From: an uncultured Alphaproteobacteria bacterium
GTDB taxonomy: Bacteria; Pseudomonadota; Alphaproteobacteria; RF32; CAG-239
Length of the DNA stretch: 64,000 bases
Assembly: GCA_910577205.1 (NCBI GenBank)
Contig: CAJTMA010000006.1
Location: forward strand, 4,770 to 68,769
Direction of reading: 5' to 3'
Shown: one piece after another, positions 1 to 64,000 of the stretch
Layout of the letters: each line of letters opens with the position of its first letter
Position numbering within the stretch: position 1 is the first letter of the stretch
Made by a program: the position numbers and the translations under genes
The notes under the pieces: generated by a model
Databases searched by the model: none
What the model was told of the DNA's origin: nothing
The model's input: only the letters and a program-made list of their open reading frames with translations

Positions 1-14
1 TATTCAGCGCCGGG

Positions 15-503
15 ATGCTGTTTATCGGCGAAGCTGCCATGGCAATGCTCCACATCAACAGTTCCCAGGCCTTTTCGGTTTTATTATCCTGCTCAATTAC
101 CATCGGTTTTTATTTATGGATTTTAAGAACCAAGTTCAAAAGCCGCTGGCTGGCCTGGCCGGGAAAAGCTTTTGCGTTGCTGATTATTCCTTTCTCCATA
201 CTGGTTATGAGCGCTTATATTCATTTGGTTTCTGCCGTTTTGCTGGCTGCAGCAATCTATGTTATATTTGCTTACACCGCCATTTTTACCAAACGCAGCG
301 GCTTGATTAAGGAAAATGTCAAAGATGCGGTGCAGTTGCGCGATTATCTCATTCGCAATGCGGAAACCATTTGTCTGGGACGCGATTTTCTTAACCAGCA
401 GGCAAACATCTTTGCGCTGGATGCCGGCGAATATTTTCAACCGGCAGACAGCATCAAAGATTATTACAAACTGGATATTATGACAGAGTTATTCCGCAAA
501 TAA
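15..503 (+). CDS. hypothetical polytopic membrane protein (frame is open upstream to the window start, so possibly 5' truncated)
   Basis: Six-frame ORF with several hydrophobic helices. There is no stop between position 3 and the ATG at 15 in this frame. No recognisable motif. Confidence 0.45.
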   Translation: MLFIGEAAMAMLHINSSQAFSVLLSCSITIGFYLWILRTKFKSRWLAWPGKAFALLIIPFSILVMSAYIHLVSAVLLAAAIYVIFAYTAIFTKRSGLIKENVKDAVQLRDYLIRNAETICLGRDFLNQQANIFALDAGEYFQPADSIKDYYKLDIMTELFRK

Positions 504-511
504 ACCCGGGG

Positions 512-1324
512 TTAGTCCAGCAGGCTTTTAGCCGGCTGGGCGTCTTCGGCCCGCGGCGTATAAAAATAAATAAAATACTGGTAAATATGTGCCAAAAAAC
601 AAGATTTAACCAGCGCGTTTAGCAGTGTCAAAGCCGCAAGCAGTGTGGAAATGAGCAATTTTCCAGCCCAGTTTTCCACGGACATTTCCTGCAAAAAAGA
701 GCTGACAGAAAGCAAAATCACCACCACCGGAAAAGATGCCAGAAACAGGCCAAAGAAAATCTTGTTTGAATTTCCTTTGGTCATATCAAAAGTCTTGGCA
801 AAAGTCAGTTCCTTATTGTCTACGGCAATTGCCGGCAATATCAGGCATAAGCGCGACAGAACGACGGCAACAGTCAAAATAACCAGCAAAAACAAAATCA
901 TATTTGTTTGGTTCAGCAATTCCCTTGCACCCCCAAAAAACAGCGATAAGATGACACCGCAAGCCACAGACAAAATGACAATCATTACCAAAATCAGGAC
1001 GTTATAAACAAAATATTTGGCTTCCCGCCATCCGAAAGAAACAGGAAAACCTGTCGGAATCGATTTCAGAACAATCTGCCGGATAAAGGCAACCGAAACG
1101 GAAACCGTCACTAAGGTGGCGACAAGCATGGAGAGATTTATTTTCCAGACCTCGCGAGTTTCACCGGCCGTGTATTGCGAGGGAAAAGACAAAGCAGTAT
1201 CAGCCGCAACGATAATTGCAATGCCGACAAGGCTCAGGCGCCAAACCTGATTTAAATGGGAAAATAGATAGAGAAAGGTACGCTTTAAACTCTCCCCGAA
1301 AGACAAATTAATTATTTCCTTCAT
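512..1324 (-). CDS. hypothetical polytopic membrane protein
   Basis: Long minus-strand ORF with many TM-like hydrophobic stretches. I moved the start to the ATG at 1324 (MKEIINLSFG...), which overlaps the stop of the upstream ORF in an ATGA-type coupling. The track's 1339 start would be a TTG. Confidence 0.5.
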   Translation of the reverse strand: MKEIINLSFGESLKRTFLYLFSHLNQVWRLSLVGIAIIVAADTALSFPSQYTAGETREVWKINLSMLVATLVTVSVSVAFIRQIVLKSIPTGFPVSFGWREAKYFVYNVLILVMIVILSVACGVILSLFFGGARELLNQTNMILFLLVILTVAVVLSRLCLILPAIAVDNKELTFAKTFDMTKGNSNKIFFGLFLASFPVVVILLSVSSFLQEMSVENWAGKLLISTLLAALTLLNALVKSCFLAHIYQYFIYFYTPRAEDAQPAKSLLD

Positions 1325-2189
1325 CGACAGATTCTCCAAACAGAAACAGCTTCTGCAAATAACAGTGATTGATAAACAGCGTTGTCAAAAGCAGCAACAG
1401 AAACTCATACAGGTATTCCGAAGAAATTCCGCCCCACAAAGTATTGCTGCCGGCATAGCCCTGTATACTTACAAACATATTAAAGAATACAAACAACGCT
1501 AAGAAAAATATCAGAAACAGGGCAACCAATATCCGCAATGTATTGCCGCGGCTGCGTGTCCAGACTTCCCGCAAGCCGGGCAAGCGGCAGTCATCCAGGG
1601 CAAAACCAAACAACGAATAGAAGCGCATCACAGCAAAGGGCACAAGAAATCCAATTGACACAACGGCAAAATAGGTTACCTCGATCACAACATCAGGATT
1701 AGGCTCGCGAATCCACAACAGATAAAAAGACAGCATCGGCGTAAAATTCAGCACCAGAAACAGGGCAAGGATTCCCATCGCCGTTAGGGTGCTGCGGTTG
1801 ATAAAGAACAGATTTTTTATCGTAAATGGCTTATCTTCAAAAGCCAAACGATACCAATTGGCGGAAAACAAAAACAACAGGAAATATTTTGCCAGCATAT
1901 ACAGCGCATAAAAGCCGTCTGTTTGGGAGCAAAAAGATGCCGCGGGAATACCGGTGGTGCAGACATAAGGATACCCAAAGACAAATGAAAGCAAACTGAT
2001 GAGCAAGGCATAAATAAGCGCGGCCATCGCAAAAGGCGCAAATTTATCGATCAAAATTCCGAACGGCAGGTAAAACAATCTAATCGCCGGAATTTTAACA
2101 GCCCCATCCGGCCGGATGGGCGGCGTGCGCAGCAAGCACAAATCTTTGTCGTTGTCAGCAGAGGCCGTTTGTTTCTTTTTCTTAGGCAT
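1308..2189 (-). CDS. hypothetical polytopic membrane protein, translationally coupled to the downstream membrane ORF
   Basis: 293-aa ORF with a basic N-terminus (MPKKKKQ) followed by at least seven hydrophobic helices. It starts 3 bp after the dnaE stop. Confidence 0.5.
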   Translation of the reverse strand: MPKKKKQTASADNDKDLCLLRTPPIRPDGAVKIPAIRLFYLPFGILIDKFAPFAMAALIYALLISLLSFVFGYPYVCTTGIPAASFCSQTDGFYALYMLAKYFLLFLFSANWYRLAFEDKPFTIKNLFFINRSTLTAMGILALFLVLNFTPMLSFYLLWIREPNPDVVIEVTYFAVVSIGFLVPFAVMRFYSLFGFALDDCRLPGLREVWTRSRGNTLRILVALFLIFFLALFVFFNMFVSIQGYAGSNTLWGGISSEYLYEFLLLLLTTLFINHCYLQKLFLFGESVDEGNN

Positions 2190-2191
2190 GA

Positions 2192-5100
2192 CTAAATTTC
2201 CTTTACAGTGGTTACGCCGGGCAGACTGCGGATGCGGCTCAAGAAATCCTGATCGGCAAAGCCAAAGCCTCCGGCCAGTTCAATGCGGACATCCCAATCC
2301 CTATTATCTGGTTTAATATATATTTTATTTCTGCCATTTCTATCTTTAGAGAGAATCGCTTTTAATCCGGGAAGTGCCGCGACATCGTTCACCTCAATCT
2401 CCAGACCGTTGGCAACTTCGGCAATCGCTTTGTCAAGCGTGTCGACATTATTAATCATACAGCGCGCGCGGCCATCCTCTTCCTGCTTGTCAATGCTCAT
2501 GCTGACCAGGACTGGCAGACCGGAGCTCAATACATTTTCAAACCTGGCCAGACCTTCAGAAAACAGCAGCCCTTCAAAATTGCTGGTAGCATCCGAAAAC
2601 TCAACAAAAGCGTATTTATTGCCGCTTTTGCTGATACGTTTCTGCACACTGTTGACGCAGCCGGCCAGCTTAGCGCGGATGGTATCGCCGACTTTGATGT
2701 TATGGAAGACTTCTACCGCCGTTTTAACCCCAAGACGCTCCATGCCGCGGGCATAGCTGTCAAGCGGGTGCGCCGACAGATAAAAACCGATGGCTTCGGC
2801 TTCAAGCTTCAATTTTTCCAGTTCCGGCCAATCCGGTTTATCCGCCAGCTTAACCGTGGTATGCAGCTCCTCTGTGCCAAACAATGAAGCCTGCGAACTG
2901 GTTTTTAATTCGCTGGCGGCAGCAATGTGCTGCATAATCGTTTCAATATTGGCAAAAATTTTGCCGCGGCTTTTATCCAGGCAATCAAATGCGCCGGCTT
3001 TGGTTAATTGTTCCATTTGGCGGCGGTTAATCTGCTTGATGTCGGTACGATGGATAAAGTCCGACAAATCTTTATACGGGCCATGGGCTTTGCGTTCGTC
3101 TTCAATTGCCTGCATATTGGCAGCACCAACGCCTTTAATTGCCCCTAAAGCATAGCGGATATTACCGTTTTCGACCGCAAAATCAGCGCCTGATTTGTTA
3201 ATATCGGGTTTCAGCACCTCGAAGCCCATTTTTTTGCATTCTTCTTTATAAATGAGCAGCTTTTCGGTGTTGGTAATATCCAAAGACATTACCGCGCACA
3301 TAAATTCGACCGGGTAATGCGCTTTCAAATAAGCGGTTTGATAAGAAATCAGCGAGTATGCCGCCGCGTGCGATTTGTTAAAGCCATAAGACGCAAACTT
3401 TTCCATTTGGTCAAAAATGGCTTCGGCAACGGATTTGTCAATGCCGTTTTTGATAGCCCCTTCGGTAAACATAATGCGCTGTTTCGGAATTTCATCGCGC
3501 TGTTTTTTACCCATAACTTTACGCAGCTTATCCGCACCGCCCATGGTATAGCCGCCAAGCGCCCGGGCGATGTTCATTACCTGCTCTTGGTAAATCATAA
3601 TACCGTAGGTTTCTTTCAAAATCGGCTCAAGCTGCGGATGAAGATAGGTAATTTCTTCTTCACCGTGTTTGCGTTTAATATAGCTTGGAATATTATCCAT
3701 CGGCCCCGGTCGATAGAGGGACACGATAGCGATTAGATCTTCAAAACGGTCGGGTTTGATTTGCTTATGAACATCTTTCATCCCCGGAGATTCAAACTGG
3801 AAAACAGCGGAAGTATCCCCGCGCTGCAGCAACTCATAGGTCGGACGGTCATCCAGATTGATATTGTCCATATCCAGTTCAACGCCATGCACTTTTTTCA
3901 CCCAGTCGCAGGCGCGTTTAATCACTGTCAGGGTTTTTAGGCCCAAAAAGTCAAACTTAATCAGCCCGGTTTCCTCAACGTATTTCATATCATACTGGGT
4001 CACAGGCATATCAGATTTAGGATCTTTATACAGAGGCACAAGCTGGTCAAGCGGGCGGTCGCCAATCACCACGCCGGCTGCATGGACACCGGATTGACGA
4101 TACAGCCCTTCCAGTTTCATGGCTATATCAAACAGCTTGTTGACCTGCGGGTCGTTTTGGCGCATTTCTTCCAGTTCCGACACTTGATCCAGAGATTCCT
4201 GCAAGGTCGGGTTTTTCCCTTGAACACCGGGGGGAATCATCTTTGAAATACGGTCAGCCTGCGCATAAGGCATTTGCAACACGCGCGCCACATCGCGAAT
4301 CACCGCTTTGGATTGCAGCTTACCATAAGTAATAATCTGCGCCACATGGTCAAAACCATATTTATTCTGCACATATTCAATGGTTTTGTAACGGTTTTCC
4401 TGACAGAAGTCGACGTCAAAGTCCGGCATATTAATACGTTCAGGATTCAGAAAACGCTCAAACAGCAAATCCAGTTTCAACGGGTCAAGGTCCGTCACTT
4501 TTAACGACCAAGCCACAATTGACCCCGCACCGGAACCACGTCCCGGTCCGACCGGTACGCCATGGCCTTTTGACCAGCGGATGAAGTCCGACACGATTAG
4601 GAAGTAGCCGGGGAAGCCCATCTTTTTAATAACGCTTAACTCATATTCCAGACGCGCATAATAACGCTTATCAATTTCAGCCTTTTCTTCCGCTGTCATC
4701 TCCGGCGTGTAGACTTGAGCCTCCATACGCTCTTTTAAGCCTTTGTAGGCCTCTTCGGTAATGAATTCATCTTGCGTTTTGCCGTCCGGACATTCAAAAA
4801 TCGGCAGCAAAGGATCAACTTTTTTTGATAAGTAATTACAGCGCAACGCAATCTGCACTGTTGAATTGACGGCCTCCGGCAAGTCACTGAACAGCTCCAG
4901 CATTTCAGCCTCGGAACGCAAGCGGTTATTAGGCGAAAACTTTTTGCGGTTGTCGTTGGCGACATATTCCCCGGCGGCAATACAAGCCAGCGCATCATGC
5001 GCTTCATACATATCGGCATCAAAGAAAAATGCTTCATTGGTCGCAACCAACGGAATATCATGCTTATAGGCCAGATTAATAAAATCTTCTTCGGTTTTGT

Positions 5101-5662
5101 GTTCGCTTTCCAGACCGATACGCGAAATTTCCATATACAGGCGGTCGGCAAAAATTTCTTTGAGCTTCAGCAGGGTTTCTTCAGCTTCGGCCTTGCGGTT
5201 TTCAAGCAGCAGCCGTCCGATTTGCCCCTCCACCCCGCCGGTGAGGACAATCAACCCTTCGTTCAGCTGTTGAAAGTCGGCAATACGAATCTGCGGTTTT
5301 TCTAAATTCGGCCCATCAAGATAAGCCATTTTCATCAGCTTCATAATATTATGATAGCCGTCATCATTCATCACTAACAAGATGATTTTGTCAGGGTCGA
5401 CAATCCGCCCTTTGGATTTCAAGACATCATCGGCATCCGGATTACGCAGATAAAACTGGCAGCCCATAATCGGTTTAATGCCTTCATCGGAAGCATATTT
5501 GGAAAAAGCTTTGCCGCCGAACATATTGGCAGTATCTGTCACGGCGATGGCGGCAATCCCTTGAGCGTGGCATTTGTGAATCAGAGCAGGCACTTGCATC
5601 GCGCCTTCCGATAAAGAATAGGCGGTATGGACACGAAGATGTACAAACTTGGGCTCTGACAT
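2192..5662 (-). CDS. dnaE: DNA polymerase III alpha subunit
   Basis: 1156-aa protein. The N-terminal PHP domain (HLRVHTAYSLSEGA) and polymerase core motifs (GSGAGS, VPVGPGRGSGAGS) are present, and the length is typical for DnaE. Confidence 0.95.
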   Translation of the reverse strand: MSEPKFVHLRVHTAYSLSEGAMQVPALIHKCHAQGIAAIAVTDTANMFGGKAFSKYASDEGIKPIMGCQFYLRNPDADDVLKSKGRIVDPDKIILLVMNDDGYHNIMKLMKMAYLDGPNLEKPQIRIADFQQLNEGLIVLTGGVEGQIGRLLLENRKAEAEETLLKLKEIFADRLYMEISRIGLESEHKTEEDFINLAYKHDIPLVATNEAFFFDADMYEAHDALACIAAGEYVANDNRKKFSPNNRLRSEAEMLELFSDLPEAVNSTVQIALRCNYLSKKVDPLLPIFECPDGKTQDEFITEEAYKGLKERMEAQVYTPEMTAEEKAEIDKRYYARLEYELSVIKKMGFPGYFLIVSDFIRWSKGHGVPVGPGRGSGAGSIVAWSLKVTDLDPLKLDLLFERFLNPERINMPDFDVDFCQENRYKTIEYVQNKYGFDHVAQIITYGKLQSKAVIRDVARVLQMPYAQADRISKMIPPGVQGKNPTLQESLDQVSELEEMRQNDPQVNKLFDIAMKLEGLYRQSGVHAAGVVIGDRPLDQLVPLYKDPKSDMPVTQYDMKYVEETGLIKFDFLGLKTLTVIKRACDWVKKVHGVELDMDNINLDDRPTYELLQRGDTSAVFQFESPGMKDVHKQIKPDRFEDLIAIVSLYRPGPMDNIPSYIKRKHGEEEITYLHPQLEPILKETYGIMIYQEQVMNIARALGGYTMGGADKLRKVMGKKQRDEIPKQRIMFTEGAIKNGIDKSVAEAIFDQMEKFASYGFNKSHAAAYSLISYQTAYLKAHYPVEFMCAVMSLDITNTEKLLIYKEECKKMGFEVLKPDINKSGADFAVENGNIRYALGAIKGVGAANMQAIEDERKAHGPYKDLSDFIHRTDIKQINRRQMEQLTKAGAFDCLDKSRGKIFANIETIMQHIAAASELKTSSQASLFGTEELHTTVKLADKPDWPELEKLKLEAEAIGFYLSAHPLDSYARGMERLGVKTAVEVFHNIKVGDTIRAKLAGCVNSVQKRISKSGNKYAFVEFSDATSNFEGLLFSEGLARFENVLSSGLPVLVSMSIDKQEEDGRARCMINNVDTLDKAIAEVANGLEIEVNDVAALPGLKAILSKDRNGRNKIYIKPDNRDWDVRIELAGGFGFADQDFLSRIRSLPGVTTVKEI

Positions 5663-5776
5663 TTTTTCCTCTTAACTGCCGCTATCATAAAAGGATTCCT
5701 CCCGCGACACAATCAAAAAATATATTTCGTGTACAAGAGCGGGAAAACTCTTGTCCGGCGAGGAATAAACGCCCCA

Positions 5777-6853
5777 TTAATCCAGTTCGGAGAGGCGTTC
5801 GGCCTGATCTTCGGTAACCAAAGCGTCAATAACTTCGCCCAGAGCATCACCGGAAACGACTTCATCCAGCTTATACAAGGTTAAGTTAATCCGGTGGTCG
5901 GTTACGCGCCCCTGCGGGTAGTTATAAGTGCGAATCCGCTCAGAGCGGTCACCGGAGCCGACCTGCAATTTACGACGTTCAGAATATTCTTTGTCAATTG
6001 TCGACTTTTGCAAATCATAAAGCTTGGCACGCAGGTGGTTCATTGCTTTTTCTTTATTTTTAAACTGCGAGCGGTCATCTTGGCACTGCACAATAACCCC
6101 GGTCGGAATATGGGTAATACGCACGGCGGATTCCGTACGGTTAACGTGCTGTCCGCCCGCACCGGATGCGCGGTATACATCAATTTTCAAATCCGCCGGA
6201 TTAATATACATATCAACTTCTTCTATCTCCGGCAAAACGGCAACTGTCGCAGCTGAGGTATGCACGCGTCCCTGAGATTCTGTCACCGGAACTCGTTGTA
6301 CTCGATGCGCACCGGACTCAAACTTCAGTTTGGCAAACACATCTTTGCCGGTAATTTTGGCTGTTGCTTGTTTGTAGCCGCCAAGGCCGTTTTCATCCAC
6401 GTCGATGGTTTCAAATTTCCAACCCTGCAAAGCAGAATAACGCTGATACATTTCAAACAATACAGTCCCGAACAAAGCAGCTTCATCACCGCCGGTGCCG
6501 GCACGAATTTCAAGAATCGCGTTCTTTTCGTCTTCGGCATCTTTGGGCAGGAGCAGAATTTTAATCTGCTTTTCCAACTCCGGCAGTTTTTCTTTCAGCT
6601 CATAATATTCTGCCTCAGCCATTTCCCGCATTTCTTTATCCAGCGAAGAATCATCCATCATCATTTTGGCGTCAGACATATTTTGTTCGGCATGATTATA
6701 TTCATGAATTGCCTCAACCACCGGCGACAATGCCGATAATTCCTTATTCATGCGCACCAAATCATCCGCGCTGATATCAGGAGAGGACAATAAAGCCGAA
6801 ATTTCATCGTGGCGGCTTACCACATTCGCCAGTTTTTCTGCAAAAGAGGCCAT
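5777..6853 (-). CDS. prfA: peptide chain release factor 1
   Basis: 358 aa. It has the GGQ motif ([19 protein letters not shown]) and the RF1-type PVT tripeptide ([13 protein letters not shown]), not the RF2 SPF. Confidence 0.93.
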
Positions 6854-8088
6854 TAATTTATTTCCTTTTCAATATTATTCAAAGCAACGTTTTTCTGCTC
6901 GCCGCTATCCAGATTTTTAACGGTAACTTCACCTTTTGCCAGCTCATCAGGGCCGACAATTACAGCAGCAAAAGCATTTGCCTTATTCGCTTTTATCATG
7001 CGTTTTTTCATATTACCGCTATAGCTTTGGTCAACGCTGAAACCTGCCTTACGCAAGCGGTATGCAATTTCCACAGCCTGAAGATTTACATCTTCGGTCA
7101 CCGGAATAACCGCTACCGGACGCGGCAGCGACACATCGGCTTCCAACAACATACTTAAGCGTTCAACGCCGCAAGCCCAGCCGATACCGGCGACTTTGCC
7201 GCCGCCCATCTGCTCAACCAGACCGTCATAACGGCCGCCGGCCAATACAGTGCCTTGCGCCCCTAATTTATCGGTTACCAGCTCAAACACTGTGTGAGAA
7301 TAATAATCCAACCCGCGAACCAAACGGTTGTTGACGCGGTATTTAATACCTAATTTATCCAGCCCGGTCAAGACCTGATTGAAGAATGATGTTGAGGCTT
7401 CATTTAAACTATCCTTATACAGCGGCGCGTTTTCAACCACTCTTTTATCACATTCTTCTTTAGAATCCAAAACCCGTAACGGATTTTTCTCCAAACGAGC
7501 TTTGCTGTCTTCAGACAATTCGTCATAATGCTCTTTTAAATAAGCAACCAATTTGGTACGGTAAGCATCGCGGCTTTCCTGATCGCCCAAAGAGTTAATC
7601 TCAACGGTAACGCTTCCGTCCAGGCCTAATTTTTCAACAAATTCGTAAGCCATGGAAATGACTTCAATATCCGCTTGCGGATTTTCAACCCCCAGAAGTT
7701 CAACACCAAACTGGGTAAACTGGCGTTGACGGCCTTTTTGCGGGCGTTCATAGCGAAACATCGGCCCGGCATAATAGAGTTTAACCGGCAGGTTCTGTTG
7801 CATTCCCTCAGAAATAAACGAACGGACAACGCCTGCCGTGCCTTCGGGGCGCAGCGTCAGGCTTTCGCCGCCGCGATCCTGAAAGCAGTACATCTCCTTG
7901 GTGACGATATCTGAGGTGTCGCCGAGATTGCGCGAGAAGACTTCCGTAAACTCAAAAATCGGGGTTTCAATTTCTTCAAAGCCATATTTCTCTACGATTT
8001 CACCACCTGTAGAAATTACTTTTTTGGCTTTGCGCTTGGCTTCGCCGTATAAATCATAAGTGCCGCGCACATTTTGAATTTTTGCCAT
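6853..8088 (-). CDS. hisS: histidine--tRNA ligase
   Basis: 411 aa. Class II aaRS motifs are present and the N-terminus matches HisRS ([17 protein letters not shown]...LRPEGTAG). Confidence 0.92.
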
Positions 8089-8089
8089 T

Positions 8090-9157
8090 TTAACTCACCT
8101 TTTCTTCAACCAGACGAACCAGCTCGTCCACGATATTTTCACTTTTAACTTTGTTAGCGGGTTTGCCGCCGATAAAAATCATATTATCACCGCCTTTGCC
8201 GCCGCAAACACCGAAATCTGCATGAGCAGATTCTCCCGGACCGTTAACAACGCAGCCCATTACAGCCAGGGTCAGAGGCTTAGTGATATGAGCCAATCTC
8301 TTTTCCAGCTCTTCAACAGTTTTTTGCACATCATACCCCCGGCGGGCGCAGGTCGGGCAAGAGATTATCCTTACGCCCCGATGTCGCAAATCAAGGGCTT
8401 TTAAGATTTCGTAGCCGGCTTTGACCTCCTCCTCCACATCTGCGGTCAACGAAACGCGCAGGGTGTCGCCAATGCCAGACATCAGCAAACTGCCGATGCC
8501 AATTGACGAACGCACAGTTCCGGCGCGCAAGCCCCCGGCTTCTGTCACGCCCAAGTGCAGCGGATAATCACTAGCCGCCGCCAATTTTTGATATGCGTTA
8601 ATCATCATCAGCGTATCAGAAGATTTTACGCTGATTTTAAACTCAAAAAAGTCATTGTCTTCAAGCATTTTAGCTTGTTCTAAGGCGCTTTCAACCATGG
8701 CGTCGGCTGTCGGTTCGCCATATTTCTCCAACAAACGCTTGTCCAACGAACCGCCATTGACACCAATGCGAATCGAGCAGCCGTTGGCCTTGGCAGCTTT
8801 CACAACTTCTTTTACCCTATCCGCACCGCCGATATTTCCGGGATTAATCCGCAGGCAGGCCGCGCCGTTATCTGCGGCCAGCAGCCCCAGGCGATAATCA
8901 AAATGAATATCAGCGACCACCGGAATACTGACAGCTTTGGTAATTTCTTTCAAAGCTTTTGCCGAAGCTTCGTCCGGGCAGGAACAGCGGGTAATATCGC
9001 AACCAACAGCCGCCTGCCGGCGAATTTGTTCGACCGTTGCTTTAACATCCGCGGTCAGGCTATTGGTCATAGACTGGACGGTTATGGGAGCATCGCCGCC
9101 GACAGCAACGTTTCCGACCATAATTTTCCGGGATTTGCGGCGCATTATTTTTTCCAT
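8090..9157 (-). CDS. ispG: 4-hydroxy-3-methylbut-2-enyl diphosphate synthase (flavodoxin)
   Basis: 355 aa. The N-terminal [28 protein letters not shown] is the typical IspG/GcpE start, and the C-terminal Cys ligands ([15 protein letters not shown]) are present. Confidence 0.92.
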
Positions 9158-9247
9158 TGGGTAGTCCTTTTATCATTTTTTCTTATTTTATAAAAATAAA
9201 AGAAAATAGCAAGTTCTCACCTGCTATTTTCTTAAATTTCAGTTTCA

Positions 9248-10261
9248 CTAATGGTTAGCTTCGAGATATTTATCAAGCGCAATGCCGATTTTCTTTTCAG
9301 AAGTAACGACCGGAACAACCTTGCCGTCAATCACAACCTCTACAGCGCCAACACGACCGACAGAGAGAATCTTGCCTTCTCCGGCAGGAACTTTATAAAC
9401 ATCTCCCGGCTGTAATACTTTGCTTATCCAAAGCTTGTCTTTATCTTTCACTTCGACCCAAGTTTCCTGATTAATTTTCAAAACGACCCGGGCATCAGCC
9501 TTTACATCTGCCGGAGCTGCAGCCGGTTCAGAAATTTCAGCAACAGGTTCGCTGGCGGCAGGCGCTTCTTCTGCCGGAGCAGCGGGAGAAGGTTCAACAA
9601 AATTGCCTTCATTGACAATCACCTGCGGCACATTTTCAACAGGCGCAGCGGTTGTGGTATCAATAATAACCATCCGTCCGTCTTCAGGTGCGGGAGCTGT
9701 TTCATCCAGCGTTGCAAAATCTTCAACCTGCAAAGGAAAACTATCTGCCGGCGCGTTGTCTACGACAAGCTCTTCCTCGGCAACCGGCTCTTCAACCGTA
9801 TTTTGGCTTTCGCTGTATGCCAGCCAGCCGGCATAGAGGGCAATAATTGCCAGCATACTGATTAACAAATACTTTTTGTTCGGCACAGTCGCTTCAGACT
9901 GCGGTTCTAAAACATAGACGTTATCCGCTTTGGCATTCGCATCTGTTTCTTCCTTGAACAGCTGGACAATGCGGGCGGAATTCAGCCCTAAAAACTCGGC
10001 ATATGACCGGATAAAACCAACACCGTACGGCGGCTCCGGAATATCCTCATAGCAACTGTTTTCAATTGCTTCCAGATAAGACGCACGAATATATAACTCT
10101 TTAGCGATATCTGCAATTTTATAGCCTTTTTTAACACGGGCATCATGCAGCATTCCGCCGACCTTGCCTTCATTGCCAGACAAATTTTCTTTAATATCCT
10201 GCACCGCTGCCGCCATTTTTTCTTCTGCGGCCTCAGCCCCTTTTGTTGTTTCCTTTTTCAC
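9248..10261 (-). CDS. rodZ: RodZ-like cytoskeleton-associated protein (XRE-type HTH with a DUF4115-like C-terminus)
   Basis: The N-terminal HTH (GYKIADIAKELYIRASYLEAIE) is followed by a TM segment, an acidic Pro/Ala-rich linker, and a beta-rich C-terminus. Its position upstream of ispG-hisS matches rodZ-ispG-hisS synteny. Confidence 0.7.
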   Translation of the reverse strand: MKKETTKGAEAAEEKMAAAVQDIKENLSGNEGKVGGMLHDARVKKGYKIADIAKELYIRASYLEAIENSCYEDIPEPPYGVGFIRSYAEFLGLNSARIVQLFKEETDANAKADNVYVLEPQSEATVPNKKYLLISMLAIIALYAGWLAYSESQNTVEEPVAEEELVVDNAPADSFPLQVEDFATLDETAPAPEDGRMVIIDTTTAAPVENVPQVIVNEGNFVEPSPAAPAEEAPAASEPVAEISEPAAAPADVKADARVVLKINQETWVEVKDKDKLWISKVLQPGDVYKVPAGEGKILSVGRVGAVEVVIDGKVVPVVTSEKKIGIALDKYLEANH

Positions 10262-10325
10262 GGTCTTGTCCCTTTAATATAATACTTTAATTCTTGCGAA
10301 TCTGCTGAGCATTGAAACATAGTTT

Positions 10326-12593
10326 TTAATAGATTTCAATACCATGGTCATAAGCATAAGCCATTAATTGCGGACGTAAAGTCCTTTTTTTAGATTTCAA
10401 TAAACTTTTCACATAATCGCTCACTTCTCCGGCATTAATGGTGCGAATCATAGATTTGACCCGCCCGAAAGATGTTCCCGTGGATGACAGGTTACGATAC
10501 CCTAAGCCAATCAGCGCCATCGCTTCAATCGGGTTGGAGGCCATCTCGCCGCACACCGAACAATAAACGCCCGCAGCATCAGCCTTGGCAACAATATCGC
10601 CCATCAGCCGCAAAAACGGCGCAGACAGAACATCGTAACGTTCTGCTAAACGCGGATTGCCGCGATCACAGGCAAAAGTAAACTGCGCTAAATCATTTGT
10701 GCCGATGGAGATAAAATCCGTTTGTTTCAGAACCTCTTCCAGCTGAAAGACAATTGACGGAACTTCCACCATTAAGCCCACGTTGACTTTAGAGGGCACG
10801 GGTGTTCCGCGGCGTTTCTCCTTATCCAGCTCAATCATCAGCGTTTCTTTGGCTTCCTCAAATTCCGACACATCCGAAATCATCGGAAACATCACATTTA
10901 ATTCCTTGCCGGCAGCGGCGCGCAGGAAAGCCCGCATTTGCTTGCGCAAAATTGCCCGGCGGTCCAGCGTAATGCGAATCGAGCGCCAGCCGATGGCCGG
11001 GTTTTCTTCTCCCATAGCGCTCCAGTAAGGCAGCAGCTTGTCCGAACCGACATCCAAACTGCGGAAGATGACTTTTTTGTTTCCGGCCTTGTCCATCAAT
11101 TCCTTGTAATAAGATATCTGGCGCTCGACATCCGGCATTACATCGGAAGCCATAAAAGGGATTTCGGTTCGATATAATCCAACGCCATCACAATTCGTGG
11201 TTTCAATATAATCCAAATCAAACGCTAGACCGACATTGATATATTGCCAGATACGCACGCCGTCCAAGGTTTTAGAGGGCAGTTTTTTCAACTCATCCAA
11301 ACGCGCCTGCAGCTTTTGCTTTTCGGCAATTTTGGTTTTAAACTTCTCCTGAATAACCAAAGACGGATTGATATAGACATAGCCGTCATTACCGTCTACC
11401 GCAACAAAATCGCCGGTTTTAATATCATTAAACAAGCCTTTTATTTTGGCAATAACCGGGATATTCAACGCCTTGGCAACGATGGCAACGTGCATTGTCG
11501 GCGTGCCGTCTTCAATAATCAAACCGCGGATTTTATGATAGTCATAATCCATCAAATCCGCAGGCCCCATGGTTTGAGCCACCACGATAATGTCATTGCT
11601 TTTGATAACTTCGCAAGCCGTACAATAATCGCCGCTCAGATAATTTTGCAAGCGGTCGGCGACATCACGTAAATCATGCAGGCGCTCTTTGAGGTATTGG
11701 TCGTTCGTCGCGGACAAACGGTTCCACATATCTTCATAAGCACGCTCGACGGCGGCTTCGGCTGTCAGCCCGGAATTAACATTATCGGCAATTTTTTTAT
11801 ACCAGCCTTTATCCTTGGCAAACATCCGGTAAGTATCCAGAATGTCAACGTGTTCGCCAATGCCGAGTTTGGTTGAGTTCAGTTTTTCATCCAAATCATC
11901 GTTCATTTGGCGGTGCGCCACCTGCAAACGCTCCAATTCTTTTTCTTTGTCCTCGGCAAAAATTTTGCTGACAGCCTGGCGGCGACGATGAATAACCGCC
12001 TGCCCTAACCCGTAGCCTTTGCTTAAGCTCAGGCCTTTTACCCGCTCCCGGGTAACCAGGCCTCGCTCCTTAATCAGCTCTTTTTTATAATTTGACATTT
12101 CATCGGATGCGACAATCTCCGCCAGCACCATGGCCACGGTTTCAAGAATTTCAATTTCTGCCCGGGAGTACTCATGAATGGCTTTGCTTTGAATAACCAA
12201 TACCCCGATAGAACGATTCCAGCGAATCAGCGGCACGCCGAGAAAACTATGGTAAGCATCCTCTCCCAGTTCAGCCTTATATGCATATTTGGGGTGTTTT
12301 GATGCCTCAGAAGCAGCCAAAGAACGCGTTGTTTTCGCAACTTCACCAATCAGCCCCTCGCCATAACGGATTGTCAGCCGGTGTTCTGCAGTTTCATTCA
12401 GACCGCAAGAGGCAAACAGCTCCAGATAGTTGTCATCTACGGCAACATAAACAGAGGCCGCGTCAGAGGAGGTCTGCTCGGCAATTACCCGGATAATTTT
12501 AGACAGTTTAACCGAAACTTCGTCCTGCCCTTCGGTAACCTGACGCAGTTGTTTAAGGATATCCATAGCCTGATTGACGGCGGGTGACTGCAT
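10326..12593 (-). CDS. ptsP: phosphoenolpyruvate-protein phosphotransferase PtsP (GAF domain plus enzyme I of the nitrogen PTS)
   Basis: 755 aa. An N-terminal GAF-like region precedes enzyme I motifs, including the PEP-utilising His region (GGRTSHAAI-like ...GTNDLAQF) and a C-terminal TIM barrel. Confidence 0.85.
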   Translation of the reverse strand: MQSPAVNQAMDILKQLRQVTEGQDEVSVKLSKIIRVIAEQTSSDAASVYVAVDDNYLELFASCGLNETAEHRLTIRYGEGLIGEVAKTTRSLAASEASKHPKYAYKAELGEDAYHSFLGVPLIRWNRSIGVLVIQSKAIHEYSRAEIEILETVAMVLAEIVASDEMSNYKKELIKERGLVTRERVKGLSLSKGYGLGQAVIHRRRQAVSKIFAEDKEKELERLQVAHRQMNDDLDEKLNSTKLGIGEHVDILDTYRMFAKDKGWYKKIADNVNSGLTAEAAVERAYEDMWNRLSATNDQYLKERLHDLRDVADRLQNYLSGDYCTACEVIKSNDIIVVAQTMGPADLMDYDYHKIRGLIIEDGTPTMHVAIVAKALNIPVIAKIKGLFNDIKTGDFVAVDGNDGYVYINPSLVIQEKFKTKIAEKQKLQARLDELKKLPSKTLDGVRIWQYINVGLAFDLDYIETTNCDGVGLYRTEIPFMASDVMPDVERQISYYKELMDKAGNKKVIFRSLDVGSDKLLPYWSAMGEENPAIGWRSIRITLDRRAILRKQMRAFLRAAAGKELNVMFPMISDVSEFEEAKETLMIELDKEKRRGTPVPSKVNVGLMVEVPSIVFQLEEVLKQTDFISIGTNDLAQFTFACDRGNPRLAERYDVLSAPFLRLMGDIVAKADAAGVYCSVCGEMASNPIEAMALIGLGYRNLSSTGTSFGRVKSMIRTINAGEVSDYVKSLLKSKKRTLRPQLMAYAYDHGIEIY

Positions 12594-12702
12594 GATTTTT
12601 CCAACTGTCTTATCAAAAAAATTAAACTTGATTTTTTATATAATATCTATATCTTTTCATCAAGAACAATCTTATTTATTAATAATTAAAATTGAGAAAA
12701 CA

Positions 12703-13065
12703 ATGGAAAACAATTACAAGAGAGGCGACCATGATTCCCGGCCTTGGGGCACATGGGAAGTTTTGGATGCCGGAAACGGTTTCTGCGTTAAGAGAATCTG
12801 CGTAACCCCGGGCAACATTTTGTCCCTGCAATCTCACAACCACCGCGCTGAACACTGGATTATTGTCAAAGGACAGGCCGTGGTTACTCTGGGCGAAGAA
12901 AAACTTGTCAAAAATGCCAATGAATCCGTTTACATTCCTGTCGGCACAAAACACCGCATTCAGAATGACACGGACAAAAACATGGAATTCATTGAAGTTC
13001 AAACCGGTGATAATCTGGATGAAAATGACATCATCCGCTATGAAGATTCATACGGCCGCGTTTAA
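12703..13065 (+). CDS. cupin-domain protein (type II mannose-6-phosphate isomerase C-terminal-like cupin)
   Basis: The cupin motifs are present (HNHRAEHWIIVKG ... YIPVGTKHRIQN). I moved the start to the ATG at 12703 (MENNYKRGDH), because the track's longer ORF overlaps the ptsP start. Confidence 0.6.
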   Translation: MENNYKRGDHDSRPWGTWEVLDAGNGFCVKRICVTPGNILSLQSHNHRAEHWIIVKGQAVVTLGEEKLVKNANESVYIPVGTKHRIQNDTDKNMEFIEVQTGDNLDENDIIRYEDSYGRV

Positions 13066-13068
13066 TAA

Positions 13069-13098
13069 AAAAACCTCCGAAACGGAGGTTTTTTTATT
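13069..13098. terminator. bidirectional rho-independent terminator
   Basis: Hairpin AAAAAAACCTCCG-aaa-CGGAGGTTTTTTT between the convergent cupin and isochorismatase genes. Confidence 0.6.
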
Positions 13099-13102
13099 GT
13101 CA

Positions 13103-13648
13103 TCAGGCGCGGCGTTCCCACAATTCGTTAAACAAATCGCTGCCTGACTGGTTCATCCATTCAAACATAACCATCTCACGGGTGACGACATCCACACCAT
13201 TACGCTGCAAACGTTGTATACCCATGATGCTCTGCATTCCGTTGCGGGAAGAACTGCTGTCTGCCACCACAAAAACATGATATCCGGCCTCGGCAAAATC
13301 TATCGCCGTCTGAAGGACGCAAAGGTGGGTTTCCAACCCGGCGATAACCAGCTGTTTTTTGCCGGAGTGTTCAACAGCCTGACGAATGCCGTCATTTTTA
13401 TAGCAGGATAAAGTGTCCTTTTCATAGTAACAATCCGCCTCACCCAGCACATGGCGCAAGTCAATCATAGTCGGGCCGAATTTATTGCGGTCCTGTTCGG
13501 CCACGAGGTATGGAATATCCATTTTTTTAGCAACATTCAGCAATGCGGCACAACCGTTAATTACCTCACGCGGGCTCTCCTGAGCGGGCGCTAAATTTTC
13601 CTGCACATCAATAATCAGCAAGATAGAATCGTCTTTATTCATCAACAT
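13103..13648 (-). CDS. isochorismatase-family cysteine hydrolase
   Basis: 181 aa. The N-terminus (LLIIDVQENL) and the catalytic Cys region (HLCVLQTAID) are present. Confidence 0.8.
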   Translation of the reverse strand: MLMNKDDSILLIIDVQENLAPAQESPREVINGCAALLNVAKKMDIPYLVAEQDRNKFGPTMIDLRHVLGEADCYYEKDTLSCYKNDGIRQAVEHSGKKQLVIAGLETHLCVLQTAIDFAEAGYHVFVVADSSSSRNGMQSIMGIQRLQRNGVDVVTREMVMFEWMNQSGSDLFNELWERRA

Positions 13649-13743
13649 TCCGGCAGACTTTCATATTAGGGTTGACTATCATTATAAAATACATAATACT
13701 TCAGGAAATTGAAATAAACCAGAAAAAAACGAGAAGAACCACC

Positions 13744-14541
13744 ATGAATTTTATTGATTTGGGTTTAAGCAGCAAAACCGTGCAGGCTATTGACGAGTTT
13801 GGCATTACCGAGCCAACAACCGTGCAGGCTGATGTCATCCCTTCCATTTTGCAAGGCAAAGATGTCTTTACGATTGCGCCGGCAGGCTGCGGCAAAACAA
13901 CTTCTTATGTTTTTCCGTTGCTGGATGTTATTTCCGGTGCTGACGGAAAACAAAAAAATATCCTGATTATTACGCCGGATTCCGAGCAGTCGGTTGTTGT
14001 TTCTGACAGAATGGCCATCTTCAACAAATATCATGAAATTAATGAAGCGACCATCAAAGACAAGGCTGAAGATATTGATAACGAAGCCAACGTCATTATC
14101 GGTTCTCCCGAGCTTTTGGTTGAACTGGTTAACGAAGAAAAACTCGACTTAGCCAAAACCAATATTTTAGTAGTGGATGATATTAATCTCATCAAAAAGA
14201 AAAAACAGCTGAACAATCTGGAAAAAATTCTGGATTTATTGCCAGCCGATAAACAAAATATTGTCTATACCAACCGCCGCTCCAAAGAAACTCAAGGCAT
14301 TTTAGATAAGATTTTGAAAGCGCCGGAAGAAATCAAAGTTGACAAGGCAAAAGAACAGGAAGCCGAACTGACGGCTAAAAATCCTGCACAGGAAACTGCC
14401 GCTCCCAAACAAAACAATCACCGTTGCAAACAGCCGGTTAAAGACAGCGAAGCTTTGGAACTGGTGAAAAAATATGACTCGTTCAACGGCAAGACGCCAT
14501 CTTTCCTGATAAATAAAGGCATCATAGTTAATATCGATTAA
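13744..14541 (+). CDS. DEAD-box-like protein with only the N-terminal RecA domain and degenerate motifs
   Basis: The Q motif (PTTVQ) and Walker A (APAGCGKT) are present. Motif II is VVDDIN in place of DEAD, and motif III is absent. No helicase C domain follows. The C-terminus is K/E-rich. I set the start at MNFIDLG (13744). Confidence 0.6.
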   Translation: MNFIDLGLSSKTVQAIDEFGITEPTTVQADVIPSILQGKDVFTIAPAGCGKTTSYVFPLLDVISGADGKQKNILIITPDSEQSVVVSDRMAIFNKYHEINEATIKDKAEDIDNEANVIIGSPELLVELVNEEKLDLAKTNILVVDDINLIKKKKQLNNLEKILDLLPADKQNIVYTNRRSKETQGILDKILKAPEEIKVDKAKEQEAELTAKNPAQETAAPKQNNHRCKQPVKDSEALELVKKYDSFNGKTPSFLINKGIIVNID

Positions 14542-14577
14542 AAAAGTCCCCTTGCTTTGGCAAGGGGACTTTTATTT
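14541..14577. terminator. bidirectional intrinsic terminator
   Basis: AAAAAGTCCCCTTGC-tttg-GCAAGGGGACTTTTATTT between the convergent DEAD-like gene and XRE copy 1. Confidence 0.6.
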
Positions 14578-14821
14578 AGGAAATATCTTCGAGTTCTATC
14601 TTGATTTTGCAGTTGTAAAACCCGGCCAGATAACTGAGCATACCCCAGTGAACATAGGCCTTGCCGCTTTCCACTTGGTCAAAGTAATGCGGCGAAACAC
14701 TGACTTTCATCGCCAATTCGTCGAGCGTCATCTTTTGCGATAGCCGCCGCTCATAAAACTGCCGCCCTAAATGGGCAAAAGTTTCCTGATTATTTTTTCT
14801 GATTTGTTTTTTGGTTAACAT
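14576..14821 (-). CDS. XRE-family helix-turn-helix transcriptional regulator (module copy 1)
   Basis: The HTH region is QKMTLDELAMKVSVSPHYFDQVESG. It is near-identical to the ORF at 48743-49000, differing by V/I and S/A. I chose the start at the second ATG (MLTKKQ), which has a GGAG RBS. The track start is 14833. Confidence 0.75.
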   Translation of the reverse strand: MLTKKQIRKNNQETFAHLGRQFYERRLSQKMTLDELAMKVSVSPHYFDQVESGKAYVHWGMLSYLAGFYNCKIKIELEDIS

Positions 14822-14926
14822 TTCCAACTCCATTTTTGTTTTTTAATAAACCCCACTTAATCTCCCCTTAAATTAAGGGGAGAAAGTCATGTTGCTCAGC
14901 AACATGACCAGAGGGGTTTTATAAGT

Positions 14927-15089
14927 TAAACAAAACCTGCCTTTAGCTTCCTAAAGGCAGGGGAGTTCGAAACTGTAACAGAACAGTCCGGGTTATTCGC
15001 GCATAGCCTTATCTCCCCGGCTCCCCTCAAAAGGAGTCGTTCTTTTCTGTTAGGAGTTTCGATACTCCACAATCCGTCTCCGGACTGCG
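14927..15089 (-). ncRNA. candidate structured small RNA or cis-regulatory leader (module copy 1)
   Basis: The promoter is TTGCAA-16 nt-TACAAT (15096-15123 on the minus strand). A long-range helix pairs CAGTCCGG with CCGGACTG, and there are several internal hairpins. It ends in the GC-rich hairpin CCTGCCTTTA...TAAAGGCAGG followed by a T-run. The second copy at 48485-48648 carries stem-preserving substitutions. Confidence 0.5.
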
Positions 15090-15252
15090 AGAATGATTGT
15101 AAGGCAAAATAGTTAATTTGCAATGAAAAAAAGCCTTACCCGGCGGGGTATTGGTCTTATTTCAGTTGCCGAGATTACTTCGTCACGCGTTTCTTGTGAG
15201 GACTGTTCTGTAAAAAAATCTCCGGCTTGCGGAGATTCTTAAAAGGGTGTCC

Positions 15253-15414
15253 CTACCAAGGAATATCTGTTCCCTGAATACATTTTCGGCTATCCTGCCG
15301 GCAGGTTTCCGTACGATTTAAATCATGCATGGCATGGCGTTTTTCATTAAATTTTCCGGCTTCGACACAAGCCGTCAACAGACATACCGCAACAAAGATT
15401 AAAACTTTTTTCAT
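15253..15414 (-). CDS. small putative lipoprotein (53 aa), absent from the ORF track
   Basis: ATG at 15414 with an AAGGAAA RBS. It encodes MKKVLIFVAVCLLTAC|VEAG..., which is a signal peptide with a lipobox Cys. A terminator-like hairpin lies downstream (AATCTCCGgcttgCGGAGATT, ~15211-15240). Confidence 0.35.
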   Translation of the reverse strand: MKKVLIFVAVCLLTACVEAGKFNEKRHAMHDLNRTETCRQDSRKCIQGTDIPW

Positions 15415-15426
15415 TTTAATTTCCTT

Positions 15427-15795
15427 TTAGAAAAAAGAACGGAGGCAGAGATAAACTACCAGAATAATCACCAACCGGGCAATCCGGCTCAGCCACGGGC
15501 TGCGTTCATAACGCGCGCCGCTCCGCCAAACGGCAAACACCATTGAGATATTATAAGCAATAAACAGACATAAGCTGGTCAGGTAGCAAACCGTATAAAC
15601 CACTATTGAGGTATCCATCTTCAACGGATTAAAATAAGCCGTAAAATACTTGTATATGCTTATCCCCCCCAAGAGCGGCGCTAACAGCGCGCCAAACATT
15701 TTTACAATCAGCAATCCGGCAAGGATGCCGAAGATGCCAAACTTCCAAAAGGTTTCTTTGAGGCCGAACTCGCCGGCTATAAGTTTTTTATACAT
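15427..15795 (-). CDS. hypothetical small membrane protein
   Basis: Three or four hydrophobic helices. I chose the start at the internal Met (MYKKLIAGEF). The upstream extension is K/R-rich and may also be translated. Confidence 0.4.
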   Translation of the reverse strand: MYKKLIAGEFGLKETFWKFGIFGILAGLLIVKMFGALLAPLLGGISIYKYFTAYFNPLKMDTSIVVYTVCYLTSLCLFIAYNISMVFAVWRSGARYERSPWLSRIARLVIILVVYLCLRSFF

Positions 15796-15878
15796 ATAAA
15801 ATTCCGCTCTTAGGTAAAGTTTTCCTAAACCGATATTGCGCTTTTTTTTGCGCTGCCGCAAGTTAATTATGCAAGTTT

Positions 15879-17261
15879 TTAGCAGTTGGCAACATTTACG
15901 GCTAAACCGCCCAATGATGTTTCCTTATACTTGTTATGCATATCGCGCCCTGTATCAAACATGGTTTTAATCACGCTGTCTAATGAAACAACGTGCTGCC
16001 CCGTGCCACGCAGTGCCAGACGCGCAGAATTTACCGCTTTTATCGCCCCCATAGCATTGCGTTCAATACAAGGGACTTGCACCAAGCCGCTCAAAGGATC
16101 GCAGGTCAGCCCCAAATTGTGTTCCATGGCGATTTCAGCAGCATTTTCTATTTGTTTGTTACTGCCGCCCATTGCCGCAACCAAACCGGCGGCAGCCATA
16201 GAACAAGCTACGCCGACTTCGCCCTGGCAGCCGACTTCTGCTCCGGAAATTGAAGCATTTGTCCGATACAGGCTGCAAATGGCGGAAGCTGTCAATAAAA
16301 AGATTTTAATTCCTTCCGCAACTGAATACGGCGAGCGCACATGGGCAAAGCGTTCATAATAGCGCATAACGGCAGGAATAATGCCGGCAGACCCCATGGT
16401 TGGCGCGGTAACGACTTGCCCGCCGCAAGCATTTTCCTCAGCAACGGCAAAACCCCACAGATTAATCCAATCAATCATATCCAGCGGGTCAAACTCATTA
16501 TGCAGGAATTTTTCCTCAAGCCGCTGATACAGCTTGCTGGCGCGGCGCTCGATATTGAGGCCGCCGGGCAGCACGCCGCGGGCTTTGATTCCGCGCTCTA
16601 ACGAGTTTTGCATAACGCGGTTAATTTTCTCAATGCCGGCACTAACCTCCTCTGCCGGACGCAACGCAGCTTCATTGGCAAAAACCAAGTCGGCAATCGA
16701 CAGGTTATGCTCCGCACACAAAGCCATCAGCTGCTGGCAGCTGTTAAAGTCATATGGCACATTGTAGGGGTCGCGCTCACAGCGGGCAGCCATTTCATCC
16801 TGACGGGCAACCGTGCCGCCGCCAACTGAAAAGTAAACTTCATTTGACAGCAGGTTTCCTTCGGCATCAAAAGCTTTGAAGCGCATTCCGTTGGAATGTT
16901 CCGGCAGAAAAATTTCTTTTTCAAAAATAACATTCTTATCCAAATCAAAGGGAATAGCGCGCTCCTGCCCGAGGTGGAGCATTTTATCTTTCTCCACGGC
17001 ATTGACATAAGGCACTTCCGGGTCAATGGCTTCGGCCTCAAGCCCCATTAACCCGTAAACAATCGCTTTAACCGTGCCATGCCCAAAGCCGGTTAAGGCC
17101 AGAGAGCCATAGAGGACAACATCTATTTTAGCAACTTTTTCAAACAAGTTTTGCTCATGCAGGCTGTCTAACCAGCGCTTGGCGGCACGCATCGGGCCAA
17201 CAGTATGCGAACTTGACGGGCCGACCCCAATCGAAAAAATCTCAAAAAAGCTGTAGTACAT
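15879..17261 (-). CDS. sdaA: L-serine dehydratase (single-chain, Fe-S dependent)
   Basis: 460 aa. The N-terminus [27 protein letters not shown] is the typical SdaA start. The alpha and beta domains are fused, and the Cys ligands are present. Confidence 0.9.
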
Positions 17262-17263
17262 TT

Positions 17264-18979
17264 CTAAAAATTATCCTCAATCCAGATGTAGTTTTTGACA
17301 CCCAGTTCATTTTGAACTTTGGCAATATATTGGGATTCTTTACCCCATTTGGTATATTTATCAATAAAAGCTTTTGCTTTTTCCGATGATTTTGACAACT
17401 GGACTTCGATTGTTTCTTGCAGCATGGCGTAAATCACATCATGGAATTTATCAAAATTAATATGCAGCTTATGTTCATCATCGAACCAGAAAGCGCCGTT
17501 ATCATGCAGGAAATTGAAATGTATCAATTCGCCAACGCGATGCGCTTCCAGAGGCTGAGCTTTCAAAAACAGCCGGTAAGCAACCCAGGTCGTATAAATC
17601 TTTTTCAGGGTTTCTTCATCAATCACCCCGGCTTTGACATATTCCGGCATAAAAGCAATCGAAACAACGTCTGCTTTTTCTTCTTCGACAGTGCTTTTAT
17701 GCAGCCCCATGGCACGTTGGTAATCATTATCCGGCCCAAGAGAGTGGCCGTTTTCATGCCCGATAACAAACAGGTGGTCAGCTTCCAAGTCAAAATATTT
17801 ATGCAATTCCGGCGCAACCAAACGTTCCAATAATTTCTGATTGCGTTCAGGATCACCACTCATGCGCACCTGACGGTGATAAGCATTACGGCGGCCGCCG
17901 CCGGTTTTTATCGCCAGCTTATCATTGTTCGGCAGGTTTTGCGCTGTGGTTATTGCGCCGCGACACTGGGCATAGTCGCCAGTCAAAGCCACCACATCAA
18001 CATCAACCATGGTCTGTTTTAATTCGCCCGCGTCAGAAACCGACTGATGATAGCTGTCAGCATAGGGCATCAATTTTGCCAGTTCAGGCATATGTTCTTT
18101 GAATTTTAAAATCAAATCCGTGCCCTGTTTATTGATAATACCGACACGAACACCCAGCATATCCTTCGGATTAACTTCAATATTATGTTTATTTAACAAA
18201 TCCATTAACTGAGGGTTATCATAGACTGTCGGGGTCAGCTCATCGTCATAACTTTCCCGTCCCAAAGTGAACTCCAGCTGGTTGTTGTTTTGTAAAACAG
18301 CCCAATGCTTGTCTGCCAGCATATCCATGTCTTCATTATTTTGCAGCAAAGCCTGAGCCTGCCAGCCGAGGTAATCCTTAAAATCCTCATCAGTGGTATA
18401 ATGCGCGGCGACTTCAATTTCGTTAGCCGCACGGGAAAACGCGTCTTTGAAGTATTCGGTGTAGTCAACGGCTTTCAAATCATTCCCATCGCGGCGCACC
18501 ATTGTACGGACGCTCAGAATTTTTTTGACAGCCTCAATTTTGCCTTCGTTAATCATTCGCTGTAAAATGTTATGAAATTCTTCCACGCCCAGGTCAGAAG
18601 GATAGAAATTGCGGCCTTTCGCCCCTTTGATTCCCTTAAAGATTTCCACGGGTTCTAAGTCAAGCCCGTTATGGCCTTCGACACCATGAAACGAAGTGAA
18701 CAATTTAAGCGCTTTAGCAGCGTGAGTATTGGTCTGAGCGGCTTCTTCCAAAGCTTTTTTCATCGGCAGGTTCATCTCATGATCCTGCTCCATGGCAACT
18801 TCATCAAAAATTTTGGCGGCAGCAACGAGGTGTTGAAGAGCCTTTTTGTTGCCTTCGGTCAAATTTTTGTAACCGGCAAAGTCTTTAGACACCAGTTCAA
18901 CCTTGCGCATTTTATTGTTAATAATGTCATCCAGTTGTTCTTCACTCAAATTCAGTTCATATCCGTTAATTTTCATCAC
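17264..18979 (-). CDS. zinc metallopeptidase (gluzincin; DPP III/M49-like)
   Basis: 571 aa. It has an HExxH motif (VIGHENGHSLG) and a downstream EEEKAD Glu-rich motif, like the second motif of M49. The family assignment is tentative. Confidence 0.65.
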   Translation of the reverse strand: MMKINGYELNLSEEQLDDIINNKMRKVELVSKDFAGYKNLTEGNKKALQHLVAAAKIFDEVAMEQDHEMNLPMKKALEEAAQTNTHAAKALKLFTSFHGVEGHNGLDLEPVEIFKGIKGAKGRNFYPSDLGVEEFHNILQRMINEGKIEAVKKILSVRTMVRRDGNDLKAVDYTEYFKDAFSRAANEIEVAAHYTTDEDFKDYLGWQAQALLQNNEDMDMLADKHWAVLQNNNQLEFTLGRESYDDELTPTVYDNPQLMDLLNKHNIEVNPKDMLGVRVGIINKQGTDLILKFKEHMPELAKLMPYADSYHQSVSDAGELKQTMVDVDVVALTGDYAQCRGAITTAQNLPNNDKLAIKTGGGRRNAYHRQVRMSGDPERNQKLLERLVAPELHKYFDLEADHLFVIGHENGHSLGPDNDYQRAMGLHKSTVEEEKADVVSIAFMPEYVKAGVIDEETLKKIYTTWVAYRLFLKAQPLEAHRVGELIHFNFLHDNGAFWFDDEHKLHINFDKFHDVIYAMLQETIEVQLSKSSEKAKAFIDKYTKWGKESQYIAKVQNELGVKNYIWIEDNF

Positions 18980-20546
18980 TCATTATCTCCACTGTTCTAA
19001 AACGATAAACTTTAATATTATCTGACCAAAAACTGGGGTTCATTCCCGCTTTAATCTTTAAATTTTTCATAAAATCGGCTTTGTCCGGCAACTCTGCCCA
19101 GACAGAGGGCAAAAATAATCCCTGGCGGTCGCCGTCGCGAATAATGACACCGTCTACACCGGGCTGTATTCGGTTCATTAAATCCGCTTCATTATGGTAA
19201 TGTATGGGTTCAAGACCGGTCAAAAGCGAAACGGAATAGCTCAGGCTGGGGAGTTCGGCTTCGCTTAACGGCTCGAAACGGTTATCTTCCATGGCAGCAC
19301 GATAAGCATTGTCGGCAATATCATGGGCTATGGCGATATGCGGCATAATCGTTCCGATACAGCCGCGCAAATCGCCATTTTTCTTCAAAGTAACAAAGGA
19401 AGCCCCTTTATTAAAAAGGTCGTCAGGGTAGTCTTTGCGCGCCGGGGAAAAATGCTTATGTTCAGCGACAGCTTCCCTTAATGTCCGGGAAACAATTTGC
19501 CGTATTTCACCTTTATAGGTTTCCGCAAAAAGGCGCAGGTTTTCTGTTTCCCTTTCCAGGGCTGAACGCTGCGTATCCTGATGCGGATTTGCTTCGCCGG
19601 AAAAACTCCATGCCCCATAACCAACAACGCGCTCTTTATCTCCGGCGGTATCCCCGGAGTTAACCAGTTCCAGCATTTCCGGGCGAAGGGATTGTTTGCC
19701 GGCAAGCAGTAATGCCGTATTTATCCCTGCTGCGCCGCATGACATATGATTTTCAATTTCCGGCTGTTTGCCGGCTACCATTTCTGCTGTTTTTGTATCC
19801 AATTCTTTGGCTGTTTCATAGTCTTCATAATGCGACAAGTCAGCCGAAACCACCAGCAGAGTATCCGGCTGGCGCAACAAAGGTTCAAGCGCGACAGACA
19901 ATTCCTGCGGAGAGGCATCACCATAAACAACGGGAATTATTTTGAATTTTTTTAATACTTTCTGCAAAAAAGGCAGCTGCACCTCCAGGCTGTGTTCATT
20001 TTTATGCGCCAGATCAAAAAACTTAAATCCGGGTTGGCTGGTCAAAGCAGCGGACAATTCCTTATTTACCTGCACTGCTCCCAGCGGCGTCACAAAATAG
20101 TCAGTTTTAGGCAAAGCCGCTCCTTTAAAGGCAACATGGTGCGACGGCCCTAATAAAATGACATTTTTTATTTTTCCGGCATATTTAGCCAGCCGCCCGT
20201 AAGCTTTCGCGGCGGTTGCTGCTGAATAGATATAGCCGGCATGAGGCACGATAAGGATACGCGGCTGATATTCTGACAGAGAACCGGCTTTAGACAGATA
20301 GTGGGCTACCTCGCTGTCAAGGCGGGTTTTGTCTTCCGAATAAAAAATCCCGGCAACCGCCGGATTACGGTATTGAGCCAATTCATCCTCCTTGGGGCGG
20401 TAATCGGTTATCAATTGCGAATTAGACGAGATATGCGCATCCAGGCTGCAATAGTTCAGCCACAGCACGGCAATTGCCGCCAACGCTATTAAAATATAGT
20501 TCGTCAGCTTTTTATAATCAATGTCGGATTTGTCTTTCATCGGCAC
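18966..20546 (-). CDS. membrane-anchored fusion protein: Memo-like (AmmeMemoRadiSam protein B) plus AMMECR1 domain
   Basis: An N-terminal TM segment (ILIALAAIAVLWL) is followed by Memo motifs (AGIFYSED, ILIVPHAGYIYSAATA, EHSLEVQLPFL, VVSADLSHY, CGAAGI). The C-terminal AMMECR1 region has GASFVTLKKNGDLRGCIGTI and GLFLPSVW. Confidence 0.8.
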   Translation of the reverse strand: MPMKDKSDIDYKKLTNYILIALAAIAVLWLNYCSLDAHISSNSQLITDYRPKEDELAQYRNPAVAGIFYSEDKTRLDSEVAHYLSKAGSLSEYQPRILIVPHAGYIYSAATAAKAYGRLAKYAGKIKNVILLGPSHHVAFKGAALPKTDYFVTPLGAVQVNKELSAALTSQPGFKFFDLAHKNEHSLEVQLPFLQKVLKKFKIIPVVYGDASPQELSVALEPLLRQPDTLLVVSADLSHYEDYETAKELDTKTAEMVAGKQPEIENHMSCGAAGINTALLLAGKQSLRPEMLELVNSGDTAGDKERVVGYGAWSFSGEANPHQDTQRSALERETENLRLFAETYKGEIRQIVSRTLREAVAEHKHFSPARKDYPDDLFNKGASFVTLKKNGDLRGCIGTIMPHIAIAHDIADNAYRAAMEDNRFEPLSEAELPSLSYSVSLLTGLEPIHYHNEADLMNRIQPGVDGVIIRDGDRQGLFLPSVWAELPDKADFMKNLKIKAGMNPSFWSDNIKVYRFRTVEIMSDEN

Positions 20547-20609
20547 AACCTCTCCCTTACCGGATTTTATTGCCAGAATAAGGGAGAGTCATTTAATTTT
20601 TTGCTAATA

Positions 20610-22718
20610 TCAGCGCTTTTGTGCGTTTTTTCTTGCGTTTAGAACGGATATTTCCCGGATATTCAACCGGGCATTTCTATTCTTATGCGTCAAGATGGCA
20701 TAAGAATAAGGGCGCAGGGCATAAGTTTCGCCAGCCTCATGTTCCCGCGGCTCTTTGGCAAACTCGCCGTCAGCCGTATCAAAAACCAGCTGCCATTTGC
20801 CGCCGCCGGGAGGTGACGGCAAGGTATAATCAACCGTGTGATAGTTGTCGCCCGATACCAAAACAAGAAAATCATCATCTTGGGGGCGGCCGTTAGAGCT
20901 GCTGCCGTTGAGCATATACGCACCGGTTTTGGCATAGCCGCAATTCCAATCCGCCGCTTCCATTTCTTTACCGTCCGGACGCAGCCAGGTGATATCTTTC
21001 GCACCATTTGCGGCGACCGGTTTACCATCAAAGAGTTTTAAATCGGTCAACACTGGGTGGCTTTTGCGAAAGGCATTCAAGCGGCAGATATTCAAAAATA
21101 ATTGCTTCTTACGCTCAGAAAGCTCATTCCAATCCAGCCAGACCGTCGTGTCATCAATACAATACGGATTATTATTGGCATCAGAATAGCCGCGCTCATC
21201 ACCGTTGCGCATCAAGGGGATGCCTTTGCTTAAAATATTAAAAGCGATATCGCTGTTGGCTCGCCGGAACAATTCTTCTTCGGTGTAAGATTTGGCATAA
21301 ATATCCGGACTGCCATCCCGTCCCTCTTCGCCATTTGGATAAGTGTTTTTCGGATATTGGTAAGCGCCCAGCAGGCTGAAACCGTCATGGCTGCGCCCTG
21401 TGCCGATAACCGCGCTTTCATTGGCGGCAGGATTGACATTTGACGACCCGGCAACCTGATTGCCAAACTGCCCAATCAGGCCGTTGCGGCTGCTAAAAAA
21501 TTCACCGACAAAGTTTTTACGGGTGTCACTCCATTCTTTAACCCCCGGCACTAAGGCTGCAAAACGACCGCTGAAATTACCGCCCATCGCGCTCCACGGC
21601 TCAACATACATTTCCATCCCCAATTTTTCGGTGGCAAAGCGCAGCTCCTGAATAAATGCGCCATTCTCCTGAAAACGCCCGAAATTATCAAGCGCATTAT
21701 CGCCGCCCAAATCCCAACGGATGCCGTCTACGCCCAGTTTATGCATTAACAGCAGATAATGGCGGAGAATTTCATGCCCGGCCTCGCTGTCTAAATTAAA
21801 ATTATTATCACAGCCCGTCGAATTCATAAATTTCCCGGGGTTATTCCCCTCCTGACGGTAATAATTGGGGCTGTCCAGCAATTTGAATGATAAAGACTGA
21901 TTTCTGTCCCCGGTTGCCGCGTGTTCGCCGGTATGGTTAAACACCGCGTCAACGGTCACTTTCAGACCGGCTTTGTGCAACTTGTTAACAACAGCGGCAA
22001 AGTCTTGCAAATTGCCATACCGGGGATCGATTGCAAAAAAGCAATACGGGTTATAGCCCCAGCTGTCCGTCCGCCCCTCAGTAACAGGGATTTGCCGGCC
22101 GCAACAGGTTGGCGCGATAGGCATAAGCTCAATATTATTAACACCGAGGCGCTCAAAATACTTCAAACTCCAGCTGTCGGCAATCCCTGATAACCTGCCG
22201 CGCTTGTCTTCCGGCAAATGGAAGTTGAGCTTAGAAAAGTTTTTAATATGGGTTTCATAAATTATGTTTTCGCCAGGCGCAAAATGCGGACGCTGCTGCA
22301 AATAAGGATATTTTTCAGAGTCAAAAATGCGGTTCAAATCAACCACAACCGATTTAGGCATAACCGGAGCACTGTCTTCGTGGTTTTCAATCAACAGACG
22401 TTCGGATGTCCAGTCGTCCATGGTTTTGGAAACTTCCAAACTATAAGGGTCGACAGCAAGTTTTGCCGGATTAAAAAACAAACCGCGCGACGGATTATAT
22501 TCTCCGTGTGCGCGGTAACCGTATTTTTGACCGGATTTGATTTCCGGCAGGGTGACTGACCAGATATTGCCTTCCCCTTTTTGCAATTGGATACGGGTTT
22601 CCTCTTTTTCATCCGGCGAAAAGAGGCACAGTTCTATCTTCTCAGCATATTCGGACTTAACACTGAATGTGGTTTGGCCGTTTTGGTAATGTGCTCCTAA
22701 GAAAGGATGATTGCCCAT
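20610..22718 (-). CDS. glgX: glycogen debranching enzyme (isoamylase-type GH13)
   Basis: 702 aa. An N-terminal CBM48-like region precedes GH13 catalytic regions (VDAVFNHTGE, GVDGIRWDLG, EPWSAMGG). Confidence 0.85.
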   Translation of the reverse strand: MGNHPFLGAHYQNGQTTFSVKSEYAEKIELCLFSPDEKEETRIQLQKGEGNIWSVTLPEIKSGQKYGYRAHGEYNPSRGLFFNPAKLAVDPYSLEVSKTMDDWTSERLLIENHEDSAPVMPKSVVVDLNRIFDSEKYPYLQQRPHFAPGENIIYETHIKNFSKLNFHLPEDKRGRLSGIADSWSLKYFERLGVNNIELMPIAPTCCGRQIPVTEGRTDSWGYNPYCFFAIDPRYGNLQDFAAVVNKLHKAGLKVTVDAVFNHTGEHAATGDRNQSLSFKLLDSPNYYRQEGNNPGKFMNSTGCDNNFNLDSEAGHEILRHYLLLMHKLGVDGIRWDLGGDNALDNFGRFQENGAFIQELRFATEKLGMEMYVEPWSAMGGNFSGRFAALVPGVKEWSDTRKNFVGEFFSSRNGLIGQFGNQVAGSSNVNPAANESAVIGTGRSHDGFSLLGAYQYPKNTYPNGEEGRDGSPDIYAKSYTEEELFRRANSDIAFNILSKGIPLMRNGDERGYSDANNNPYCIDDTTVWLDWNELSERKKQLFLNICRLNAFRKSHPVLTDLKLFDGKPVAANGAKDITWLRPDGKEMEAADWNCGYAKTGAYMLNGSSSNGRPQDDDFLVLVSGDNYHTVDYTLPSPPGGGKWQLVFDTADGEFAKEPREHEAGETYALRPYSYAILTHKNRNARLNIREISVLNARKNAQKR

Positions 22719-22797
22719 GCCCGTCTCCTCAAAAAAATTTCAGACTTTAAGATATCCTAAGCCTGATTTGTTAAAAATTCAAGCTTTTCTGTCCAGC

Positions 22798-23466
22798 TTA
22801 AAGAGAATTCAAAACGCGGTAAAATTCTTCAAAACTATTAAAGTAAACAATTTTTGTATCCGGTTCGCCCTCATCTCCCCAGATGGAACGCCCTATCCTT
22901 ATCGGCAGGGCATTGGCCGCCTGAGCAGAATCGCTGTCCATCGGGCTGTCACCAATCATCCAGACTTTCTGCGGCGTTATCTCTTCCGGTTTAAGCAACC
23001 CCTTCAAAGTGTGATATATCTGGTCGGGAAACGGTTTGTCGCGGACAGCCTCATGACCGCAAACCACACGGAAAAACAAGGATGGGTCAAAAAGCAGCGG
23101 CAATTCGATATTCATCAGGCGGCGATCTTTATTGCTCATCACCATCATCGGAATTCCTCGCTTATTAAAAAACTCCAGCACTTTGTGAACTCCGGGGAAT
23201 GTGCTGATTTTCCCACGGACAACGCTGCTGTAGATTTCGACATAGCGTTCATAGGCCTCTGCCGCATTTTCCTCCCCGAAAATCCGGGGGAAATTATCCA
23301 TAAACGAAAGGTTGGGATCACGCTTGTCCCGCACTTGTGTCCAGTCCGGCAAGCCGTATTCGGCTAAAACCCGATTAACCGCCAACACCAGCGTATTACG
23401 GCTTTCGGCCAGCGTATTATCCCAATCAAATATCACATATTGCAATTCAGAAACATTCAGCCGCAT
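22798..23466 (-). CDS. HAD-superfamily hydrolase (phosphoglycolate phosphatase-like)
   Basis: HAD motif I is FDWDNTL. Motif III/IV is MIGDSPMDSDSA. Confidence 0.75.
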   Translation of the reverse strand: MRLNVSELQYVIFDWDNTLAESRNTLVLAVNRVLAEYGLPDWTQVRDKRDPNLSFMDNFPRIFGEENAAEAYERYVEIYSSVVRGKISTFPGVHKVLEFFNKRGIPMMVMSNKDRRLMNIELPLLFDPSLFFRVVCGHEAVRDKPFPDQIYHTLKGLLKPEEITPQKVWMIGDSPMDSDSAQAANALPIRIGRSIWGDEGEPDTKIVYFNSFEEFYRVLNSL

Positions 23467-23519
23467 TTACCCTCACTTTTCGTTGTCAGATAAAAAACCC
23501 TGCCGAAGCAGGGTTTTTA

Positions 23520-24398
23520 TTATTTATTCTCTAGCAAAGCCGTATTCAATGACGGTTTCTTATGTGTCAGAATACTAATCACCTTAACCAGTTCATTTTT
23601 CAGCTCCTGACGAGTGACAACAATGTCAACCATACCGTGCTCACGCAGATATTCGGCACGCTGGAAGCCTTCCGGCAGCTTTTCGCGGATGGTTTGTTCA
23701 ATCACGCGTGCTCCGGCAAAACCGATAATGCAGCCTTTTTCGGCAATATGAACGTCACCCAACATTGCAAAAGAAGCAGAAACACCGCCGGTGGTCGGGT
23801 CAGTCAGGACGGAAATATACGGGATGCCTTTTTCCTTAACCTGATTAATCGCTGCCGTGGTACGCGCCATCTGCATCAAAGACAAAATGCCTTCCTGCAT
23901 ACGAGCGCCGCCTGAGGAAGCGACAATAATCAGCGGATAATTATTGCGGGCAGAAACTTCAGCCGCTTTGACAATCCCTTCGCCGACAGCCATTCCCATA
24001 GAGCCGCCCATGAACGAAAAGTCCATTGCTGCCACAACGCAGGGAATTCCGCCGATGTCGCCCTGCGCAACACGGATGGCATCATTGCTGGAGGTTGCTT
24101 TGCGATATGACTTTATGCGGTCGGTATATCTTTTGGTATCCTTAAACTTCAGCGGATCTTCCTTAGTGCGCGGCAGCGCAATCTCATTAAATTCCCCGTC
24201 AAAAAGCATTTTGAGGCGTTTGTCGACATATAAGCGCAGGTGATGCCCGCAAGAGGTGCAGACATATAGGCTTTTTTTCATTTCTTTAGAAAAGAGCATT
24301 TGTCCACAAATCGGACATTTAACCCACAAATTGTCGGCAATCTCTTTCGGAGTGACTTTTTTAATTTTCGGACGGACGAAGTCAGTTAACCAATTCAT
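23520..24398 (-). CDS. accD: acetyl-CoA carboxylase carboxyltransferase subunit beta
   Basis: The N-terminal zinc ribbon (CPICGQMLF...CTSCGHH) and the carboxyltransferase domain are present. Confidence 0.93.
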   Translation of the reverse strand: MNWLTDFVRPKIKKVTPKEIADNLWVKCPICGQMLFSKEMKKSLYVCTSCGHHLRLYVDKRLKMLFDGEFNEIALPRTKEDPLKFKDTKRYTDRIKSYRKATSSNDAIRVAQGDIGGIPCVVAAMDFSFMGGSMGMAVGEGIVKAAEVSARNNYPLIIVASSGGARMQEGILSLMQMARTTAAINQVKEKGIPYISVLTDPTTGGVSASFAMLGDVHIAEKGCIIGFAGARVIEQTIREKLPEGFQRAEYLREHGMVDIVVTRQELKNELVKVISILTHKKPSLNTALLENK

Positions 24399-24414
24399 CG
24401 TTATACCATTTCAG

Positions 24415-24825
24415 TTAGTTAGCGTCAGGCGTTTCGCTGTCTTTCTTCTTGCGGGAAAAAGCAGCTTTCAGCCTTTCTTTCAAAGAGGGTTTGGGAGCAG
24501 CGGCATGAACAGCTTTAATCGTTTCCAAATTGGTTTGCAACCCGGAAACCTGCTCAGCCAGCTTGCGCTGTTCCTTGTTCAGTTTTTTGTTTTGTTTTTT
24601 CTGCAGGCGCAGAGCTTTGCGAACCGGGGCATAAGACAGCCACATCCACAACAGGCCGAGCAGGAAGCCCAGCAAGATAAAGAAGACGATGGCGACGCTT
24701 TGCGAAACCGTAATTTCAAAGTAAAAGGGCCACAAGTTAAAAGTTGCCAAGTCATTATTCACAAATGCAAATATGAGAATAATGATTAAAATCGGCAAGC
24801 CTATCAACATTTTAATGAAACCCAT
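24415..24825 (-). CDS. lapA: LapA-like (DUF1049) inner-membrane protein
   Basis: 136 aa with two TM helices and a coiled-coil tail. It lies immediately downstream of ihfB, as is common for lapA/yciS. Confidence 0.55.
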   Translation of the reverse strand: MGFIKMLIGLPILIIILIFAFVNNDLATFNLWPFYFEITVSQSVAIVFFILLGFLLGLLWMWLSYAPVRKALRLQKKQNKKLNKEQRKLAEQVSGLQTNLETIKAVHAAAPKPSLKERLKAAFSRKKKDSETPDAN

Positions 24826-24856
24826 GTTTCACCCCTTTCTCTCAAAAATAACGAAA

Positions 24857-25141
24857 TTATTTTTTCGGATTCAGCAGTTCGTGTAATTGTTTTCCGGTTT
24901 TAAAATGAGGAATATTGCGTTCTTCAACCTGAACCTGTTCGCCGGTACGGGGATTTTTAGCTACCCGCGGTGTGCGTTTGCGAATCGAGAAAGCGCCAAA
25001 GCCGCGAAACTCCACCCGTTCGCCGGCAGCCAGAGAGCTGATGATTTTATCAAAAACAACAGCCACAATACGCTCGACGTCTTTCAACATCAGGTGGGGA
25101 TTTTTATTGGCAATTCTTTCAATTAATTCAGATCTAGTCAC
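24857..25141 (-). CDS. ihfB: integration host factor subunit beta
   Basis: 94 aa. [11 protein letters not shown]...[39 protein letters not shown] is the HU/IHF fold signature, and the length matches IHF-beta. Confidence 0.92.
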
Positions 25142-25273
25142 GATAATACCTCTTGTTTTTTATATCATTGTTATCCCGGATAAGTTATCCGTTTTTGTTT
25201 TATAAATCAATATCGCAATTTGGCGAAAAGCAAAAATTTTATTAATAAGTTATCCCACATTATTATTTTTGCA

Positions 25274-26407
25274 TTATGAAGCCAGATGCTCAACTCCGAC
25301 CGGCGTTTTGTCATTGCCGAGCTGAATATCTTCAATCCGGCCGATGCGGCGGGAAATCTTGCCGGAAGAAACCTTTATTTCGCCGATGTCGCGTGCCGCC
25401 ATATCAAAATGTTTTCCAAGATTTTCAATACGGTCATCCAGACGAGTAATATCCTCAACCAAGCTGCCGACTTCTTTTTGAATAACACCGGCCATTTCAC
25501 GCATCCGCGCGTCTTTCAAAACGGCACGAACCGTATTGAGCGTTGCCATCAGCGTGGTGGGCGAAACAATCCAGACCTTAGAGCGGTAGGAAGTTTCCAC
25601 CACGTCGGTAAAGTTAGAGTGAAGTTCGGCGTAGATGGCTTCCGATGGTAAAAACATAAGTGCAGATTCTGCCGTTTCACCGGCGATAATATATTTTTCC
25701 GAAATATCTTTAATATGCTTTAACACAGACGCCTTGAAAAAGCGTTCAGCTTCAAGCTTCTCGCGGTCGGTCTGCGCATTGCGTAAGGCCTGGTAACTCT
25801 CCAACGGAAATTTGGAATCAATGACAATCATTCCCGGAGGATTCGGCAGGTTCAACACACAGTCTGCACGCTTCTGATTCCCCAAAACCACCTGAAAGGC
25901 ATAAGCAGAGGGCGGCAAAGCCGAGGTTACCAAATCGTTGAGCTGGATTTCGCCGAACGCGCCGCGCGCCTGTTTGTTAGACAAGACTTCCTGCAAAGAA
26001 ACAACCTGCTCGGACAAACTGGAAATCTTTTGCTGGGCAACATCAATCTTGGCCAGACGTTCACGCAAGTCGTGCAGGGTTTCGGTTGTTTTGGCCGTTG
26101 ACTGCTGCAATCCTTCGCCGACGCTTTTAGTCACAGCCAACAGCTTTTCATCCATAATTTTCAAGACAGAAAGCTTTTGCTCGTTTATCGCATCGGCTAT
26201 CCGGCTTTGCGAGTTCTGGTTATTTTCAGACAGCTGGGATAACCGGCCGGCAAGCTCCGCCTGTCCGCGGAACAATGTATCTGCCAAAGAATTAAGCTGG
26301 CGGCTGTTGTTCCGGCGCAGCAGGATAATCATATTTCCCAGCAGCAACACGGAAACGATGATGCCAAACAGCATTTCCAAAGGCAGATAGTAAGTTCCGA
26401 TTGTCAT
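25274..26407 (-). CDS. rmuC: DNA recombination protein RmuC
   Basis: An N-terminal TM segment is followed by a long coiled coil and the RmuC C-terminal nuclease-like domain. Confidence 0.85.
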   Translation of the reverse strand: MTIGTYYLPLEMLFGIIVSVLLLGNMIILLRRNNSRQLNSLADTLFRGQAELAGRLSQLSENNQNSQSRIADAINEQKLSVLKIMDEKLLAVTKSVGEGLQQSTAKTTETLHDLRERLAKIDVAQQKISSLSEQVVSLQEVLSNKQARGAFGEIQLNDLVTSALPPSAYAFQVVLGNQKRADCVLNLPNPPGMIVIDSKFPLESYQALRNAQTDREKLEAERFFKASVLKHIKDISEKYIIAGETAESALMFLPSEAIYAELHSNFTDVVETSYRSKVWIVSPTTLMATLNTVRAVLKDARMREMAGVIQKEVGSLVEDITRLDDRIENLGKHFDMAARDIGEIKVSSGKISRRIGRIEDIQLGNDKTPVGVEHLAS

Positions 26408-26416
26408 CTCTGCTCC

Positions 26417-27388
26417 TTAGTTTTCCGGCAAATTGCGTCCCATTGCCAAGAACTTGGATGTCCGCTGTTTTTTCAGATCATCACCGCTTAACGGCAGCAA
26501 GTCTTTCAGATGTTTGAGGATACAATCGCCGACTTTTTCAATCGTCGCCTGCGCATCGCGGTGCGCTCCGCCAACCGGTTCTTTAATAATTTCATCAATC
26601 ACGCCAAACTTACGCAAATCCTGCGCAGTCAACCGTAAGGCTTCGGTAGCTTCCTGCACTTTGTCGGCTGAGCGCCAGAGAATCGAAGCGCAGCCTTCCG
26701 GCGAGATGACGGAATAAATTGAGTGTTCCAGCATAAGGATGCGATTGGCCGTTGCAATGGCTATCGCTCCGCCTGAACCGCCCATACCGATAACCACGGA
26801 GATAATCGGCACATGAATCTGCAGGCATTTTTCAATTGAAGAAGCAATTGCTTCGGCTTGTCCGCGGGCTTCAGCGTCAATCCCCGGGAAAGCGCCGTCA
26901 GTATCAACAAAAGCAATAACCGGCATATTAAATTTATCAGCCATATCCATCAGGCGCTGAGCTTTGCGGTAGCCCTCCGGTTTAGCCATACCGAAATTAT
27001 GCTTCATGCGGGTTTCCAAATCCGACCCTTTTTCCTGGCCGATAACCACAACAGAAATATTTTTGAAGCGGCCGATACCGCCAATCATCGCTTCGTCATC
27101 ACCAAACAGGCGGTCACCGCACAGCGGTGTAAAATCTTCAATCAGCGCGTGAACATAATCCAAGCAGTGCGGGCGCTGCGGATGGCGGGAGACCTGAAGT
27201 TTCTGCCACGGTGTCAGACTGGCATATGTCTGCTTTACCTGTTTTTCCAATTTTTGTTCCAAACGAGCCACCTCTTGGGCTATGTCTACATCTTCATCTT
27301 TTGCCAATAATTTAAGCCCTTCTATTTTAGCTTCAATCTCGACAATATTTTTTTCAAAATCCAACACTAAAGTATTGTTGTTACTCAT
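26417..27388 (-). CDS. accA: acetyl-CoA carboxylase carboxyltransferase subunit alpha
   Basis: 323 aa. The N-terminus (LDFEKNIVEIEAKIEGL) and the CT domain are typical of AccA. Confidence 0.93.
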   Translation of the reverse strand: MSNNNTLVLDFEKNIVEIEAKIEGLKLLAKDEDVDIAQEVARLEQKLEKQVKQTYASLTPWQKLQVSRHPQRPHCLDYVHALIEDFTPLCGDRLFGDDEAMIGGIGRFKNISVVVIGQEKGSDLETRMKHNFGMAKPEGYRKAQRLMDMADKFNMPVIAFVDTDGAFPGIDAEARGQAEAIASSIEKCLQIHVPIISVVIGMGGSGGAIAIATANRILMLEHSIYSVISPEGCASILWRSADKVQEATEALRLTAQDLRKFGVIDEIIKEPVGGAHRDAQATIEKVGDCILKHLKDLLPLSGDDLKKQRTSKFLAMGRNLPEN

Positions 27389-27586
27389 GGGTTTTCTCTT
27401 TTAAATTTTAGTCCTGACGGTTTATTATCACAATTAATTCAAAATTTCGACTATTATTTTTATCTATTGTTGATTTTTACCCGGAATATCCCACGAATAC
27501 AGGCTCAACGAAGATTTTAATTGAAATCTCGGGGCAATGGAATAGTATATAGATGGTTTTGGATAAACCGGAAGGAGTTTTCATCA

Positions 27587-28858
27587 GTGTTGGCATTCGC
27601 ATTTTTTGCTTCGGTATTCACATCATTCATGTGGCTGATATACATGATTTTGTATTTGCGCGACAAAGTGGGCAGCGCCGGCTTTAATACGCTGGGATTG
27701 CTTGATATAGCTCTTTATGTTGCCCTGTTAATCCTGCCGATTTGCGTTCTGTGGATGATTTTCGGATATGTTTACCAATACCTGACCTTTCAAAAACAAA
27801 ATCACAATATGCATTCGCTGTTTCAGCAGATGAAAAAGAATCAGGATTATACGGATTTGGTTGCGCGCGTGTTGCTGGAAATGGAGCAAGAACTGAAAGA
27901 CGGCTTTATTCTGAATAAATTTGAACTATTTATTGCCGATATGAATGAGCTGCTGGCCGAAACCATTCAGCGCGGCGCATTGGCCTCTCCCGACCAGATA
28001 GACCGTTTGTGGGCAAAAGTACGCAATGGCGGCAAGTGGGCTTTCGGAAAAGTCATCATCGAGGTTAACGCCAATCAAAACAGCTTTGGTAACCGTCTGG
28101 TCGGCAAAGCGGCGACGGACAGTGTCTTAGCCGGGACGGTTTTAGAGTTTTGCGCCCGCTATCAAAATCTGCTGACGATTTTAGAAAAACACGACAAAGA
28201 GCGAATCTTTTTAGCGGTTATCGAAACCGGCGTTTATGGTAAAGTATACTCAATCTTAGCACCGCTGGCCGGACAAATCCGCAACAGCCGCAACACATTG
28301 CAAGAGAAATCTCCCCTGCGGGCAGAAATGGCCGTCATTGAGGAAGACACGCCGGTTGCATCTCCGCGCTCTCCGGTAATTGACAGGCCGGCTTATTCCC
28401 AGGAAGAAGAACAGCGCAAGTCATTTATTGAAGTTTTTAATCCATTCAAGCGCCGGCAGGCTGATACTGCTCAGGAAGAGCTGAGTTCTCCCGAAGAGAA
28501 AGACCCGTTTTCCGCCGCTTTGGAAAGAAGTTTTGGCACATCAGATGATGAGCCGCCCGCACCACGGCTTTCTCCGCAATTAGCTGTTGATGACGAAATG
28601 CCTGCACCCGTATTGCCCAAGGCCGGAAATGACGATGATGATATGGGCTTCACACACACTCAGCGGGCATTGCACAACCTGAAAAAAGAATGGGAAGAGA
28701 TTAAGGAAATCAGAACCGAAACAGCCGTTTCGCTGTTTGAACGGAAAGAGCCGACCATCAGCGCCCGAAAAGCCCCTGCGGCAGAAAAAGAAGCTAAAGA
28801 CAAGGATTATGCTTATCCTTTCGGCAATTGGACTGACACAGAAAATTATGACAAATAA
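27587..28858 (+). CDS. hypothetical membrane protein with an acidic, Pro-rich C-terminus
   Basis: I chose the GTG start at 27587, which has an AAGGAG RBS 9 nt upstream. There are two N-terminal TM helices. Its stop overlaps the start of the downstream solute-binding-protein gene. Confidence 0.5.
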   Translation: MLAFAFFASVFTSFMWLIYMILYLRDKVGSAGFNTLGLLDIALYVALLILPICVLWMIFGYVYQYLTFQKQNHNMHSLFQQMKKNQDYTDLVARVLLEMEQELKDGFILNKFELFIADMNELLAETIQRGALASPDQIDRLWAKVRNGGKWAFGKVIIEVNANQNSFGNRLVGKAATDSVLAGTVLEFCARYQNLLTILEKHDKERIFLAVIETGVYGKVYSILAPLAGQIRNSRNTLQEKSPLRAEMAVIEEDTPVASPRSPVIDRPAYSQEEEQRKSFIEVFNPFKRRQADTAQEELSSPEEKDPFSAALERSFGTSDDEPPAPRLSPQLAVDDEMPAPVLPKAGNDDDDMGFTHTQRALHNLKKEWEEIKEIRTETAVSLFERKEPTISARKAPAAEKEAKDKDYAYPFGNWTDTENYDK

Positions 28859-30668
28859 ATTCGCCGCTGCCTTTTGCTTGTCTGCCTTACTGATGCTGCC
28901 ATCATTGGCCACAGCCAAAATCAGCAAGCAAATCCCGCTGTATGACCAAAGTAAATATGCCGTTGGATTTTCTCATTTTGACTATGTTAATCCGCAAGCG
29001 CCGAAAGGCGGGCGAATCGTATTGCCGGAATATGGCGGCTTTGATAATTTTAACCCTTTTATTTTTAAGGGCATTGCCACAGCACAAGTTGCCAATCTGA
29101 GCCTTGACAGTCTGGGGATTGTGCCCGCAGATGACCCTTATACGGTTTATCCGTTACTGGCTAAGGCTTTCGATATGCCCGCCGATAAATCTTACATTGG
29201 CTTTATTCTGGATGAACACGCCAAGTTTCATGACGGCTCTCCGGTAACGGCTGATGATGTTATTTTCAGCTATAACGCCCTGATGGAAAAAGGCCAGCCG
29301 CTGTATAAAGTTTATTATGCAGATGTGGATCGTGTCGAGAAAGTAAACAGTCGCGAAGTGCGCTTTTACTTCAAAAAAGGAACGCATAACCGGGAGTTGC
29401 CGCTGATTTTGTCACAGATGAAAATTTACTCGGCGAAAGACTGGGAAGGGCGAGATTTCAGCAAGCCGGAGCTGCGCATTCCGCTGGGGAGCGGCCCATA
29501 TAAACTGGAAAAATTTGAACCCGGACGCTTTCTTATCTTTAAGCGCGATAAAAATTACTGGGCAAAAGACCTGCCCAGCCGCAAAGGTTTTTTTAACTTT
29601 GACGAAGTTCGCTTTGATTATTATCAAGATACGACCGTTACGCTGCAAGCCTTGTTTGCAGGGAGCATTGATGTCAGAGAAGAATATATCGCCAAAATCT
29701 GGGTAACCGGATATGATAACCATTTGGTAAACAGCGGCAAAATTATTAAAGAAAATATGGCTCATAATAATGCCGCAACACTGCAAATGTTTGCTTTTAA
29801 TCTGCGCAAACCAAAGTTTCAGGATCGCCGGGTGCGGCAGGCGATTGCCCTGGCTTTCAACTTTGACTGGGCAAATGACAAGTTATTTTATAACCAGTAT
29901 CAGCGGATTTACAGTTATTTTACCAATACCGGAATGGAAGCCGGCGGGCTGCCTCAAGGCAAAGAGCTTTCTATCCTCAAAAAATATCGGCATCAGCTGC
30001 CTGAAGAAATTTTTACCACTGTTCCAGCCAATCCGCGGCATGGCGATTTTAAAGAAACGCGTCGGCATTTGAAAGAAGCCGTAAAGCTTTTGCAACAAGC
30101 CGGATATGATTTTGTCGACAGCAAGATGACAAACTTAGCCACAGGCGAGCCTTTGGAATTTGAAGTATTGAGCAATTCGGCAAACGGAAACACCTTTACC
30201 CGCGTCATGTTGCCGTTTATTGCCAATCTGGCAAAAATCGGTATTAAACTGACTTTCCGCAACTTGGAGATAAACGTTTTTAAAAACCGGCTGGATAATT
30301 TTGATTTTGATATGGCGATTGTATCATTCGGAGTCAGCCGGCTGCCGGGAAATGAACAAGCAGAAATGTGGGGCAGTGCCGCTGCGGATATTAAAGGCAG
30401 CTATAACATGATTGGTATAAAAAATCCGGTTGCCGATGATTTGATTAAAGGATTAATTTCCGCACAGAATAAAAATGATTATGAAGCATATGTCCGGGCA
30501 CTTGACCGGGTGTTGCTGACTGAAAGTTATATGATACCGCAATGGTTCTCCCCTTATCAGCGGGTGGCTTATCATAATAAATTCGGGCATCCGCAGACTT
30601 CGGTCAAAGCAGGATTTCAACCAATGACATGGTGGGACGCCTCCCCAAGCACAAAGGATAAAAAATGA
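28848..30668 (+). CDS. ABC transporter substrate-binding protein, family 5 (peptide/YejA-like)
   Basis: The signal peptide is [23 protein letters not shown], with the start chosen at 28848. It is a ~600-aa cluster-C SBP whose length and motifs are typical of the OppA/YejA family. Confidence 0.8.
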
Positions 30669-31744
30669 GAAATTATATCATTAAACGGCTGCTTTTGATT
30701 CCTTTTACTTTGCTGGGGATTTTAACCGTTAACTTTCTGATTATTCAAATGGCGCCGGGCGGGCCGATAGAGCATACGCTGGCCAAATATCGCGGCTTTA
30801 ATGTGGATTCCAAGTCACAATTTTCCTCCACCGCTGCAGTTAACATGAGCCAGTCGGCGGCAAAGTATCAAGGCGCGCAGGGTGTTCCCGAAGACTTGAT
30901 AAAAGAATTGGAAAAACAATTCGGATTTGACAAGCCGGTTCATGAACGCTTTTTTAAAATGGTTAAAGATTATGCCGCGTTTAATTTCGGAAAAAGTTAC
31001 TATCAGGATAAATCTGTCGGGCAATTGATTGCCGAGCGGATGCCGGTTTCCGTTTCTCTGGGATTATGGTCGACTTTAATCATTTACCTGATTGCCATTC
31101 CGTTAGGAATAAAAAAAGCCGTGCGTGACGGAACATCTTTTGATATCTGGACATCTTTTGCCGTGATTATCGGCGCAGCCATTCCTGTTTTTTTATTTGC
31201 TGTTTTTCTGATTGTTTTTTTAGCCGGCGGCACATATCTGCACTGGTTTCCGTTACGCGGGCTGACCTCAGACAACTGGGATGAATTATCATGGTTCGGC
31301 AAAGTAATTGATTATTTTTGGCATATTACTTTGCCGGTAACCGCAATGGTTATCGGCGGATTTGCCAGTCTGACTATGCTGACAAAAAATTCATTTCTGG
31401 ATGAAATCAACAAACCATATGTTTTGACAGCGCGCGCCAAAGGACTGACAGAGAACCAAGTTCTTTACAAACACGTCTTTCGGAATGCCATGCTGATTGT
31501 GGTTGCCGGTTTCCCTACTCTGTTAATCAAGATGCTGTTTACGGGATCGCTGCTGATTGAAGTGATTTTCTCGCTCAACGGCTTAGGGCTGCTGGGATAC
31601 GAAGCCATTATGACGCGTGATTATCCGGTCATTTTCGGCACATTATACATCTTTGCCCTGCTTGGGCTGTTGCTGAAACTGTTGAGTGATATCACTTATT
31701 CGCTGGTTGACCCGAGAATTAACTTCTCTTCCGTAAATGCCTGA
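30665..31744 (+). CDS. ABC transporter permease (OppB/YejB-like)
   Basis: Six TM helices and the EAA-like loop are present. It overlaps the SBP stop in an ATGA arrangement. No second permease or ATPase follows. Confidence 0.85.
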
Positions 31745-31755
31745 CTTCTTGGCCG

Positions 31756-32997
31756 TCAGGCGGCCCCCCGAAACTGCGCTTCCGGACTAAAGCATAATCG
31801 GGTGATTTCACCGTGCAGTTCATTTAGCAGAGGATCGTTCAATTCTTCTAACAGGCTGTTTATCTGAAGATTGCTCTGGCAGGATACTCCCTCGCATTCC
31901 TCCCAATAGCGCGCGTTGCTATCCTGGTAAAACGCGTTTTGCAGAGCCCCCTCAAGTTTGTTTACCAGCTTCAACAGACGGGATTCCGCCGTCTGTTGTT
32001 GCGCATATTCGACACAGAGTTCATAAATCTGCTGATTTAACGGCGCAGGCAGGATATGGCGAATAGCGGTCACGGCTTCCGCTTCATTTTTCTTTTTTAG
32101 CAGTTTCCGGCCGCAGACAGCTTCCGGCAAATCATGCGTCAAAGCCAAGCGCAGCAAACGCCCATAATCCCCCGGATTTTGCAAGTAAGGCGACAAGCAA
32201 AGCAACAGGTAGCAAAGCTTAACAATATGATCGGCGGCAGTTTCTTTGCTGCCATCGGCCAGTCGGTTATCCCGCTTAACCAAAGCCAGTTTTTCAACAA
32301 CATCCATGAAATCAGCCAAAGCGGCATTGAGCGGCAACTGGGCGTCGTTTAACTGAGATGCTTTTTCATCGGTTCGCACGCCACTTTTAATCATAGCCAT
32401 GCGGCACAGATTTAAACATTGCGCTTCCATATGACTCAACAACGGTTCGTTTAATTTTTCAAGCCACTGCTTTTCCGGGGTATCGCCGCTCATTACACAG
32501 CGATAATACCAATCCCCGCCTTTGCCTTCGCTCCAATAAAGGACATCGCCCAAACGGCAAGCCTGATAGTTCGCGTCAAGCTTATCCAGCACATAGACAA
32601 TTTGAGCCTCGCGGCTGCTTTTATTTTCATATTCCATAAACAAGTTATAAATCTTCTCTCCCGCAGCTTGGGGAAGGATGTCGCGGCAACGCTCGATGGC
32701 CGCCAATTCTTTTTGTTTTTTCTGTTCCTGTAAAGCGGTATTTGTCCGTTGGGCGCAAAGCGGAATATCCCCGCATTCGGCTTCAGCTAAGTCATGAACT
32801 AAAGCCAGCTCAAACATTTTGGTGGTATCAACTTTAGTTTGCAGGTAAGGCGCGGCCGCAAATGCCAGATAAGCCACTTTCAAGATATGTGACGAATCGC
32901 TTTCATAACTGCCGTCAGAGAGTTTGACATCGCGCTTGACCTGCCCCAGCTTCTCGACAATTTTATGAAATTCGATTATTTTTTTGATGTCTGACAT
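31756..32997 (-). CDS. tandem HD-domain phosphohydrolase
   Basis: Two HD modules are present (HDLAEAECGDIP, HDLPEAVCGRK). I chose the start at MSDIKKIIEFHK (32997). The track's longer ORF overlaps serS by 125 bp. Confidence 0.7.
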   Translation of the reverse strand: MSDIKKIIEFHKIVEKLGQVKRDVKLSDGSYESDSSHILKVAYLAFAAAPYLQTKVDTTKMFELALVHDLAEAECGDIPLCAQRTNTALQEQKKQKELAAIERCRDILPQAAGEKIYNLFMEYENKSSREAQIVYVLDKLDANYQACRLGDVLYWSEGKGGDWYYRCVMSGDTPEKQWLEKLNEPLLSHMEAQCLNLCRMAMIKSGVRTDEKASQLNDAQLPLNAALADFMDVVEKLALVKRDNRLADGSKETAADHIVKLCYLLLCLSPYLQNPGDYGRLLRLALTHDLPEAVCGRKLLKKKNEAEAVTAIRHILPAPLNQQIYELCVEYAQQQTAESRLLKLVNKLEGALQNAFYQDSNARYWEECEGVSCQSNLQINSLLEELNDPLLNELHGEITRLCFSPEAQFRGAA

Positions 32998-33043
32998 TTG
33001 TTTTCTCCTACAAAAAAACCGCCCACAAGGAGCGGTTTGACAT

Positions 33044-34324
33044 TTACGCATTCTTACCAATTTTGGTTTTGCCGCCAAGGTAAGGACGCAGCTTAACCGG
33101 AATATTAACCGTTCCGTCAGCATTCTGGTGGTTTTCAATAAACGGTACCAGCGCCCGCGGAGTGGCAATACCGGTATTGTTCAGCGTATGAACATATTTT
33201 ACTTTGCCATCAGCATTGTCGCGGTAACGCAGATTGGTGCGACGCGCCTGCCAATCAGTAATATTAGAGCAGGAATGGGTTTCGCGATAGCAGTTTTGTG
33301 ACGGAACCCAAGCTTCCAAATCATATTGGCGGTACTTCGGCGCCCCCATATCCCCGGTGCAAATATCCAGCACCTGATATGGCAATTCCAAATCCTGCAG
33401 CACTTCTTCAGAAATAGCCAACAGCTTTTTATGCCATTTGTCACTTTCGTTGACATCATTTTTGCAGATGACAAACTGCTCGGTTTTCATAAACTGGTGG
33501 ACGCGAACCAAGCCGCGGGTATCTTTACCGGCAGCTCCGGCTTCGCGGCGGAAACAGGGTGAAAATCCGGCATAAAGAATCGGCAATTCGTTTTCGTTCA
33601 AAATTTCATCAGCACGCAACGAGTTCAGAATCAACTCGGCTGTGCCCGACAGATACAAATCATCTGCCGGCATATAATAAATTTCATCACGAGAAAACGG
33701 CAAATAACCCTGGCCATACAGCGGGCGCTCTTTGGAAATTGAGGGCACGGTCACCACGGTAAACCCATGGGCGCGCAATTTATCCAACACCATCATATGA
33801 ATTGCCAGCTCCAATTGAGCCAAATCATTTTTAATGGCATAAGTGCGAGAACCGCAGACTTTTGCAATGCGTTCCATCTCGCTCCAGTCATTAAGCTCCA
33901 TCAGTTCAATATGGTCGCGGGGCGTAAAGTCAAATTTGGTCGGTTCGCCCACTTTGCGCAGAACAACGTTGGCGCATTCATCCGGGCCGACCGGGCAATC
34001 CGGGCTGGGATAGTTTGGCATACGCAGCATCAATTCATCAAACTGTGCCTGAATTTTGCCGAGTTCTTCCTGTTCTTTTTTCAACTCTTCGCCTAATTCT
34101 TTACTTTTGGCAATGATTGCCGGGCGTTCCTCAGCCGAGGCAGATTTAATCGAATTACTCAGGCGGTTCTTTTCTTCAGCCAGAGCCTGGGAAGAGGTTT
34201 TAAGCTTGTTCATATCCAAGTAGGTTGATATTAAATTATCGACACTTTCCGAAGAGAAACCTTTTTTAGCAAGGCATTGTTTAACTTGATCCTGATTATC
34301 GATAATATGTTTAATATCCAACAT
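33044..34324 (-). CDS. serS: serine--tRNA ligase
   Basis: 426 aa with an N-terminal coiled-coil arm and a class II catalytic core. Confidence 0.93.
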   Translation of the reverse strand: MLDIKHIIDNQDQVKQCLAKKGFSSESVDNLISTYLDMNKLKTSSQALAEEKNRLSNSIKSASAEERPAIIAKSKELGEELKKEQEELGKIQAQFDELMLRMPNYPSPDCPVGPDECANVVLRKVGEPTKFDFTPRDHIELMELNDWSEMERIAKVCGSRTYAIKNDLAQLELAIHMMVLDKLRAHGFTVVTVPSISKERPLYGQGYLPFSRDEIYYMPADDLYLSGTAELILNSLRADEILNENELPILYAGFSPCFRREAGAAGKDTRGLVRVHQFMKTEQFVICKNDVNESDKWHKKLLAISEEVLQDLELPYQVLDICTGDMGAPKYRQYDLEAWVPSQNCYRETHSCSNITDWQARRTNLRYRDNADGKVKYVHTLNNTGIATPRALVPFIENHQNADGTVNIPVKLRPYLGGKTKIGKNA

Positions 34325-34654
34325 TCGTCTTTGTCCTATTTATCTTTATTTTATATGTTTTAACTTTTATGAAGAATAGCAATTTTTATGATAAATACAA
34401 GACCAAACAGACTCTAAAGCACAAAAAACCTCTTTTTCCACTATTCCCAATAGTGCCGACAACCAAGAATCGGCTATGTCATTACCTTAGATAAACTGGT
34501 CGATATTATGGATAATAATGTTTGTTTTAAACCGTTCAGCCCGGTATTAGAATCCGGGCTGAATATTGTTTGGAAAAAACATCAGGTCTTTTCGCCGGCG
34601 GCCAAACTCTTCTTAAATGCCGTTCGGGAAAAATTTGAAAGCTTTTCCTAAGCG

Positions 34655-35056
34655 TTATTTTTCACTGACAGTTCCGGTTTCCTCAAAAACCAGTTCTTTT
34701 CCGGCACTGCCGATAATAGTCAATTTTTTACCGTCTAATTTATAAGTGGTTACAGTCGGCAAAAATTGCAGATAATCCTGCTCGGCTTTCATTAATTCTT
34801 CCGGACCGGCCATCATAGTTGACCCTGCCGGTTCAAGGGTAAGCTTGTCGGCGTTCAACATATAAGAACCAAAGTAATTATTAATAGCGGCTACGCCGAA
34901 AAAGCGATTTTCCTTAGCATCAAAGCCTATGGTAATTTCGGCATTGTCCGGAGCATTTTGAAGTTTGTATTCCTTTCCGACAAAACTATCAGCCGTTTGT
35001 GCCGTGCAGGAAACCAGCATTATCACACCCAAAAGTGAATTTATCCATTTAAACAT
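34655..35056 (-). CDS. hypothetical lipoprotein
   Basis: Start at MFKWINSLLGVIMLVSC with an AAGGAG RBS. It has a lipobox and a beta-rich body. Confidence 0.5.
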   Translation of the reverse strand: MFKWINSLLGVIMLVSCTAQTADSFVGKEYKLQNAPDNAEITIGFDAKENRFFGVAAINNYFGSYMLNADKLTLEPAGSTMMAGPEELMKAEQDYLQFLPTVTTYKLDGKKLTIIGSAGKELVFEETGTVSEK

Positions 35057-35134
35057 AAAGCATCTCCTTATATTAGGGTTATCAGATACTTTTAACATAT
35101 ACTTATCTTTGCAAAATACCAGATATTTTATTAC

Positions 35135-35524
35135 TTAATTAACGGCTTTGAAGCGGATATAATCCCCGCGGAAATTTCTGATGACCAATTCATCGCCGTC
35201 AGATGACAGCATTTTTTCACCATAAAGAAAATCAAAGTACGCTTTTTCAGGGTTAAGCAAACGTGCCGGGCGATTTAAGCGCGTGGCATTGATTGTATCA
35301 AAATAAATAGTCGGATGACCGTTCCGCTCCCCCAGATGATAATCTCCATAATATTCATTAATGTATGTTCCCCAATATTGGCCGCTGCCAGAGTCAAAAT
35401 TCAACGTTACGGGAATACGGTGCGCCCCGTTTGCCATCCGATAAGACTCATGCAAAACAGGTGCTTTTCCAACGCAGGCACAAACCAATAAACAAAGAAC
35501 CGCCACAAGCCAAAATTTGCGCAT
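35135..35524 (-). CDS. hypothetical lipoprotein or secreted protein
   Basis: Start at MRKFWLVAVLCLLVCAC with an AAAGGAAAA RBS. It has a signal peptide and a lipobox. Confidence 0.5.
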   Translation of the reverse strand: MRKFWLVAVLCLLVCACVGKAPVLHESYRMANGAHRIPVTLNFDSGSGQYWGTYINEYYGDYHLGERNGHPTIYFDTINATRLNRPARLLNPEKAYFDFLYGEKMLSSDGDELVIRNFRGDYIRFKAVN

Positions 35525-35797
35525 ATGTTTTCCTTTGTTCCAAACCTCTTTATATTTTACAAGAAAATTTTCAAATAACCAAGCAGAAAAAACACCCGAT
35601 AAGCTATCGGGTGTCACAGAGATTAATTGTTTAGCAAGTTATCAAATGCATGATAATACTGCCGCAGAAGAATTCAGGCTTTCCCGGCAAAATGAATATA
35701 ATCGTAAAAAAGGGCAATTAAAGAGTGATATAATTGCTAGAATTAAAGGAATTTAGAAACAAGAGAAAAATAATTAACATTTTCAGCAAAATTATGC

Positions 35798-35826
35798 TTG
35801 ATTTTTTTGCAAAGGGCGTGTATGTT
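35798..35826 (+). promoter_or_regulatory. candidate sigma70 promoter for the tRNA-Thr gene
   Basis: TTGATT-17 nt-TATGTT, ending 12 nt before the tRNA 5' end. Confidence 0.35.
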
Positions 35827-35838
35827 TCCTTCGTTGTC

Positions 35839-35913
35839 GCCGCTGTAGCTCAGTGGTAGAGCACGTCATTGGTAATGACGGGGTCGCAAGTCCGATTCTT
35901 GCCAGCGGCACCA
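35839..35913 (+). tRNA. tRNA-Thr (anticodon GGU), CCA encoded
   Basis: Manual fold. The acceptor stem GCCGCTG pairs with CAGCGGC. The D stem is GCTC/GAGC. The anticodon stem CGTCA/TGACG carries the loop TTGGTAA, giving anticodon GGT. The T stem is GCAAG/CTTGC. The T loop TCCGATT is slightly unusual. Confidence 0.8.
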
Positions 35914-35916
35914 TTA

Positions 35917-35945
35917 AAAAAGCCTCCTTTAGGGAGGCTTTTTTA
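35917..35945. terminator. intrinsic terminator after the tRNA
   Basis: AAAAAAGCCTCCC-ttta-GGGAGGCTTTTTTAA. Confidence 0.6.
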
Positions 35946-35949
35946 ATGG

Positions 35950-36100
35950 TTATCGTGGGACGGGCGGAATTGCGAAGCAAGTCTGACGAAGCCGGTTGGC
36001 GGCCATCAATCGGCGAAGGACGAGGAGCTAAAGCGACGAGGTCTTGAGCGGCAGCGAAAGATGCGCTCTACCGAAAGCCCCCGCACCTTCAAAGCCAGCG
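35950..36100. repeat. solitary degenerate unit of the 80-bp repeat family (left boundary of the AT-rich islet)
   Basis: Positions 35974-36002 (GAAGCAAGTCTGACGAAGCCGGTTGGCGG) are identical to 39968-39996 in the last unit of the tandem array. The downstream CCGCACCTTCAA motif is also shared with 40052-40063. Confidence 0.6.
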
Positions 36101-36116
36101 TCACCATTTTTAGAAA

Positions 36117-36230
36117 TGCACCTTTTGAGGTGTTTTTTTTGTTATGTAAACCAAGCCTTTCAACAGTCCGATTAATGAGTTTTTGAAATAAGCACTTTTG
36201 TAAGATTATCGGTTCTTTTCGTAGCAATGA
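36117..36230. repeat. ~110-bp direct repeat, copy A (terminator-like hairpin plus conserved tail)
   Basis: CACCTTTTGAGGTG followed by T8, then ...CAGTCCGATTAATGAG.... The diverged copy B lies at 36955-37070. Confidence 0.5.
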
Positions 36231-36832
36231 ATTACGTCATAAAAAAACGGCATCGTAACATTTAAAACAATATCAGGGTTTTGATAGAAATCCCGTAAGT
36301 AAGATTGTAATTCAACTTGAATCACATTCGGCTGATTGAAAGTTTTTTGATAACGCCCTGTAAAACCAACTTTTCCTGTATAATCAGGGTGATTGACCAC
36401 CGTTTTTAATTTATATTGTTTTGCAATTTGCAAAATATGATTTAAATAAGGATAATTCTTATCATCAAAATCAGCTATACCTAAACAGATATCATAATCA
36501 ATTTCTTGATTAAAACCATGAATATCTAAAAAGTAATGGTCTTGTAAATTGTGTTCTGCAACATAATCAGAGATGAGAAATTTGTAAGGGGTAAATTTTG
36601 TTCGCACTAAAGTTGATATTTTGTTTACAGCCCCAAGATGCTTAACAAGCGCACCAGTATATAGATCTGCGCATTTTTCTTTTTTATTACAAAAACTCCG
36701 TGTTGCGTGCGGCGCAGAAAGGATTAATGAAGAAGAATAATCTATAAACTCAAAAACATCTTCTCTTTCTTCTTGTCCATGAGAACGATTTAAGATGAAA
36801 CATTCGTTATATTTTTTTAGAGTATCAATCAT
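36206..36832 (-). CDS. hypothetical protein, possibly a zinc amidase of the PghP / N-formylglutamate-amidohydrolase-like fold
   Basis: 208 aa from AT-rich DNA. The motifs SAPHATRS and FLDIHGF resemble the His-containing zinc-site motifs of phage-type poly-gamma-glutamate hydrolases. This comes from memory and is not verified. The gene is flanked by ~110-bp direct repeats. Confidence 0.5.
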   Translation of the reverse strand: MIDTLKKYNECFILNRSHGQEEREDVFEFIDYSSSLILSAPHATRSFCNKKEKCADLYTGALVKHLGAVNKISTLVRTKFTPYKFLISDYVAEHNLQDHYFLDIHGFNQEIDYDICLGIADFDDKNYPYLNHILQIAKQYKLKTVVNHPDYTGKVGFTGRYQKTFNQPNVIQVELQSYLRDFYQNPDIVLNVTMPFFYDVIHCYEKNR

Positions 36833-36954
36833 AATATTAAGTATAGATATTTAATCGTTAAAAATCAGTGTCAAATAACTTAATTTTTACTCAACTCCTT
36901 AAACCTCTCGGTCTCATCAGTCCGATAATCGCACTGTATCGCGCACCATTTGTT

Positions 36955-37070
36955 AAAATACACCTTTTAAGGTGCTTTTTTGTTATGAAAACCAAGGTTT
37001 ACAGTCAGTCCGATTTGAGAGATTTTTAAATAGCATTTTTTAATAATCTATCGGACTTTTGCCAGAAAGA
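36955..37070. repeat. ~110-bp direct repeat, copy B
   Basis: CACCTTTTAAGGTG followed by CT6, then ...CAGTCAGTCCGATTTGAGAG.... It is about 70% identical to copy A. Confidence 0.5.
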
Positions 37071-37199
37071 TAGCAGGCACAAGTGTTTACTCTTCTTAAT
37101 CCGTCTTCAATAAATTTTAATTGTTTGATTTTACCATATATAAAATTTAATAGTAAGATTACCTTATGTACATTCTGATAGCTTTTTTTTGCACCTATC

Positions 37200-38051
37200 T
37201 TGCATTCATTATCTTGTATTATTGATGCACATTTTTCAAACAGTATTTTTAATAAAACAACATCTCTTATTTTTTACGCTACCATAACAAATATAATTAT
37301 TATTCCTTTTTTATTTTTGTTTGGAACTCCGACACTCCCTTCGTGGTCTTCATTAACGGTCATTTTCATCGTTGGGGCGATAGATGTATTTTATCAAATT
37401 CCGTATTATATTGCTTTGCGTAAGGTTGACACATCAATCACGGTTGCATTGTTTTCTCTTGGAAAAGTATCTGTTCCGATTTTAGCATATTTCATTGTTG
37501 GTGAAAAATTGAGTATAATGCAATATGTTGGGTTTGGCATTATTCTTTTATCAAGCTTTTTATTAAACTTTAATCGAAAACAGTTAAAATTAAATATTGC
37601 CTTTTTTCTTATGCTAATAGTGTCATTAGCTTTATCACTAGCTTCGGTATTGGAAAAATATTCTCTTAAAGAAATTGATTTTGTAACACTTATCTTCTGG
37701 ATGGTTTTATTTTCAACATCAATATCTTTTTCTTTCCTTTTTATTAAAAATATAAGGCAGGACATTATAGATACATTTCCGAAATATAAAAAAGCCATTT
37801 CACTGTTTTTAAGTAATGAGGTATTGAGTCAGGGAGGCTCATTGGCAATGATTATCGCTCTTTCTCAACTTCCTGTTTTAACTATAAAATCAATAAATTC
37901 ATCTCAAAGTATATTTACTTTATTGTTTGGTTTTGTTCTCTATAAAATTTTTGGAGATAGGTTTAAAGAAAATTTAACTCGAGATAAAGTTATAAAAAAA
38001 CTAATTTCTTTTATTTTTATTATGATAGGAATATATTTGGTTTTAAGTTAA
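37200..38051 (+). CDS. DMT/EamA-like 10-TM transporter
   Basis: 283 aa and very AT-rich. It has ten hydrophobic helices in a 5+5 arrangement typical of drug/metabolite transporters. Confidence 0.55.
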   Translation: MHSLSCIIDAHFSNSIFNKTTSLIFYATITNIIIIPFLFLFGTPTLPSWSSLTVIFIVGAIDVFYQIPYYIALRKVDTSITVALFSLGKVSVPILAYFIVGEKLSIMQYVGFGIILLSSFLLNFNRKQLKLNIAFFLMLIVSLALSLASVLEKYSLKEIDFVTLIFWMVLFSTSISFSFLFIKNIRQDIIDTFPKYKKAISLFLSNEVLSQGGSLAMIIALSQLPVLTIKSINSSQSIFTLLFGFVLYKIFGDRFKENLTRDKVIKKLISFIFIMIGIYLVLS

Positions 38052-38197
38052 CGTCAGTTTTATATTCCTGCTCAGGATTTTAAGTCTAATAATTGCTCAG
38101 CATAAATTTTTCCAGAAACTATACCTGCAGAAGCTTTGTGTTATTTTCAATTTTAGTCATAAAAAAGACTTGCTTTGAAAAAAGCAAGTCTTTTTTA

Positions 38198-38848
38198 TTA
38201 TATGCGGCTTTCAGTCCATAGTGGTGTTAAAGTTTCTTTATACTGAGTATAATCAGTATATAACTTTTCATATTTGACAATCAGGTGCTTTTTAGCCATC
38301 CGCCACTCCGGATGTTCTTTAGCATTGATAACATGGTAGCTGTTGTCAGACAAAATAAAATGGAAAAGGTAAAACTCTTCACCATAAATACGGCCTGTAT
38401 ATCTTCCATTAATTTTGCCGTTGCTTTTTGACATACCAGCACCGACACCGCCACCAATACCGAGAACACCTCCGCCACCTCCGATTGATGATAAGTCACC
38501 GTTCAAAGAACCGTGCTCTTGAGTATCGGCTTCTTTTTCCCAGGAACAGGCAATAATTTTCAGCTTTTTGCTAACATTATTCTTTTTTATAAATTCCTGA
38601 AGTTTGTCAGTTTCTGCTTGTCGTGTTGCCCGTTGTTTTTCCACCTCAATCAGGTAAACAGAATCAACAGACAATCTGATAGATTTTTGTACCGTTTGTT
38701 CACAATTCGCAAGATATTCTTCTATTTTCTTTTGTTCCGCTTGCAGTGTGGAGATTTGAGAATCAGAGATAAAGTTTTCTGCTTGATATTTTTGAAGCTG
38801 ATCTCTGGAGGCTTCCCCATATAAAAGCAATAGCTTCCCACACAACAA
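38198..38848 (-). CDS. hypothetical protein with a coiled-coil N-terminus and a glycine-zipper motif. It may be the 3' part of a frameshifted gene.
   Basis: The GGGGGVLGIGGGVGAGMS tract resembles a glycine zipper of the SlyB/17-kDa-antigen type. There is no signal peptide of its own. The first 127 bp overlap the upstream ORF in another frame. Confidence 0.4.
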   Translation of the reverse strand: MLCGKLLLLYGEASRDQLQKYQAENFISDSQISTLQAEQKKIEEYLANCEQTVQKSIRLSVDSVYLIEVEKQRATRQAETDKLQEFIKKNNVSKKLKIIACSWEKEADTQEHGSLNGDLSSIGGGGGVLGIGGGVGAGMSKSNGKINGRYTGRIYGEEFYLFHFILSDNSYHVINAKEHPEWRMAKKHLIVKYEKLYTDYTQYKETLTPLWTESRI

Positions 38849-39252
38849 CTTCCGATAAACATGATGGAAGCAATCAGCATACCCGAATTACTGCTTTCTT
38901 CATAAACTTGCCCTCTAAAATCAACTTTGTCCCGCGGTATAGATTTTAGAAATAAAAATATAGAAAAAACAATAGGTATGACCATCCAATGTTTGATATC
39001 ATCATATGAGCTACTCATTTTTTGCTTTTCGGCGGTTAATTCATTTTTCCGATTGGAAATCGTTTGAGTAATCGCCGATAACTTTTTTCTTTGCTCGTGA
39101 TAACCGTGCTTGCTTATTTCTTTATCGTAAAATTGCTTTTCGATAACCCGTTTATCGATGTTAGATAAATATCCTGTAGCGTTTTGCGCATACAACAAAC
39201 AAAATATCGGCATAAGTGCCGACAAAACTGCAATAATAATTTTCTTTTTCAT
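38722..39252 (-). CDS. hypothetical secreted or membrane protein (signal peptide plus two TM helices)
   Basis: MKKKIIIAVLSALMPIFCLLYAQN is a signal peptide. Hydrophobic segments follow (WMVIPIVFSIFLFL, MLIASIMFIGSCCVGSYCFY) and the tail is basic. Confidence 0.45.
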   Translation of the reverse strand: MKKKIIIAVLSALMPIFCLLYAQNATGYLSNIDKRVIEKQFYDKEISKHGYHEQRKKLSAITQTISNRKNELTAEKQKMSSSYDDIKHWMVIPIVFSIFLFLKSIPRDKVDFRGQVYEESSNSGMLIASIMFIGSCCVGSYCFYMGKPPEISFKNIKQKTLSLILKSPHCKRNKRK

Positions 39253-39423
39253 AATGTTTTATTTTAATTGTTAATATTTTTTAAAACAAAAAACATTTTT
39301 GAAACCAAGATTGATTACTCAATAATTGACTACAATAATGCTTTTTAATGAGTAAAGAATATCACATCCCCCTATTTTTGCAAGCACAAAAATTGACAAA
39401 AAAGGAGAGATAAGGAGTTTTGC

Positions 39424-40026
39424 GGCGGAGGGAGAGGCGCTTTATGGCGAGGGGTGAGCCGAGTTGCAAAGCAAGTTTGGCAAGCCGGTTGGCGGCGGTC
39501 ATCGGCGAAGCGAGAGGCGTTTTGAGGCGGAGGTTGAGCCGAGTTGCAAAGCAAGTTTGGCAAGCCTGCCGGTGGCGGTCATCGGCGGAGGGAGAGGCGC
39601 TTTGAGGCGGAGGTTGAGCCGCGTTGCGAAGCAAGTCCGACAAGCTGGTTGGCGGCAGTCATCGGCGGAGGGAGAGGCGTTTTATGGCGTGGGGTGAGCC
39701 GCGTTGCGAAGCTAGTCCGGCAAGCCGGTTGGCGGAGGTCATCGGTAGAGGATGTGCCGCAAAGCGCCACAGGTTGGGCTGAGTTGCGAAGCTAGTCCGG
39801 CAAGCCGGTTGGCGGAGGTCATCGGTAGAGGATGTGCCGCAAAGCGCCACAGGTTGAGCTGAGTTGCGAAGCAAGTCCGGCAAGCCGGTTGGCGGCGGTC
39901 ATCGGCGGAGGATGAGGAGCTTTGTGACGTGGGTTGAGCCGTGTTGTGAAGCAAGTCTGACGAAGCCGGTTGGCGGAGGTCATCGGCGGAGGATGAGGCG
40001 CTTTGTGGTGTGAGTTGAGCCATTAA
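39424..40026. repeat. tandem array of about 7.5 copies of an 80-bp repeat, not a CRISPR array
   Basis: Full units start at 39456, 39536, 39616, 39696, 39776, 39856 and 39936. A representative unit is GAGCCGAGTTGCAAAGCAAGTTTGGCAAGCCGGTTGGCGGCGGTCATCGGCGGAGGGAGAGGCGCTTTGAGGCGGAGGTT. Copies are about 85-97% identical and there are no unique spacers. Each unit contains the small palindromes TTGCaaaGCAA and GCCGgttggCGGC. Confidence 0.85.
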
Positions 40027-40032
40027 CAAAAG

Positions 40033-40063
40033 GTGCGGACGCTATCGCTATCCGCACCTTCAA
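40033..40063 (-). terminator. hairpin downstream of the autotransporter stop, a weak terminator
   Basis: AAGGTGCGGA-cgctatcgcta-TCCGCACCTT has a 10-bp stem. On the minus strand the hairpin is followed only by the short T-containing tract TTGTT. Confidence 0.35.
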
Positions 40064-40089
40064 TATCTGCCCTTTTCAGTCTAAACGCA

Positions 40090-43000
40090 CTACCAGTTAT
40101 AACTTGTACCCAAGCCTAAGGATGATGCCCGGTAATGACTGCCGAAGGTATGGTTGGCCCAGCCGTATGCTGAGAAGTAATCAGAGAAACCATAGCGGCC
40201 GCCTACTTCTAAACGTCCCAATGTTTGATTTTTCAGCACGTCCATTTTTCGCAAGCCAGTCACTTTTACCTCATCGCCATCATTAAATGTTTGAACCAAA
40301 ATTGGTTTGACATAAACATTGCCGTAGCCGTCATCGACTTCAAATGTCTTGGTCAATCTGGTACCAAATTCTGCTTCCATTTGTCTTAATGGGGTATACT
40401 GAGCTGTTTTGCCAGCGCTATCACTTGCATTATCATACTTGACCTGTGTATAAAAGAGGCCGACTTCCGGTGTGAAATAGAGCGATTTGTTCAGCGCATA
40501 ATCATAACCAAACGCGACACTACCACCAAACTCTGTTCCGTCAGTATTTGAGGTTATACCGTCTTTCGTTTTGATATCAACCTGCTGTATCCCGCCAAAC
40601 AAAGTCGCAAAAGCCCACCAATTTCTTTGATCGTAACGGTAATACAATCCGGCCAAATAGCTATCGATGTCAATTTCCGATTCTGTTACTGAGTAATAAT
40701 AACGGCCATAGCCATTCATGTCATAATTACCCTTACGATAAGAGAAGAACAATCCCAGTTTGTTATACAAGTCGTGTTGCAGCGTACCGCCGGCTTCCAA
40801 GCCCCAAACGTCAGATTCAACACCGACAGTTTCTTTATTCGTTGAAGAATAATAAACAGCGTTCGCCCACAGCGTATCAAACGGTTTACCATCCCAATAA
40901 AAATCATAGAAACCGCAAGACGGGCAATAAAGTCTGTTTCCCTGAACCTGACGGTCAATATTGCCAATCATTCCTCTGGTCTGCTCCAGTGCGGCTACAG
41001 GTAAAGCCTGATAAGCAATGACTTCAGGCACAACCTTACGCCCACGGCTAAATACCGGAGAAGAGATATTCGGAATATTGGGCACATCCGGGATATTCGG
41101 AACATCCGGAACGCCGGGAAGATCCGGCTGGGCATTCTTATCAGGATTGTCACTGTCGTTCATAACCAAATCCCATTGATTGGCATTATTTCCAAGGGAA
41201 GCGTATTTGACATCATACAAATAAGGGCTTCTGTAAACGCGCGAAACCACAAATGATCCCTCGTTACCGGTCGTATCATTTTCTGACTGTGCAAACAAGA
41301 TACTTCCCTTGCCGCGAATATCCGTGTCGGAAGAAGCATGAACAATCACTTTAGTCACACCTTCAACATTACCGGCGATATGCAACTCGTCCGCCGTCAT
41401 ATTATCCGGGTCAACATTAATATGCAGAAAACTGTCTGTCGCCGAATATCCTTTGAGGTTGACAATATCCCGATAATTGTTGGCCAAGCTAAAGACCGCA
41501 TTGTTCAATGTCAAAGTGGTTGCAGCGTCATCACGGTTGACAGAGCCATCCGTGTTCAACGCGGCAGCAAACGCACCTTTGCTATCCCAATTGCGGGCGC
41601 TTTGATCTTCGTGCTGATAGTCGCCGAAAACAAGAGATGTTCCGCTGACGGTTACACTTTCGGCATTGATAATATCGTTGTTCATTGCAATATATTGGGA
41701 AGTTGTTCCCTTAACGGCATCAACGACATCGTCTCCCGTAAAGTTGTATATTCCATTTCTCAAGTTATCATTAATAACCCAGCTGCCGCCGCCGGAAGTA
41801 TCAAAAGTAAATTCAGAAGTTGTATTTCCGAGCACAGCATTATAAATTTTGCCATAACTGCCGTTTTCCGTATAGTTGCCGGACATGAAATATGTATCAG
41901 CTCCGGAAGCGAATGTCATATTGCCAAGCGTATATACCGCGCCGCCCGATTTGGCATGATTGTTAAGGAAATTGCCGCTGATTTTGCCAAATACAGCTCC
42001 GGTATTGCCATAGATAGCGCCACCGTATTCGACAGCCGAGTTCCCGATAAAATCACCGCTGATAGTCCCAATGGTTTTATTCAAATCATTATAAATAGCG
42101 CCGCCGCGTTTTTCCGCTGAATTGGCGATGAAATCTCCGGAGATGTTTTTGATTTCCTTAGCGTTTTTGATAGCGCCGCCATGCCCCAATGTGGCATTGC
42201 CGATGAAGTTTCCGTTAATTTCATTAATGGTTCCCATACCGCCATTGTTAATAGCACCGCCGCCATAATCACTGACATTGCTGTTTGCCTTGTTAGCAAT
42301 AAAATCACCGGTAATTTTGTTAATTGTTCCTTCGTTTTCTATTGCCCCTGCTTTAATCCCTGCTGTATTGCCAATGAAATCTCCGGTAATATCGCCGATT
42401 TGCCCGTAATGGTAATTGTAAACAGCACCACCGATTGCAGCGGCCGAATTAGCGATAAAATTGCCGGTAATATCTTCAATAACCCGACTAGTGCTATTAT
42501 AAATAGCGCCGCCGGAGCCGTTTGTACCATCAACATGATTGCCGACGAAATCACCGGTTAGATTGCCCATCGTGCTGTTATTGCTAATAGCACCGCCGTT
42601 AGTTATTGCGGCATTGGCAATAAAGTTGCCGGTAACATCTCCGGTTGTTCCCTCATTGTAAATCGCACCGCCTGAGCCGCCTCCCGGAGCCTGCCCTGCT
42701 ATATTGCCAATAAAGTCACCGTTAATATTGCCAATTTGCGCGTTTTTATAGTTATAAATAGCGCCGCCGTTTCCTTTTTGGTCGCTTCGCGCCAGCCCTG
42801 TATAGTTGCCAACAAAGTCACTGTTTATTTCACCTATTGTTCCGGAGTTGTAAATAGCGCCGGCACCACTTGGAGCATAGTTGTGTACGAAACTCCCCTT
42901 AATACTGTCAATTGTTCCGCTGTTATTGATACCGCCGCCTTTTGAAGCACTTCTTTCGATATTTACAAAATCGGCATCAACATCACCGGTTAAACCTGTT

Positions 43001-43446
43001 TGAGCAGATGTGTATTTTGTGCGACCGGGAATATCCGTATATGTATATTTGAAATACTGCGTGTCACCATTAGGAAGTTGGAGTTTAACGACATCATCCC
43101 CTTCGGCAGAAACTTTTTCCCATGAAATATTTTCCGCCGATGAAAATTTATCCTGAAGCATGACTATTTTATAATATTTATTGCTTAAGTTACCCTTATC
43201 GTCTGCTTCCTGAATAATAAAATCATAATCGCTGTCAGAACCTTCCTGATATGTAAAGGCACTGGACGGGAGTGTCGTTAAGTCAAACAAAGCGTTCGGG
43301 GTTTCCGTCAATGCTCCGGCAGGCGCAACACCGTTTGCTTCTGCGCTTGATTTATTTAATGTTGGTTCTAAAGACCATGCTGAAGACGACACGCCCCCTA
43401 AAGCGGCGGCCATTAACATTATTGTCCAAGTAGTTTGTTTAGTCAT
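40090..43446 (-). CDS. autotransporter outer-membrane protein with a Pmp-like GGAI/FxxN repeat passenger
   Basis: The signal peptide is MTKQTTWTIMLMAAALGGVSSSAWS. There are more than 20 degenerate repeats of the form G(D/N)FIGN...GGAIYN. A C-terminal beta-barrel region of about 280 aa ends in ...GTSYNW, an aromatic terminus. Confidence 0.85.
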   Translation of the reverse strand: MTKQTTWTIMLMAAALGGVSSSAWSLEPTLNKSSAEANGVAPAGALTETPNALFDLTTLPSSAFTYQEGSDSDYDFIIQEADDKGNLSNKYYKIVMLQDKFSSAENISWEKVSAEGDDVVKLQLPNGDTQYFKYTYTDIPGRTKYTSAQTGLTGDVDADFVNIERSASKGGGINNSGTIDSIKGSFVHNYAPSGAGAIYNSGTIGEINSDFVGNYTGLARSDQKGNGGAIYNYKNAQIGNINGDFIGNIAGQAPGGGSGGAIYNEGTTGDVTGNFIANAAITNGGAISNNSTMGNLTGDFVGNHVDGTNGSGGAIYNSTSRVIEDITGNFIANSAAAIGGAVYNYHYGQIGDITGDFIGNTAGIKAGAIENEGTINKITGDFIANKANSNVSDYGGGAINNGGMGTINEINGNFIGNATLGHGGAIKNAKEIKNISGDFIANSAEKRGGAIYNDLNKTIGTISGDFIGNSAVEYGGAIYGNTGAVFGKISGNFLNNHAKSGGAVYTLGNMTFASGADTYFMSGNYTENGSYGKIYNAVLGNTTSEFTFDTSGGGSWVINDNLRNGIYNFTGDDVVDAVKGTTSQYIAMNNDIINAESVTVSGTSLVFGDYQHEDQSARNWDSKGAFAAALNTDGSVNRDDAATTLTLNNAVFSLANNYRDIVNLKGYSATDSFLHINVDPDNMTADELHIAGNVEGVTKVIVHASSDTDIRGKGSILFAQSENDTTGNEGSFVVSRVYRSPYLYDVKYASLGNNANQWDLVMNDSDNPDKNAQPDLPGVPDVPNIPDVPNIPNISSPVFSRGRKVVPEVIAYQALPVAALEQTRGMIGNIDRQVQGNRLYCPSCGFYDFYWDGKPFDTLWANAVYYSSTNKETVGVESDVWGLEAGGTLQHDLYNKLGLFFSYRKGNYDMNGYGRYYYSVTESEIDIDSYLAGLYYRYDQRNWWAFATLFGGIQQVDIKTKDGITSNTDGTEFGGSVAFGYDYALNKSLYFTPEVGLFYTQVKYDNASDSAGKTAQYTPLRQMEAEFGTRLTKTFEVDDGYGNVYVKPILVQTFNDGDEVKVTGLRKMDVLKNQTLGRLEVGGRYGFSDYFSAYGWANHTFGSHYRASSLGLGTSYNW

Positions 43447-43610
43447 TTTCTTGCCAAAAAATTAGTATATGTATCTTAAAATACATTAAATGTATAATGA
43501 ACGGGTTAAAAAATTACTAAAACACTTATGAGAGGGATTTTAATCAATGTTCCAAGCTTTGAATAAAACAAAAACACCGCAATTCAAATGAACTGCGGTG
43601 TTTTTGTTAG

Positions 43611-44234
43611 TTATGCAAACTCATTGTAAAGAAAATACATAGCCGCATACTCTTTTGTTTGTTCTTTGCCCTTTTCAGAAATTTGGGTACGGATATCTGC
43701 CAAGGCCATTAACGCAGAAATCCTTTTACCTTTCAAATCCGGCAAAGTTTCTCCAAAAGTTTTGGTCTGAAGTTTTTGCCACCAGGGTTGTTTTTGATCC
43801 TCGACGTTAAACTCCACAACAAAGCGGCGGCTGTATGAAACTTCCTCCTCTCCATTCGAGGTACGATACAGCTCAACATCATAGTTTCCGTCAGGAACAC
43901 TTGTGAATTCCAAACACCCTTTGGGAATAAGGTAAATCTCGCCGGAGAATGGAATGTACACGCCATCAAAATCAGACGTACTGCATTGGTTCAGGCAGCA
44001 TAGTACCATAATGGTATGTTCCCTGAAGAAACCATAGTCATAGCCAAGCTTCTTGCAGGCCGAATAATATTTTTCGGACACCCGGGCACAAACTAACTCG
44101 GTTTGCGCAACGCTGAACGGGGTGAATGAGAACGCAGCCGATACCATATCCTTTACTTCTTCGGCGCCAAACTTCTGGGATGCTTTCAAGATGCTGTCAT
44201 CACATGACATCTTCGCAATAATTATTGTATTCAT
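43611..44234 (-). CDS. hypothetical protein
   Basis: 207-aa ORF in an AT-rich patch. It has several Cys and no recognisable motif. Confidence 0.4.
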   Translation of the reverse strand: MNTIIIAKMSCDDSILKASQKFGAEEVKDMVSAAFSFTPFSVAQTELVCARVSEKYYSACKKLGYDYGFFREHTIMVLCCLNQCSTSDFDGVYIPFSGEIYLIPKGCLEFTSVPDGNYDVELYRTSNGEEEVSYSRRFVVEFNVEDQKQPWWQKLQTKTFGETLPDLKGKRISALMALADIRTQISEKGKEQTKEYAAMYFLYNEFA

Positions 44235-44444
44235 ACTTTTGTGAAATAATTAAATTAAAAATATCAAATCGGAAATCTTATAGACAATTTCGAAAACTTT
44301 GTCAATATACTTTTTAAGGGAAACAAATTTTAATAAAACTATTGAAATGCATAAGAAAACATTATATGTTATTGCTAATTATTTATTATTTTGTTTTCGT
44401 TTCTGTTCAGGAAACTATGTTAAATCTTAAAAATATGTATTATT

Positions 44445-44678
44445 ATGGACACAAAAAAAGTTTTAGTTCTTGAATGCGTTGCTGCCAAACTTCAAATCAG
44501 CCCTCAAGAACTTGCTCAATGGCTTGAGAATCGCAAACAGGCTCAACAGCTCGCAGCGAAAGCATCGTTTGAGGATAAACTTCAAGGATTTGTTATCTTG
44601 ACAGAAGCTGTTACAGACCTTGCTGAAGATATCAAAAAGAAAGCGGCCTCCGACGCGCAATCATGGAGCGGACATTAA
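44445..44678 (+). CDS. hypothetical small helical protein
   Basis: 77 aa. It is followed by a clean intrinsic terminator. Confidence 0.4.
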   Translation: MDTKKVLVLECVAAKLQISPQELAQWLENRKQAQQLAAKASFEDKLQGFVILTEAVTDLAEDIKKKAASDAQSWSGH

Positions 44679-44692
44679 GCTGCTTCCCCATT

Positions 44693-44725
44693 CAAAAAAA
44701 CTCCCTATATCAGGGAGTTTTTTGG
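44693..44725 (+). terminator. intrinsic terminator
   Basis: AAAAAAACTCCCT-atatc-AGGGAGTTTTTTGG. Confidence 0.5.
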
Positions 44726-44803
44726 TTTAAACATAACTCAGCTTTGTGCCCGGACGAAGCGCGAACAGTCAATCCTTTTGCGCCAGCCAGGGAGATGTTT
44801 ATT

Positions 44804-45685
44804 TTACAATGCTTCAAGCATCTTTTTATAATAGTTTAAAACGGTTCGAATCTTGGGAATATCTTTAATCGTCCGGTGGGTAATCAAATAGATTGTTGCT
44901 TCGGCACTGCATGGGATATTATCCAAACACACCATTCCATGGCCGCCGCGGACAAAGTTCAGCGGCATGATGGCAATTCCTGACCCGCTGATAGCCAAGT
45001 CATTAACGACAAACGTACTGTTTGAAAAACAGATGCCTTTCTCGGCTTTTTGCTGCAATTTTTTAGCTTCCGGCGTTTGCCACCAGCCCTCATTTTTGAC
45101 AAGAAGCCGATGATTTTTTAACAAATCGTTCAAATCCTGCGGGTAAGAATGTTTAGCCAAATATTCTGAAGATGCAAAAAAGCCGAATTTTACTTTCCGG
45201 CTGTATACAACCACCAAATCTTCCCCTTTGGGAACAGTATAGCTCATGCAGATATCATAAGCCATTTTGTGCATATCCGGCGCTTTATCAAAAGTATCAA
45301 TAAATAAAGACAAATCAGGAGATTGCTCCAACAGTTCTTCTAGGCAGACATACATATTGCTGCGCGCGTCGCGCTCATATGCAATACGCACCTCCCCTTT
45401 AACATTGGTTTCAGAAGGAACAATGGCATAGGCTTGCTGCAAATGTTGTTTAAGGACATCGGCAATTGCAACCACCTTTTCGCCTTTCGGTGTCAGGGTA
45501 CAGCCCTTTTCATCCGAAGCGACGAGCTTAACGCCCAATTCACTTTCCAGATTGTTAACATACTTATTTAACGTATCAATTGAGGTATTCAAAAATTTGG
45601 CAGCATTCCGTTTGCCGGAACTCTTTTTAATCGCATGGAGCATCATAATACCCTCCATGTTCATTAAATCTTTTTTACTAAACAT
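44804..45685 (-). CDS. LysR-family transcriptional regulator
   Basis: The N-terminal HTH (AAKFLNTSIDTLNKYVNNLESELGVKLV) is followed by a LysR substrate-binding domain. Confidence 0.85.
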   Translation of the reverse strand: MFSKKDLMNMEGIMMLHAIKKSSGKRNAAKFLNTSIDTLNKYVNNLESELGVKLVASDEKGCTLTPKGEKVVAIADVLKQHLQQAYAIVPSETNVKGEVRIAYERDARSNMYVCLEELLEQSPDLSLFIDTFDKAPDMHKMAYDICMSYTVPKGEDLVVVYSRKVKFGFFASSEYLAKHSYPQDLNDLLKNHRLLVKNEGWWQTPEAKKLQQKAEKGICFSNSTFVVNDLAISGSGIAIMPLNFVRGGHGMVCLDNIPCSAEATIYLITHRTIKDIPKIRTVLNYYKKMLEAL

Positions 45686-45828
45686 TATGATAGTCCTTAA
45701 ATGTTAGCATAGTAGGCTAAAGTTAATGATAATGGCGGTATACACTACAATACTTTTAATTGCAAGTCTTTTTATTATATAAAAGTTAATATTTGCACAT
45801 ATTAATTGTACTTGCAATATCTGCAAAT

Positions 45829-45999
45829 TTATGCGTCTTCCTGAGATTCTTTTTTTAATTGCTCTCTGGCGGCCTGCTGTTGTTTGCGTTTTTGCAAATT
45901 CTTTTGCAGCGCTTTGGCCTCACGCTCAAAACGTTCTTTGCTGCGCGGCCCGTGCGCCGTGTTCTTTTTTTCTTTTTTTTCGGTCATCGTCTTATCCAT
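45829..45999 (-). CDS. small Lys/Arg-rich protein (56 aa), absent from the ORF track
   Basis: ATG at 45999. The protein is MDKTMTEKKEKKNTAHGPRSKERFEREAKALQKNLQKRKQQQAAREQLKKESQEDA. The listed + strand ORF 45831-46037 is its antisense. Confidence 0.35.
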   Translation of the reverse strand: MDKTMTEKKEKKNTAHGPRSKERFEREAKALQKNLQKRKQQQAAREQLKKESQEDA

Positions 46000-46121
46000 T
46001 ATGTTATTATAAGCTTATCTTAGAGCGGAGAAGTTAACAAATCATAACCTTAAAACCGTTTCGTCACTTTTAACTATCTTTTTAAGCCCAAATCTGTTAA
46101 ACTTCTTTTAGATACTTATGC

Positions 46122-46979
46122 TTGGAAGTTAAAAACATGACTGACAACGACGAGAAAAATAAAGAGAAAAAAGCTAAAAAACAAAAAAAGCAAACCAAGA
46201 AAGGCAAAGCATTAGCCCTGATTGCCGGCGGTAAGGCACTGCAAGTTGCCGGAAAAGCAATGAAAGCGACGGCTAAAGCCATGCAGCAGGCCGCCAAAGT
46301 CATGTTGAGAACGGCCAAAGCAATGGCAAGAACCGCAATTAAGATGGTTCAAGCTGCGGCGAGCACCGGGCCGGCTGCGGTTGTTTTAGTTCCTGCCGCC
46401 AGCGTAGCCGCCGCAGGTTTACTTGCAGGGTCTGCAGCATTAGGCGCGACAGGTATGGCTTTATCCGTCACCGCCAAAGTAACAGACAAAGTTGGCAGCC
46501 TGATGCAGAAAAGCGGTCAAAAAATGCAGGAAAAAGGCAATAAGATTCTTGCAAAGATTAAAGAACAAGGCATTGAGCAAACTCAGGAAGCTTCCAAAGA
46601 ACAAGAGAGCCAGACAATCCAGAATATTATGGAAAATGTGATGGAGCAGCAAACTAAGGGGCAAATGACGACTCAAGACAAAGACCAAATTGCCGCATTA
46701 TCGGGCAGACCAGCTCCCAACGGGAGAACAGCCTCCCCATCCCAAGCCAATAACAACCAGCCGGAACAAACCCCGCTTCAGCCAAGCGCGGCGGCAGAGA
46801 ATGCTCCGGCCTCACCACAGGCGGCCAGCGAAAAACAGGTTACCCCTAAGAAAAACAAGACCGGGCGCAAGATTTATGAACTTAGCGGCAGAAGAAGCTC
46901 TCGCAGGAAGACACCGGTTAAGCAAACAACCCTGAATCCGAATATGCTGACAGCAAACAGAGGCAGAAGCGCCAGCTAG
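46122..46979 (+). CDS. hypothetical low-complexity protein with AKAM-type amphipathic repeats, a hydrophobic core, and a Q/P-rich basic tail
   Basis: A K-rich N-terminus is followed by the repeats AGKAMKATAKAMQQAAKVMLRTAKAMARTAIKM. A hydrophobic stretch follows (AAVVLVPAASVAAAGLLAGSAALGATGMALSV). The tail is Q/P/S-rich. Confidence 0.5.
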   Translation: MEVKNMTDNDEKNKEKKAKKQKKQTKKGKALALIAGGKALQVAGKAMKATAKAMQQAAKVMLRTAKAMARTAIKMVQAAASTGPAAVVLVPAASVAAAGLLAGSAALGATGMALSVTAKVTDKVGSLMQKSGQKMQEKGNKILAKIKEQGIEQTQEASKEQESQTIQNIMENVMEQQTKGQMTTQDKDQIAALSGRPAPNGRTASPSQANNNQPEQTPLQPSAAAENAPASPQAASEKQVTPKKNKTGRKIYELSGRRSSRRKTPVKQTTLNPNMLTANRGRSAS

Positions 46980-47111
46980 CCGCTTTAAGTGTCACTCCCT
47001 CTAAAAAAATATTGAAGTCATTTTTTTTTAACTTATCCGTTTTAGAATAACGGTATAATCAATTATGCCCGTCAACAGGAAGAAACAGGCTAGAAGAAAA
47101 GGATAAGTTTC

Positions 47112-48404
47112 ATGGATAAAATTAAAATCATCGGCGGCAACCGTTTGGAAGGCAAAATTTACATCAGCGGCGCAAAAAATGCCGCTTTGCCGTTAATTTG
47201 TGCCAGTTTATTAACCGACGAAACTATTACGCTGACGAATATGCCGGCATTATCCGATATTCGTTCAATGAATGCTTTGCTGGAACAAATGGGCACACAA
47301 ATTGACAGTTTTGATGATTTCTTAGACGGGCATGAAACCAAAACCTATTCCTATCGCACGCCCAAATTTACCAGTTTAATTGCGCCCTATGATTATGTCC
47401 GCAAAATGCGGGCATCCTATTATGTTTTAGGACCGGTATTGGCCAGAGAAGGCCATGCAGAGCTTTCCCTGCCGGGCGGTTGCGCCATCGGTGCGCGGCC
47501 GATGGATATCCACCTGACCTCTCTGGAGCAGATGGGAGCAAAAATCGAAATCAAAAACGGTTATGTTCACGCCGATATTAACGGCAAGCTGAAAGGCGCG
47601 CACATCACTTTTCATACGGCTTCTGTCGGCGCAACCTGCAATATTTTGATGGCCGCAACTTTGGCTGAGGGCGAAACTATTATTGAAAACGCCGCCAAAG
47701 AACCGGAAATCGCCGATTTGATTGATTTATTGATTGCCATGGGAGCGCAAATTGAAGGCAAGAACACGTCCAAACTGGTTATCCAAGGCGTGGACAAGCT
47801 TCATGGCGCAAGACATAAAGTAATCGCAGACCGTATTGAAGCCGGGTCTTATGCCATTGCCGCGGCAATTACCAACGGACGGATTGAACTGGTTAACGCG
47901 CAGGCTTCCACTTTGCGCACACCGCTGGAAATCCTGAAAGCGATGGGCGTTTCTGTTGAAGAAGGCGATAACAGCCTGACAATTGACGCAACCAACCGAA
48001 AATTAACCGGGCAAGATATTATGACCGATTATTACCCCGGATTTCCGACTGATTTGCAAGCGCAGTTTATGGCTCTTATGACTGTTTCGGAAGGCGCGTC
48101 GCTGGTGACGGAAAATATTTGGGAAAACCGCTTTATGCACGTTCCGGAATTAATGCGCATGGGGGCTAACATTAATGTACACGGCCACGCTTCGGCTATT
48201 GTTCGCGGCGTTAAGCAACTTTCCGGCGCGCCAGTCATGGCAACGGATTTACGAGCCTCATTCGCTTTAATTCTGGCCGGACTGGTTGCAGAGGGCGAAA
48301 CGATTGTTAACCGCGTTTATCATCTGGATCGTGGCTATGAAAAGCTGGATGAAAAACTGAAAGCTGTCGGTGCTAATGTTGAGCGGATTAAAGAAGCTGA
48401 ATAA
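47112..48404 (+). CDS. murA: UDP-N-acetylglucosamine 1-carboxyvinyltransferase
   Basis: 430 aa. The N-terminus MDKIKIIGGNRLEGKIYISGAKNAALPLICASLLT is the typical MurA start. The active-site Cys loop is present (PGGCAIGARPMD). Confidence 0.95.
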   Translation: MDKIKIIGGNRLEGKIYISGAKNAALPLICASLLTDETITLTNMPALSDIRSMNALLEQMGTQIDSFDDFLDGHETKTYSYRTPKFTSLIAPYDYVRKMRASYYVLGPVLAREGHAELSLPGGCAIGARPMDIHLTSLEQMGAKIEIKNGYVHADINGKLKGAHITFHTASVGATCNILMAATLAEGETIIENAAKEPEIADLIDLLIAMGAQIEGKNTSKLVIQGVDKLHGARHKVIADRIEAGSYAIAAAITNGRIELVNAQASTLRTPLEILKAMGVSVEEGDNSLTIDATNRKLTGQDIMTDYYPGFPTDLQAQFMALMTVSEGASLVTENIWENRFMHVPELMRMGANINVHGHASAIVRGVKQLSGAPVMATDLRASFALILAGLVAEGETIVNRVYHLDRGYEKLDEKLKAVGANVERIKEAE

Positions 48405-48416
48405 TATAAGCTAATC

Positions 48417-48450
48417 AAAAGCCCCTTGCCCAAGCAAGGGGCTTTTTTTC
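48417..48450 (+). terminator. murA intrinsic terminator
   Basis: AAAAGCCCCTTGC-ccaa-GCAAGGGGC followed by T7. Confidence 0.7.
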
Positions 48451-48478
48451 ATTGCAAATTAACTTTTTTCCCTTACAA
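48451..48478 (+). promoter_or_regulatory. near-consensus sigma70 promoter of the structured RNA (module copy 2)
   Basis: TTGCAA (48451-48456), a 16-nt spacer, then TACAAT (48473-48478). The same arrangement is found in copy 1. Confidence 0.6.
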
Positions 48479-48484
48479 TCATTC

Positions 48485-48648
48485 TCGCAGTCCGGAGACG
48501 GGTTGTGGGGTATGCAAACTCCTACAAGAAAAGAACGACTCCTTTTGAGGGGAGCCGGGGATATAAGGCTATGCGCGAATAACCCGGACTGTTCTTGTAC
48601 AGTTTGCAACTCCCCTGCCTTTAGACTTCTAAAGGCAGGTTTTGTTTT
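48485..48648 (+). ncRNA. candidate structured small RNA or cis-regulatory leader (module copy 2)
   Basis: It begins about 7 nt after the -10 element. The helix CAGTCCGG (~48486) pairs with CCGGACTG (~48586). Hairpins include GGGGTatgcaaACTCC and ACTGTtcttgtACAGT. The terminator is CCTGCCTTTAgacttcTAAAGGCAGG followed by TTTTGTTTT (48614-48648). The ORF-like reading 48452-48703 is not conserved at the protein level between the two copies. Confidence 0.5.
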
Positions 48649-48667
48649 AACTTATAAAACCCCTCTG

Positions 48668-48714
48668 GTCATGTTGCTAAGCAACATGACTTTCTCCCCT
48701 TAATTTAAGGGGAG
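48668..48714 (+). promoter_or_regulatory. two perfect palindromes between the RNA terminator and the XRE gene; candidate operators or mRNA hairpins
   Basis: GTCATGTTGC-taag-GCAACATGAC (48668-48690) and CTCCCCTTA-att-TAAGGGGAG (48694-48714). Both are conserved in copy 1 at 14886-14908 and 14862-14882, with only the loops differing. Confidence 0.5.
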
Positions 48715-48754
48715 ATTAAGTGGGGTTTATCTAAAAACAAAAATGGAGTTGGAA

Positions 48755-49000
48755 ATGTTAACCAAAAAACAAATCAGAAAAAATAATCAGGAAACTTTTG
48801 CCCATTTAGGGCGGCAGTTTTATGAGCGGCGGTTATCACAAAAGATGACGCTTGACGAATTGGCAATGAAAGTCAGTGTTTCGCCGCATTATTTCGATCA
48901 AGTAGAAAGCGGCAAGGCATATATCCACTGGGGAATGCTCAGTTATCTGGCTGGGTTTTACAACTGCAAAATCAAAATAGAACTGGAGGATATTGCTTAA
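48755..49000 (+). CDS. XRE-family helix-turn-helix transcriptional regulator (module copy 2)
   Basis: 81 aa from the second ATG, which has a GGAG RBS. It is near-identical to copy 1, and the HTH is MTLDELAMKVSVSPHYFDQVESG. Confidence 0.75.
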   Translation: MLTKKQIRKNNQETFAHLGRQFYERRLSQKMTLDELAMKVSVSPHYFDQVESGKAYIHWGMLSYLAGFYNCKIKIELEDIA

Positions 49001-49002
49001 AT

Positions 49003-49037
49003 AAAAAGCCCCTTGCCAAAAGCAAGGGGCTTTTTTT
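49003..49037. terminator. bidirectional intrinsic terminator
   Basis: AAAAAGCCCCTTGC-caaaa-GCAAGGGGC followed by T7. It lies between the XRE gene and the convergent ORF at 49036-49506. Confidence 0.65.
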
Positions 49038-49506
49038 AATCAGCTTTGCCTCGAAACAAAATATCCGGGTGCGTATCCATCCATTGGCAGAAATCATACC
49101 GACTGAAAGATGCTCCCGCCGTTTCATGGATACGGCGGTTTTGATTATAAGACTGCTCCAAATGTTCCAGCGTTTCGTATTCCGTTTCGCTGTAAACACG
49201 ATTCAGCTCCTGATAAATAGCCAAACGTTCTTCCGCATTAAATTGGGCAATAAATTTCTCGGCATGAGCTATTTGCTGCTCGAAACGACTGTTAAACTCG
49301 CGGGTTAAGTTATCAAGTTTATAATTTTGCGCAGCACAGTAGCGCGGATAGGCTTCAGTTTGCTGGCGGCGGAAAAGCAAAAAAGCCGTTACGTTATCAA
49401 ATTCTGACTTATCATAGGCGGTTTCTCCCTGTGGCGCTTGTTGCACGGCCAGACTGACCGCCCACCCCACAATTAAAACCAGAACAATTTGCAGATATTT
49501 TTTCAT
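49036..49506 (-). CDS. hypothetical secreted protein
   Basis: The signal peptide is MKKYLQIVLVLIVGWAVSLAVQQA. The body is helical. Confidence 0.5.
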   Translation of the reverse strand: MKKYLQIVLVLIVGWAVSLAVQQAPQGETAYDKSEFDNVTAFLLFRRQQTEAYPRYCAAQNYKLDNLTREFNSRFEQQIAHAEKFIAQFNAEERLAIYQELNRVYSETEYETLEHLEQSYNQNRRIHETAGASFSRYDFCQWMDTHPDILFRGKAD

Positions 49507-49557
49507 TTATTTCCATAAAAAAGACCCCGGATGGATACCCGGGGTATAGGTTAATAA

Positions 49558-50118
49558 TTACAGAAGACGGTTTTCGGCCAGATATTTCCAGAGCGCGCAA
49601 GCGTGCATAGACTGAATAATTTCATTATGAGCCAGAAGCTGTTTAATTTCTTCCAGAGTCAAGAGGTGGACTGTCAGGCATTCGCCGCCGTCAAGATGCT
49701 GTTTGTCATCAAGCAATTCCACATCCTCGGCAATGAAGTTATATGTCCAGTTCGCGTTGGTGCTGGGATTGGTGGACATTTTCATGTTCATCCGCCATTT
49801 GCCATTACCATAGCCGGTTTCTTCCAGAAGTTCGCGCTGGGCGGCAACCATCGGGGATGCATCTTCCGGGTCAACACAACCGCCGCAAAATTCATAGTTT
49901 GTCGTTTGCGATCCGTGGCGATATTGGCGAATCATCACAAATTTTTTGTCTTTGGTGATTGCCAGCGTATTCACCCAGTCCGGATACTCCAGAACATAAT
50001 ATTTGGGCACGACAACGCCGTTGGGCAATTCGACTTTTTCCTCGCGGACAGTCAGCCACGGCTCATTAAACAGATACTTGCTGGCTAAAACTTTAGCCTT
50101 GTCATCACAATTTTCCAT
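49558..50118 (-). CDS. NUDIX hydrolase (ADP-ribose pyrophosphatase-like)
   Basis: The Nudix box is GGCVDPEDASPMVAAQRELLEETGY. Confidence 0.8.
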   Translation of the reverse strand: MENCDDKAKVLASKYLFNEPWLTVREEKVELPNGVVVPKYYVLEYPDWVNTLAITKDKKFVMIRQYRHGSQTTNYEFCGGCVDPEDASPMVAAQRELLEETGYGNGKWRMNMKMSTNPSTNANWTYNFIAEDVELLDDKQHLDGGECLTVHLLTLEEIKQLLAHNEIIQSMHACALWKYLAENRLL

Positions 50119-50190
50119 AAGTTTACTTTTTAAATTAATAATAAAAAAACTACTGCCGTTGTAACATATTTTCCGGCAGAAGTAAACCGG

Positions 50191-50913
50191 CTATTTAATT
50201 ACCCGGGCAACCGTCAAGGTATCAACCGAAGCCGCGCCGGCCTTTAAAATGGCTAAAGCGCATTCCCGGAGGGTAGAGCCGGTTGTCATGACATCATCAA
50301 TCAGCAATACCCTTTTGCCGCACAACTTTTCCGGATGTTTGACACGAAAAGCTCCTTGAACATTTTTAATCCGTTCATGACCGGAAAATTCGACTTGAGG
50401 CTTGGTTTTACGGTGGCGAACGACGCTGTCTAAATCCACCGGAATATTGCAAAGCTTGTTTAATTCTTTTGCCAGAAGTGCTGATTGGTTATAACGGCGT
50501 TTTATCATGCGGGTATAATGCAGGGGAATCGGAATGATGACATCTGTTCCGGCGGCGAAAATATCTTTGCCGCCCAGTAAGAGCCAACGCGCCAGAAAAG
50601 GCGCATTCTCCGTCCGGTCATGAAACTTGAAGTTCAAAATCAACGGTTTGGAATATTCATCATAACAGACCGCCGCACGGTTCATGCGAAACGGCGATTT
50701 GCTATCAGCGGCACAATGTCCGCAAAGCATATCTTTTTTATGGCCGTGTTCGGGAAGCGGCAGACCGCAACGTTGGCAATACGGACGGGTAATAAAATTA
50801 ATTTGATTGAAACATTCCGGGCATAGTCCATTGGTGTCGCCAAGGATTTTACCGCATTTCAAACAGCGCGGCGGCAGAAAAATGTCGATTATTTTTTGGA
50901 AAAGCGGGTGCAT
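50191..50913 (-). CDS. comF: ComF-family phosphoribosyltransferase-domain protein
   Basis: The N-terminal double zinc ribbon (CLKCGKIL...CPEC; CQRCG...CGHC) is followed by a C-terminal PRTase motif (VLLIDDVMTTGST). Confidence 0.8.
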   Translation of the reverse strand: MHPLFQKIIDIFLPPRCLKCGKILGDTNGLCPECFNQINFITRPYCQRCGLPLPEHGHKKDMLCGHCAADSKSPFRMNRAAVCYDEYSKPLILNFKFHDRTENAPFLARWLLLGGKDIFAAGTDVIIPIPLHYTRMIKRRYNQSALLAKELNKLCNIPVDLDSVVRHRKTKPQVEFSGHERIKNVQGAFRVKHPEKLCGKRVLLIDDVMTTGSTLRECALAILKAGAASVDTLTVARVIK

Positions 50914-51045
50914 TAATTACTTCTTACTTAGCTAACAATAACAAAAAAACTTTGCCGGGATTGCGTCGTCAAACCGTTGGTTTTCCTCGCAATGACAATA
51001 AAAAAATGTCATTACGAGGCGCATCGCGACGAAGTAATCTCAGCC

Positions 51046-51336
51046 TTATCGGCAAATATCATCATAAATATCCTTCCAACCGGGATTAAACGAATTTATC
51101 AAATTAATCTTCCTTTCCCGATTTCCATTTTTCAATTGTTTTTCTCGGGAAATGGCATTTTCAATCTGTTCATAGATTTCATAATATACTAATTTAACTA
51201 AATGATAACGAGATGAAAACCCCGGTATCAATTTATGCTTATGTTCATATATCCGCCGTATTAAATTGTTAGTTACCCCAATATACAATGTTGTATTTAC
51301 TTTATTTGTCAGGATATAAACGTAATATTGTTCCAT
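51046..51336 (-). CDS. small GIY-YIG nuclease-family protein
   Basis: 96 aa. The GIY-YIG core is YYVYILTNKVNTTLYIGVTNNLIRRIYEH, followed by the conserved Arg/Glu/Asn positions (REKQLKNGNRE). Confidence 0.75.
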   Translation of the reverse strand: MEQYYVYILTNKVNTTLYIGVTNNLIRRIYEHKHKLIPGFSSRYHLVKLVYYEIYEQIENAISREKQLKNGNRERKINLINSFNPGWKDIYDDICR

Positions 51337-51338
51337 TT

Positions 51339-52214
51339 TTATTTGGGACTGAGTTTCAACAATTCGTGATGGATGGCGTTGATGTTGTCGACAACGGTCA
51401 TGCCGGAAGCTGACATTGCCTCGATTTTATCCTGCACCGTAATATGCCCGTTGGTAACAATATCTCCGGCATAGCCCATTTTGTGTCCAAAAGGCACGGC
51501 ATTGCCTGCCACAAAACCGATTACCGGCTTTTTGTGCGGCAAATTTTTATAAAACTCGGCGCAGCTCTCTTCAAAAGTGCCGCCCATTTGCCCAATCATC
51601 ACAATTGCATCTGTTTTATCATCCTCATGAAACAGTCCGAGCAAGTCCTTGAATCCCGTGCCGACAAGCATATCATCCCCAAGGCCGATAACAGTCGATT
51701 GCCCTAAACCGGCGCGGTTAATTTCCAAAACGGCTTCATAAGTCAATGTCGAAGAACGCGAGATGACACCGATACGCCCGGGAACATGGATGTTTTCAGG
51801 AAAAATTCCCAATCTGGCTTCTCCCGGGGTGATAATGCCCGGTGTATTCGGGCCGATCATCCGGGTGGCTGAGCCTTTCAGCATGGCTTTGATTTCAAGC
51901 ATATCTTTAATCGGCACGCCATCGGCAATACAAACCGTGGTTTGCAGCCCGCTTTCCACCGCCTCACGCACCGCAGATTTTACAAAACGCGCCGGCACAA
52001 ACATAACCGAAGCGTTAGCGCCCGTTTCTTTGACGGCAGCCTTCACCGTGTCAAACACCGGCACATCCAAATGTTCTGTTCCGCCTTTACCGGGCGTTAC
52101 ACCCGCGACAACCTTAGTGCCATAATCCATAGAGCGTTTGACATGGAAAGATGCCTGAGTTCCGGTTATGCCTTGAATCAAAACTTTTGTATCTTTATTT
52201 ACCAAAATAGACAT
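51339..52214 (-). CDS. sucD: succinate--CoA ligase subunit alpha
   Basis: 291 aa. The N-terminus MSILVNKDTKVLIQGITGTQASFH is the typical SucD start. The phosphohistidine loop is MGHAGA-like (KMGYAGD). Confidence 0.9.
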   Translation of the reverse strand: MSILVNKDTKVLIQGITGTQASFHVKRSMDYGTKVVAGVTPGKGGTEHLDVPVFDTVKAAVKETGANASVMFVPARFVKSAVREAVESGLQTTVCIADGVPIKDMLEIKAMLKGSATRMIGPNTPGIITPGEARLGIFPENIHVPGRIGVISRSSTLTYEAVLEINRAGLGQSTVIGLGDDMLVGTGFKDLLGLFHEDDKTDAIVMIGQMGGTFEESCAEFYKNLPHKKPVIGFVAGNAVPFGHKMGYAGDIVTNGHITVQDKIEAMSASGMTVVDNINAIHHELLKLSPK

Positions 52215-53416
52215 TAGTCGGCAGCCTCCATCGCGGCCAGAAGTTTGTCAACCGAATCTTCCATACTGTCGGCAATAATCAACGGCAGTTTGGAATGGAG
52301 CAAAATATCCTTGGCTTCATCTTTATTTGTACCTTCAAAACGCACAACCAACGGCACATTCAATCCCACCTCGGAAGCGGCGGCAACAATCCCTTCCGCC
52401 AATAAGTTACAGCGCAAGAAACCGCCCAGAACATTAATCAAAATTCCTTCTACGCGGGGATTGGTCATAATAATCTTAATGCCGGCGGCAATTTTATCTT
52501 TATCGACACCGCCTTTAACGTTTAAGAAGCAAGCTGTTCCCTCGCCTTTCTCCCGGATTAAGTCCATCGCAGCCAAAGCAATGCCGTCACCGTTAACAAT
52601 ACAGCCGATAGAGCCGTCAAATGAACTATATTGAAAGCCGTTTTTATTGGCTTTCAGCTCACGTTCTTCCGTTTCGTATTCATCCTGCAAAGGAAGAAAA
52701 TCTTTATGACGGTACAAGGCATTGTCATCAATCGACAATTTGGCATCCAGCGCAATAATGTTTCCTTTGGTATCAACCCCGGCCGGGTTAATTTCCAGCA
52801 TAGTTGCATCACAGTCCACAAAAACCTTATGCAGCCCGTTAATAAAAGTTTCCAAGCCCGTCAAGCTTTTGGGGCTAAGTTTCAAAAAGGTCATTACCTG
52901 ATGGATTTGTTCCGGTGTCGCGCCAGCGGCTAAATCTAATTGCAACCGCAGAATTTTTTCCGGAGCTTCTATGGCAAGGGTTGAAATTTCCTGCTCTTTA
53001 ATATCGGCAATCAGCAGCATAACTGCCGCATTCATACGGTCAATAACCAAGCCGGCATAAAATATCTTCCGAACCTTGGTAAAGGCTTCAACGTAGATAC
53101 GGCTTACCAGCTTGCCTTTCGGGCCGGTTTGCGGGGTGACCAATGTGCTCCCCAGCATTTGCGCCGCTTCGCGCATGATATCCCGGCGGTATTTAACCTG
53201 CCGGATGCCGCTTTTGCGCCCTGCTGATTTTTCAATAAATTTACCATGATTGCGCGCACCGGACTGAATTTGGGCTTTGAGCACCCATGGCCCGCGAAAA
53301 GATACGGCCCGCGCCGCATTTTTGGCCTCCAGAGGCGTATAGGCTATCCGGCCTTTGGGAATATTGATTCCGTATTGGCTGATAATCCGTTTGGCCTGGT
53401 ACTCATGAATATTCAT
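52214..53416 (-). CDS. sucC: succinate--CoA ligase subunit beta
   Basis: 400 aa. The N-terminus MNIHEYQAKRIISQYGI and the ATP-grasp region are present. The segment around residues 45-80 is more diverged than usual. Confidence 0.85.
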   Translation of the reverse strand: MNIHEYQAKRIISQYGINIPKGRIAYTPLEAKNAARAVSFRGPWVLKAQIQSGARNHGKFIEKSAGRKSGIRQVKYRRDIMREAAQMLGSTLVTPQTGPKGKLVSRIYVEAFTKVRKIFYAGLVIDRMNAAVMLLIADIKEQEISTLAIEAPEKILRLQLDLAAGATPEQIHQVMTFLKLSPKSLTGLETFINGLHKVFVDCDATMLEINPAGVDTKGNIIALDAKLSIDDNALYRHKDFLPLQDEYETEERELKANKNGFQYSSFDGSIGCIVNGDGIALAAMDLIREKGEGTACFLNVKGGVDKDKIAAGIKIIMTNPRVEGILINVLGGFLRCNLLAEGIVAAASEVGLNVPLVVRFEGTNKDEAKDILLHSKLPLIIADSMEDSVDKLLAAMEAAD

Positions 53417-53817
53417 TAATCACCCTGTTCGGCATAAAATTTTATCTTATTAACCATGGACATTAAACCGTTGCGGCGGCTTGGGCTTAAATTTTCCTGT
53501 AATCCGAGTTTAGCAAAAATATCTTCAATGGCAATGTTTTTAATTTCCGATGGGGATTTGTCATTATATACGGCCAGAACGACGGCGACTAATCCCCGGA
53601 CAATAATGGCGTCGCTGTCGCCGCGAAAATGTATCCGTCCATCTTTATATTCGGGCACAAGCCAAACCTGCGACTGACAGCCGGGGACTTTCCAATCCGC
53701 GGTTTTAAACTTGTCGTCCAGCCCTTCCAGGCTGCTGCCCAAATCAATGATATACCCGTAACGGTCTTCCCAACTGTCACAAAAAGAAAAATTATCAATC
53801 AGTTCTTCAATATCCAT
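53416..53817 (-). CDS. sufE: cysteine desulfuration protein SufE
   Basis: 133 aa. The conserved Cys region is VPGCQSQVWLV. Confidence 0.85.
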   Translation of the reverse strand: MDIEELIDNFSFCDSWEDRYGYIIDLGSSLEGLDDKFKTADWKVPGCQSQVWLVPEYKDGRIHFRGDSDAIIVRGLVAVVLAVYNDKSPSEIKNIAIEDIFAKLGLQENLSPSRRNGLMSMVNKIKFYAEQGD

Positions 53818-53828
53818 AAGGCTTATCC

Positions 53829-54254
53829 TTAAAATAATTCCATCATCGCGCGGGCATCTTCGCTCAGGCGTTCCATCGACCAGGCCGGCTCCCAGACAAT
53901 TTTGACCGTGACGATGCCTGTCCCCTCAACCAGCGCGACAGCATCCGCCGCCTGCTGCGGCAAAATCCCGGCAACAGGGCAGCCCGGCGCAGTCAAGGTC
54001 ATATCAATATCAATATTGCCGTTATCGGCAATGCGGATGTCATACACCAGCCCCATATCCCAGATGTTTATCATTATTTCCGGATCACAGACGGTTTTTA
54101 AAGCTTCAATCACATCCTCTCGCGAAGCTGTCTTTTCATCTGACGGCTTGGATTGTCCGGCTGTCGCCATATATTCTTTCTTCTCTGCCGTTGACAGTGT
54201 CATAGCGTTTAACAAATCGGCTTCGTGGGGATTATCGTGATTTTCATCTGTCAT
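53829..54254 (-). CDS. DUF59 (MIP18/SufT-like) Fe-S assembly protein
   Basis: The conserved region is ...VCDPEIMINIWDMGLVYDI...TLTAPGCP.... Confidence 0.75.
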   Translation of the reverse strand: MTDENHDNPHEADLLNAMTLSTAEKKEYMATAGQSKPSDEKTASREDVIEALKTVCDPEIMINIWDMGLVYDIRIADNGNIDIDMTLTAPGCPVAGILPQQAADAVALVEGTGIVTVKIVWEPAWSMERLSEDARAMMELF

Positions 54255-54264
54255 TGTTACTTCC

Positions 54265-55155
54265 TTAATGCGTGTGGCCGGTTAAAAATATCAGGCCGAC
54301 AATAGATATCAGCAGCAGAAGAATAAACTGCGGTTTGATTTTAACGTAATCCTGCCGATGATTAAAGCGGTTGAACAATAATATCCACACCGGGTAAGCA
54401 TGGACAATAGCGGCAACATAAGCCGGATTGGGCGTGAGATACATTGCATAGGTTTTCAAAACCCCGTGGATTATGGCAAACAGCATAAAAAACCACGCAA
54501 AATGAAGATTTTTCCGGTCAAATACTTCAAGCAGCTTATGCCCGCGGCGCAGGTGAACCGCCAGATTGACGCTGCCCGCCACCAAAGAGGTGATAAACGT
54601 ATAGTAATAAATGGCGGAAACCAGATTTTCTGCCCCTAAATGGGTGGTTTCCTTATTCGTGACATCAATAAAGATTTCGCAAAACATTCCGAGAGCCAGA
54701 AAGCTCAAGGCCTTACGACTGGCTTTGGCCTGCAGAATAAAAATCAGGGCTACAGTTGTGCCCAGCAGGCAAGCCAAGACTAATCCTAAATGCAGCGGGC
54801 TGTTAACAAATACGGCGATTTCTGCCGGATGGAGCAGAATCCAGAAAACAAAAATAAACGCGATGCTTAACGGGTGAATCAAGCTGGTAACTTGCGCGCC
54901 AAAGGTTTTAGCGCCGTTCAAAATACGGTTATCTCCCAGAGAAATAACCAATCCCTGCGCAATACAAAGCCCGTAAAAGCTCCAATTATGTATCGGCGAA
55001 AAGATAAAAACAAACGGCAGTAAGACCGCGGCCGTTCCCAACCCGCGGTATACCATTAATAAAGAGCCTTTTATCTTAATAAACTGGTTCACATAAACAT
55101 AAGCCGAAGTCAGCAGGCTTACGCCGATTGCCAATAACCACCAGTAATTCTGCAT
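54265..55155 (-). CDS. DMT/EamA-like 10-TM membrane protein embedded in the suf cluster
   Basis: 296 aa with ten hydrophobic helices. Confidence 0.55.
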   Translation of the reverse strand: MQNYWWLLAIGVSLLTSAYVYVNQFIKIKGSLLMVYRGLGTAAVLLPFVFIFSPIHNWSFYGLCIAQGLVISLGDNRILNGAKTFGAQVTSLIHPLSIAFIFVFWILLHPAEIAVFVNSPLHLGLVLACLLGTTVALIFILQAKASRKALSFLALGMFCEIFIDVTNKETTHLGAENLVSAIYYYTFITSLVAGSVNLAVHLRRGHKLLEVFDRKNLHFAWFFMLFAIIHGVLKTYAMYLTPNPAYVAAIVHAYPVWILLFNRFNHRQDYVKIKPQFILLLLISIVGLIFLTGHTH

Positions 55156-55210
55156 GCGTTTTTCCTTTACATCTCATGCAGTTATAAGCTTTTACAAACA
55201 GTTGTCAAGT

Positions 55211-56434
55211 TTAGAGGAGCATTTTTTGAGCCTTGCGGATAGCCGGAAGCAAGGCATCAATGTCTTCCTTAGTTGTATACAGCCCGAAAGAAGCCCGGGC
55301 AACGCTTTCGTAGCCCATCCGGTGCACCAGAGGCTCAGCACAGTGATGGCCGACACGGACGGCAATCCCTTCTTTATCCAGCACAAAAGCCAAATCCTGC
55401 GGGTGGATGCCATCAACCACAAATGAGAACACGCCGCCTTTTTCCTTAGCTGTTCCAACCAGTGTCAAACCGGGTACATTTTCCCATTGTTGCCGCGCAT
55501 AAGCTGTCAGGTCATCTTCATGCTGTTTGATATTATCCATACCGAGGTGCTTCATATAGCGCAAAGCCTCGCCTAAGCCTATTGCTTGCACGCAAGCAGG
55601 CGTGCCGGCTTCAAATCTTGCCGGCGGCGGCATAAAGGTTGTCTGGTCATAAGTCACAACATCAACCATATCGCCTCCGGTTTGGTACGGCGGCATCGAA
55701 TCGAGCAGGTCAAACTTGCCGTAAAGGATGCCTATTCCGGTCGGGCCATAAGTTTTATGCCCGGAGAAAGCCAGAAAATCACAATCCAAATCCTGAACAT
55801 CAACCGGCTGGTGGACAATATACTGGCAGGCATCGACCAAGAACAGAGTGCCATTTCGATGGGCGGCTGCGGCCATCTGCTTAACCGGAAAAACCGTTCC
55901 CAAAACATTTGACATTCCGGTAACCGCAACCAATTTGGTGCGCGGTGTCAATGCTTTCAAAAATTCTTCTTCAAGATAGCTGCCGTCATCCGCTATCGGG
56001 AATATCTTCAACGAAAAACCGATTTCATCACGCAGCATTTGCCACGGCACAAGGTTGGCATGGTGTTCGGCTTGAGAAATCAAAACTTCATCCCCGGGTT
56101 TTAAAAATTTACGCCCCCAGGTCGCGGCCACCAGATTGATGGATTCCGTCGCATTCCGGGTAAAAATAATTTCATCGGCAGAATTTGCGTTAATAAAATC
56201 GCGGACAATTTCCCGCGCTTCTTCATAAGCTGCAGTTATCTCCTCCGACAGGCGGTATATGCCGCGATGGACATTGGCATAACTCCGGCAGTAAATATCA
56301 TTCAGGCGATTGATAACGGCATAAGGTTTTTGCGCTGAGGCTGCCGAATCCAAAAAGATATTCGGTTTGCCATTGATTTTCTCTGACAAGACCGGAAAAT
56401 CTTTGCGTATTTCATAAACATCATACATTTTCAA
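55211..56434 (-). CDS. sufS: cysteine desulfurase SufS
   Basis: 407 aa. It is a class V aminotransferase with the PLP Lys in FSGHKTYGPTGIGILYG and the active Cys in RVGHHCAEP. Confidence 0.9.
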   Translation of the reverse strand: MKMYDVYEIRKDFPVLSEKINGKPNIFLDSAASAQKPYAVINRLNDIYCRSYANVHRGIYRLSEEITAAYEEAREIVRDFINANSADEIIFTRNATESINLVAATWGRKFLKPGDEVLISQAEHHANLVPWQMLRDEIGFSLKIFPIADDGSYLEEEFLKALTPRTKLVAVTGMSNVLGTVFPVKQMAAAAHRNGTLFLVDACQYIVHQPVDVQDLDCDFLAFSGHKTYGPTGIGILYGKFDLLDSMPPYQTGGDMVDVVTYDQTTFMPPPARFEAGTPACVQAIGLGEALRYMKHLGMDNIKQHEDDLTAYARQQWENVPGLTLVGTAKEKGGVFSFVVDGIHPQDLAFVLDKEGIAVRVGHHCAEPLVHRMGYESVARASFGLYTTKEDIDALLPAIRKAQKMLL

Positions 56435-56506
56435 ACGCTTTCATTTTGTTGCGGATTTTTATTTATATATAAGGCCGCTCTCTGCCGCTTCAACTTAATA
56501 TTTTTG

Positions 56507-57721
56507 CTACTTTAGTTTTTTTAACCATTCGCGGACGGATTCAGAAGGTATACGGCTGAAAACATCCTCCAGATAAGCGTCAATCAGCAGTTGGCGGGCT
56601 TCATCAAGCCCAATGCCGCGCGCCTGCATATAAAACAGCTGCTCTTCATCCAACTCGCCGCTGGCTGCGCCGTGCGAACACTTCACATCATCGGCAAAAA
56701 TTTCAAGCTCCGGCTTAACGTCTATTTCCGCCGTGTCGCTTAACAGCAAAGCCTTATGCAGCTGTGTCCCTTCGGTTTTTCCGGCGCCGGGCGCAATATG
56801 TATTTTCCCCTGAAAAACGCCTTTAGCATCACCGCCGACAACACCTTTGACGACTTGTGACGAATGCGTTTCCGGCACTAAGTGTTCAATATCGGTGGTG
56901 GTGTCAATCGTTGCCCAGCCGTTCATCAGATAAGCCGCGTCAACCTGCGCACAAGCATCCGTTCCGCACAGTTTAATCTTGGTTTCGTTGCGGGCAATAT
57001 TCGCCCCTTTTTGCAGGCAGAAACTTCTATACTGCGAGCAGGTCTGTTGTTCCACCGCGTGAAAAGCAATATGGTTGGCTTTAAATGCCTCATTCTGATA
57101 TTTATAATGATTGACTTTGGCATTTTCCGCGACAAAGATTTCGTTTACCTGGTTTAACAGATAGCGGGATTTTACTTCGCCCTCATAATGGTAATATTCT
57201 ATCAAATCAATTTCGCTGCCTGCTCCGGCAACGATTATGTTACGGATATTTTCCAGCAAATTATGCCCGTCTGCCCGGGTAAAATATATGACAGCCAAGG
57301 GCTTATCCAATATAACGCCCGGCGCAATTTCCAGCAGGAAGCCCTGCTCCAGACAGCTGCTGTTCAAAGCGGCAAAAGGATAATGTTCAATGTCGGCCAG
57401 TTTGTTCAGATATTCCTCTGCGGCGGACAGCGGTTTCAGTGTTATGCCGGCCGGCAAACTGCCGTCATCGGCAAACAATTTGCCATTAACAAAACTAAGC
57501 TCATAAACCGGAAACGGAAATTCAACTTTACCCGGGGCTGTTATCCCCTGAAAAATTTCATAATCATCGGTATTAAACTCCCGGAGTTTGGTATATTTCC
57601 AAGCTTCCGTCCGCGGCGTTGGCAGACCCTGGCGGATAAAAGCCTCACGCCCTGCCTTGCGTATGGTTTCCAGCCATGGTGACGCCGTTTCCAAAGATAT
57701 GTCTTGCAATAAAGCGCCCAT
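56507..57721 (-). CDS. sufD: Fe-S cluster assembly protein SufD
   Basis: 404 aa. The beta-helix core shows SufB/SufD family similarity. Confidence 0.85.
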   Translation of the reverse strand: MGALLQDISLETASPWLETIRKAGREAFIRQGLPTPRTEAWKYTKLREFNTDDYEIFQGITAPGKVEFPFPVYELSFVNGKLFADDGSLPAGITLKPLSAAEEYLNKLADIEHYPFAALNSSCLEQGFLLEIAPGVILDKPLAVIYFTRADGHNLLENIRNIIVAGAGSEIDLIEYYHYEGEVKSRYLLNQVNEIFVAENAKVNHYKYQNEAFKANHIAFHAVEQQTCSQYRSFCLQKGANIARNETKIKLCGTDACAQVDAAYLMNGWATIDTTTDIEHLVPETHSSQVVKGVVGGDAKGVFQGKIHIAPGAGKTEGTQLHKALLLSDTAEIDVKPELEIFADDVKCSHGAASGELDEEQLFYMQARGIGLDEARQLLIDAYLEDVFSRIPSESVREWLKKLK

Positions 57722-58479
57722 TATCTTTCTTTCACAAATTCGGCATAGCCTTTTTCTTCCAGCTCCAGCGCCAAATCTTTGTTGCCGGATTTGACAATAT
57801 GCCCGTCAGAAAAAACGTGTACAAAATCAGGCACAATATAATTCAGCAGGCGTTGATAGTGGGTAATAACCAACATGGAACGATGTTCGTCCCGCAAGGC
57901 ATTAACCCCTTCAGCCACAACTTTCAAAGCATCAATATCCAAACCGGAATCGGCTTCGTCCAAAATAGCAAAAGACGGCTTTAGAATTGCCATTTGCAGT
58001 GTTTCAAGGCGTTTTTTCTCACCACCGGAAAAGCCGACATTAACAAACCGCTTGAGCATATCATTGTCTATTCCCAATTTGCGGCCTTCCTCACGCAGAA
58101 GCTTAATAAATTGGACATTGTCCAATTCAGGCAGATGCTGATGGGCGCGAACCGCGTTGACAGCGTGTTTTAAAAATGTTGATGTCGGCACACCGGGAAT
58201 TTCTACCGGATACTGCATTATCAGGAAAACACCTTCGCGCGCCCGTTCTTCGGTAGACATTGCCAGCAGGTCTTTGCCTTTGAAACGCACAGAACCGCTC
58301 GTTACCTCATAACCGGGCTTACCGCTTAAGACATAGGAAAGCGTAGACTTTCCGGCGCCGTTCGGCCCCATAATCGCGTGAACTTCTCCCTCATTAATCG
58401 TGAGGTTAAAGTTTTTGATAATTTCCCTGTCGCCGACACGGGCATACAGTTCTTCGATTTCCAATAGCGGTGTTTTCAT
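57721..58479 (-). CDS. sufC: Fe-S cluster assembly ATPase SufC
   Basis: Walker A is GPNGAGKST, the ABC signature is FSGGEKKR, and Walker B is ILDEADSGLD. Confidence 0.93.
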   Translation of the reverse strand: MKTPLLEIEELYARVGDREIIKNFNLTINEGEVHAIMGPNGAGKSTLSYVLSGKPGYEVTSGSVRFKGKDLLAMSTEERAREGVFLIMQYPVEIPGVPTSTFLKHAVNAVRAHQHLPELDNVQFIKLLREEGRKLGIDNDMLKRFVNVGFSGGEKKRLETLQMAILKPSFAILDEADSGLDIDALKVVAEGVNALRDEHRSMLVITHYQRLLNYIVPDFVHVFSDGHIVKSGNKDLALELEEKGYAEFVKER

Positions 58480-58489
58480 TCATTTATCC

Positions 58490-58648
58490 TTATTCGGCGG
58501 CGAGGGCTGCCTTCAACTGTGAGAGCAGGCTCTCGACTTCCCCTTCACGGATGGTTTTTACCTGATGTTCCCTTTCCAGAATTTCAGCGGCAACAGCAGA
58601 CATTCTGGTTAAAACTTCTAACATTTCTTGTTGATTGTTCTTAGACAT
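58490..58648 (-). CDS. small helical protein (52 aa) between sufB and sufC, absent from the ORF track
   Basis: ATG at 58648 with an AAGGAAG RBS about 10 nt upstream. The protein is MSKNNQQEMLEVLTRMSAVAAEILEREHQVKTIREGEVESLLSQLKAALAAE. Confidence 0.35.
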   Translation of the reverse strand: MSKNNQQEMLEVLTRMSAVAAEILEREHQVKTIREGEVESLLSQLKAALAAE

Positions 58649-58650
58649 TT

Positions 58651-60102
58651 CTATCCTACACTTCCTTCTAAGCTGATGTTGATTAATTTCGCTGCCTCAA
58701 TGGCAAATTCCATTGGCAGGTGTTGCATAACTTCCTTACAGAAGCCATTGACAATCAGACTGACGGCTTCTTCTTCGCCAATTCCTCTTTGGAGGCAGTA
58801 AAAAAGTTGCTCGTCGCTGATTTTTGAGGTGGTCGCCTCATGCTCGATGACCGCCGATTTGTTGCGGTTTTCGATATAAGGCACAGTATGTGACCCGCAG
58901 TTGCGACCGATTAACAGGCTGTCACACTGCGAATAATTGCGAGCGCCGGAGGCTTTGGGAGCCACACGCACCAGCCCGCGATAAGTCTGATTAGAAAAGC
59001 CGGCAGAGATACCTTTGGAAATGATTTTTGAAGTGGTATTTTTACCGATATGAATCATTTTTGTTCCGGTATCAGCCTGCTGGCGATTGTTGGTGATTGC
59101 CACAGAATAAAATTCGCCAACCGAATTATCCCCCTGCAGCACGCAAGACGGATATTTCCACGTTACGGCAGAACCGGTTTCAACTTGCGTCCAGGAAATT
59201 TTGGAATTTATGCCGCGGCAGGCCGCCCGTTTGGTCACAAAGTTATAAACGCCGCCTTTGCCGTCTTTGTCGCCGGGATACCAGTTTTGCACGGTGGAAT
59301 ATTTCACTTCGGCATTATTCAGCACCACGATTTCCACAATAGCGGCGTGAAGCTGGTTTTCGTCACGCTGCGGCGCGGTACAGCCTTCTAAATAAGAAAC
59401 ATAGCTGTCATCTTCGGCAATAATCAAGGTGCGCTCAAACTGCCCGGTATTTTTGGCATTAATGCGGAAATAGGTCGACAATTCCATCGGGCAGCGCACG
59501 CCTTTGGGAATAAACACAAAAGAACCGTCCGTAAATACCGCAGAGTTCAGGCAGGCAAAAAAGTTATCGGTATAAGGCACAACCGACCCCAGATATTGTT
59601 TCACCAAATCAGGATGTTCACGGACAGCCTCCGAGATAGAACAGAAAATAACGCCTTTTTCCGCCAGCTTGTCACGGTAAGTGGTGGCAACAGACACGCT
59701 GTCAAAAACTGCATCGACAGCCACGACACCGGCCAAAGCTTCTTGCTCTTTAAGAGGAATCCCTAATTTTTCATATGTTTTTAAAAGTTCCGAATCGACC
59801 TCGTCCAGACTCTTTGGTGCGACTTTTTGTTTGGGCGCGGAGTAATAATACAGACTTTGGTAATCTACTGTGTCATAAGCCAGTTTCGCCCAAGACGGCT
59901 CTTTCATCGTCTGCCAAAACTCAAAAGCTTTCAGACGCCAGTCCAGCAGCCATTCCGGTTCATTTTTTTTGCGGGAAATAAGGCGGATAATATCTTCGTT
60001 TAAGCCCATAGGAACGGTTTCGGAATCAATGTCCGTCACAAAGCCATATTTGTATTTATCACCGCTTTCATCGATGATTTGGGGCTGGTCTTTCATATCC
60101 AT
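58651..60102 (-). CDS. sufB: Fe-S cluster assembly scaffold SufB
   Basis: 483 aa. The N-terminus and the beta-helix C-terminus are typical of SufB. Confidence 0.92.
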
Positions 60103-60286
60103 CCTGACTTTATAATTTGTTTATCTTAACTGTTTAGTTATAGGGACAAACGGTTAAAATCGTGTAAATTTTATAAATTCAGCCCTAAATTAAGGATATT
60201 TGCGGCAAAAAGCAACCTATATTTAATAAATATTTAGCTTTTGATTTTAGAATAACTGCATTCTTTAACTTAGAGGCGGATAAAAA

Positions 60287-61315
60287 ATGGTATATTTAAG
60301 CATATTCTGCGCAGCACTGGCGCTTTATGCCTTGTTTTTGAACCGGAGAATTACGGTTCTGAAGAAGAATCTGAAAGAACTCATCCAAGAGAATGAGCGG
60401 CAGACAACCGAAAACAGCCCGACTTTGAGCGATATTTATTTCAAAGTCGACCGCGATATGGTGATTACTTATGCCAATGACGCCACCTTTAAAATTACAG
60501 GTTTCACGCAGGACGAGCTGCTAAACAAATCATTGTTCGGAACATTAATGGAAGACAGCGATGCCAACCAGAAAACCATGTTTTCAGCCTTAAACAAAGT
60601 CGGCAAAAGACAGGCAACCATTAATAATGATTTGATTTTGCTTCATAAAGACGGCAAAAAATATCTGATGCGATGCCGTTTTCGCCCTTTGTTGGATGAG
60701 GTTTTGGTCTGCGAGGGTATGAGCCTGATGTGCAAAGACTACAGCCAGCCGGAAGTTTTGCAGGAAAAACTGAAAATCTATCAGAACCGCGATATTCTGC
60801 TTACGGCTGATATTCTTAATGAAGACGGCTTTCTGGAACGCCTGGAGCACGATTTCAAACGGGCAAAGCGCTATAATCACGATTTTTCGCTGGTTGTGGC
60901 CGAACTGAGCGATATTTATGATTTCATCAATAAAGGAATCGACTTTGAAACCGGTGACAAAATGCTGAAAAGCGTTGCGGATTTATGCTTGCAGGAAGCA
61001 GGCGGCACACACTGGGTCGGGCGCTTTGATAAAACGAAATTCGGCATTGCCCTGTGCAACACCCCGCGGGAACAGGCCGTAGAAATCAGCCAAAGACTGC
61101 AAGAGAAAATTATCCAATGCATCCGCAGCTTGGGCGTTGACGAATATAATGCCGAGATGTTTGTCATCTCATACACCAACCGCAAAGACTATAATGACAC
61201 AGCAGATTTTATGCTGGCCCGGGTACGGCGGCACATCCAAGCAGCCCTGCGCACACGCAAATACGGCATAATTTCGTCAGATATTCAACGAATTAAGCCG
61301 GCTGGCGGACGCTAA
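60287..61315 (+). CDS. membrane-anchored PAS/GGDEF-domain protein with a degenerate GGDEF site
   Basis: An N-terminal TM segment is followed by a PAS-like region and a GGDEF fold in which the signature is replaced by VGRFDKTKFGIAL. Confidence 0.65.
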   Translation: MVYLSIFCAALALYALFLNRRITVLKKNLKELIQENERQTTENSPTLSDIYFKVDRDMVITYANDATFKITGFTQDELLNKSLFGTLMEDSDANQKTMFSALNKVGKRQATINNDLILLHKDGKKYLMRCRFRPLLDEVLVCEGMSLMCKDYSQPEVLQEKLKIYQNRDILLTADILNEDGFLERLEHDFKRAKRYNHDFSLVVAELSDIYDFINKGIDFETGDKMLKSVADLCLQEAGGTHWVGRFDKTKFGIALCNTPREQAVEISQRLQEKIIQCIRSLGVDEYNAEMFVISYTNRKDYNDTADFMLARVRRHIQAALRTRKYGIISSDIQRIKPAGGR

Positions 61316-61373
61316 TAAAATATTAAATTATTGCAGCTAGACTAAGGGCAGTGTTCACTAATAAGGTTCTAAC

Positions 61374-62315
61374 GTGGTTAAAACCCGCAAAATATTATGG
61401 GCCTTGTCCGCCATTATCTGGCTGACAACTGGCTGCTCTTTCAACTCCGGGCAGGTGCAACTGCTTAACTGGAGTTGGTTTGGCACGCCGGATGTAATTA
61501 CCGTTCAGCGCGGGGACACGCTTTACAGCATCTCAAAACGTTATAATGTGCCGTTGCGCGATTTGATTGAAGCCAACAATCTGACACCGCCTTATACGCT
61601 GGTTATCGGAAGACAGCTGCGCCTGCCCACCGCCAAATTTCATACGGTTTGCAAAGGCGACACCTTATACAATATCTCCAAGCGCTATAATGTCGACGTC
61701 ACCACATTAAGCAAACTCAATAATTTGCAAGCGCCATATACTTTGTCCATCGGGCAGCGGCTGGCCATTCCGGGCAGCGTCGGCGGAAGCAGTGACAGCT
61801 ATACTCCCGAACCGGTCAAAACCACACAGAAAAGCAGCAGCTTCAGTTTCTGGAAGCCAGCACCGAAAAAAACAACCTCTTCGTCTTCAACCGTTAAGAA
61901 GACAACAACAGCCAAGCCTGCCAGCCCCAGCAAATATCGCAAAAACAAATTTGCATGGCCGCTCAAAGGCACGATTGTTTCCAAATACGGCACTATCGGC
62001 AAAGGCCGCAATAATGACGGCATCAACATCAAAGCAACTCTCGGTGCGGCGGTTAAAGCGGCGGACTCCGGACGGGTCGCTTATGCCGGAAACGAGCTGA
62101 AAGGTTTCGGAAACCTCATTCTCATCAAGCATGATGACGGCTGGATTACCGCCTATGCCCACAATGACCGCCTGTTTGTCAAAAAAGGCCAGCGCGTGCG
62201 CAAAGGGGAGAAGATAGCCGCAGCAGGCTCAACCGGCAGCGTTAACTCACCGCAGCTCCACTTTGAAATCCGCTCCGGCAAAAAGGCGCTTAATCCGCTC
62301 AATTATTTGCCCTAA
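61374..62315 (+). CDS. LysM-LysM-M23 peptidase lipoprotein (NlpD-like)
   Basis: GTG start. The lipobox is LTTGCSF. There are two LysM repeats (TVQRGDTLYSISKRYNV; TVCKGDTLYNISKRYNV) and a C-terminal M23 domain (HFEIRSGKKALNPLNY). Confidence 0.85.
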   Translation: MVKTRKILWALSAIIWLTTGCSFNSGQVQLLNWSWFGTPDVITVQRGDTLYSISKRYNVPLRDLIEANNLTPPYTLVIGRQLRLPTAKFHTVCKGDTLYNISKRYNVDVTTLSKLNNLQAPYTLSIGQRLAIPGSVGGSSDSYTPEPVKTTQKSSSFSFWKPAPKKTTSSSSTVKKTTTAKPASPSKYRKNKFAWPLKGTIVSKYGTIGKGRNNDGINIKATLGAAVKAADSGRVAYAGNELKGFGNLILIKHDDGWITAYAHNDRLFVKKGQRVRKGEKIAAAGSTGSVNSPQLHFEIRSGKKALNPLNYLP

Positions 62316-62433
62316 CTGCCGGACGAATGATTGCGGCTATAGTGCTTTTTATCTAAAAAATTGTTAGATTTGTGTATTTTTCCTGTTGTTATGCGGCAAT
62401 ATTGGTGTATATTCGTTGCAGTTAATAATTTAA

Positions 62434-62814
62434 ATGGAGAAAAAAATGTTTATCAGTGAAGCAATGGCGCAAGCCGCCGATGCCGTGACTACTTCAGCCC
62501 AGGGATCATTATCCGGGACATTAATCCAACTGGGGCTTATCTTCGTTATTTTCTACGTTATTCTCATCCGCCCGCAACAGAAACGGATGAAAGAACATGA
62601 CCAGTTGTTGTCGTCAATCAAAAAAGGCGACCGGATTATCACCGGCGGCGGCATTTACGGCAAAGTGGTCAAGGCTGACGAAAGCCCGGAACTGGTCGTT
62701 GAAATTGCCGAAGGCGTCAACATCACTGTAAACCGCATGACCGTCCGCGATGTGGTTAATCCGCAGCCTAAAGCTCCGGCTAATGCCAACAAAAAATCCA
62801 AATCAAAAAAATAA
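62434..62814 (+). CDS. yajC: preprotein translocase subunit YajC
   Basis: 126 aa. There is a single TM segment and the motif RPQQKRMKEHDQLLSSIKKGDRIITGGGIYGKVV. Confidence 0.9.
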   Translation: MEKKMFISEAMAQAADAVTTSAQGSLSGTLIQLGLIFVIFYVILIRPQQKRMKEHDQLLSSIKKGDRIITGGGIYGKVVKADESPELVVEIAEGVNITVNRMTVRDVVNPQPKAPANANKKSKSKK

Positions 62815-62828
62815 TCAAGGGACAGCAT

Positions 62829-64000
62829 ATGTATAAATTATCTCGTTCACGGATTATGATAATCCTGGCTATTTGTTTATTGGGTATCTTTTTTGCTATT
62901 CCCAATATGCTGAGCGACACATCAAAACTGCCGAAATGGTGGCAGCCGGTTAATCTGGGGTTAGACTTGCAGGGCGGTTCAAATCTGCTGTTGGAAGTTA
63001 AAATGGACGATGTTCTGAAGGAAAGAATGTCAACGATTGAAGATTCCGTCCGTCAGGTTTTGCGCGAAGACAAAATCCGCTATCAAAACCTGAAAGCCGG
63101 CGAGGATTCCGTTAAAGTCAAAATCGAAAATGCCAATTCCCGCGCTAAAGCGGTCAGCAAATTCAACAAAGTTGACGACGGCTTGGTTATCTCTGAAGAA
63201 GATGACGGAACAGTTGTCATCTCTTACAGCGATACGGCTCTTAACCAGTTAAAGGCTAAGGTGGTTGACCAGTCTATTGAGATTGTTCGTCGCCGTATTG
63301 ACGAACTGGGCACTAAAGAGCCGGTCATTCAGCGCCAAGGCAGCGATCGAATCGTTGTACAGCTGCCGGGGCTGCAAAATCCGGAATATGTCAAAACCCT
63401 GCTCGGCAAGACAGCCAAAATGGCTTTCCATTTGGTTGACAGTCGTTCTACGGCTGCAGATGCGCGCCGCGGCAAGCTGAGCACGACTTCCCGCTTGATT
63501 AACAGTACCGACGGCGAAACGCTGGTTATCAGCCGCAAGCCGGTTGTCGGCGGCGAAAACCTGATTGACGCCCAACCGTCTTTCCAAGAAGGAGATCCGG
63601 TTGTCAGCTTCAAATTTAACGGTTTAGGCGGCAAAAAATTTGGTGAAGCCACCAAAAACAATATCGGCGAACGCTTGGCAATTGTCCTTGACAACGAAGT
63701 TATTTCCGCTCCGGTTATCCAAAGCGCCATTTTAGGCGGCAGCGGCGTTATCAGCGGTAACTTTACGGTTAAGTCAGCCAGCGATTTGGCTTTACTCCTG
63801 CGTTCAGGCGCTCTGCCCGCTCCACTGGAAGTTCTGGAAGAAAGAACCGTCGGCGCAGGTTTGGGAGCTGATTCCATCCGCGAAGGCGTTTACGCTTCCA
63901 TTATCGGTTTAATTGCCGTTGTCGTATTCATGATTGCAGCTTACGGCCTGTTTGGCGTATTCACCACGATTACGGTCTTTATCAACCTGTTCCTGATGCT
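62829..64000 (+). CDS. secD: protein translocase subunit SecD (3' end beyond the window)
   Basis: ATG at 62829 (MYKLSRSRIMIILAICLLGIFFAIPNML...LGLDLQGGSNLLLEV). The ORF is open to the window end, which is why it is absent from the ORF track. Confidence 0.85.
   Translation, partial: MYKLSRSRIMIILAICLLGIFFAIPNMLSDTSKLPKWWQPVNLGLDLQGGSNLLLEVKMDDVLKERMSTIEDSVRQVLREDKIRYQNLKAGEDSVKVKIENANSRAKAVSKFNKVDDGLVISEEDDGTVVISYSDTALNQLKAKVVDQSIEIVRRRIDELGTKEPVIQRQGSDRIVVQLPGLQNPEYVKTLLGKTAKMAFHLVDSRSTAADARRGKLSTTSRLINSTDGETLVISRKPVVGGENLIDAQPSFQEGDPVVSFKFNGLGGKKFGEATKNNIGERLAIVLDNEVISAPVIQSAILGGSGVISGNFTVKSASDLALLLRSGALPAPLEVLEERTVGAGLGADSIREGVYASIIGLIAVVVFMIAAYGLFGVFTTITVFINLFLM

Follow-up and report, generated by a model that had tools for sequence, protein, structure and literature searches.

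In staphylococci, SCCmec and pseudo-SCC elements are inserted by Ccr large serine recombinases at the 3' end of the conserved gene rlmH, as units of 3–60 kb. SCC islands hold such elements in tandem with short direct core repeats between them, and units without a recombinase are thought to have been moved in trans. The array described here, found in a 64-kb stretch of an uncultured alphaproteobacterial genome (the window), shares with SCCmec the targeting of a single conserved gene's 3' end, tandem accumulation, core direct repeats and recombinase-less units. It differs in its target, which is tRNA-Thr and not rlmH, and in its mostly single-gene units of 0.6–2.5 kb against 3–60 kb. Its boundaries each comprise about 170 bp of conserved sequence, in which a sequence resembling the 3' end of the tRNA (T') is joined to an element (E) that contains a terminator and an invariant inverted repeat. 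It occurs in gut Alphaproteobacteria, and the recombinase is about 30% identical to a Ccr-annotated protein.

Three other systems invite comparison. Tycheposons of Prochlorococcus integrate at tRNA genes, including Thr-GGT, and carry tyrosine recombinases (in 910 of 937) and replication genes (10.1101/2020.12.28.424599). The array resembles them in its tRNA integration, the apparent displacement of older elements outward, scattered partial tRNA copies and degenerate elements, and defence or adaptive cargo (10.1101/2020.12.28.424599). Unlike the array's units, tycheposons are multi-gene, and neither an E-type boundary nor a regular single-gene array has been described for them. Their hallmark integrase and replication module (primase/helicase/polymerase) are absent from the islet in the window and from the recurrent array genes. 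Chromosomal integrons, whose defence-cassette content has been described (10.1101/2024.07.02.601686), and CALINs, attC clusters that lack an integrase, resemble the array in form: diverse, mostly one-gene cassettes, many of them defence-related, a conserved separator of ~60–140 bp, one privileged insertion end, and many arrays without an adjacent recombinase. Yet the array lacks an IntI tyrosine recombinase, attI and Pc, its recurrent neighbours are housekeeping genes, its cassettes are not co-oriented, and its candidate enzyme is a serine recombinase. Its boundary, a tRNA-end mimic with a terminator and an inverted repeat, is conserved in sequence, whereas attC, with its R''/L''-L'/R' cores, is conserved in structure. 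CIMEs (cis-mobilizable elements), which are non-autonomous and arise through accretion at the att sites of ICEs (review: PMC5704250), are likewise att-flanked, devoid of their own recombinase and tied to tandem accretion in origin or movement; they are, however, occasional ICE derivatives in Firmicutes, with no regular multi-cassette arrays and no dedicated boundary element. The literature that we searched contained no description of such a cassette architecture.

A one-gene unit downstream of tRNA-Thr

Two direct repeats of about 115–125 bp bracket a minus-strand gene for a 208-aa protein. The initial annotation had recognised this pair and the terminator-like hairpins at its starts, but set its limits at 36117–36230 and 36955–37070; we place the copies at 36102–36225 (copy A) and 36944–37070 (copy B), because the repeat begins at CACCATTT, 15 nt earlier. 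The copies align over ~125 bp with 81% column identity (BLAST E 3.5e-17). Against shuffled sequence, the hairpin motif CACCTTTTRAGGTG matches twice (36119–36132 and 36961–36974; 0.02 expected), both times scoring as terminator-like, TTTTTTGTTATGWAAACCAAG also twice (0.00 expected), and CAGTCCGAT three times, at 36164, 36918 and 37006 (0.21 expected). The additional CAGTCCGAT fragment had been noticed before, although its start is 36918 and not 36922.

Each copy of E opens with a tRNA-like CACCA end and follows one order: the core CACCATTT, a covarying intrinsic-terminator hairpin and, after ~25 nt of variable sequence, an invariant 10-bp inverted repeat, AAGTCCGATT-N34-AATCGGACTT. Direct copies of CACCATT lie at 35909, within the tRNA gene, and at 36102 and 36944 (Table 1). 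A profile HMM of E finds copies A and B alone in the 64-kb window. We judge it probable that the two repeats mark the boundaries of a one-gene cassette, part of an integron-like array that lies 3' of tRNA-Thr. The earlier impression of a small gene cassette in place of ordinary intergenic sequence agrees with this: 36107–36948 is one member of the array, and the repeats are two copies of its boundary element. That annotation had passed over the presence of tRNA-Thr 190 bp upstream, the CACCA start of each copy, and the place of the third CAGTCCGAT within a pseudo-tRNA end.

Table 1. Features of the array in the window (positions count from the first letter of the window)
Feature	Position	Strand	Remarks
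tRNA-Thr(GGT), array anchor	35839–35913	+	ARAGORN; Rfam tRNA 70.9 bits
Core CACCA of the tRNA-Thr(GGT) 3' end (GTCCGAT-N12-CACCA)	35909–35913	+	
M0, GC-rich module without ORF	35914–36106	+	
tRNA terminator hairpin in M0	35916–35945		
One unit of 80-bp GC-rich repeat in M0	35954–36029		
Degenerate tRNA 3' end copy in M0	36094–36106		GCCAGCGTCACCA
E copy A, left end of 208-aa cassette	36102–36225	+	nhmmer 63.5 bits
Copy A core	36102–36109		CACCATTT
Copy A terminator hairpin (plus T-run)	36118–36133		
Copy A left arm	36164–36173		CAGTCCGATT
Copy A right arm, degenerate	36206–36215		TTATCGGTTC; overlaps stop codon of 208-aa gene
Cargo gene, 208 aa, predicted FGase/PghP-like amidohydrolase fold	36206–36832	-	
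T', pseudo-tRNA 3' end closing the cassette	36893–36948	+	CAGTCCGAT 36918–36926, 17 nt, CACCA 36944–36948
E copy B, left end of next unit	36944–37070	+	nhmmer 78.5 bits
Copy B core	36944–36951		
Copy B hairpin	36961–36974		
Copy B left arm	37006–37015		CAGTCCGATT
Copy B right arm	37049–37058		TATCGGACTT
EamA-family transporter gene, cargo of unit opened by copy B	37200–38051	+	Pfam EamA E 1.6e-15
Two ORFs, no assigned function (38198–38848, 38722–39252)	38104–39420	-	low GC; kept in variant L004
80-bp GC-rich tandem repeat, 7.5 copies	39423–40021	+	TRF; related to M0 interior

M0, between the tRNA gene and copy A, has homologues of 180–226 nt in at least 28 other species; their alignment was too heterogeneous for a consensus structure beyond the terminator hairpin, and searches of the element and M0 against Rfam, at the gathering cut-off and at E ≤ 5, matched the tRNA alone. 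Breakpoints of strain variants fall at 36934 and 36957, around T'. The block 36940–38065, which holds copy B and the EamA gene, has a 90% identical counterpart in another species (L120), where a different end precedes it. We looked for a T' after the EamA gene and found none, so that the last unit of the window is not closed by T'; its right edge, at ~38065–38104, is a junction of another type. Nor does a T' delimit the pair of ORFs that follows. The 80-bp tandem repeat marks the right edge of the low-GC islet, whose ORFs are the FGase-like gene, the EamA gene and the two without assigned function. PADLOC gave no match for the four islet proteins of the window.

Boundary elements form a large family in gut Alphaproteobacteria

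E belongs to a large family, contrary to the outcome that would have refuted the initial annotation, an element confined to these two positions. A scan for CACCATTT-N50–58-AGTCCGATT-N32–38-ATCGG returned at least 119 genome loci, against about 4 expected by chance on our own estimate, nearly all in metagenome-assembled genomes of gut Alphaproteobacteria and often with 2–3 copies per 8 kb. The HMM collected 216 copies, co-oriented in 130 of 134 loci with a median spacing of 1231 bp. Of these copies, 46 lie directly 3' of tRNA-Thr(GGT). E is preceded either by that tRNA gene or by T'; a few arrays begin at tRNA-Leu or tRNA-Thr(CGT) instead, and arrays starting at the tRNA reach six copies. Within arrays, copies stand 0.6–2.5 kb apart with mostly one gene between them (a single ORF in 46 of 67 intervals). 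Defence genes abound in the cargo, which is very diverse (84 ORFs in 62 clusters) and whose strand is indifferent to the terminator (44 opposite, 40 same).

Conservation within E differs by part. The core hardly varies among 184 elements, and the hairpin covaries across copies. Across the inverted-repeat arms we counted 33 one-arm changes against one double change, with no covariation. Such uncompensated changes rule out an RNA stem formed by the GTCCGAT inverted repeat and indicate a site read at the DNA level; the pattern points to the arms as a candidate protein-binding site. A search of the viral contigs in IMG/VR found neither the element nor the recombinase described below, and on this basis we rejected a phage or satellite carrier.

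Junctions fall at the tRNA-derived core

Matching blocks of E and cargo follow a true tRNA in one species and a T' or other end in another, with homology beginning at positions -1 to -4 of CACCA, as in L044/L121 (97.5% over 1504 bp), L025/L116 and L046/L134. In a further pair, L112 and L126 (95.6% over 1685 bp), what precedes the block is an M0-type end in the former and a different tRNA gene in the latter; the homology in L112 stops ~9 nt into the next E. Polymorphism by presence/absence or replacement is seen at the core between the window and L012/L016, between L146 and L143, and in the cross-species pairs. In L012 and L016, from the window's own species, an element encoding a recombinase and EcoRI replaces the M0 segment, sits exactly between the tRNA CACCATT and E copy A, and is closed by its own T'. 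In L146 a cassette separates the tRNA from a full-length recombinase gene.

Other junctions fall within the inverted-repeat spacer, a minor class (L062/L103), or within T' (L004/L012/L126). The former pointed at first to a main crossover midway through the inverted repeat, an idea that we dropped when the majority of independent pairs turned out to have their breakpoint at the CACCATTT core. A scan of metagenome contigs for the junction that a circular form of the window cassette would have, ...AATCGCACTGTATCGCGCACCA|TTTTTAGAAATGCACC..., found none, a weak negative from one scan; its two matches were ordinary arrays of other species.

The two kinds of left end differ in spacing. From GTCCGAT to CACCA the spacing is 12 nt in 43 of 44 tRNA contexts and 17–18 nt in 57 of 60 T' ends. 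For large serine recombinases, the zinc-ribbon-domain motif of attB sits 5 bp nearer the centre than that of attP (PMC3783163), a rule that the left half-sites fit. The tRNA-Thr 3' end, GTCCGAT-N12-CACCA, would be an attB-like left half-site. In the right half-sites, no GTCCGAT motif occurs at the expected distance.

A large serine recombinase occupies the same site in relatives

Homologues of a large serine recombinase (LSR) adjoin tRNA-Thr in L143–L145. These proteins, of 514–548 aa with Resolvase, Recombinase and Zn_ribbon domains, are 80–92% identical to the remnant in L012, and further remnants occur in L013, L016 and L017. The LSR ORF runs antisense through the tRNA and spans the core. 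In these autonomous relatives the core is unchanged, the recombinase gene contains within its 3' end an inverted repeat like that of E, which there encodes KSPIISQKKDILNLILSD, and the far end is formed by a T'. The E HMM matches that 3' end (E 1e-5). All E copies nonetheless depart from the gene in one way: the covarying terminator hairpin takes the place of a coding segment, and core and inverted repeat lie 55 nt apart, against 84 nt in the gene. The database searched also contains graded C-terminal remnants of the recombinase, 222–406 aa long and in some cases fused to cargo domains, and one distant homologue (~30% identity) is annotated 'cassette chromosome recombinase B'.

Most arrays carry no such gene. 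The window encodes no recombinase, and none recurs within 8 kb of arrays in the at least 119 genome loci, where clustering of ORFs of at least 150 aa yielded housekeeping flanks and recurrent cargo only. For these 8-kb loci we dropped the idea of a dedicated recombinase beside the arrays.

Proposed mechanism and alternatives

We favour a reading in which 36107–36948 is a non-autonomous cassette, brought to the 3' end of tRNA-Thr by site-specific recombination, likely through an LSR; the builder of the array is probably a serine recombinase. The repeats would be successive boundaries of an array growing from the 3' end of tRNA-Thr(GGT). The left half of a boundary would be the tRNA 3' end itself (GTCCGAT-N12-CACCA) at the first and the T' mimic (GTCCGAT-N17-CACCA) at internal ones. 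Crossover would take place in the common core of 8–11 bp, (G)CACCATTT, and is expected inside GCACCATTT; E, with its hairpin and then AAGTCCGATT-N34-AATCGGACTT, would form the third part. The mobile unit would then be E, cargo and T', in the window with a single amidohydrolase-fold gene as cargo. New units would enter at the tRNA-proximal core and displace older ones outward.

The likely enzyme is a tRNA-Thr-specific LSR encoded by the autonomous relatives, and since the window cassettes lack its gene, movement would need to be in trans. The anatomy, the family, the layout of the arrays, the junction positions, the recombinase at this site in relatives and the 5-bp shift in spacing are observations; we infer that this LSR catalyses cassette movement with the tRNA side as attB and T' as attP. 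Each exchange may regenerate one B-type and one P-type site, which would leave the tRNA end receptive. To our knowledge, attL is no target for canonical large serine integrases, so repeated insertion at the tRNA would call for a special half-site logic or a relaxed, Ccr-like enzyme.

Some of the same observations could be read as scars. Whole recombinase-bearing elements might integrate serially at tRNA-Thr and then suffer deletions that leave a 3' stump (E), some cargo and a displaced end (T'). On this view no small cassette ever moved as a unit, and the repeats are without function today. The significant similarity of E to the recombinase gene's 3' end, the inverted repeat inside its coding sequence, the graded remnants with their cargo-domain fusions, and the remnants in L012 and L013 all suit such decay. 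We nevertheless hold it unlikely. Every E shares a derived architecture that the gene lacks, and the inverted-repeat arms are invariant where they encode no protein. Moreover, identical E-and-cargo blocks with precise core boundaries recur across species and array positions, which implies transfer of units already without a recombinase gene.

It is less probable still that E is conserved intergenic punctuation, a terminator with an operator-like protein-binding site that shields horizontally acquired genes 3' of tRNA-Thr, and that units are swapped by RecA-type exchange between such spacers after DNA uptake, with no site-specific enzyme. The terminator-like hairpin is bona fide, the arms resemble the target of a dimeric DNA-binding protein, a recombinase is missing from the surroundings of most arrays, and some junctions lie inside E, off the core. 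But most junctions fall at an identity block of 8–11 bp, too short for RecA; cargo shows no orientation bias towards the terminator; and the exact +5-bp spacing of T' and the core-spanning recombinase ORF go unexplained. The MITE-like pair proposed by the initial annotation, or a REP-type dispersed repeat or classical integron cassette with attC sites, would also give a single gene flanked by short hairpin-bearing repeats. All of these are highly improbable: the two copies in 64 kb are both inside the array, are direct, and have neither terminal inverted repeats nor target-site duplications, and copies elsewhere are co-oriented and nearly always in arrays from tRNA-Thr(GGT). Against an integron in particular, the islet ORFs include no integron integrase, the cargo is not co-oriented, and reading the element consensus by eye revealed no attC-type GTTRRRY/RYYYAAC core pair.

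Site-specific insertion, the reading we prefer, admits a broader form that we put forward tentatively, as possible but somewhat short of even odds. Gut Alphaproteobacteria may own a functional analogue of the integron driven by a serine recombinase. Its fixed capture site would be tRNA-Thr(GGT) and its portable, attC-like sites T' plus E, with 12-nt B-type and 17-nt P-type left half-sites keeping the tRNA receptive. One-gene cassettes, largely for anti-phage defence, would be captured, stockpiled and traded between species without a recombinase of their own. If so, this would be an independently evolved capture platform chemically unrelated to the integron, with a serine in place of a tyrosine recombinase and double-stranded att-like sites in place of folded attC. 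It would explain how poorly known, uncultured gut bacteria stock and trade defence and accessory genes. The signature of T', core and E would be compact enough to mine metagenomes for new single-gene defence systems, and a natural LSR whose site asymmetry permits repeated insertion at one locus would interest engineers of serial DNA assembly.

The cargo protein

The 208-aa protein, which carries the SAPHA and DIHGF motifs seen earlier, is predicted to have an FGase/PghP-type amidohydrolase fold, as in the poly-gamma-glutamate hydrolases PghP and YndL. The initial guess of an amidase therefore stands at the level of superfamily and fold, given the match of the AlphaFold model, but not by Pfam's own threshold: PF05013 reaches E 0.0026 and 18.4 bits against a curated cut-off of 28.9 bits, and PF05908, the other family suggested, does not match. 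PF05013 appears at E < 0.01 in 33 of 40 homologues, all weak matches (best 1.9e-6). A profile of the protein found just spurious weak matches among PDB sequences, and a fold search was needed. With the AlphaFold model (pLDDT 95.6), Foldseek ranked PghP, YndL, Atu2144 and the FGase 2q7s at the top of the PDB (probability 1.00, E 7e-7 to 9e-4, TM 0.50–0.57), at sequence identities of just 10–16%. FGases are ~260 aa long, whereas the window protein is shorter. For annotation, the proposed model would make this gene and its neighbours recently acquired cargo and not core genes. Among the homologues, His42, His99, Asp103, His105 and Glu174 are invariant.

tRNA-like ends precede both window repeats

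The 208-aa ORF with SAPHA and DIHGF motifs and its flanking direct repeats, as described in the initial annotation, are both present. The repeats, copies A and B of a boundary element (E), are 115-125 bp long with 81% column identity (BLAST E 3.5e-17), and their hairpin, TTTTTTGTTATGWAAACCAAG block and CAGTCCGAT are each far commoner than in shuffled sequence. Both hairpins have intrinsic-terminator scores on the plus strand. Because each copy opens with CACCATTT, the starts first assigned lay about 15 nt too late; a third CAGTCCGAT fragment is real and starts at 36918, not 36922. The 3' end of the upstream tRNA-Thr gene, ...GTCCGATTCTTGCCAGCGGCACCA, has two echoes, one ahead of each copy. The pair had been likened to a MITE-type element, and it lacks the features that define MITEs.

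The tRNA-Thr T-loop reads TCCGATT, with C at position 55, where U is to our knowledge almost universal. Its motif GTCCGAT is kept in 43 of 44 tRNA-Thr genes adjoining arrays and is reused in both inverted-repeat arms of E and in T', the mimic of the tRNA-Thr 3' end that closes a cassette. GC content is 28-35% across 36.1-39.4 kb, against ~46% elsewhere. Besides the FGase-like 208-aa protein, this islet encodes an EamA transporter and two proteins of unknown function; none of these is a recombinase. GC-rich 80-bp repeats border the islet: the tandem array at the right is 81-85% identical to a single unit at the left edge (35954-36029) within M0, an ORF-less module. The 80-bp copy number varies among three otherwise near-identical contigs (L001, L002 and L004; L numbers denote comparison loci).

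Features of the window and parts of the cassette boundary
Feature	Window position	Description
tRNA-Thr(GGT) gene	35839-35913	upstream of copy A
T-loop	35890-35896	TCCGATT
M0	35914-36106	between tRNA-Thr and first E
tRNA 3'-end echo	36094-36106	GCCAGCGTCACCA, immediately ahead of copy A
E copy A	36102-36225	direct repeat
208-aa ORF	36206-36832	minus strand
tRNA 3'-end echo	36918-36948	CAGTCCGATAATCGCACTGTATCGCGCACCA, immediately ahead of copy B
E copy B	36944-37070	direct repeat
80-bp tandem repeat	39423-40021	7.5 GC-rich copies, right edge of low-GC islet
T'		~55 nt, conserved mimic, ...CTTAAAATCNTCATA...TTAGTCCGATAATYGCAYAGTATCKCGCACCA
M0 end		ORF-less GC-rich module terminating in ATTCTTGCCAGCGGCACCA
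Core		near-invariant CACCATTT, then A-rich stretch
Hairpin		compensatory changes among copies (GCACC/GGTGC, TCCGCC/GGCGGA, CCGCCT/AGGCGG, GCCTCC/GGAGGC), then T-run
Variable stretch		~25 nt after the T-run
Inverted repeat		AAGTCCGATT, 34-nt spacer (semi-conserved GAAAATAGCA centre), AATCGGACTTTT

E forms a large family arrayed at tRNA genes

The element has a large family elsewhere. Scanning one genome per species with the pattern CACCATTT-N50-58-AGTCCGATT-N32-38-ATCGG returned at least 119 loci, against about 4 expected by chance on our own estimate. The matches listed lie almost all in uncultured gut Alphaproteobacteria, and a single 8-kb stretch often contains 2-3 copies. The hosts are humans, ruminants, horses and birds. 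A 119-column E HMM found 216 copies in the loci listed, co-oriented in 130 of 134 loci, spaced 0.6-2.5 kb apart (median 1231 bp) and directly 3' of tRNA-Thr(GGT) in 46 cases; in the 64-kb window it found only the two known copies. Most of the sequences analysed come from MAGs and short contigs. Locus maps show arrays of up to six copies, the first at the tRNA, with one ORF in 46 of 67 intervals and two in 16. E also lies downstream of tRNA-Leu(TAA/CAA) and tRNA-Thr(CGT) in a few genomes (e.g. L141 8225-8582), so the system is not strictly confined to tRNA-Thr(GGT).

Upstream of the core stands a true tRNA 3' end, T' or an M0 end. Changes in the inverted repeat affect one arm only in 33 distinct copies and both arms in one; the scan pattern fixes the arm sequences, and 34 copies unconstrained by it are conserved likewise. 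As the arms never covary, the repeat is a motif of the DNA itself, presumably bound by a protein, rather than an RNA stem. M0 occupies 180-226 nt in the window, in L140 (6905-7085) and in 27 other loci. The tRNA terminator hairpin forms its start, its interior has several GC-rich hairpins, and its final stretch, ATTCTTGCCAGCGGCACCA, repeats the 19 nt that close tRNA-Thr; the window version of this stretch is degenerate. M0 occurs in 28 or more species, four of which have it doubled in tandem. It matches nothing in Rfam and may represent either a cassette lacking cargo or a small RNA of an unknown kind.

Shared blocks define the cassette unit

All-against-all comparison of element neighbourhoods and targeted alignments located the junctions. 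One E-plus-cargo block occurs behind different upstream ends: a true tRNA or T' (L044 and L121, 97.5% over 1504 bp; L025 and L116, 95.7% over 623 bp; L046 and L134, 82.6% over about 1620 bp), or an M0-type end and a different tRNA gene (L112 and L126, 95.6% over 1685 bp). In all four pairs similarity begins at -1 to -4 of CACCA; the last block extends through ~9 nt of the next E in L112 and breaks off inside a truncated T' in L126. The second window unit (36940-38065, copy B and EamA) likewise recurs at 90% identity behind other upstream sequence in L120. The unit is thus core, E, cargo and T', spanning 36107-36948 in the window. Two minor junction classes lie inside the inverted-repeat spacer (L062/L103) and within T', a few nt past GTCCGATAAYYGCA (L004, L012, L013, L126; window 36934). 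At the latter, unrelated DNA such as a Fic module (L012, and L013 in reverse complement) starts without the CACCA core.

Variants from metagenome contigs encoding an identical 208-aa protein or the neighbouring META-domain protein show that unit boundaries coincide with tRNA-like CACCA ends. L004 has Fic, D12 methylase and DUF6996/6997/7226 genes in place of window 36935-38103 (copy B and EamA), and L005 and L009 part from the window directly after CACCATTTGTTAAA, at 36957. In both L012 and L016, the tRNA CACCATT and copy A are separated precisely by an element of 3.8 kb. It encodes EcoRI and M.EcoRI together with a large serine recombinase, which is truncated, and a 142-aa ORF, and it closes with its own pseudo-tRNA end, TTAGTCCGATATTCGCACAATATCGCGCACCA.

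This logic resembles that of SCCmec/pseudo-SCC arrays, CIMEs, tycheposon-seeded tRNA islands and integrons/CALINs; the defining features of tycheposons and integrons are absent here. Among the full-text papers searched, none describes cassettes arrayed at tRNA-Thr in Alphaproteobacteria and bounded by an element of this kind, which does not prove novelty.

Cargo is diverse and includes defense genes

Array cargo comprises 84 ORFs in 62 clusters with no strand bias. It includes Fic (PADLOC PDC-S04), NERD, HNH, restriction enzymes, methylases, components of Mokosh, Uzume and PD-T4-3, and ankyrin, NUDIX, GNAT, EamA and YgjV proteins. The commonest is Fic (13 loci), a PADLOC candidate system at E 8e-107. 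Homologues of the 208-aa protein (183, each ~205 aa) occur in other contexts, repeatedly beside Fic, and the two genes adjoin in three independent contexts (L004 9156-9764, L012 2535-3143, L141 6721-7329). They may form a two-gene module; the window lacks Fic. The proposed amidase assignment holds at the level of superfamily and fold. Of 40 homologues, 33 match PF05013; the window protein itself is a sub-threshold FGase match in Pfam. Its confident AlphaFold model (pLDDT 95.6) has as best matches in the PDB the poly-gamma-glutamate hydrolases PghP and YndL, the protein Atu2144 and, separately, an N-formylglutamate amidohydrolase. PADLOC does not recognize the protein.

A serine recombinase is the candidate enzyme

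Full-length relatives of the L012 remnant (514-548 aa, 80-92% identity) have Resolvase, Recombinase and Zn-ribbon domains and are abundant in metagenomes; the 64-kb window holds no copy of the gene. Relatives in L143, L144 and L145 lie directly against tRNA-Thr in the chromosomal surroundings seen at the window, marked in all three by META-domain and SerRS genes. The core, an E-like left end and T' are common to elements with and without recombinase. At its 3' end the recombinase gene is hit by the E HMM, and the matched stretch includes a 36-nt-spaced GTCCGAT inverted repeat encoding KSPIISQKKDILNLILSD. The link to the cassettes is circumstantial, and a search of metagenome contigs found no circular intermediate.

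Site geometry suggests how such an enzyme might act. GTCCGAT precedes CACCA by 12 nt in tRNAs (43/44) and by 17-18 nt in T' (57/60). In serine integrases, the distal zinc-ribbon-domain motif occupies positions 16-24 of attP half-sites and lies 5 bp nearer the centre in attB (PMC3783163). Taking the motif as the 9-mer AGTCCGATW places the central dinucleotide at the GC of GCACCA in both sites, inside the observed identity block. The left half of the tRNA boundary would then be B-type and that of every T' boundary P-type, all right halves being E starts, in which we found no motif matching GTCCGAT. Exchange between the tRNA boundary and the T'|E junction of a circular cassette would yield one B-type and one P-type site again. 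The tRNA end would then stay open to further insertion, which could explain growth from that end.

Integration alters the recombinase C-terminus, since the ORF's end depends on array position. When first in the array, it runs antisense into tRNA-Thr and stops there (526 aa); the final 15 codons, WCRWQESDLRPRHYQ, are the antisense of the tRNA 3' half. With a cassette in front, it ends inside T' (540-548 aa). L146 shows this second arrangement: a cassette made up of E, two ORFs and T' separates tRNA and recombinase, whose 548-aa ORF terminates inside T'. The ORF crosses its own attachment core (L143 970-2550; L146 2222-3868).

Two recombinase types exploit this tRNA: L140, from a related species, has an island with a tyrosine integrase (7083-12297) at the same tRNA-Thr. 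A partial tRNA copy of 48 nt is left by this island, and after it come M0, E and a homologue of the 208-aa gene.

Follow-up and report, generated by a model that had tools for sequence, protein, structure and literature searches.

The GC-rich tandem array that lies between a tRNA-Thr gene and an autotransporter gene in an uncultured gut alphaproteobacterium is, by sequence comparison, an amplification of an internal 80-nt segment of a pre-existing, conserved module, which we call M. Our analysis suggests that the array is probably a neutral, non-coding minisatellite (VNTR), born in a copy of M at a tRNA-Thr hotspot and without a demonstrated function of its own. The copy of M in which the array would have been born is best read as a decayed att-type module. 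In the 64-kb window, the whole stretch of DNA analyzed here, the tRNA-Thr gene is followed by an intact copy of M, two small cassettes, a left flank, the array, an M tail that doubles as a terminator, and the autotransporter gene (Table 1).

Table 1. Features of the tRNA-Thr hotspot around the array (window coordinates)
Feature	Position	Strand	Evidence or remark
tRNA-Thr(GGT)	35839..35913	+	ARAGORN; Rfam tRNA 70.9 bits
Last 13 nt of tRNA-Thr, GCCAGCGGCACCA	35901-35913		Copied at cassette junctions
Module M, intact proximal copy, 193 nt	35914..36106	+	Repeat search, alignments
T1 of M, terminator hairpin	35914-35949		Directly after tRNA ...CACCA
M body, left 12-mer TTGCGAAGCAAG	35970-35981		GC-rich; one proto-unit between the 12-mers
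M body, right 12-mer CAGCGAAAGATG	36052-36063
12-mer CCGCACCTTCAA in M hairpin tail	36081-36092		12-mer shared with M-tail homologue
tRNA-like end of M, GCCAGCGTCACCA	36094-36106		Copy of last 13 nt of tRNA
Cassette 1	36107..36948		Window self-BLAST; BLAST vs L037
T2 module of cassette 1	36107-36218		+ strand terminator hairpin
208-aa ORF of cassette 1	36206-36832	-
tRNA-like 3' end of cassette 1, AGTCCGATAATCGCACTGTATCGCGCACCA	36919-36948
Cassette 2	36949..39252		Rest of AT-rich islet
T2 module of cassette 2	36949-37060		T2 HMM match
EamA-family transporter, cassette 2	37200-38051	+	Pfam EamA 1.6e-15
Family-less ORF, cassette 2	38198-38848	-
Family-less ORF, cassette 2 (176 aa)	38722-39252	-
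Left flank	39253..39422		From start of 176-aa gene to array
Array	39423-40021	+	Tandem Repeats Finder, 82% matches, score 646
Full units, start positions	39423, 39503, 39583, 39663, 39743, 39823, 39903		Last unit 81 nt
Partial unit, 38 nt	39984-40021		Right end of array
M-tail homologue with hairpin GGTGCGGA-N11-TCCGCACC (40032-40058)	40022..40068
12-mer CCGCACCTTCAA in M-tail homologue	40052-40063		Shared with proximal M
Autotransporter gene, 1118 aa	40090..43446	-	Pfam autotransporter beta-domain 1.1e-22; 3' end adjoins array

Tandem Repeats Finder recovered the 80-bp period and the 7.5 copies that a sequence-only reading had described, and a repeat search of the window found exact 80-nt spacing between seven copies. 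Phased from 39423, the array has a partial unit at its right end only, not at both ends as that reading had it, and pairwise identity of the units is 66-96%, a wider range than the 85-97% it gave. The near-identical adjacent pair that it had noticed corresponds to units 5 and 6, which are 96% identical and differ at 3 of 80 positions. In both, a stretch of 13 nt or more is reverse-complemented with respect to the other units (39756-39770 and 39836-39850), reading GCCGCAAAGCGCCAC versus GGCGCTTTGNGGC in the two orientations. The array is about 60-63% GC with a G-rich + strand, compared with 45% GC for the window and 26-36% for the adjoining AT-rich islet. Its placement between this islet and the autotransporter terminator was also borne out: the hairpin at 40032-40058 has a T-run on the minus strand only and is therefore assigned as the terminator of the autotransporter gene. 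The units abut, with the whole 80 nt repeating and no spacers, which excludes a CRISPR array and agrees with the original description as minisatellite-like. Head-to-tail and spacer-free, with a unit within about 10-100 bp, the array has the makeup of a VNTR. The same array was found in independent assemblies, and an assembly artefact can thus be excluded.

The array is non-coding, as a period of 80 nt is not divisible by 3 and the unit consensus is interrupted in each frame. When the translated unit was compared with 5.8 billion proteins, the sole match was a spurious array-derived ORF of L025, one of the loci fetched from other assemblies. Together with frame-shifting indels by which the homologous copies of another species differ, this upholds the view that the ORFs called across the array are repeat artefacts. 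The palindromes that had been reported in each unit and proposed as protein-binding sites fared less well. TTGC-N3-GCAA is intact in four of the seven units and GCCG-N5-CGGC in two of seven; 4-bp hairpins occur 1.7 times per unit compared with 0.9 +/- 1.1 in shuffled units, so that these palindromes are at chance level and are not conserved between units.

The origin of the unit became apparent from a second homologous sequence close to the tRNA gene. A repeat search located a further unit-like copy at 35954-36002, downstream of tRNA-Thr and its terminator hairpin, and this copy proved to be part of a single stretch of about 1.5 units (35951-36093) that had previously been missed. Aligning 35925-36140 to the right end of the array showed homology over ~1.5 units that continues into the autotransporter terminator, and in a six-sequence alignment the array end is collinear with M through the tail. 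A profile HMM of M matches 39936-40068 over M positions 51-184 (E = 1.1e-15), covering the last unit, the half unit and the terminator, and it matches individual array units with E values of 1e-4 to 1e-9. Within M, the segment corresponding to the unit is bracketed by two near-identical 12-mers located 80-82 nt apart. In a related species (L037), whose autotransporter is 81% identical to that of the window, the 12-mer CAGCGAAAGATG reads TTGCGAAAGATG. L037 contains M twice, once after the tRNA and once after the tRNA-like end closing a cassette; each copy is preceded by a ...CACCA end and followed by the T2 module opening the next cassette. The L037 copies are 85% identical to M of the window, with T1 and a 25-nt core being 100% identical. 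A third group of species (L019, L021 and L023) has unit-like sequence after T1, and a unit-consensus dimer aligned to the post-T1 sequence of sister species scores 36 compared with 18.2 +/- 2.8 for 300 dinucleotide shuffles. No tandem repeats were found at the same spot in sister species. The proximal M copy, the collinearity, the profile matches and the likeness in sister species together indicate that the array has been amplified from a segment inside M.

Several other origins were considered and rejected. One idea was that the unit comes from the coding part of a small ORF in sister species. It does span a junction together with the ORF's 5' end, yet M is non-coding. This follows from the frame-shifting indels that separate the M copies of two species, which have no conserved ORF. 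A decayed copy of tRNA-Thr shares only GCAAGTCCG with the unit, and 38 of 500 shuffles score equally well. Reading the left flank as a decayed tRNA end plus T1 gives a suggestive alignment that is not significant (32 of 500 shuffles). The conservation of M between species (85%) matches that of neighboring coding DNA and, taken together with the fully identical core and T1, speaks for a probable function of M itself, such as that of an att arm, which counts against the neutral reading. The amplified piece might then keep putative binding sites.

The region in which M resides is highly variable. Between tRNA-Thr and murA, the content differs in every strain and species examined and includes restriction-modification systems, large serine recombinases, a tyrosine integrase, Fic and NERD proteins, and transporters; integrases or serine recombinases are present, for example, in L022 and L024. 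Hotspot cassettes open with T2, a module that spans about 112 nt and contains an intrinsic terminator on the + strand; the two T2 copies in the window are 79% identical. They close with a 29-30-nt tRNA-like 3' end (AGTCCGATAA...GCGCACCA). Copies of the tRNA 3' end read GCCAGCGGCACCA in the tRNA, GCCAGCGTCACCA in M and ...GCGCACCA in cassette 1, and the same pattern is present in L037, L021 and L043. M recurs between small cassettes without integrase genes at the tRNA-Thr hotspot of related species. In L037, M is directly followed by a T2-EamA cassette that shares 90.6% identity with its counterpart in the window. Cassette 1 is missing from this homologous M-T2 junction, which indicates that it was inserted exactly at the ...CACCA-T2 junction. 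No integrase domain was detected in the islet ORFs in a Pfam search, which returned only EamA or no family, and PADLOC and NCBIfam yielded nothing useful for the neighboring ORFs.

The seryl-tRNA synthetase and MurA of the window belong to 90%-identity clusters whose named members are 'Candidatus Scatocola faecipullorum', 'Azospirillum sp. CAG:260' and MAGs labelled Alphaproteobacteria, in keeping with a 'Candidatus Scatocola'-like gut organism. We next compared the same locus in other metagenome assemblies, retrieved by exact-protein look-ups. Copy number varies between strains, from 0.5 through 3.3, 4.5 and 6.5 to 7.5 units, all values being derived from metagenomes assembled from short reads, a procedure in which tandem repeats may be collapsed. 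Four contigs have flanks that are 100% identical to the window: L012 contains 7.5 units, as does the window, and the other three (L007, L008 and L010) break within the array. L005 and L006, which represent two samples as well as two assemblers, have flanks of 99.4-99.7% identity and 6.5 units, with one of the twin units missing. L043 has 4.5 units; its autotransporter is 99% identical, a figure that refers to the protein and not to the nucleotide flanks, and its sole M-derived sequence is the distal one with the array. In L011 and L013 (flanks 98.8-99.7%), we found 0.5 unit, just one half unit of 38 nt, whose sequence is that of the half unit ending the 4.5-unit allele of L043. L025 (flank 96.6%) carries 3.3 units with a different right flank; here the expanded M retains its tRNA-like end and then directly continues into a T2 cassette. 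Many contigs of the locus end within the array. Copy number tracks strain divergence, and nothing in the assemblies compared points to variation within a strain. The comparison across strains that had been suggested as a check thus gave a series of alleles.

Several observations on the hotspot bear on the question of whether the units act as sites for a recombinase. The heptamer GTCCGAT is enriched there, with five occurrences in 1.2 kb compared with three in the other 63 kb, the hotspot sites being located in the tRNA T-loop, in both T2 modules (twice in one of them) and in the tRNA-like end. Array units carry the related GCAAGTCCGG/A, reading GCAAGTCCGGC or GCAAGTCCGAC where the tRNA has GCAAGTCCGAT. 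M is always found at ...CACCA junctions, its 3' end is the insertion point of T2 cassettes, and the arrangement in L025 places an expanded M directly before a tRNA-like end and a T2 cassette. The units could thus keep a degenerate recombinase motif and serve as an att arm with several sites, as an accessory region, or as secondary sites for integration or excision. We consider such a recombination-site array rather unlikely, as the similarity between unit and tRNA falls short of significance in the shuffling test above, the motif is degenerate in units 1, 2 and 7 (TTTGG, TCTGAC), the immediate neighbors of the array include no recombinase gene according to Pfam, a junction restoring tRNA-M-autotransporter was not found among the contigs retrieved, and the 0.5- to 7.5-unit alleles share the same neighboring cassette. 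A role as a recombination target, as had been put forward earlier, is possible because the unit is derived from an att-associated module.

In a broader version of this idea, which we regard as unlikely, M and the units would serve for recombination in an integron-like cassette system of gut Alphaproteobacteria that has not been described before, with the recombinase encoded elsewhere and cassettes loaded serially at tRNA-Thr. Each single-gene cassette of such a system would start with a conserved T2 and end in a mimic of the tRNA, and the array would multiply the sites for the recombinase or accessory proteins, thereby controlling cassette capture, excision or shuffling. The hotspot junctions do resemble integron attC sites in placing conserved non-coding sequence between single-gene cassettes. 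In contrast to attC, the array units have no imperfect palindrome (R''-L''...L'-R') and show only chance-level 4-bp hairpins in a minority of units. The hotspot further differs from an integron in that no intI gene was seen beside the array (neighboring ORFs scanned against Pfam) and in that its junctions mimic a tRNA 3' end.

The neutral minisatellite reading also has to be weighed against a regulatory role. The array is found directly after the autotransporter terminator and 170 nt upstream of the 176-aa gene, and its copy number, variable between strains, could tune this gene or insulate it from autotransporter read-through. The left flank presumably holds the promoter of the 176-aa gene, and these 170 nt are identical or nearly so across all alleles, so a likely promoter remains unchanged whatever the copy number. 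A promoter scan revealed no promoter-like hexamer pair inside the array on either strand, 80 nt is a non-integral number of helical turns, the variation tracks strain divergence with no switching within a strain shown, and the L025 array has a different right-hand context. A spacer of this kind is thus very improbable. The promoter role suggested by the sequence-only reading likewise finds no hexamer pair to rest on, with the flank to the downstream gene intact in every allele, and the phase variation that it envisaged is unlikely given that copy number follows strain divergence; an 80-nt unit outside ORFs, in an array without promoter hexamers, also does not correspond to a phase-variable contingency locus. 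The existence of a 0.5-unit allele indicates that the array is dispensable for the neighboring genes. The 176-aa gene encodes a secreted protein or lipoprotein.

We also examined whether the array may be transcribed into a functional RNA. The + strand is G-rich, with two or three GGAGG motifs per module, and a transcript of ~650 nt could, like a sponge, sequester an RNA-binding protein or small RNAs with C-rich anti-Shine-Dalgarno sequences. The predicted + strand fold is somewhat more stable than that of shuffled sequences (z = -3.2, 20 shuffles; minus strand z = -0.86), weak + strand promoter-like hexamers are located upstream of the array (39299-39339), and a good + strand intrinsic terminator follows the module in M (36118-36140 in the window) and in L025. 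The additional stability of the + strand stems mostly from one segment, whose direct and inverted versions pair with each other, and 1 of 28 predicted pairs shows compensatory changes in an alignment of six sequences, which are few and highly similar. Promoter-like sites across the region are not above expectation (17 compared with 12.6 +/- 3.8 in shuffles), and the hairpin after the window array is missing a T-run on the + strand. Rfam 15 returned no match in the array up to E = 10 and none in the M body, with only sub-threshold hairpin-type matches at T1. As the half-unit allele also speaks for dispensability, a function of the array as non-coding RNA appears quite improbable.

The unit could also be a generic dispersed element of the REP, MIRU or MITE type that has become tandem at this locus by chance. 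A second copy located 3.4 kb from the array and the M copies in other species would be in line with this. Yet the unit occurs only in the tRNA-Thr hotspot, as seen in the 64-kb window and in 40 fetched loci, and every copy in the window lies within it. The 21-mer AAGCCGGTTGGCGGNGGTCAT gave four single chance matches, all in unrelated high-GC MAGs, among 185,579 species-representative genomes; unit patterns in two JGI metagenome and two viral scans returned nothing or single chance matches, blastn against plasmid and phage collections found no match to the unit, and counts of uptake sequences and frequent k-mers were likewise negative. The units have no terminal inverted repeats, and neither the array nor M is bounded by inverted repeats, the ends being the terminator hairpin and the tRNA-like 3' end. 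It is thus likely that the unit is not dispersed in the genome, and we regard the generic element as the least credible of the explanations considered. Further arrays may exist elsewhere in the genome of this organism.

MIRUs occupy dozens of dispersed loci per genome, whereas the unit described here is present in one hotspot only and has an origin traceable to one module. Bacterial VNTRs such as MIRU (PMC3635867) and BrickBuilt (PMC4596501) are the closest described systems. The array shares with MIRU a head-to-tail, intergenic and non-coding arrangement, units of tens of bases and a strain-variable copy number (PMC3635867). BrickBuilt from Porphyromonas gingivalis is a minisatellite within a MITE, with 23-nt units, inverted-repeat ends, 19 copies per genome and promoter activity (PMC4596501). 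Our array similarly resides in a small non-autonomous module with 'leader'- and 'tail'-type parts, is intergenic and varies in repeat number; it differs in its 80-nt units, in having no terminal inverted repeats and no promoter signal, and in its att-type host module with tRNA-like ends. The host region itself resembles CIMEs, integrase-less elements that accrete in tandem at tRNA genes (reviewed in PMC5704250): M and the cassettes that host the array are small, contain no integrase or transfer genes and are stacked beside the tRNA with direct copies of its 3' end, and in other strains integrase-bearing islands occupy the same site, as with CIMEs. The cassettes are unlike CIMEs in that they are very small, at 0.2-3 kb and frequently with a single gene, and share a conserved T2 start and a tRNA-like end. 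The sole hint of mobilization in cis by the integrase of a related element is that one species has cassette 1 at a precise junction where another lacks it. We know of no CIME for which tandem repeat expansion within the module has been described. In Neisseria, intergenic mosaic and minimal mobile elements comprise repeat arrays that border strain-variable cassettes and provide homology for their exchange. The Neisseria arrays are mosaics of repeat types, have dRS3 inverted-repeat flanks and are dispersed in the genome; they show no sequence similarity to the array reported here.

Taken together, a neutral minisatellite derived from M would have arisen as follows. The first duplication may have occurred by replication slippage or by unequal recombination between the two 12-mers in M. 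Later unequal crossing-over and gene conversion would then have led to expansion, contraction and partial homogenization of the array; these processes would account for the close likeness of units 5 and 6 and for the short inverted variant having spread. The main consequence is likely to be structural, in that the array would provide about 600 bp of direct homology with proximal M, bracketing the 3.3-kb AT-rich cassettes. Such homology could promote deletion, duplication or exchange of the cassettes. Among the contigs retrieved, we found no deletion of the islet by recombination between proximal M and the array.

These findings would alter current understanding only if the units turned out to work as recombination or RNA modules. 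They do provide a worked example of the birth of a minisatellite, in which one can see the progenitor in single copy, the short direct repeats on either side of it, and several alleles of the expansion and contraction type. For this uncultured gut lineage, the array represents a ready strain-typing marker and explains why short-read assemblies break at the locus. Our analysis also draws attention to a tRNA-Thr hotspot that accumulates very small, integrase-less cassettes with tRNA-like ends.

The strain-variable DNA between tRNA-Thr(GGT) and murA is a hotspot made up of very small cassettes of 0.2-3 kb, which lack an integrase and often carry a single gene (window 35839-39422; L019-L024, L037, L039 and L043 from other assemblies). 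These cassettes start with a conserved module of ~112 nt (T2), which has a terminator inside, and close with a tRNA-like 3′ end of 29-30 nt (AGTCCGATAA...GCGCACCA). The motif GTCCGAT is clustered in these modules, both in T2 and in the tRNA-like ends. The window carries cassette 1 (36107-36948), which is missing at the exact junction in L037, the corresponding locus of a related species. In L034 (SRR32607912), the contig stops just past the tRNA-Thr 3′ end, and its last 35 nt show TTTTTAAGATTTCCGC... after that end in place of T1, the terminator hairpin that opens the non-coding module next to the tRNA gene. Because this sequence replaces T1, we conclude that a different element is located directly at tRNA-Thr in L034.

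The ORF at 37200-38051 (+) encodes an EamA-family transporter (Pfam 1.6e-15). In its place, several public assemblies call an ORF of 130 aa on the other strand (37406-37798, -), which is probably a mis-call. Two near-perfect palindromes are also present and probably represent bidirectional terminators or operator-like sites.

Near-perfect palindromes in the window
Position	Length (nt)	Palindromy (%)	Location
38159-38198	40	90	between the EamA ORF and the next ORF
43558-43619	62	84	across the gap from the autotransporter start to the stop of the 207-aa ORF

The passenger region of the autotransporter contains an 18-bp tandem repeat in 2.3 copies (41071-41111), encoding the motif P-D/N-V/I-P-N-I, and several internal repeat families of 27-40 nt (42089-42778), the latter being typical of a beta-helix passenger domain.

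The entire hotspot-bearing region is enclosed by a pair of ~600-bp inverted repeats (14540-15135 and 48440-49036; 89-92% complementary) with 33 kb between the arms. One of the arms has murA on one side and a 156-aa ORF on the other; in other assemblies, a small HTH_31 gene is called at this site. Around murA, the window and L037 have different gene orders, a difference that an inversion could explain.

A small ORF without an assigned family encodes 134 aa in the sister-species locus L020 (5323-5727, -) and has 95-aa counterparts in L019, L021 and L023. In three strains, its 5′ end is exchanged for T1 followed by sequence resembling the 80-nt unit of the array adjoining the autotransporter gene. 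The junction ancestral to the repeat unit is therefore older than the divergence of these species.

Follow-up and report, generated by a model that had tools for sequence, protein, structure and literature searches.

A conserved structured RNA with a predicted two-state design directly precedes small XRE-family genes in gut Alphaproteobacteria

The small RNA sRNA-Xcc1 (Rfam RF02221) has been detected as a discrete RNA of ~88 nt (PMC2996969) and lies, in several copies, directly before small genes (PMC12189769; 10.1101/2025.06.18.660453), with its core located before symE and genes of the Bro-N/ORF6N type (10.1101/2025.06.18.660453; 10.1101/2020.03.17.996009). Annotated copies of it, mechanistically unexplained, are widespread among genomes, prophages, and integrons. 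An antisense RNA, C4, is described for the immI operon of phages P1 and P7 (Citron and Schuster 1990, cited in PMC8201110); C4 and the CI RNA of phage P4 are regulatory RNAs that sit in the leader of the gene they control, share its promoter, and contain a segment that pairs with either an upstream or a downstream complement, all of which recurs, by prediction, in the RNA described below. In both phage systems, as here, the ribosome-binding site falls within the downstream complement. The pairing layout of P1 C4 is a2b2/a'b'/a1b1. Translational riboswitches and RNA leaders whose helices exclude each other are alike in another way, combining a conserved junction with a strand common to the closing helix and the helix that sequesters the ribosome-binding site, and with balanced predicted energies.

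Here we describe a strongly conserved folded RNA of ~160 nt, previously uncatalogued, that lies directly 5' of a gene for a small DNA-binding protein. On the basis of modelled structures, our preferred reading, to which we give an even chance, is that it acts as a bistable leader and gates the translation of this small XRE-family repressor. It represents a well-supported new RNA family of uncultured Alphaproteobacteria of the human and animal gut, with a clear two-state design. Its evolution is unusual, in that RNA, promoter, and translation-start architecture are nearly constant while the protein diverges down to 25-35% identity, with up to nine paralogues per genome.

The window, by which we mean the whole 64-kb stretch of DNA analysed, contains two copies of the module (Table 1), 92.7% identical across 601 bp and inverted relative to each other. 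An earlier note on this DNA had described a duplicated unit in which a promoter is followed by a structured RNA, its terminator, and an XRE gene; the unit is genuine, every feature listed is present in the sequence, and its coordinates are right apart from the spacer of one palindrome. The features of the module are well beyond chance. A murA terminator lies upstream of it (stem 48417-48446 plus T-run; scan). The closing hairpin was read by eye; the terminator scan did not contain it, and Rfam gave only sub-threshold terminator-like matches there. Between the copies the ORF has a dS of 0.449, a dN of 0.010, and a dN/dS of 0.023, and its synonymous sites have diverged far more than promoter, RNA, and spacer. 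The base-by-base alignment of the copies proposed in that note, mapped onto the helices, revealed four RNA base pairs that differ by double compensatory changes.

Table 1. Positions of the module and its parts in the window
Feature	Positions	Strand	Remarks
Promoter, sigma-70-like	48452..48479	+	-35 TTGCAA 48452-48457, 16-nt spacer, -10 TACAAT 48474-48479; scan
P1, 5' hairpin, GAGA loop	48487..48506	+	compensatory changes in 4/6 pairs
Long helix, 5' strand: GGGGU (P2a), UGCAAACU (variable P2b), UACAAGAA (P2c)	48507..48530	+	
Conserved three-way-junction core: P3, P4, small variable hairpin P4b	48539..48587	+	
Long helix, 3' strand (UUCUUGUA, AGUUUGCA), terminal part AACUCCCC	48592..48615	+	
Intrinsic terminator: 11-bp stem, ACUU loop, UUUUGUUUU tail	48614..48648	+	scan; 48614-48639 plus tail
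Species-specific insertion: outer inverted repeat, two perfect 23-nt palindromes	48654..48730	+	
A-run AAAAACAAAAA; ribosome-binding site GGAGUU; start ATG	48733-48743; 48745-48750; 48755-48757	+	
XRE/Cro-type helix-turn-helix gene, 81 aa	48755..49000	+	C-terminal KIKIEL strand conserved
Closing hairpin with A- and T-run flanks	49003..49036		common to convergent ORF 49036-49506
Copy 1, whole module	14537..15135	-	RNA core 14959-15089, ORF 14576-14821

Compared with dinucleotide shuffles, the RNA, at 48487-48648 with its own terminator included, folds with a z-score of -4.95 in copy 2 and of -6.36 in copy 1. In a model-fitted alignment of 45 copies, compensatory double changes occurred in 19 of 36 base pairs and 97.2% of cells were paired; none of 500 shuffles reached the pairing or double-change values, in a test whose permutation p-values overstate significance because the sequences of the family are related to each other. 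An unfitted MAFFT alignment still had 85.8% of cells paired, against at most 52.6% with partners slid. Pair types in P2b run through GC/CG/AU, AU/GC/CG, and CG/AU/UA. The core consists of the P3 hairpin CUCCUU/GGGGAG and of P4, CCGGG/CCCGG (CUGCC/GGCAG at locus L048), and its loops GAUAUAAG and CGAAUAA are near-invariant. At the 5' side, the GGGGU strand of the window mimics a ribosome-binding site, and a proximal ACUCC can form a local hairpin with it. An overlapping 83-codon, TTG-initiated short ORF was discarded as an account of this region, the compensatory substitution pattern favouring RNA structure. Rfam assigned the RNA to no family at gathering or permissive thresholds, and a text string search for its conserved sequences found no publication.

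The closest known relative is sRNA-Xcc1. Among Rfam models, RF02221 alone gave a meaningful match beneath its threshold (24 bits, E-value 0.029, over the full model length), far short of the 53-bit gathering score and of the 53-84 bits that genuine members reach. Covariance model R1 matched an Xcc1-type element at locus L049 with 28.7 bits; in a larger search, eight other loci of the RNA family had no RF02221 match, and the Rfam Xcc1 consensus gave no BLAST matches to plasmids. The part of the RNA that aligns is the conserved core, whose sequence could adopt the elements of sRNA-Xcc1: a GGGG…CCCC closing helix, a CCGGG-type helix that encloses a small hairpin and has internal loops AUAYAA and GAAUAA, and a CUGU…ACAG hairpin. 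Both RNAs lie directly upstream of small same-strand genes, occur in several copies or tandem arrays, and have a 5' segment complementary to the 3' part of the core. Unlike sRNA-Xcc1, the present RNA has a 5' strand contiguous with the core, a separate terminator of its own, and a U-run/A-run hairpin; it precedes an XRE gene rather than symE or a Bro-N/ORF6N gene, belongs to hosts among gut Alphaproteobacteria at chromosomal sites outside prophages, and shows no clear cognate downstream target sites. An Xcc1-type fold is possible for it and is predicted by RNAalifold as an alternative, with all distinctive pairs invariant; covariation favours the long helix over this competing fold.

By analogy, the comparison suggests that this RNA and sRNA-Xcc1 may both be leader-embedded regulators built on the logic of P1 C4 RNA. 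Such a link would turn many annotations as “virulence-associated sRNA” into a concrete hypothesis. With C4 itself (RF01695) the RNA has no sequence or model match. It differs from C4 in having an XRE gene downstream in place of icd/ant genes, in lacking evidence of RNase P processing, and in its conserved downstream pairing, which is the generic one to the ribosome-binding site and not clearly copy-specific: the upstream complement is present and co-varies, and the one found downstream is the generic GGAGUU site alone.

Of 84 RNA copies with sufficient downstream sequence, 83 (51 of 52 unique ones) are followed within ~900 nt by an XRE-family ORF in the same orientation. All copies come from uncultured human and animal gut Alphaproteobacteria, with at most nine per metagenome-assembled genome (MAG); the modules adjoin housekeeping genes on both sides, and their sites are chromosomal and not in prophages. 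Searches of plasmid collections for the module gave no matches, and the sole match in a phage collection, record MT835910, was set aside as looking bacterial. From the spacers read, the ORF starts 10-20 nt after the terminator T-run, or up to 180 nt with insertions. In relatives without insertions the ribosome-binding site begins just 10-19 nt after the U-run, which leaves no room for a separate ORF promoter. The module's promoter is, by eye, conserved in ~40 copies, and in many relatives its -35 box lies within an AT-rich palindrome, TTAATTGCAAATTAA. A promoter operator co-varying with protein subfamily was rejected, as this palindrome, compared by eye, is identical across all subfamilies.

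Translation of the gene starts at ATG 48755; an upstream ATG at 48743 is not conserved in relatives. The protein stays below the Pfam gathering scores (24.4 bits for HTH_31, where 27 are required, and 15 for HTH_3, where 23 are), and most of its relatives have precomputed PF13560 matches. Its AlphaFold2 model (pLDDT 88.7) comprises four helices and, after them, a C-terminal stretch without DSSP assignment, and Foldseek aligned it to C.BclI, HipB, 434 Cro, and ClgR with probability 1.0 and TM-scores of 0.6-0.7, at a best E-value of only 7.5e-3. The model thus predicts a helical Cro/C1-type helix-turn-helix fold, and in fold, size, and C-terminal strand (as in HipB) the protein resembles XRE, Cro, C-protein, and HipB repressors. 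It differs from them in its sub-cut-off Pfam score, in the very small size of its family (185 representatives at E <= 0.001 among 1.84 billion), in having no nearby partner toxin or restriction-modification genes, and in that its gene is always preceded by the RNA.

The spacer between RNA and gene is itself structured. The terminator tail UUUUGUUUU also serves as 5' arm in a hairpin whose other arm is the A-run, a pairing present in 32 of 32 distinct spacers with a weak predicted energy (-1.7 to -5.7 kcal/mol). The base that interrupts the runs co-varies, UUUUGUUUU going with AAAACAAAA and UUUCUUUU with AAAGAAA, a G/C covariation established by script for 23 spacers and by eye for the rest.

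The 3' strand of the RNA, AACUCC, is complementary both to the 5' GGAGU (GGGGU in the window) and to the ribosome-binding site GGAGUU of the gene. Site GGAGUU goes with strand AACUCC in 26 of 29 distinct strand/site pairs, and loci L024, L028, and L031 combine strand CACCUCC with site GGAGGUG; the covariation behind this pairing is a single event (the L024 group). RNAalifold recovered the closing helix with the ribosome-binding site on the 3' segment alone, and strand and site are predicted to form a duplex of -12.2 kcal/mol, where shuffled sites give -4.9. The two mutually exclusive folds are predicted to be nearly isoenergetic across the family: ddG(OFF-ON) is +1.0 ± 2.9 kcal/mol over 35 members, 24 of them within ±3, and the folds of copy 2 are predicted at -113.8 and -112.1 kcal/mol. 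Among 25 short-spacer members the predicted ddG is +1.0 ± 2.9, against +5.7 ± 3.3 with shuffled spacer and flanks (p = 2e-9). The average predicted equilibrium probability of pairing between ribosome-binding site and 3' strand is just 0.30. An expression platform of riboswitch type, with mutually exclusive structures, is thus present by prediction.

We infer that this switch would operate in cells as follows. A leader RNA of 160 nt, transcribed from the module's own promoter, would gate expression of the XRE repressor. Most transcripts would probably end at the intrinsic terminator as a stable small RNA, termination being presumably partial, and read-through transcripts would carry the ORF; no antiterminator was found, so that read-through is an assumption. 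One candidate, pairing of the conserved loop UAAGGC with the terminator 5' arm, was dropped because it is lost in long-loop variants. In the ON fold the 3' strand (…AACUCC) would pair with the 5' GGAGU and the variable helix, leaving the ribosome-binding site free; in the OFF fold its partner would be the stretch from GGAGUU up to the start codon, and the 5' GGAGU would fold back onto the nearby ACUCC. Two hairpins, that of the terminator and that of the U-run and A-run, would bring the OFF partners together in a three-way junction. Whatever sets the balance may dock at the invariant inner junction (P2c/P3/P4), intact in both predicted folds; candidates are a small molecule, some other factor, and the XRE protein itself. 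A stronger version, which we offer tentatively and think rather unlikely, makes this three-way junction a new aptamer or protein-binding domain, shared in diverged form with sRNA-Xcc1, that senses a metabolite or the XRE protein and flips the translational switch. If true, this RNA and sRNA-Xcc1 would belong together in a single large class of sensors that act in cis before small DNA-binding proteins.

Several observations could be expected of a stand-alone trans-acting small RNA whose three C-rich ACUCC motifs would target the ribosome-binding sites of other mRNAs, the XRE gene being a mere partner, such as the regulator of its promoter, or the product of incidental read-through. The RNA ends in a strong intrinsic terminator with a U-tail, its nearest known relative is detected as a discrete species, and its identity exceeds 70% between subfamilies, against 25-35% for the protein. 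It also occurs without an ORF at locus L019, and as three tandem ORF-less copies at L048, and because of these copies the RNA may have a function of its own. Against this stand the linkage to the ORF and the pairing of all three ACUCC motifs in the covariation-supported fold; moreover, spacer, U-run/A-run hairpin, and site flanks are tuned to the RNA, which would be needless for a mere neighbour. We consider a trans-acting role unlikely.

Somewhat less probable again is a true riboswitch, in which the invariant junction (loops GAUAUAAG and CGAAUAA, linker AAAAGAAC) would bind a small molecule and stabilise the long helix, freeing the ribosome-binding site. Near-invariant unpaired junction nucleotides between freely co-varying helices are the typical aptamer pattern, one strand is common to two nearly isoenergetic predicted folds, and there are many copies per genome. 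However, the genes that the copies precede are all of one kind, encoding small regulators without metabolic link, so nothing hints at a ligand. In contrast to translational riboswitches, the junction is undisrupted in the OFF fold, and a terminator, with no antiterminator found, separates sensor and ribosome-binding site. The symE and Bro-N/ORF6N context of sRNA-Xcc1 likewise suggests control of mobile-element expression over metabolite sensing.

An arrangement like P1 c4-icd/ant, or a type I toxin-antitoxin system, would make the leader RNA a copy-specific antisense repressor of a harmful protein, with the variable helices conferring specificity. Genuine sRNA-Xcc1 elements adjoin C4 and isrK RNAs before Bro-N-type genes and show cognate complementarity upstream (-27.2 vs -20.9 kcal/mol) and downstream (-23.3 vs -19.6 kcal/mol) of the core; the present family has its variable P2b/P2c strands at the same positions, and paralogues within one genome mostly differ in them. 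Yet across 420 nt of downstream mRNA the difference was -13.4 vs -12.7 kcal/mol (p = 0.018), and copy-specific complementarity was not significant for the variable part (p = 0.13), so that copy-specific targeting of the downstream mRNA is not favoured. The ordinary XRE/HipB/C-protein fold is typical of repressors and antitoxins, not toxins, and the modules lie between housekeeping genes, outside prophages; we regard this explanation as improbable. Type III toxin-antitoxin systems (ToxIN-like) were also discarded: the RNA is a single 160-nt unit without short tandem repeats, and the protein is of helix-turn-helix type, not an endoribonuclease.

The palindromes between RNA and gene, GTCATGTTGC-TAA-GCAACATGAC (48668-48690) and TCTCCCCTTAA-T-TTAAGGGGAGA (48693-48715), are enclosed by the outer inverted repeat ATAAAACCCC (48654-48663)/GGGGTTTAT (48722-48730). 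They are an insertion, confined to this species, in the loop of the conserved U-run/A-run hairpin; in this position the modules of the other species examined have another hairpin or no insertion at all, and the palindromes therefore cannot be a conserved operator of the family. That an XRE dimer binds them for self-repression or to block read-through is very improbable: they are perfect 23-bp DNA palindromes without G-T pairs, the spacers of the two copies differ at just 3 of 106 bases despite the dS of 0.449, and the predicted fold is of dimeric-repressor type, but all other species' modules keep RNA and gene without them, the low spacer divergence could reflect a gene-conversion tract reaching ~58 nt into the ORF, and as RNA they form hairpins within the loop of the conserved helix. 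The earlier note's autoregulatory site thus does not hold for the family, and its expectation of conservation beside XRE homologues is borne out for the RNA, kept at every homologue examined, and not for the palindromes; its other suggestion, regulation of read-through from the RNA, comes near to what the evidence favours. The pairing of the 3' strand with the ribosome-binding site, the U-run/A-run hairpin, and the occurrence in many copies across the clade go beyond what that note describes. In this species, going by the sequence, the XRE protein may possibly bind the palindromes. Palindrome 1 is perfect as that note had it, with a spacer of 3 nt (TAA) rather than four, and can equally be taken to have arms of 11 bp that flank a single central base.

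The region directly downstream of murA is built as the earlier note had read it, with terminator, promoter, RNA, palindromes, ORF and closing hairpin all present, save that 3 nt, and not 4 nt, separate the arms of the first palindrome. An outer inverted repeat, recognized by reading the sequence, encloses both 23-nt palindromes of copy 2.

Layout of module copy 2 (plus strand)
Feature	Position (nt)	Details and basis
murA terminator	stem 48417-48446	T-run after the stem; motif scan
Sigma-70-like promoter	TTGCAA 48452-48457; TACAAT 48474-48479	16 nt between the boxes; directly after the murA terminator; sequence reading and scan
Structured RNA	from about 48487	162 nt; folds far better than shuffled sequence, z = -4.95
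Intrinsic terminator of the RNA	48614-48639	tail UUUUGUUUU; scan
Palindrome 1	48668-48690	perfect, 23 nt; sequence reading
Palindrome 2	48693-48715	perfect, 23 nt; sequence reading
XRE ORF	best start ATG 48755	81 aa; the other in-frame ATG, 48743, is not kept in relatives
Closing hairpin	49003-49036	A- and T-run flanks; by eye only, absent from the terminator scan's list

Relatives of the XRE protein form only 15 clusters among 5.8 billion proteins, and HMMER, run with the XRE profile over the full set of 1.84 billion representatives, gave 185 matches at E ≤ 0.001, many of them generic multi-domain helix-turn-helix proteins. The remote matches P0016, P0018, P0020 and P0026 fall among proteins of 250-880 aa with 3-6 tandem helix-turn-helix domains. 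The same RNA precedes the XRE gene on every relative's contig that has upstream DNA, and the neighbours vary (murA, a short-chain dehydrogenase gene, ftsK, gpsA, secDF). A scan for the RNA pattern across one genome per GTDB species returned 34 loci, all from gut alphaproteobacterial MAGs, including Candidatus Scatocola faecipullorum, Azospirillaceae-labelled MAGs and MAGs from sheep, roe deer and chicken, with up to nine copies within one MAG. A scan of metagenomes by the same approach added 60 further loci, about a third labelled human-gut metagenome, the remaining record names giving no source.

An independent trans-acting small RNA is one rival explanation of these elements. Among RNA copies whose downstream sequence is long enough, 83 of 84 precede a helix-turn-helix ORF of the same family (51 of 52 unique sequences); its product is often only 25-35% identical to the window's protein, while identity of the RNA stays above about 70%. 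Exceptions are an RNA copy without an ORF (L019), frameshifted ORFs (L014, L041), a truncated RNA copy (L043), and L048 (positions 1-750 of MT835910.1, 'Bacteriophage sp.', unverified), where three tandem RNA copies with promoters, one of them truncated, have no XRE ORF between them. The rest of that contig looks bacterial rather than phage, carrying for example a clamp-loader gene.

Copy 1 lies inverted relative to copy 2 at 14537-15135, with 92.7% identity over 601 bp; a covariance-model search found no third module copy in the window. Within the XRE ORF 16 of 18 substitutions are synonymous; a dS of 0.449, a dN of 0.010 and their ratio of 0.023 mark the duplication as old and the protein as strongly constrained by purifying selection. 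The base-by-base alignment mapped onto helices, a check proposed in the earlier note, revealed 16 differences in the 162 bases of the RNA, eight of which make up four double compensatory changes, located in UGCAAAC/GUUUGCA (UCGAAAC/GUUUCGA in the other copy) and ACAAGAA/UUCUUGU (AACAGAA/UUCUGUU). The promoter (2/36 bases) and the palindrome-bearing spacer (3/106) are both much closer between copies than synonymous sites. Near-identity extends over 48649-48812, taking in the spacer and roughly 58 nt at the start of the ORF, against a dS of 0.449 in the remaining ORF, and reflects either constraint on translation-start structure or a gene-conversion tract. As 600-bp inverted repeats 33 kb apart (14537-15135, minus; 48440-49040, plus), the copies could recombine and invert the intervening segment. 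In a MAG of the same species (L001, 2704-2800), a different upstream flank with MIF, hydrolase and short-chain dehydrogenase genes is joined to copy 2 inside the RNA, at window position 48482 onward, and the 5' strand, UAGCAGC, mismatches the 3' strand; the join looks like a chimera made in assembly with a third copy that is linked to the dehydrogenase gene and whose locus is orthologous to L010.

Applied to 36 distinct copies in a plain MAFFT alignment, the fold derived from the window pairs 85.8% of cells; sliding the partners one to three columns leaves at most 52.6% paired. In an alignment of 45 matches fitted to R1, the covariance model of this RNA family, and biased towards the structure because it was fitted to it, 97.2% of cells pair, and changes on both sides occur in 19 of the 36 pairs; none of 500 shuffles reached these values, and slid partners gave ≤49%. 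The fold consists of a hairpin P1 (loop GAGA or GNGUU), a long helix P2 in three parts (P2a, GGAGU:ACUCC; P2b, freely varying, its pair types including GC 14, AU 13 and CG 12; P2c, also freely varying), and a three-way junction carrying P3 (CUCCUU:GGGGAG) and P4 (CCGGG:CCCGG, or CUGCC:GGCAG in one L048 copy). RNAalifold prefers another fold on the same alignment, with a local GGAGU:ACUCC hairpin, GGGGAG paired with a distal CUCCCC, and an ACUGU:ACAGU hairpin; all its distinctive pairs are invariant, so covariation is neutral on it. The loops GAUAUAAG and CGAAUAA are nearly invariant, with a small hairpin of variable length between them; a ligand-sensing riboswitch is a further rival explanation of the RNA.

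The 3' strand of the long helix has two possible partners, being complementary both to the 5' strand and to the ribosome-binding site. Of the 29 distinct strand/site pairs listed, 26 have the site GGAGUU, the complement of the AACUCC at the end of the helix. The L024/L028/L031 group combines a CACCUCC strand with a GGAGGUG site; here the site follows the change and the 5' strand does not. The duplex of 3' strand and site is predicted at -12.2 kcal/mol, versus -4.9 with shuffled sites, and RNAalifold on the 3' segment alone closes this helix over the terminator. When each pairing was forced in turn, copy 2 had predicted energies of -113.8 kcal/mol with the 5' strand paired and the site free, and -112.1 with the site paired in an 11-bp helix extending to the start codon. 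Across 35 family members the predicted difference is +1.0 ± 2.9 kcal/mol (24/35 within ±3); 25 short-spacer members gave +1.0 ± 2.9, versus +5.7 ± 3.3 with spacer and flanks shuffled and GGAG kept (Mann-Whitney p = 2e-9). At predicted equilibrium the site has a mean pairing probability of 0.68 overall and 0.30 with the 3' strand. We read the RNA and its flanks, on these models, as a tuned bistable switch. The most likely mechanism, at roughly even odds, is that the leader RNA limits expression of the small repressor by termination together with a balanced choice of two folds: termination would restrict expression, and one fold would free the ribosome-binding site that the other hides.

In species without insertions the ribosome-binding site begins only 10-19 nt past the terminator tail, which leaves no space for a separate promoter before the ORF. 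The tail pairs with an A-run just before the site in 32 of 32 distinct spacers, and the base that interrupts each run changes in step, UUUUGUUUU being matched by AAAACAAAA and UUUCUUUU by AAAGAAA (23 spacers tallied by script, the others by eye); this hairpin is weak, at a predicted -1.7 to -5.7 kcal/mol. Its loop hosts the window's palindromes; in the L007/L008/L010 group another hairpin occupies it, and in L027 an insert of 170 nt. The palindromes are therefore a lineage-specific insertion and do not belong to the core of the module. Palindrome-mediated autoregulation, one of the earlier note's suggestions, is another rival explanation. The finding itself is real; for the RNA it is better than that note had thought, and for the palindromes weaker.

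The AlphaFold2 model of the XRE protein is confident (pLDDT 88.7), with four helices and then a C-terminal segment unassigned by DSSP. Its Foldseek neighbours are the small dimeric repressors C.BclI, C.AhdI, HipB, 434 Cro and ClgR (TM 0.6-0.7), and Pfam HTH_31 scores just under its cut-off (24.4 vs 27). The C-terminal motif YYxKKIxIxLVD is kept across all protein subfamilies, the AT-rich palindrome at the -35 box (TTAATTGCAAATTAA) is identical for every subfamily, and no element of the module co-varies with the protein.

The only Rfam model that aligned meaningfully was sRNA-Xcc1, at full length with 24 bits (E 0.029 when 186 nt were searched), where the gathering score is 53; a 34-kb search of eight other loci of the RNA gave no sRNA-Xcc1 match. 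For comparison we used genuine sRNA-Xcc1 elements from viral contigs, 12 of 14 loci reaching the gathering score (53-84 bits). These precede Bro-N-type genes, adjoin C4 and isrK RNAs and in some cases are arrayed with one unit every ~380 nt. Published placements agree: sRNA-Xcc1 precedes symE in integron cassettes (10.1101/2025.06.18.660453) and an ORF6N gene in APSE phages (10.1101/2020.03.17.996009), and Xylella has five copies in tandem (PMC12189769). In 101 distinct elements the 3' part of the core pairs better with its own upstream region than with those of other elements (-27.2 vs -20.9 kcal/mol), and likewise downstream (-23.3 vs -19.6). Unit-specific complements lie upstream of the core and beside the downstream gene's ribosome-binding site (L089, 7500-9600; L049, 9950-11300), and in the L089 array both sites co-vary from unit to unit. 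The C4 RNA of phage P1, which reportedly represses icd/ant from inside their own leader (Citron & Schuster 1990, cited in PMC8201110), has this layout as well. These features suggest that sRNA-Xcc1 is a C4-like leader-encoded antisense regulator, a statement not found in the literature searched.

The window's RNA resembles sRNA-Xcc1 in the sequence and shape of the aligned core, and R1 in turn matches an element of the Xcc1 type in L049 (28.7 bits, E 9e-4) whose 5' strand is arranged in the same way. Core and architecture are thus common to both, yet the window's RNA stays below the score threshold of sRNA-Xcc1. Five features set it apart: a 5' strand contiguous with the core, a terminator of its own, the U-run/A-run hairpin, the kind of gene downstream, and host and genomic setting. 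A C4-like or toxin-antitoxin-like antisense pair is the remaining rival; sRNA-Xcc1 has copy-specific downstream sites, whereas two tests in the window's RNA family gave none that convince (p = 0.13 and p = 0.018).

Elsewhere in the window, an 80-nt unit is repeated 7.5 times (82% matches) in a non-coding tandem array at 39423-40021. The array separates a 176-aa ORF with no Pfam match (38722-39252) from the stop of the minus-strand autotransporter gene at 40090-43446. One related unit (35954-36002) lies about 3.5 kb from the array, just past a tRNA (35839-35910). Diverged 75-96-nt repeats inside the autotransporter gene (42116-42737) are presumably passenger-domain repeats.
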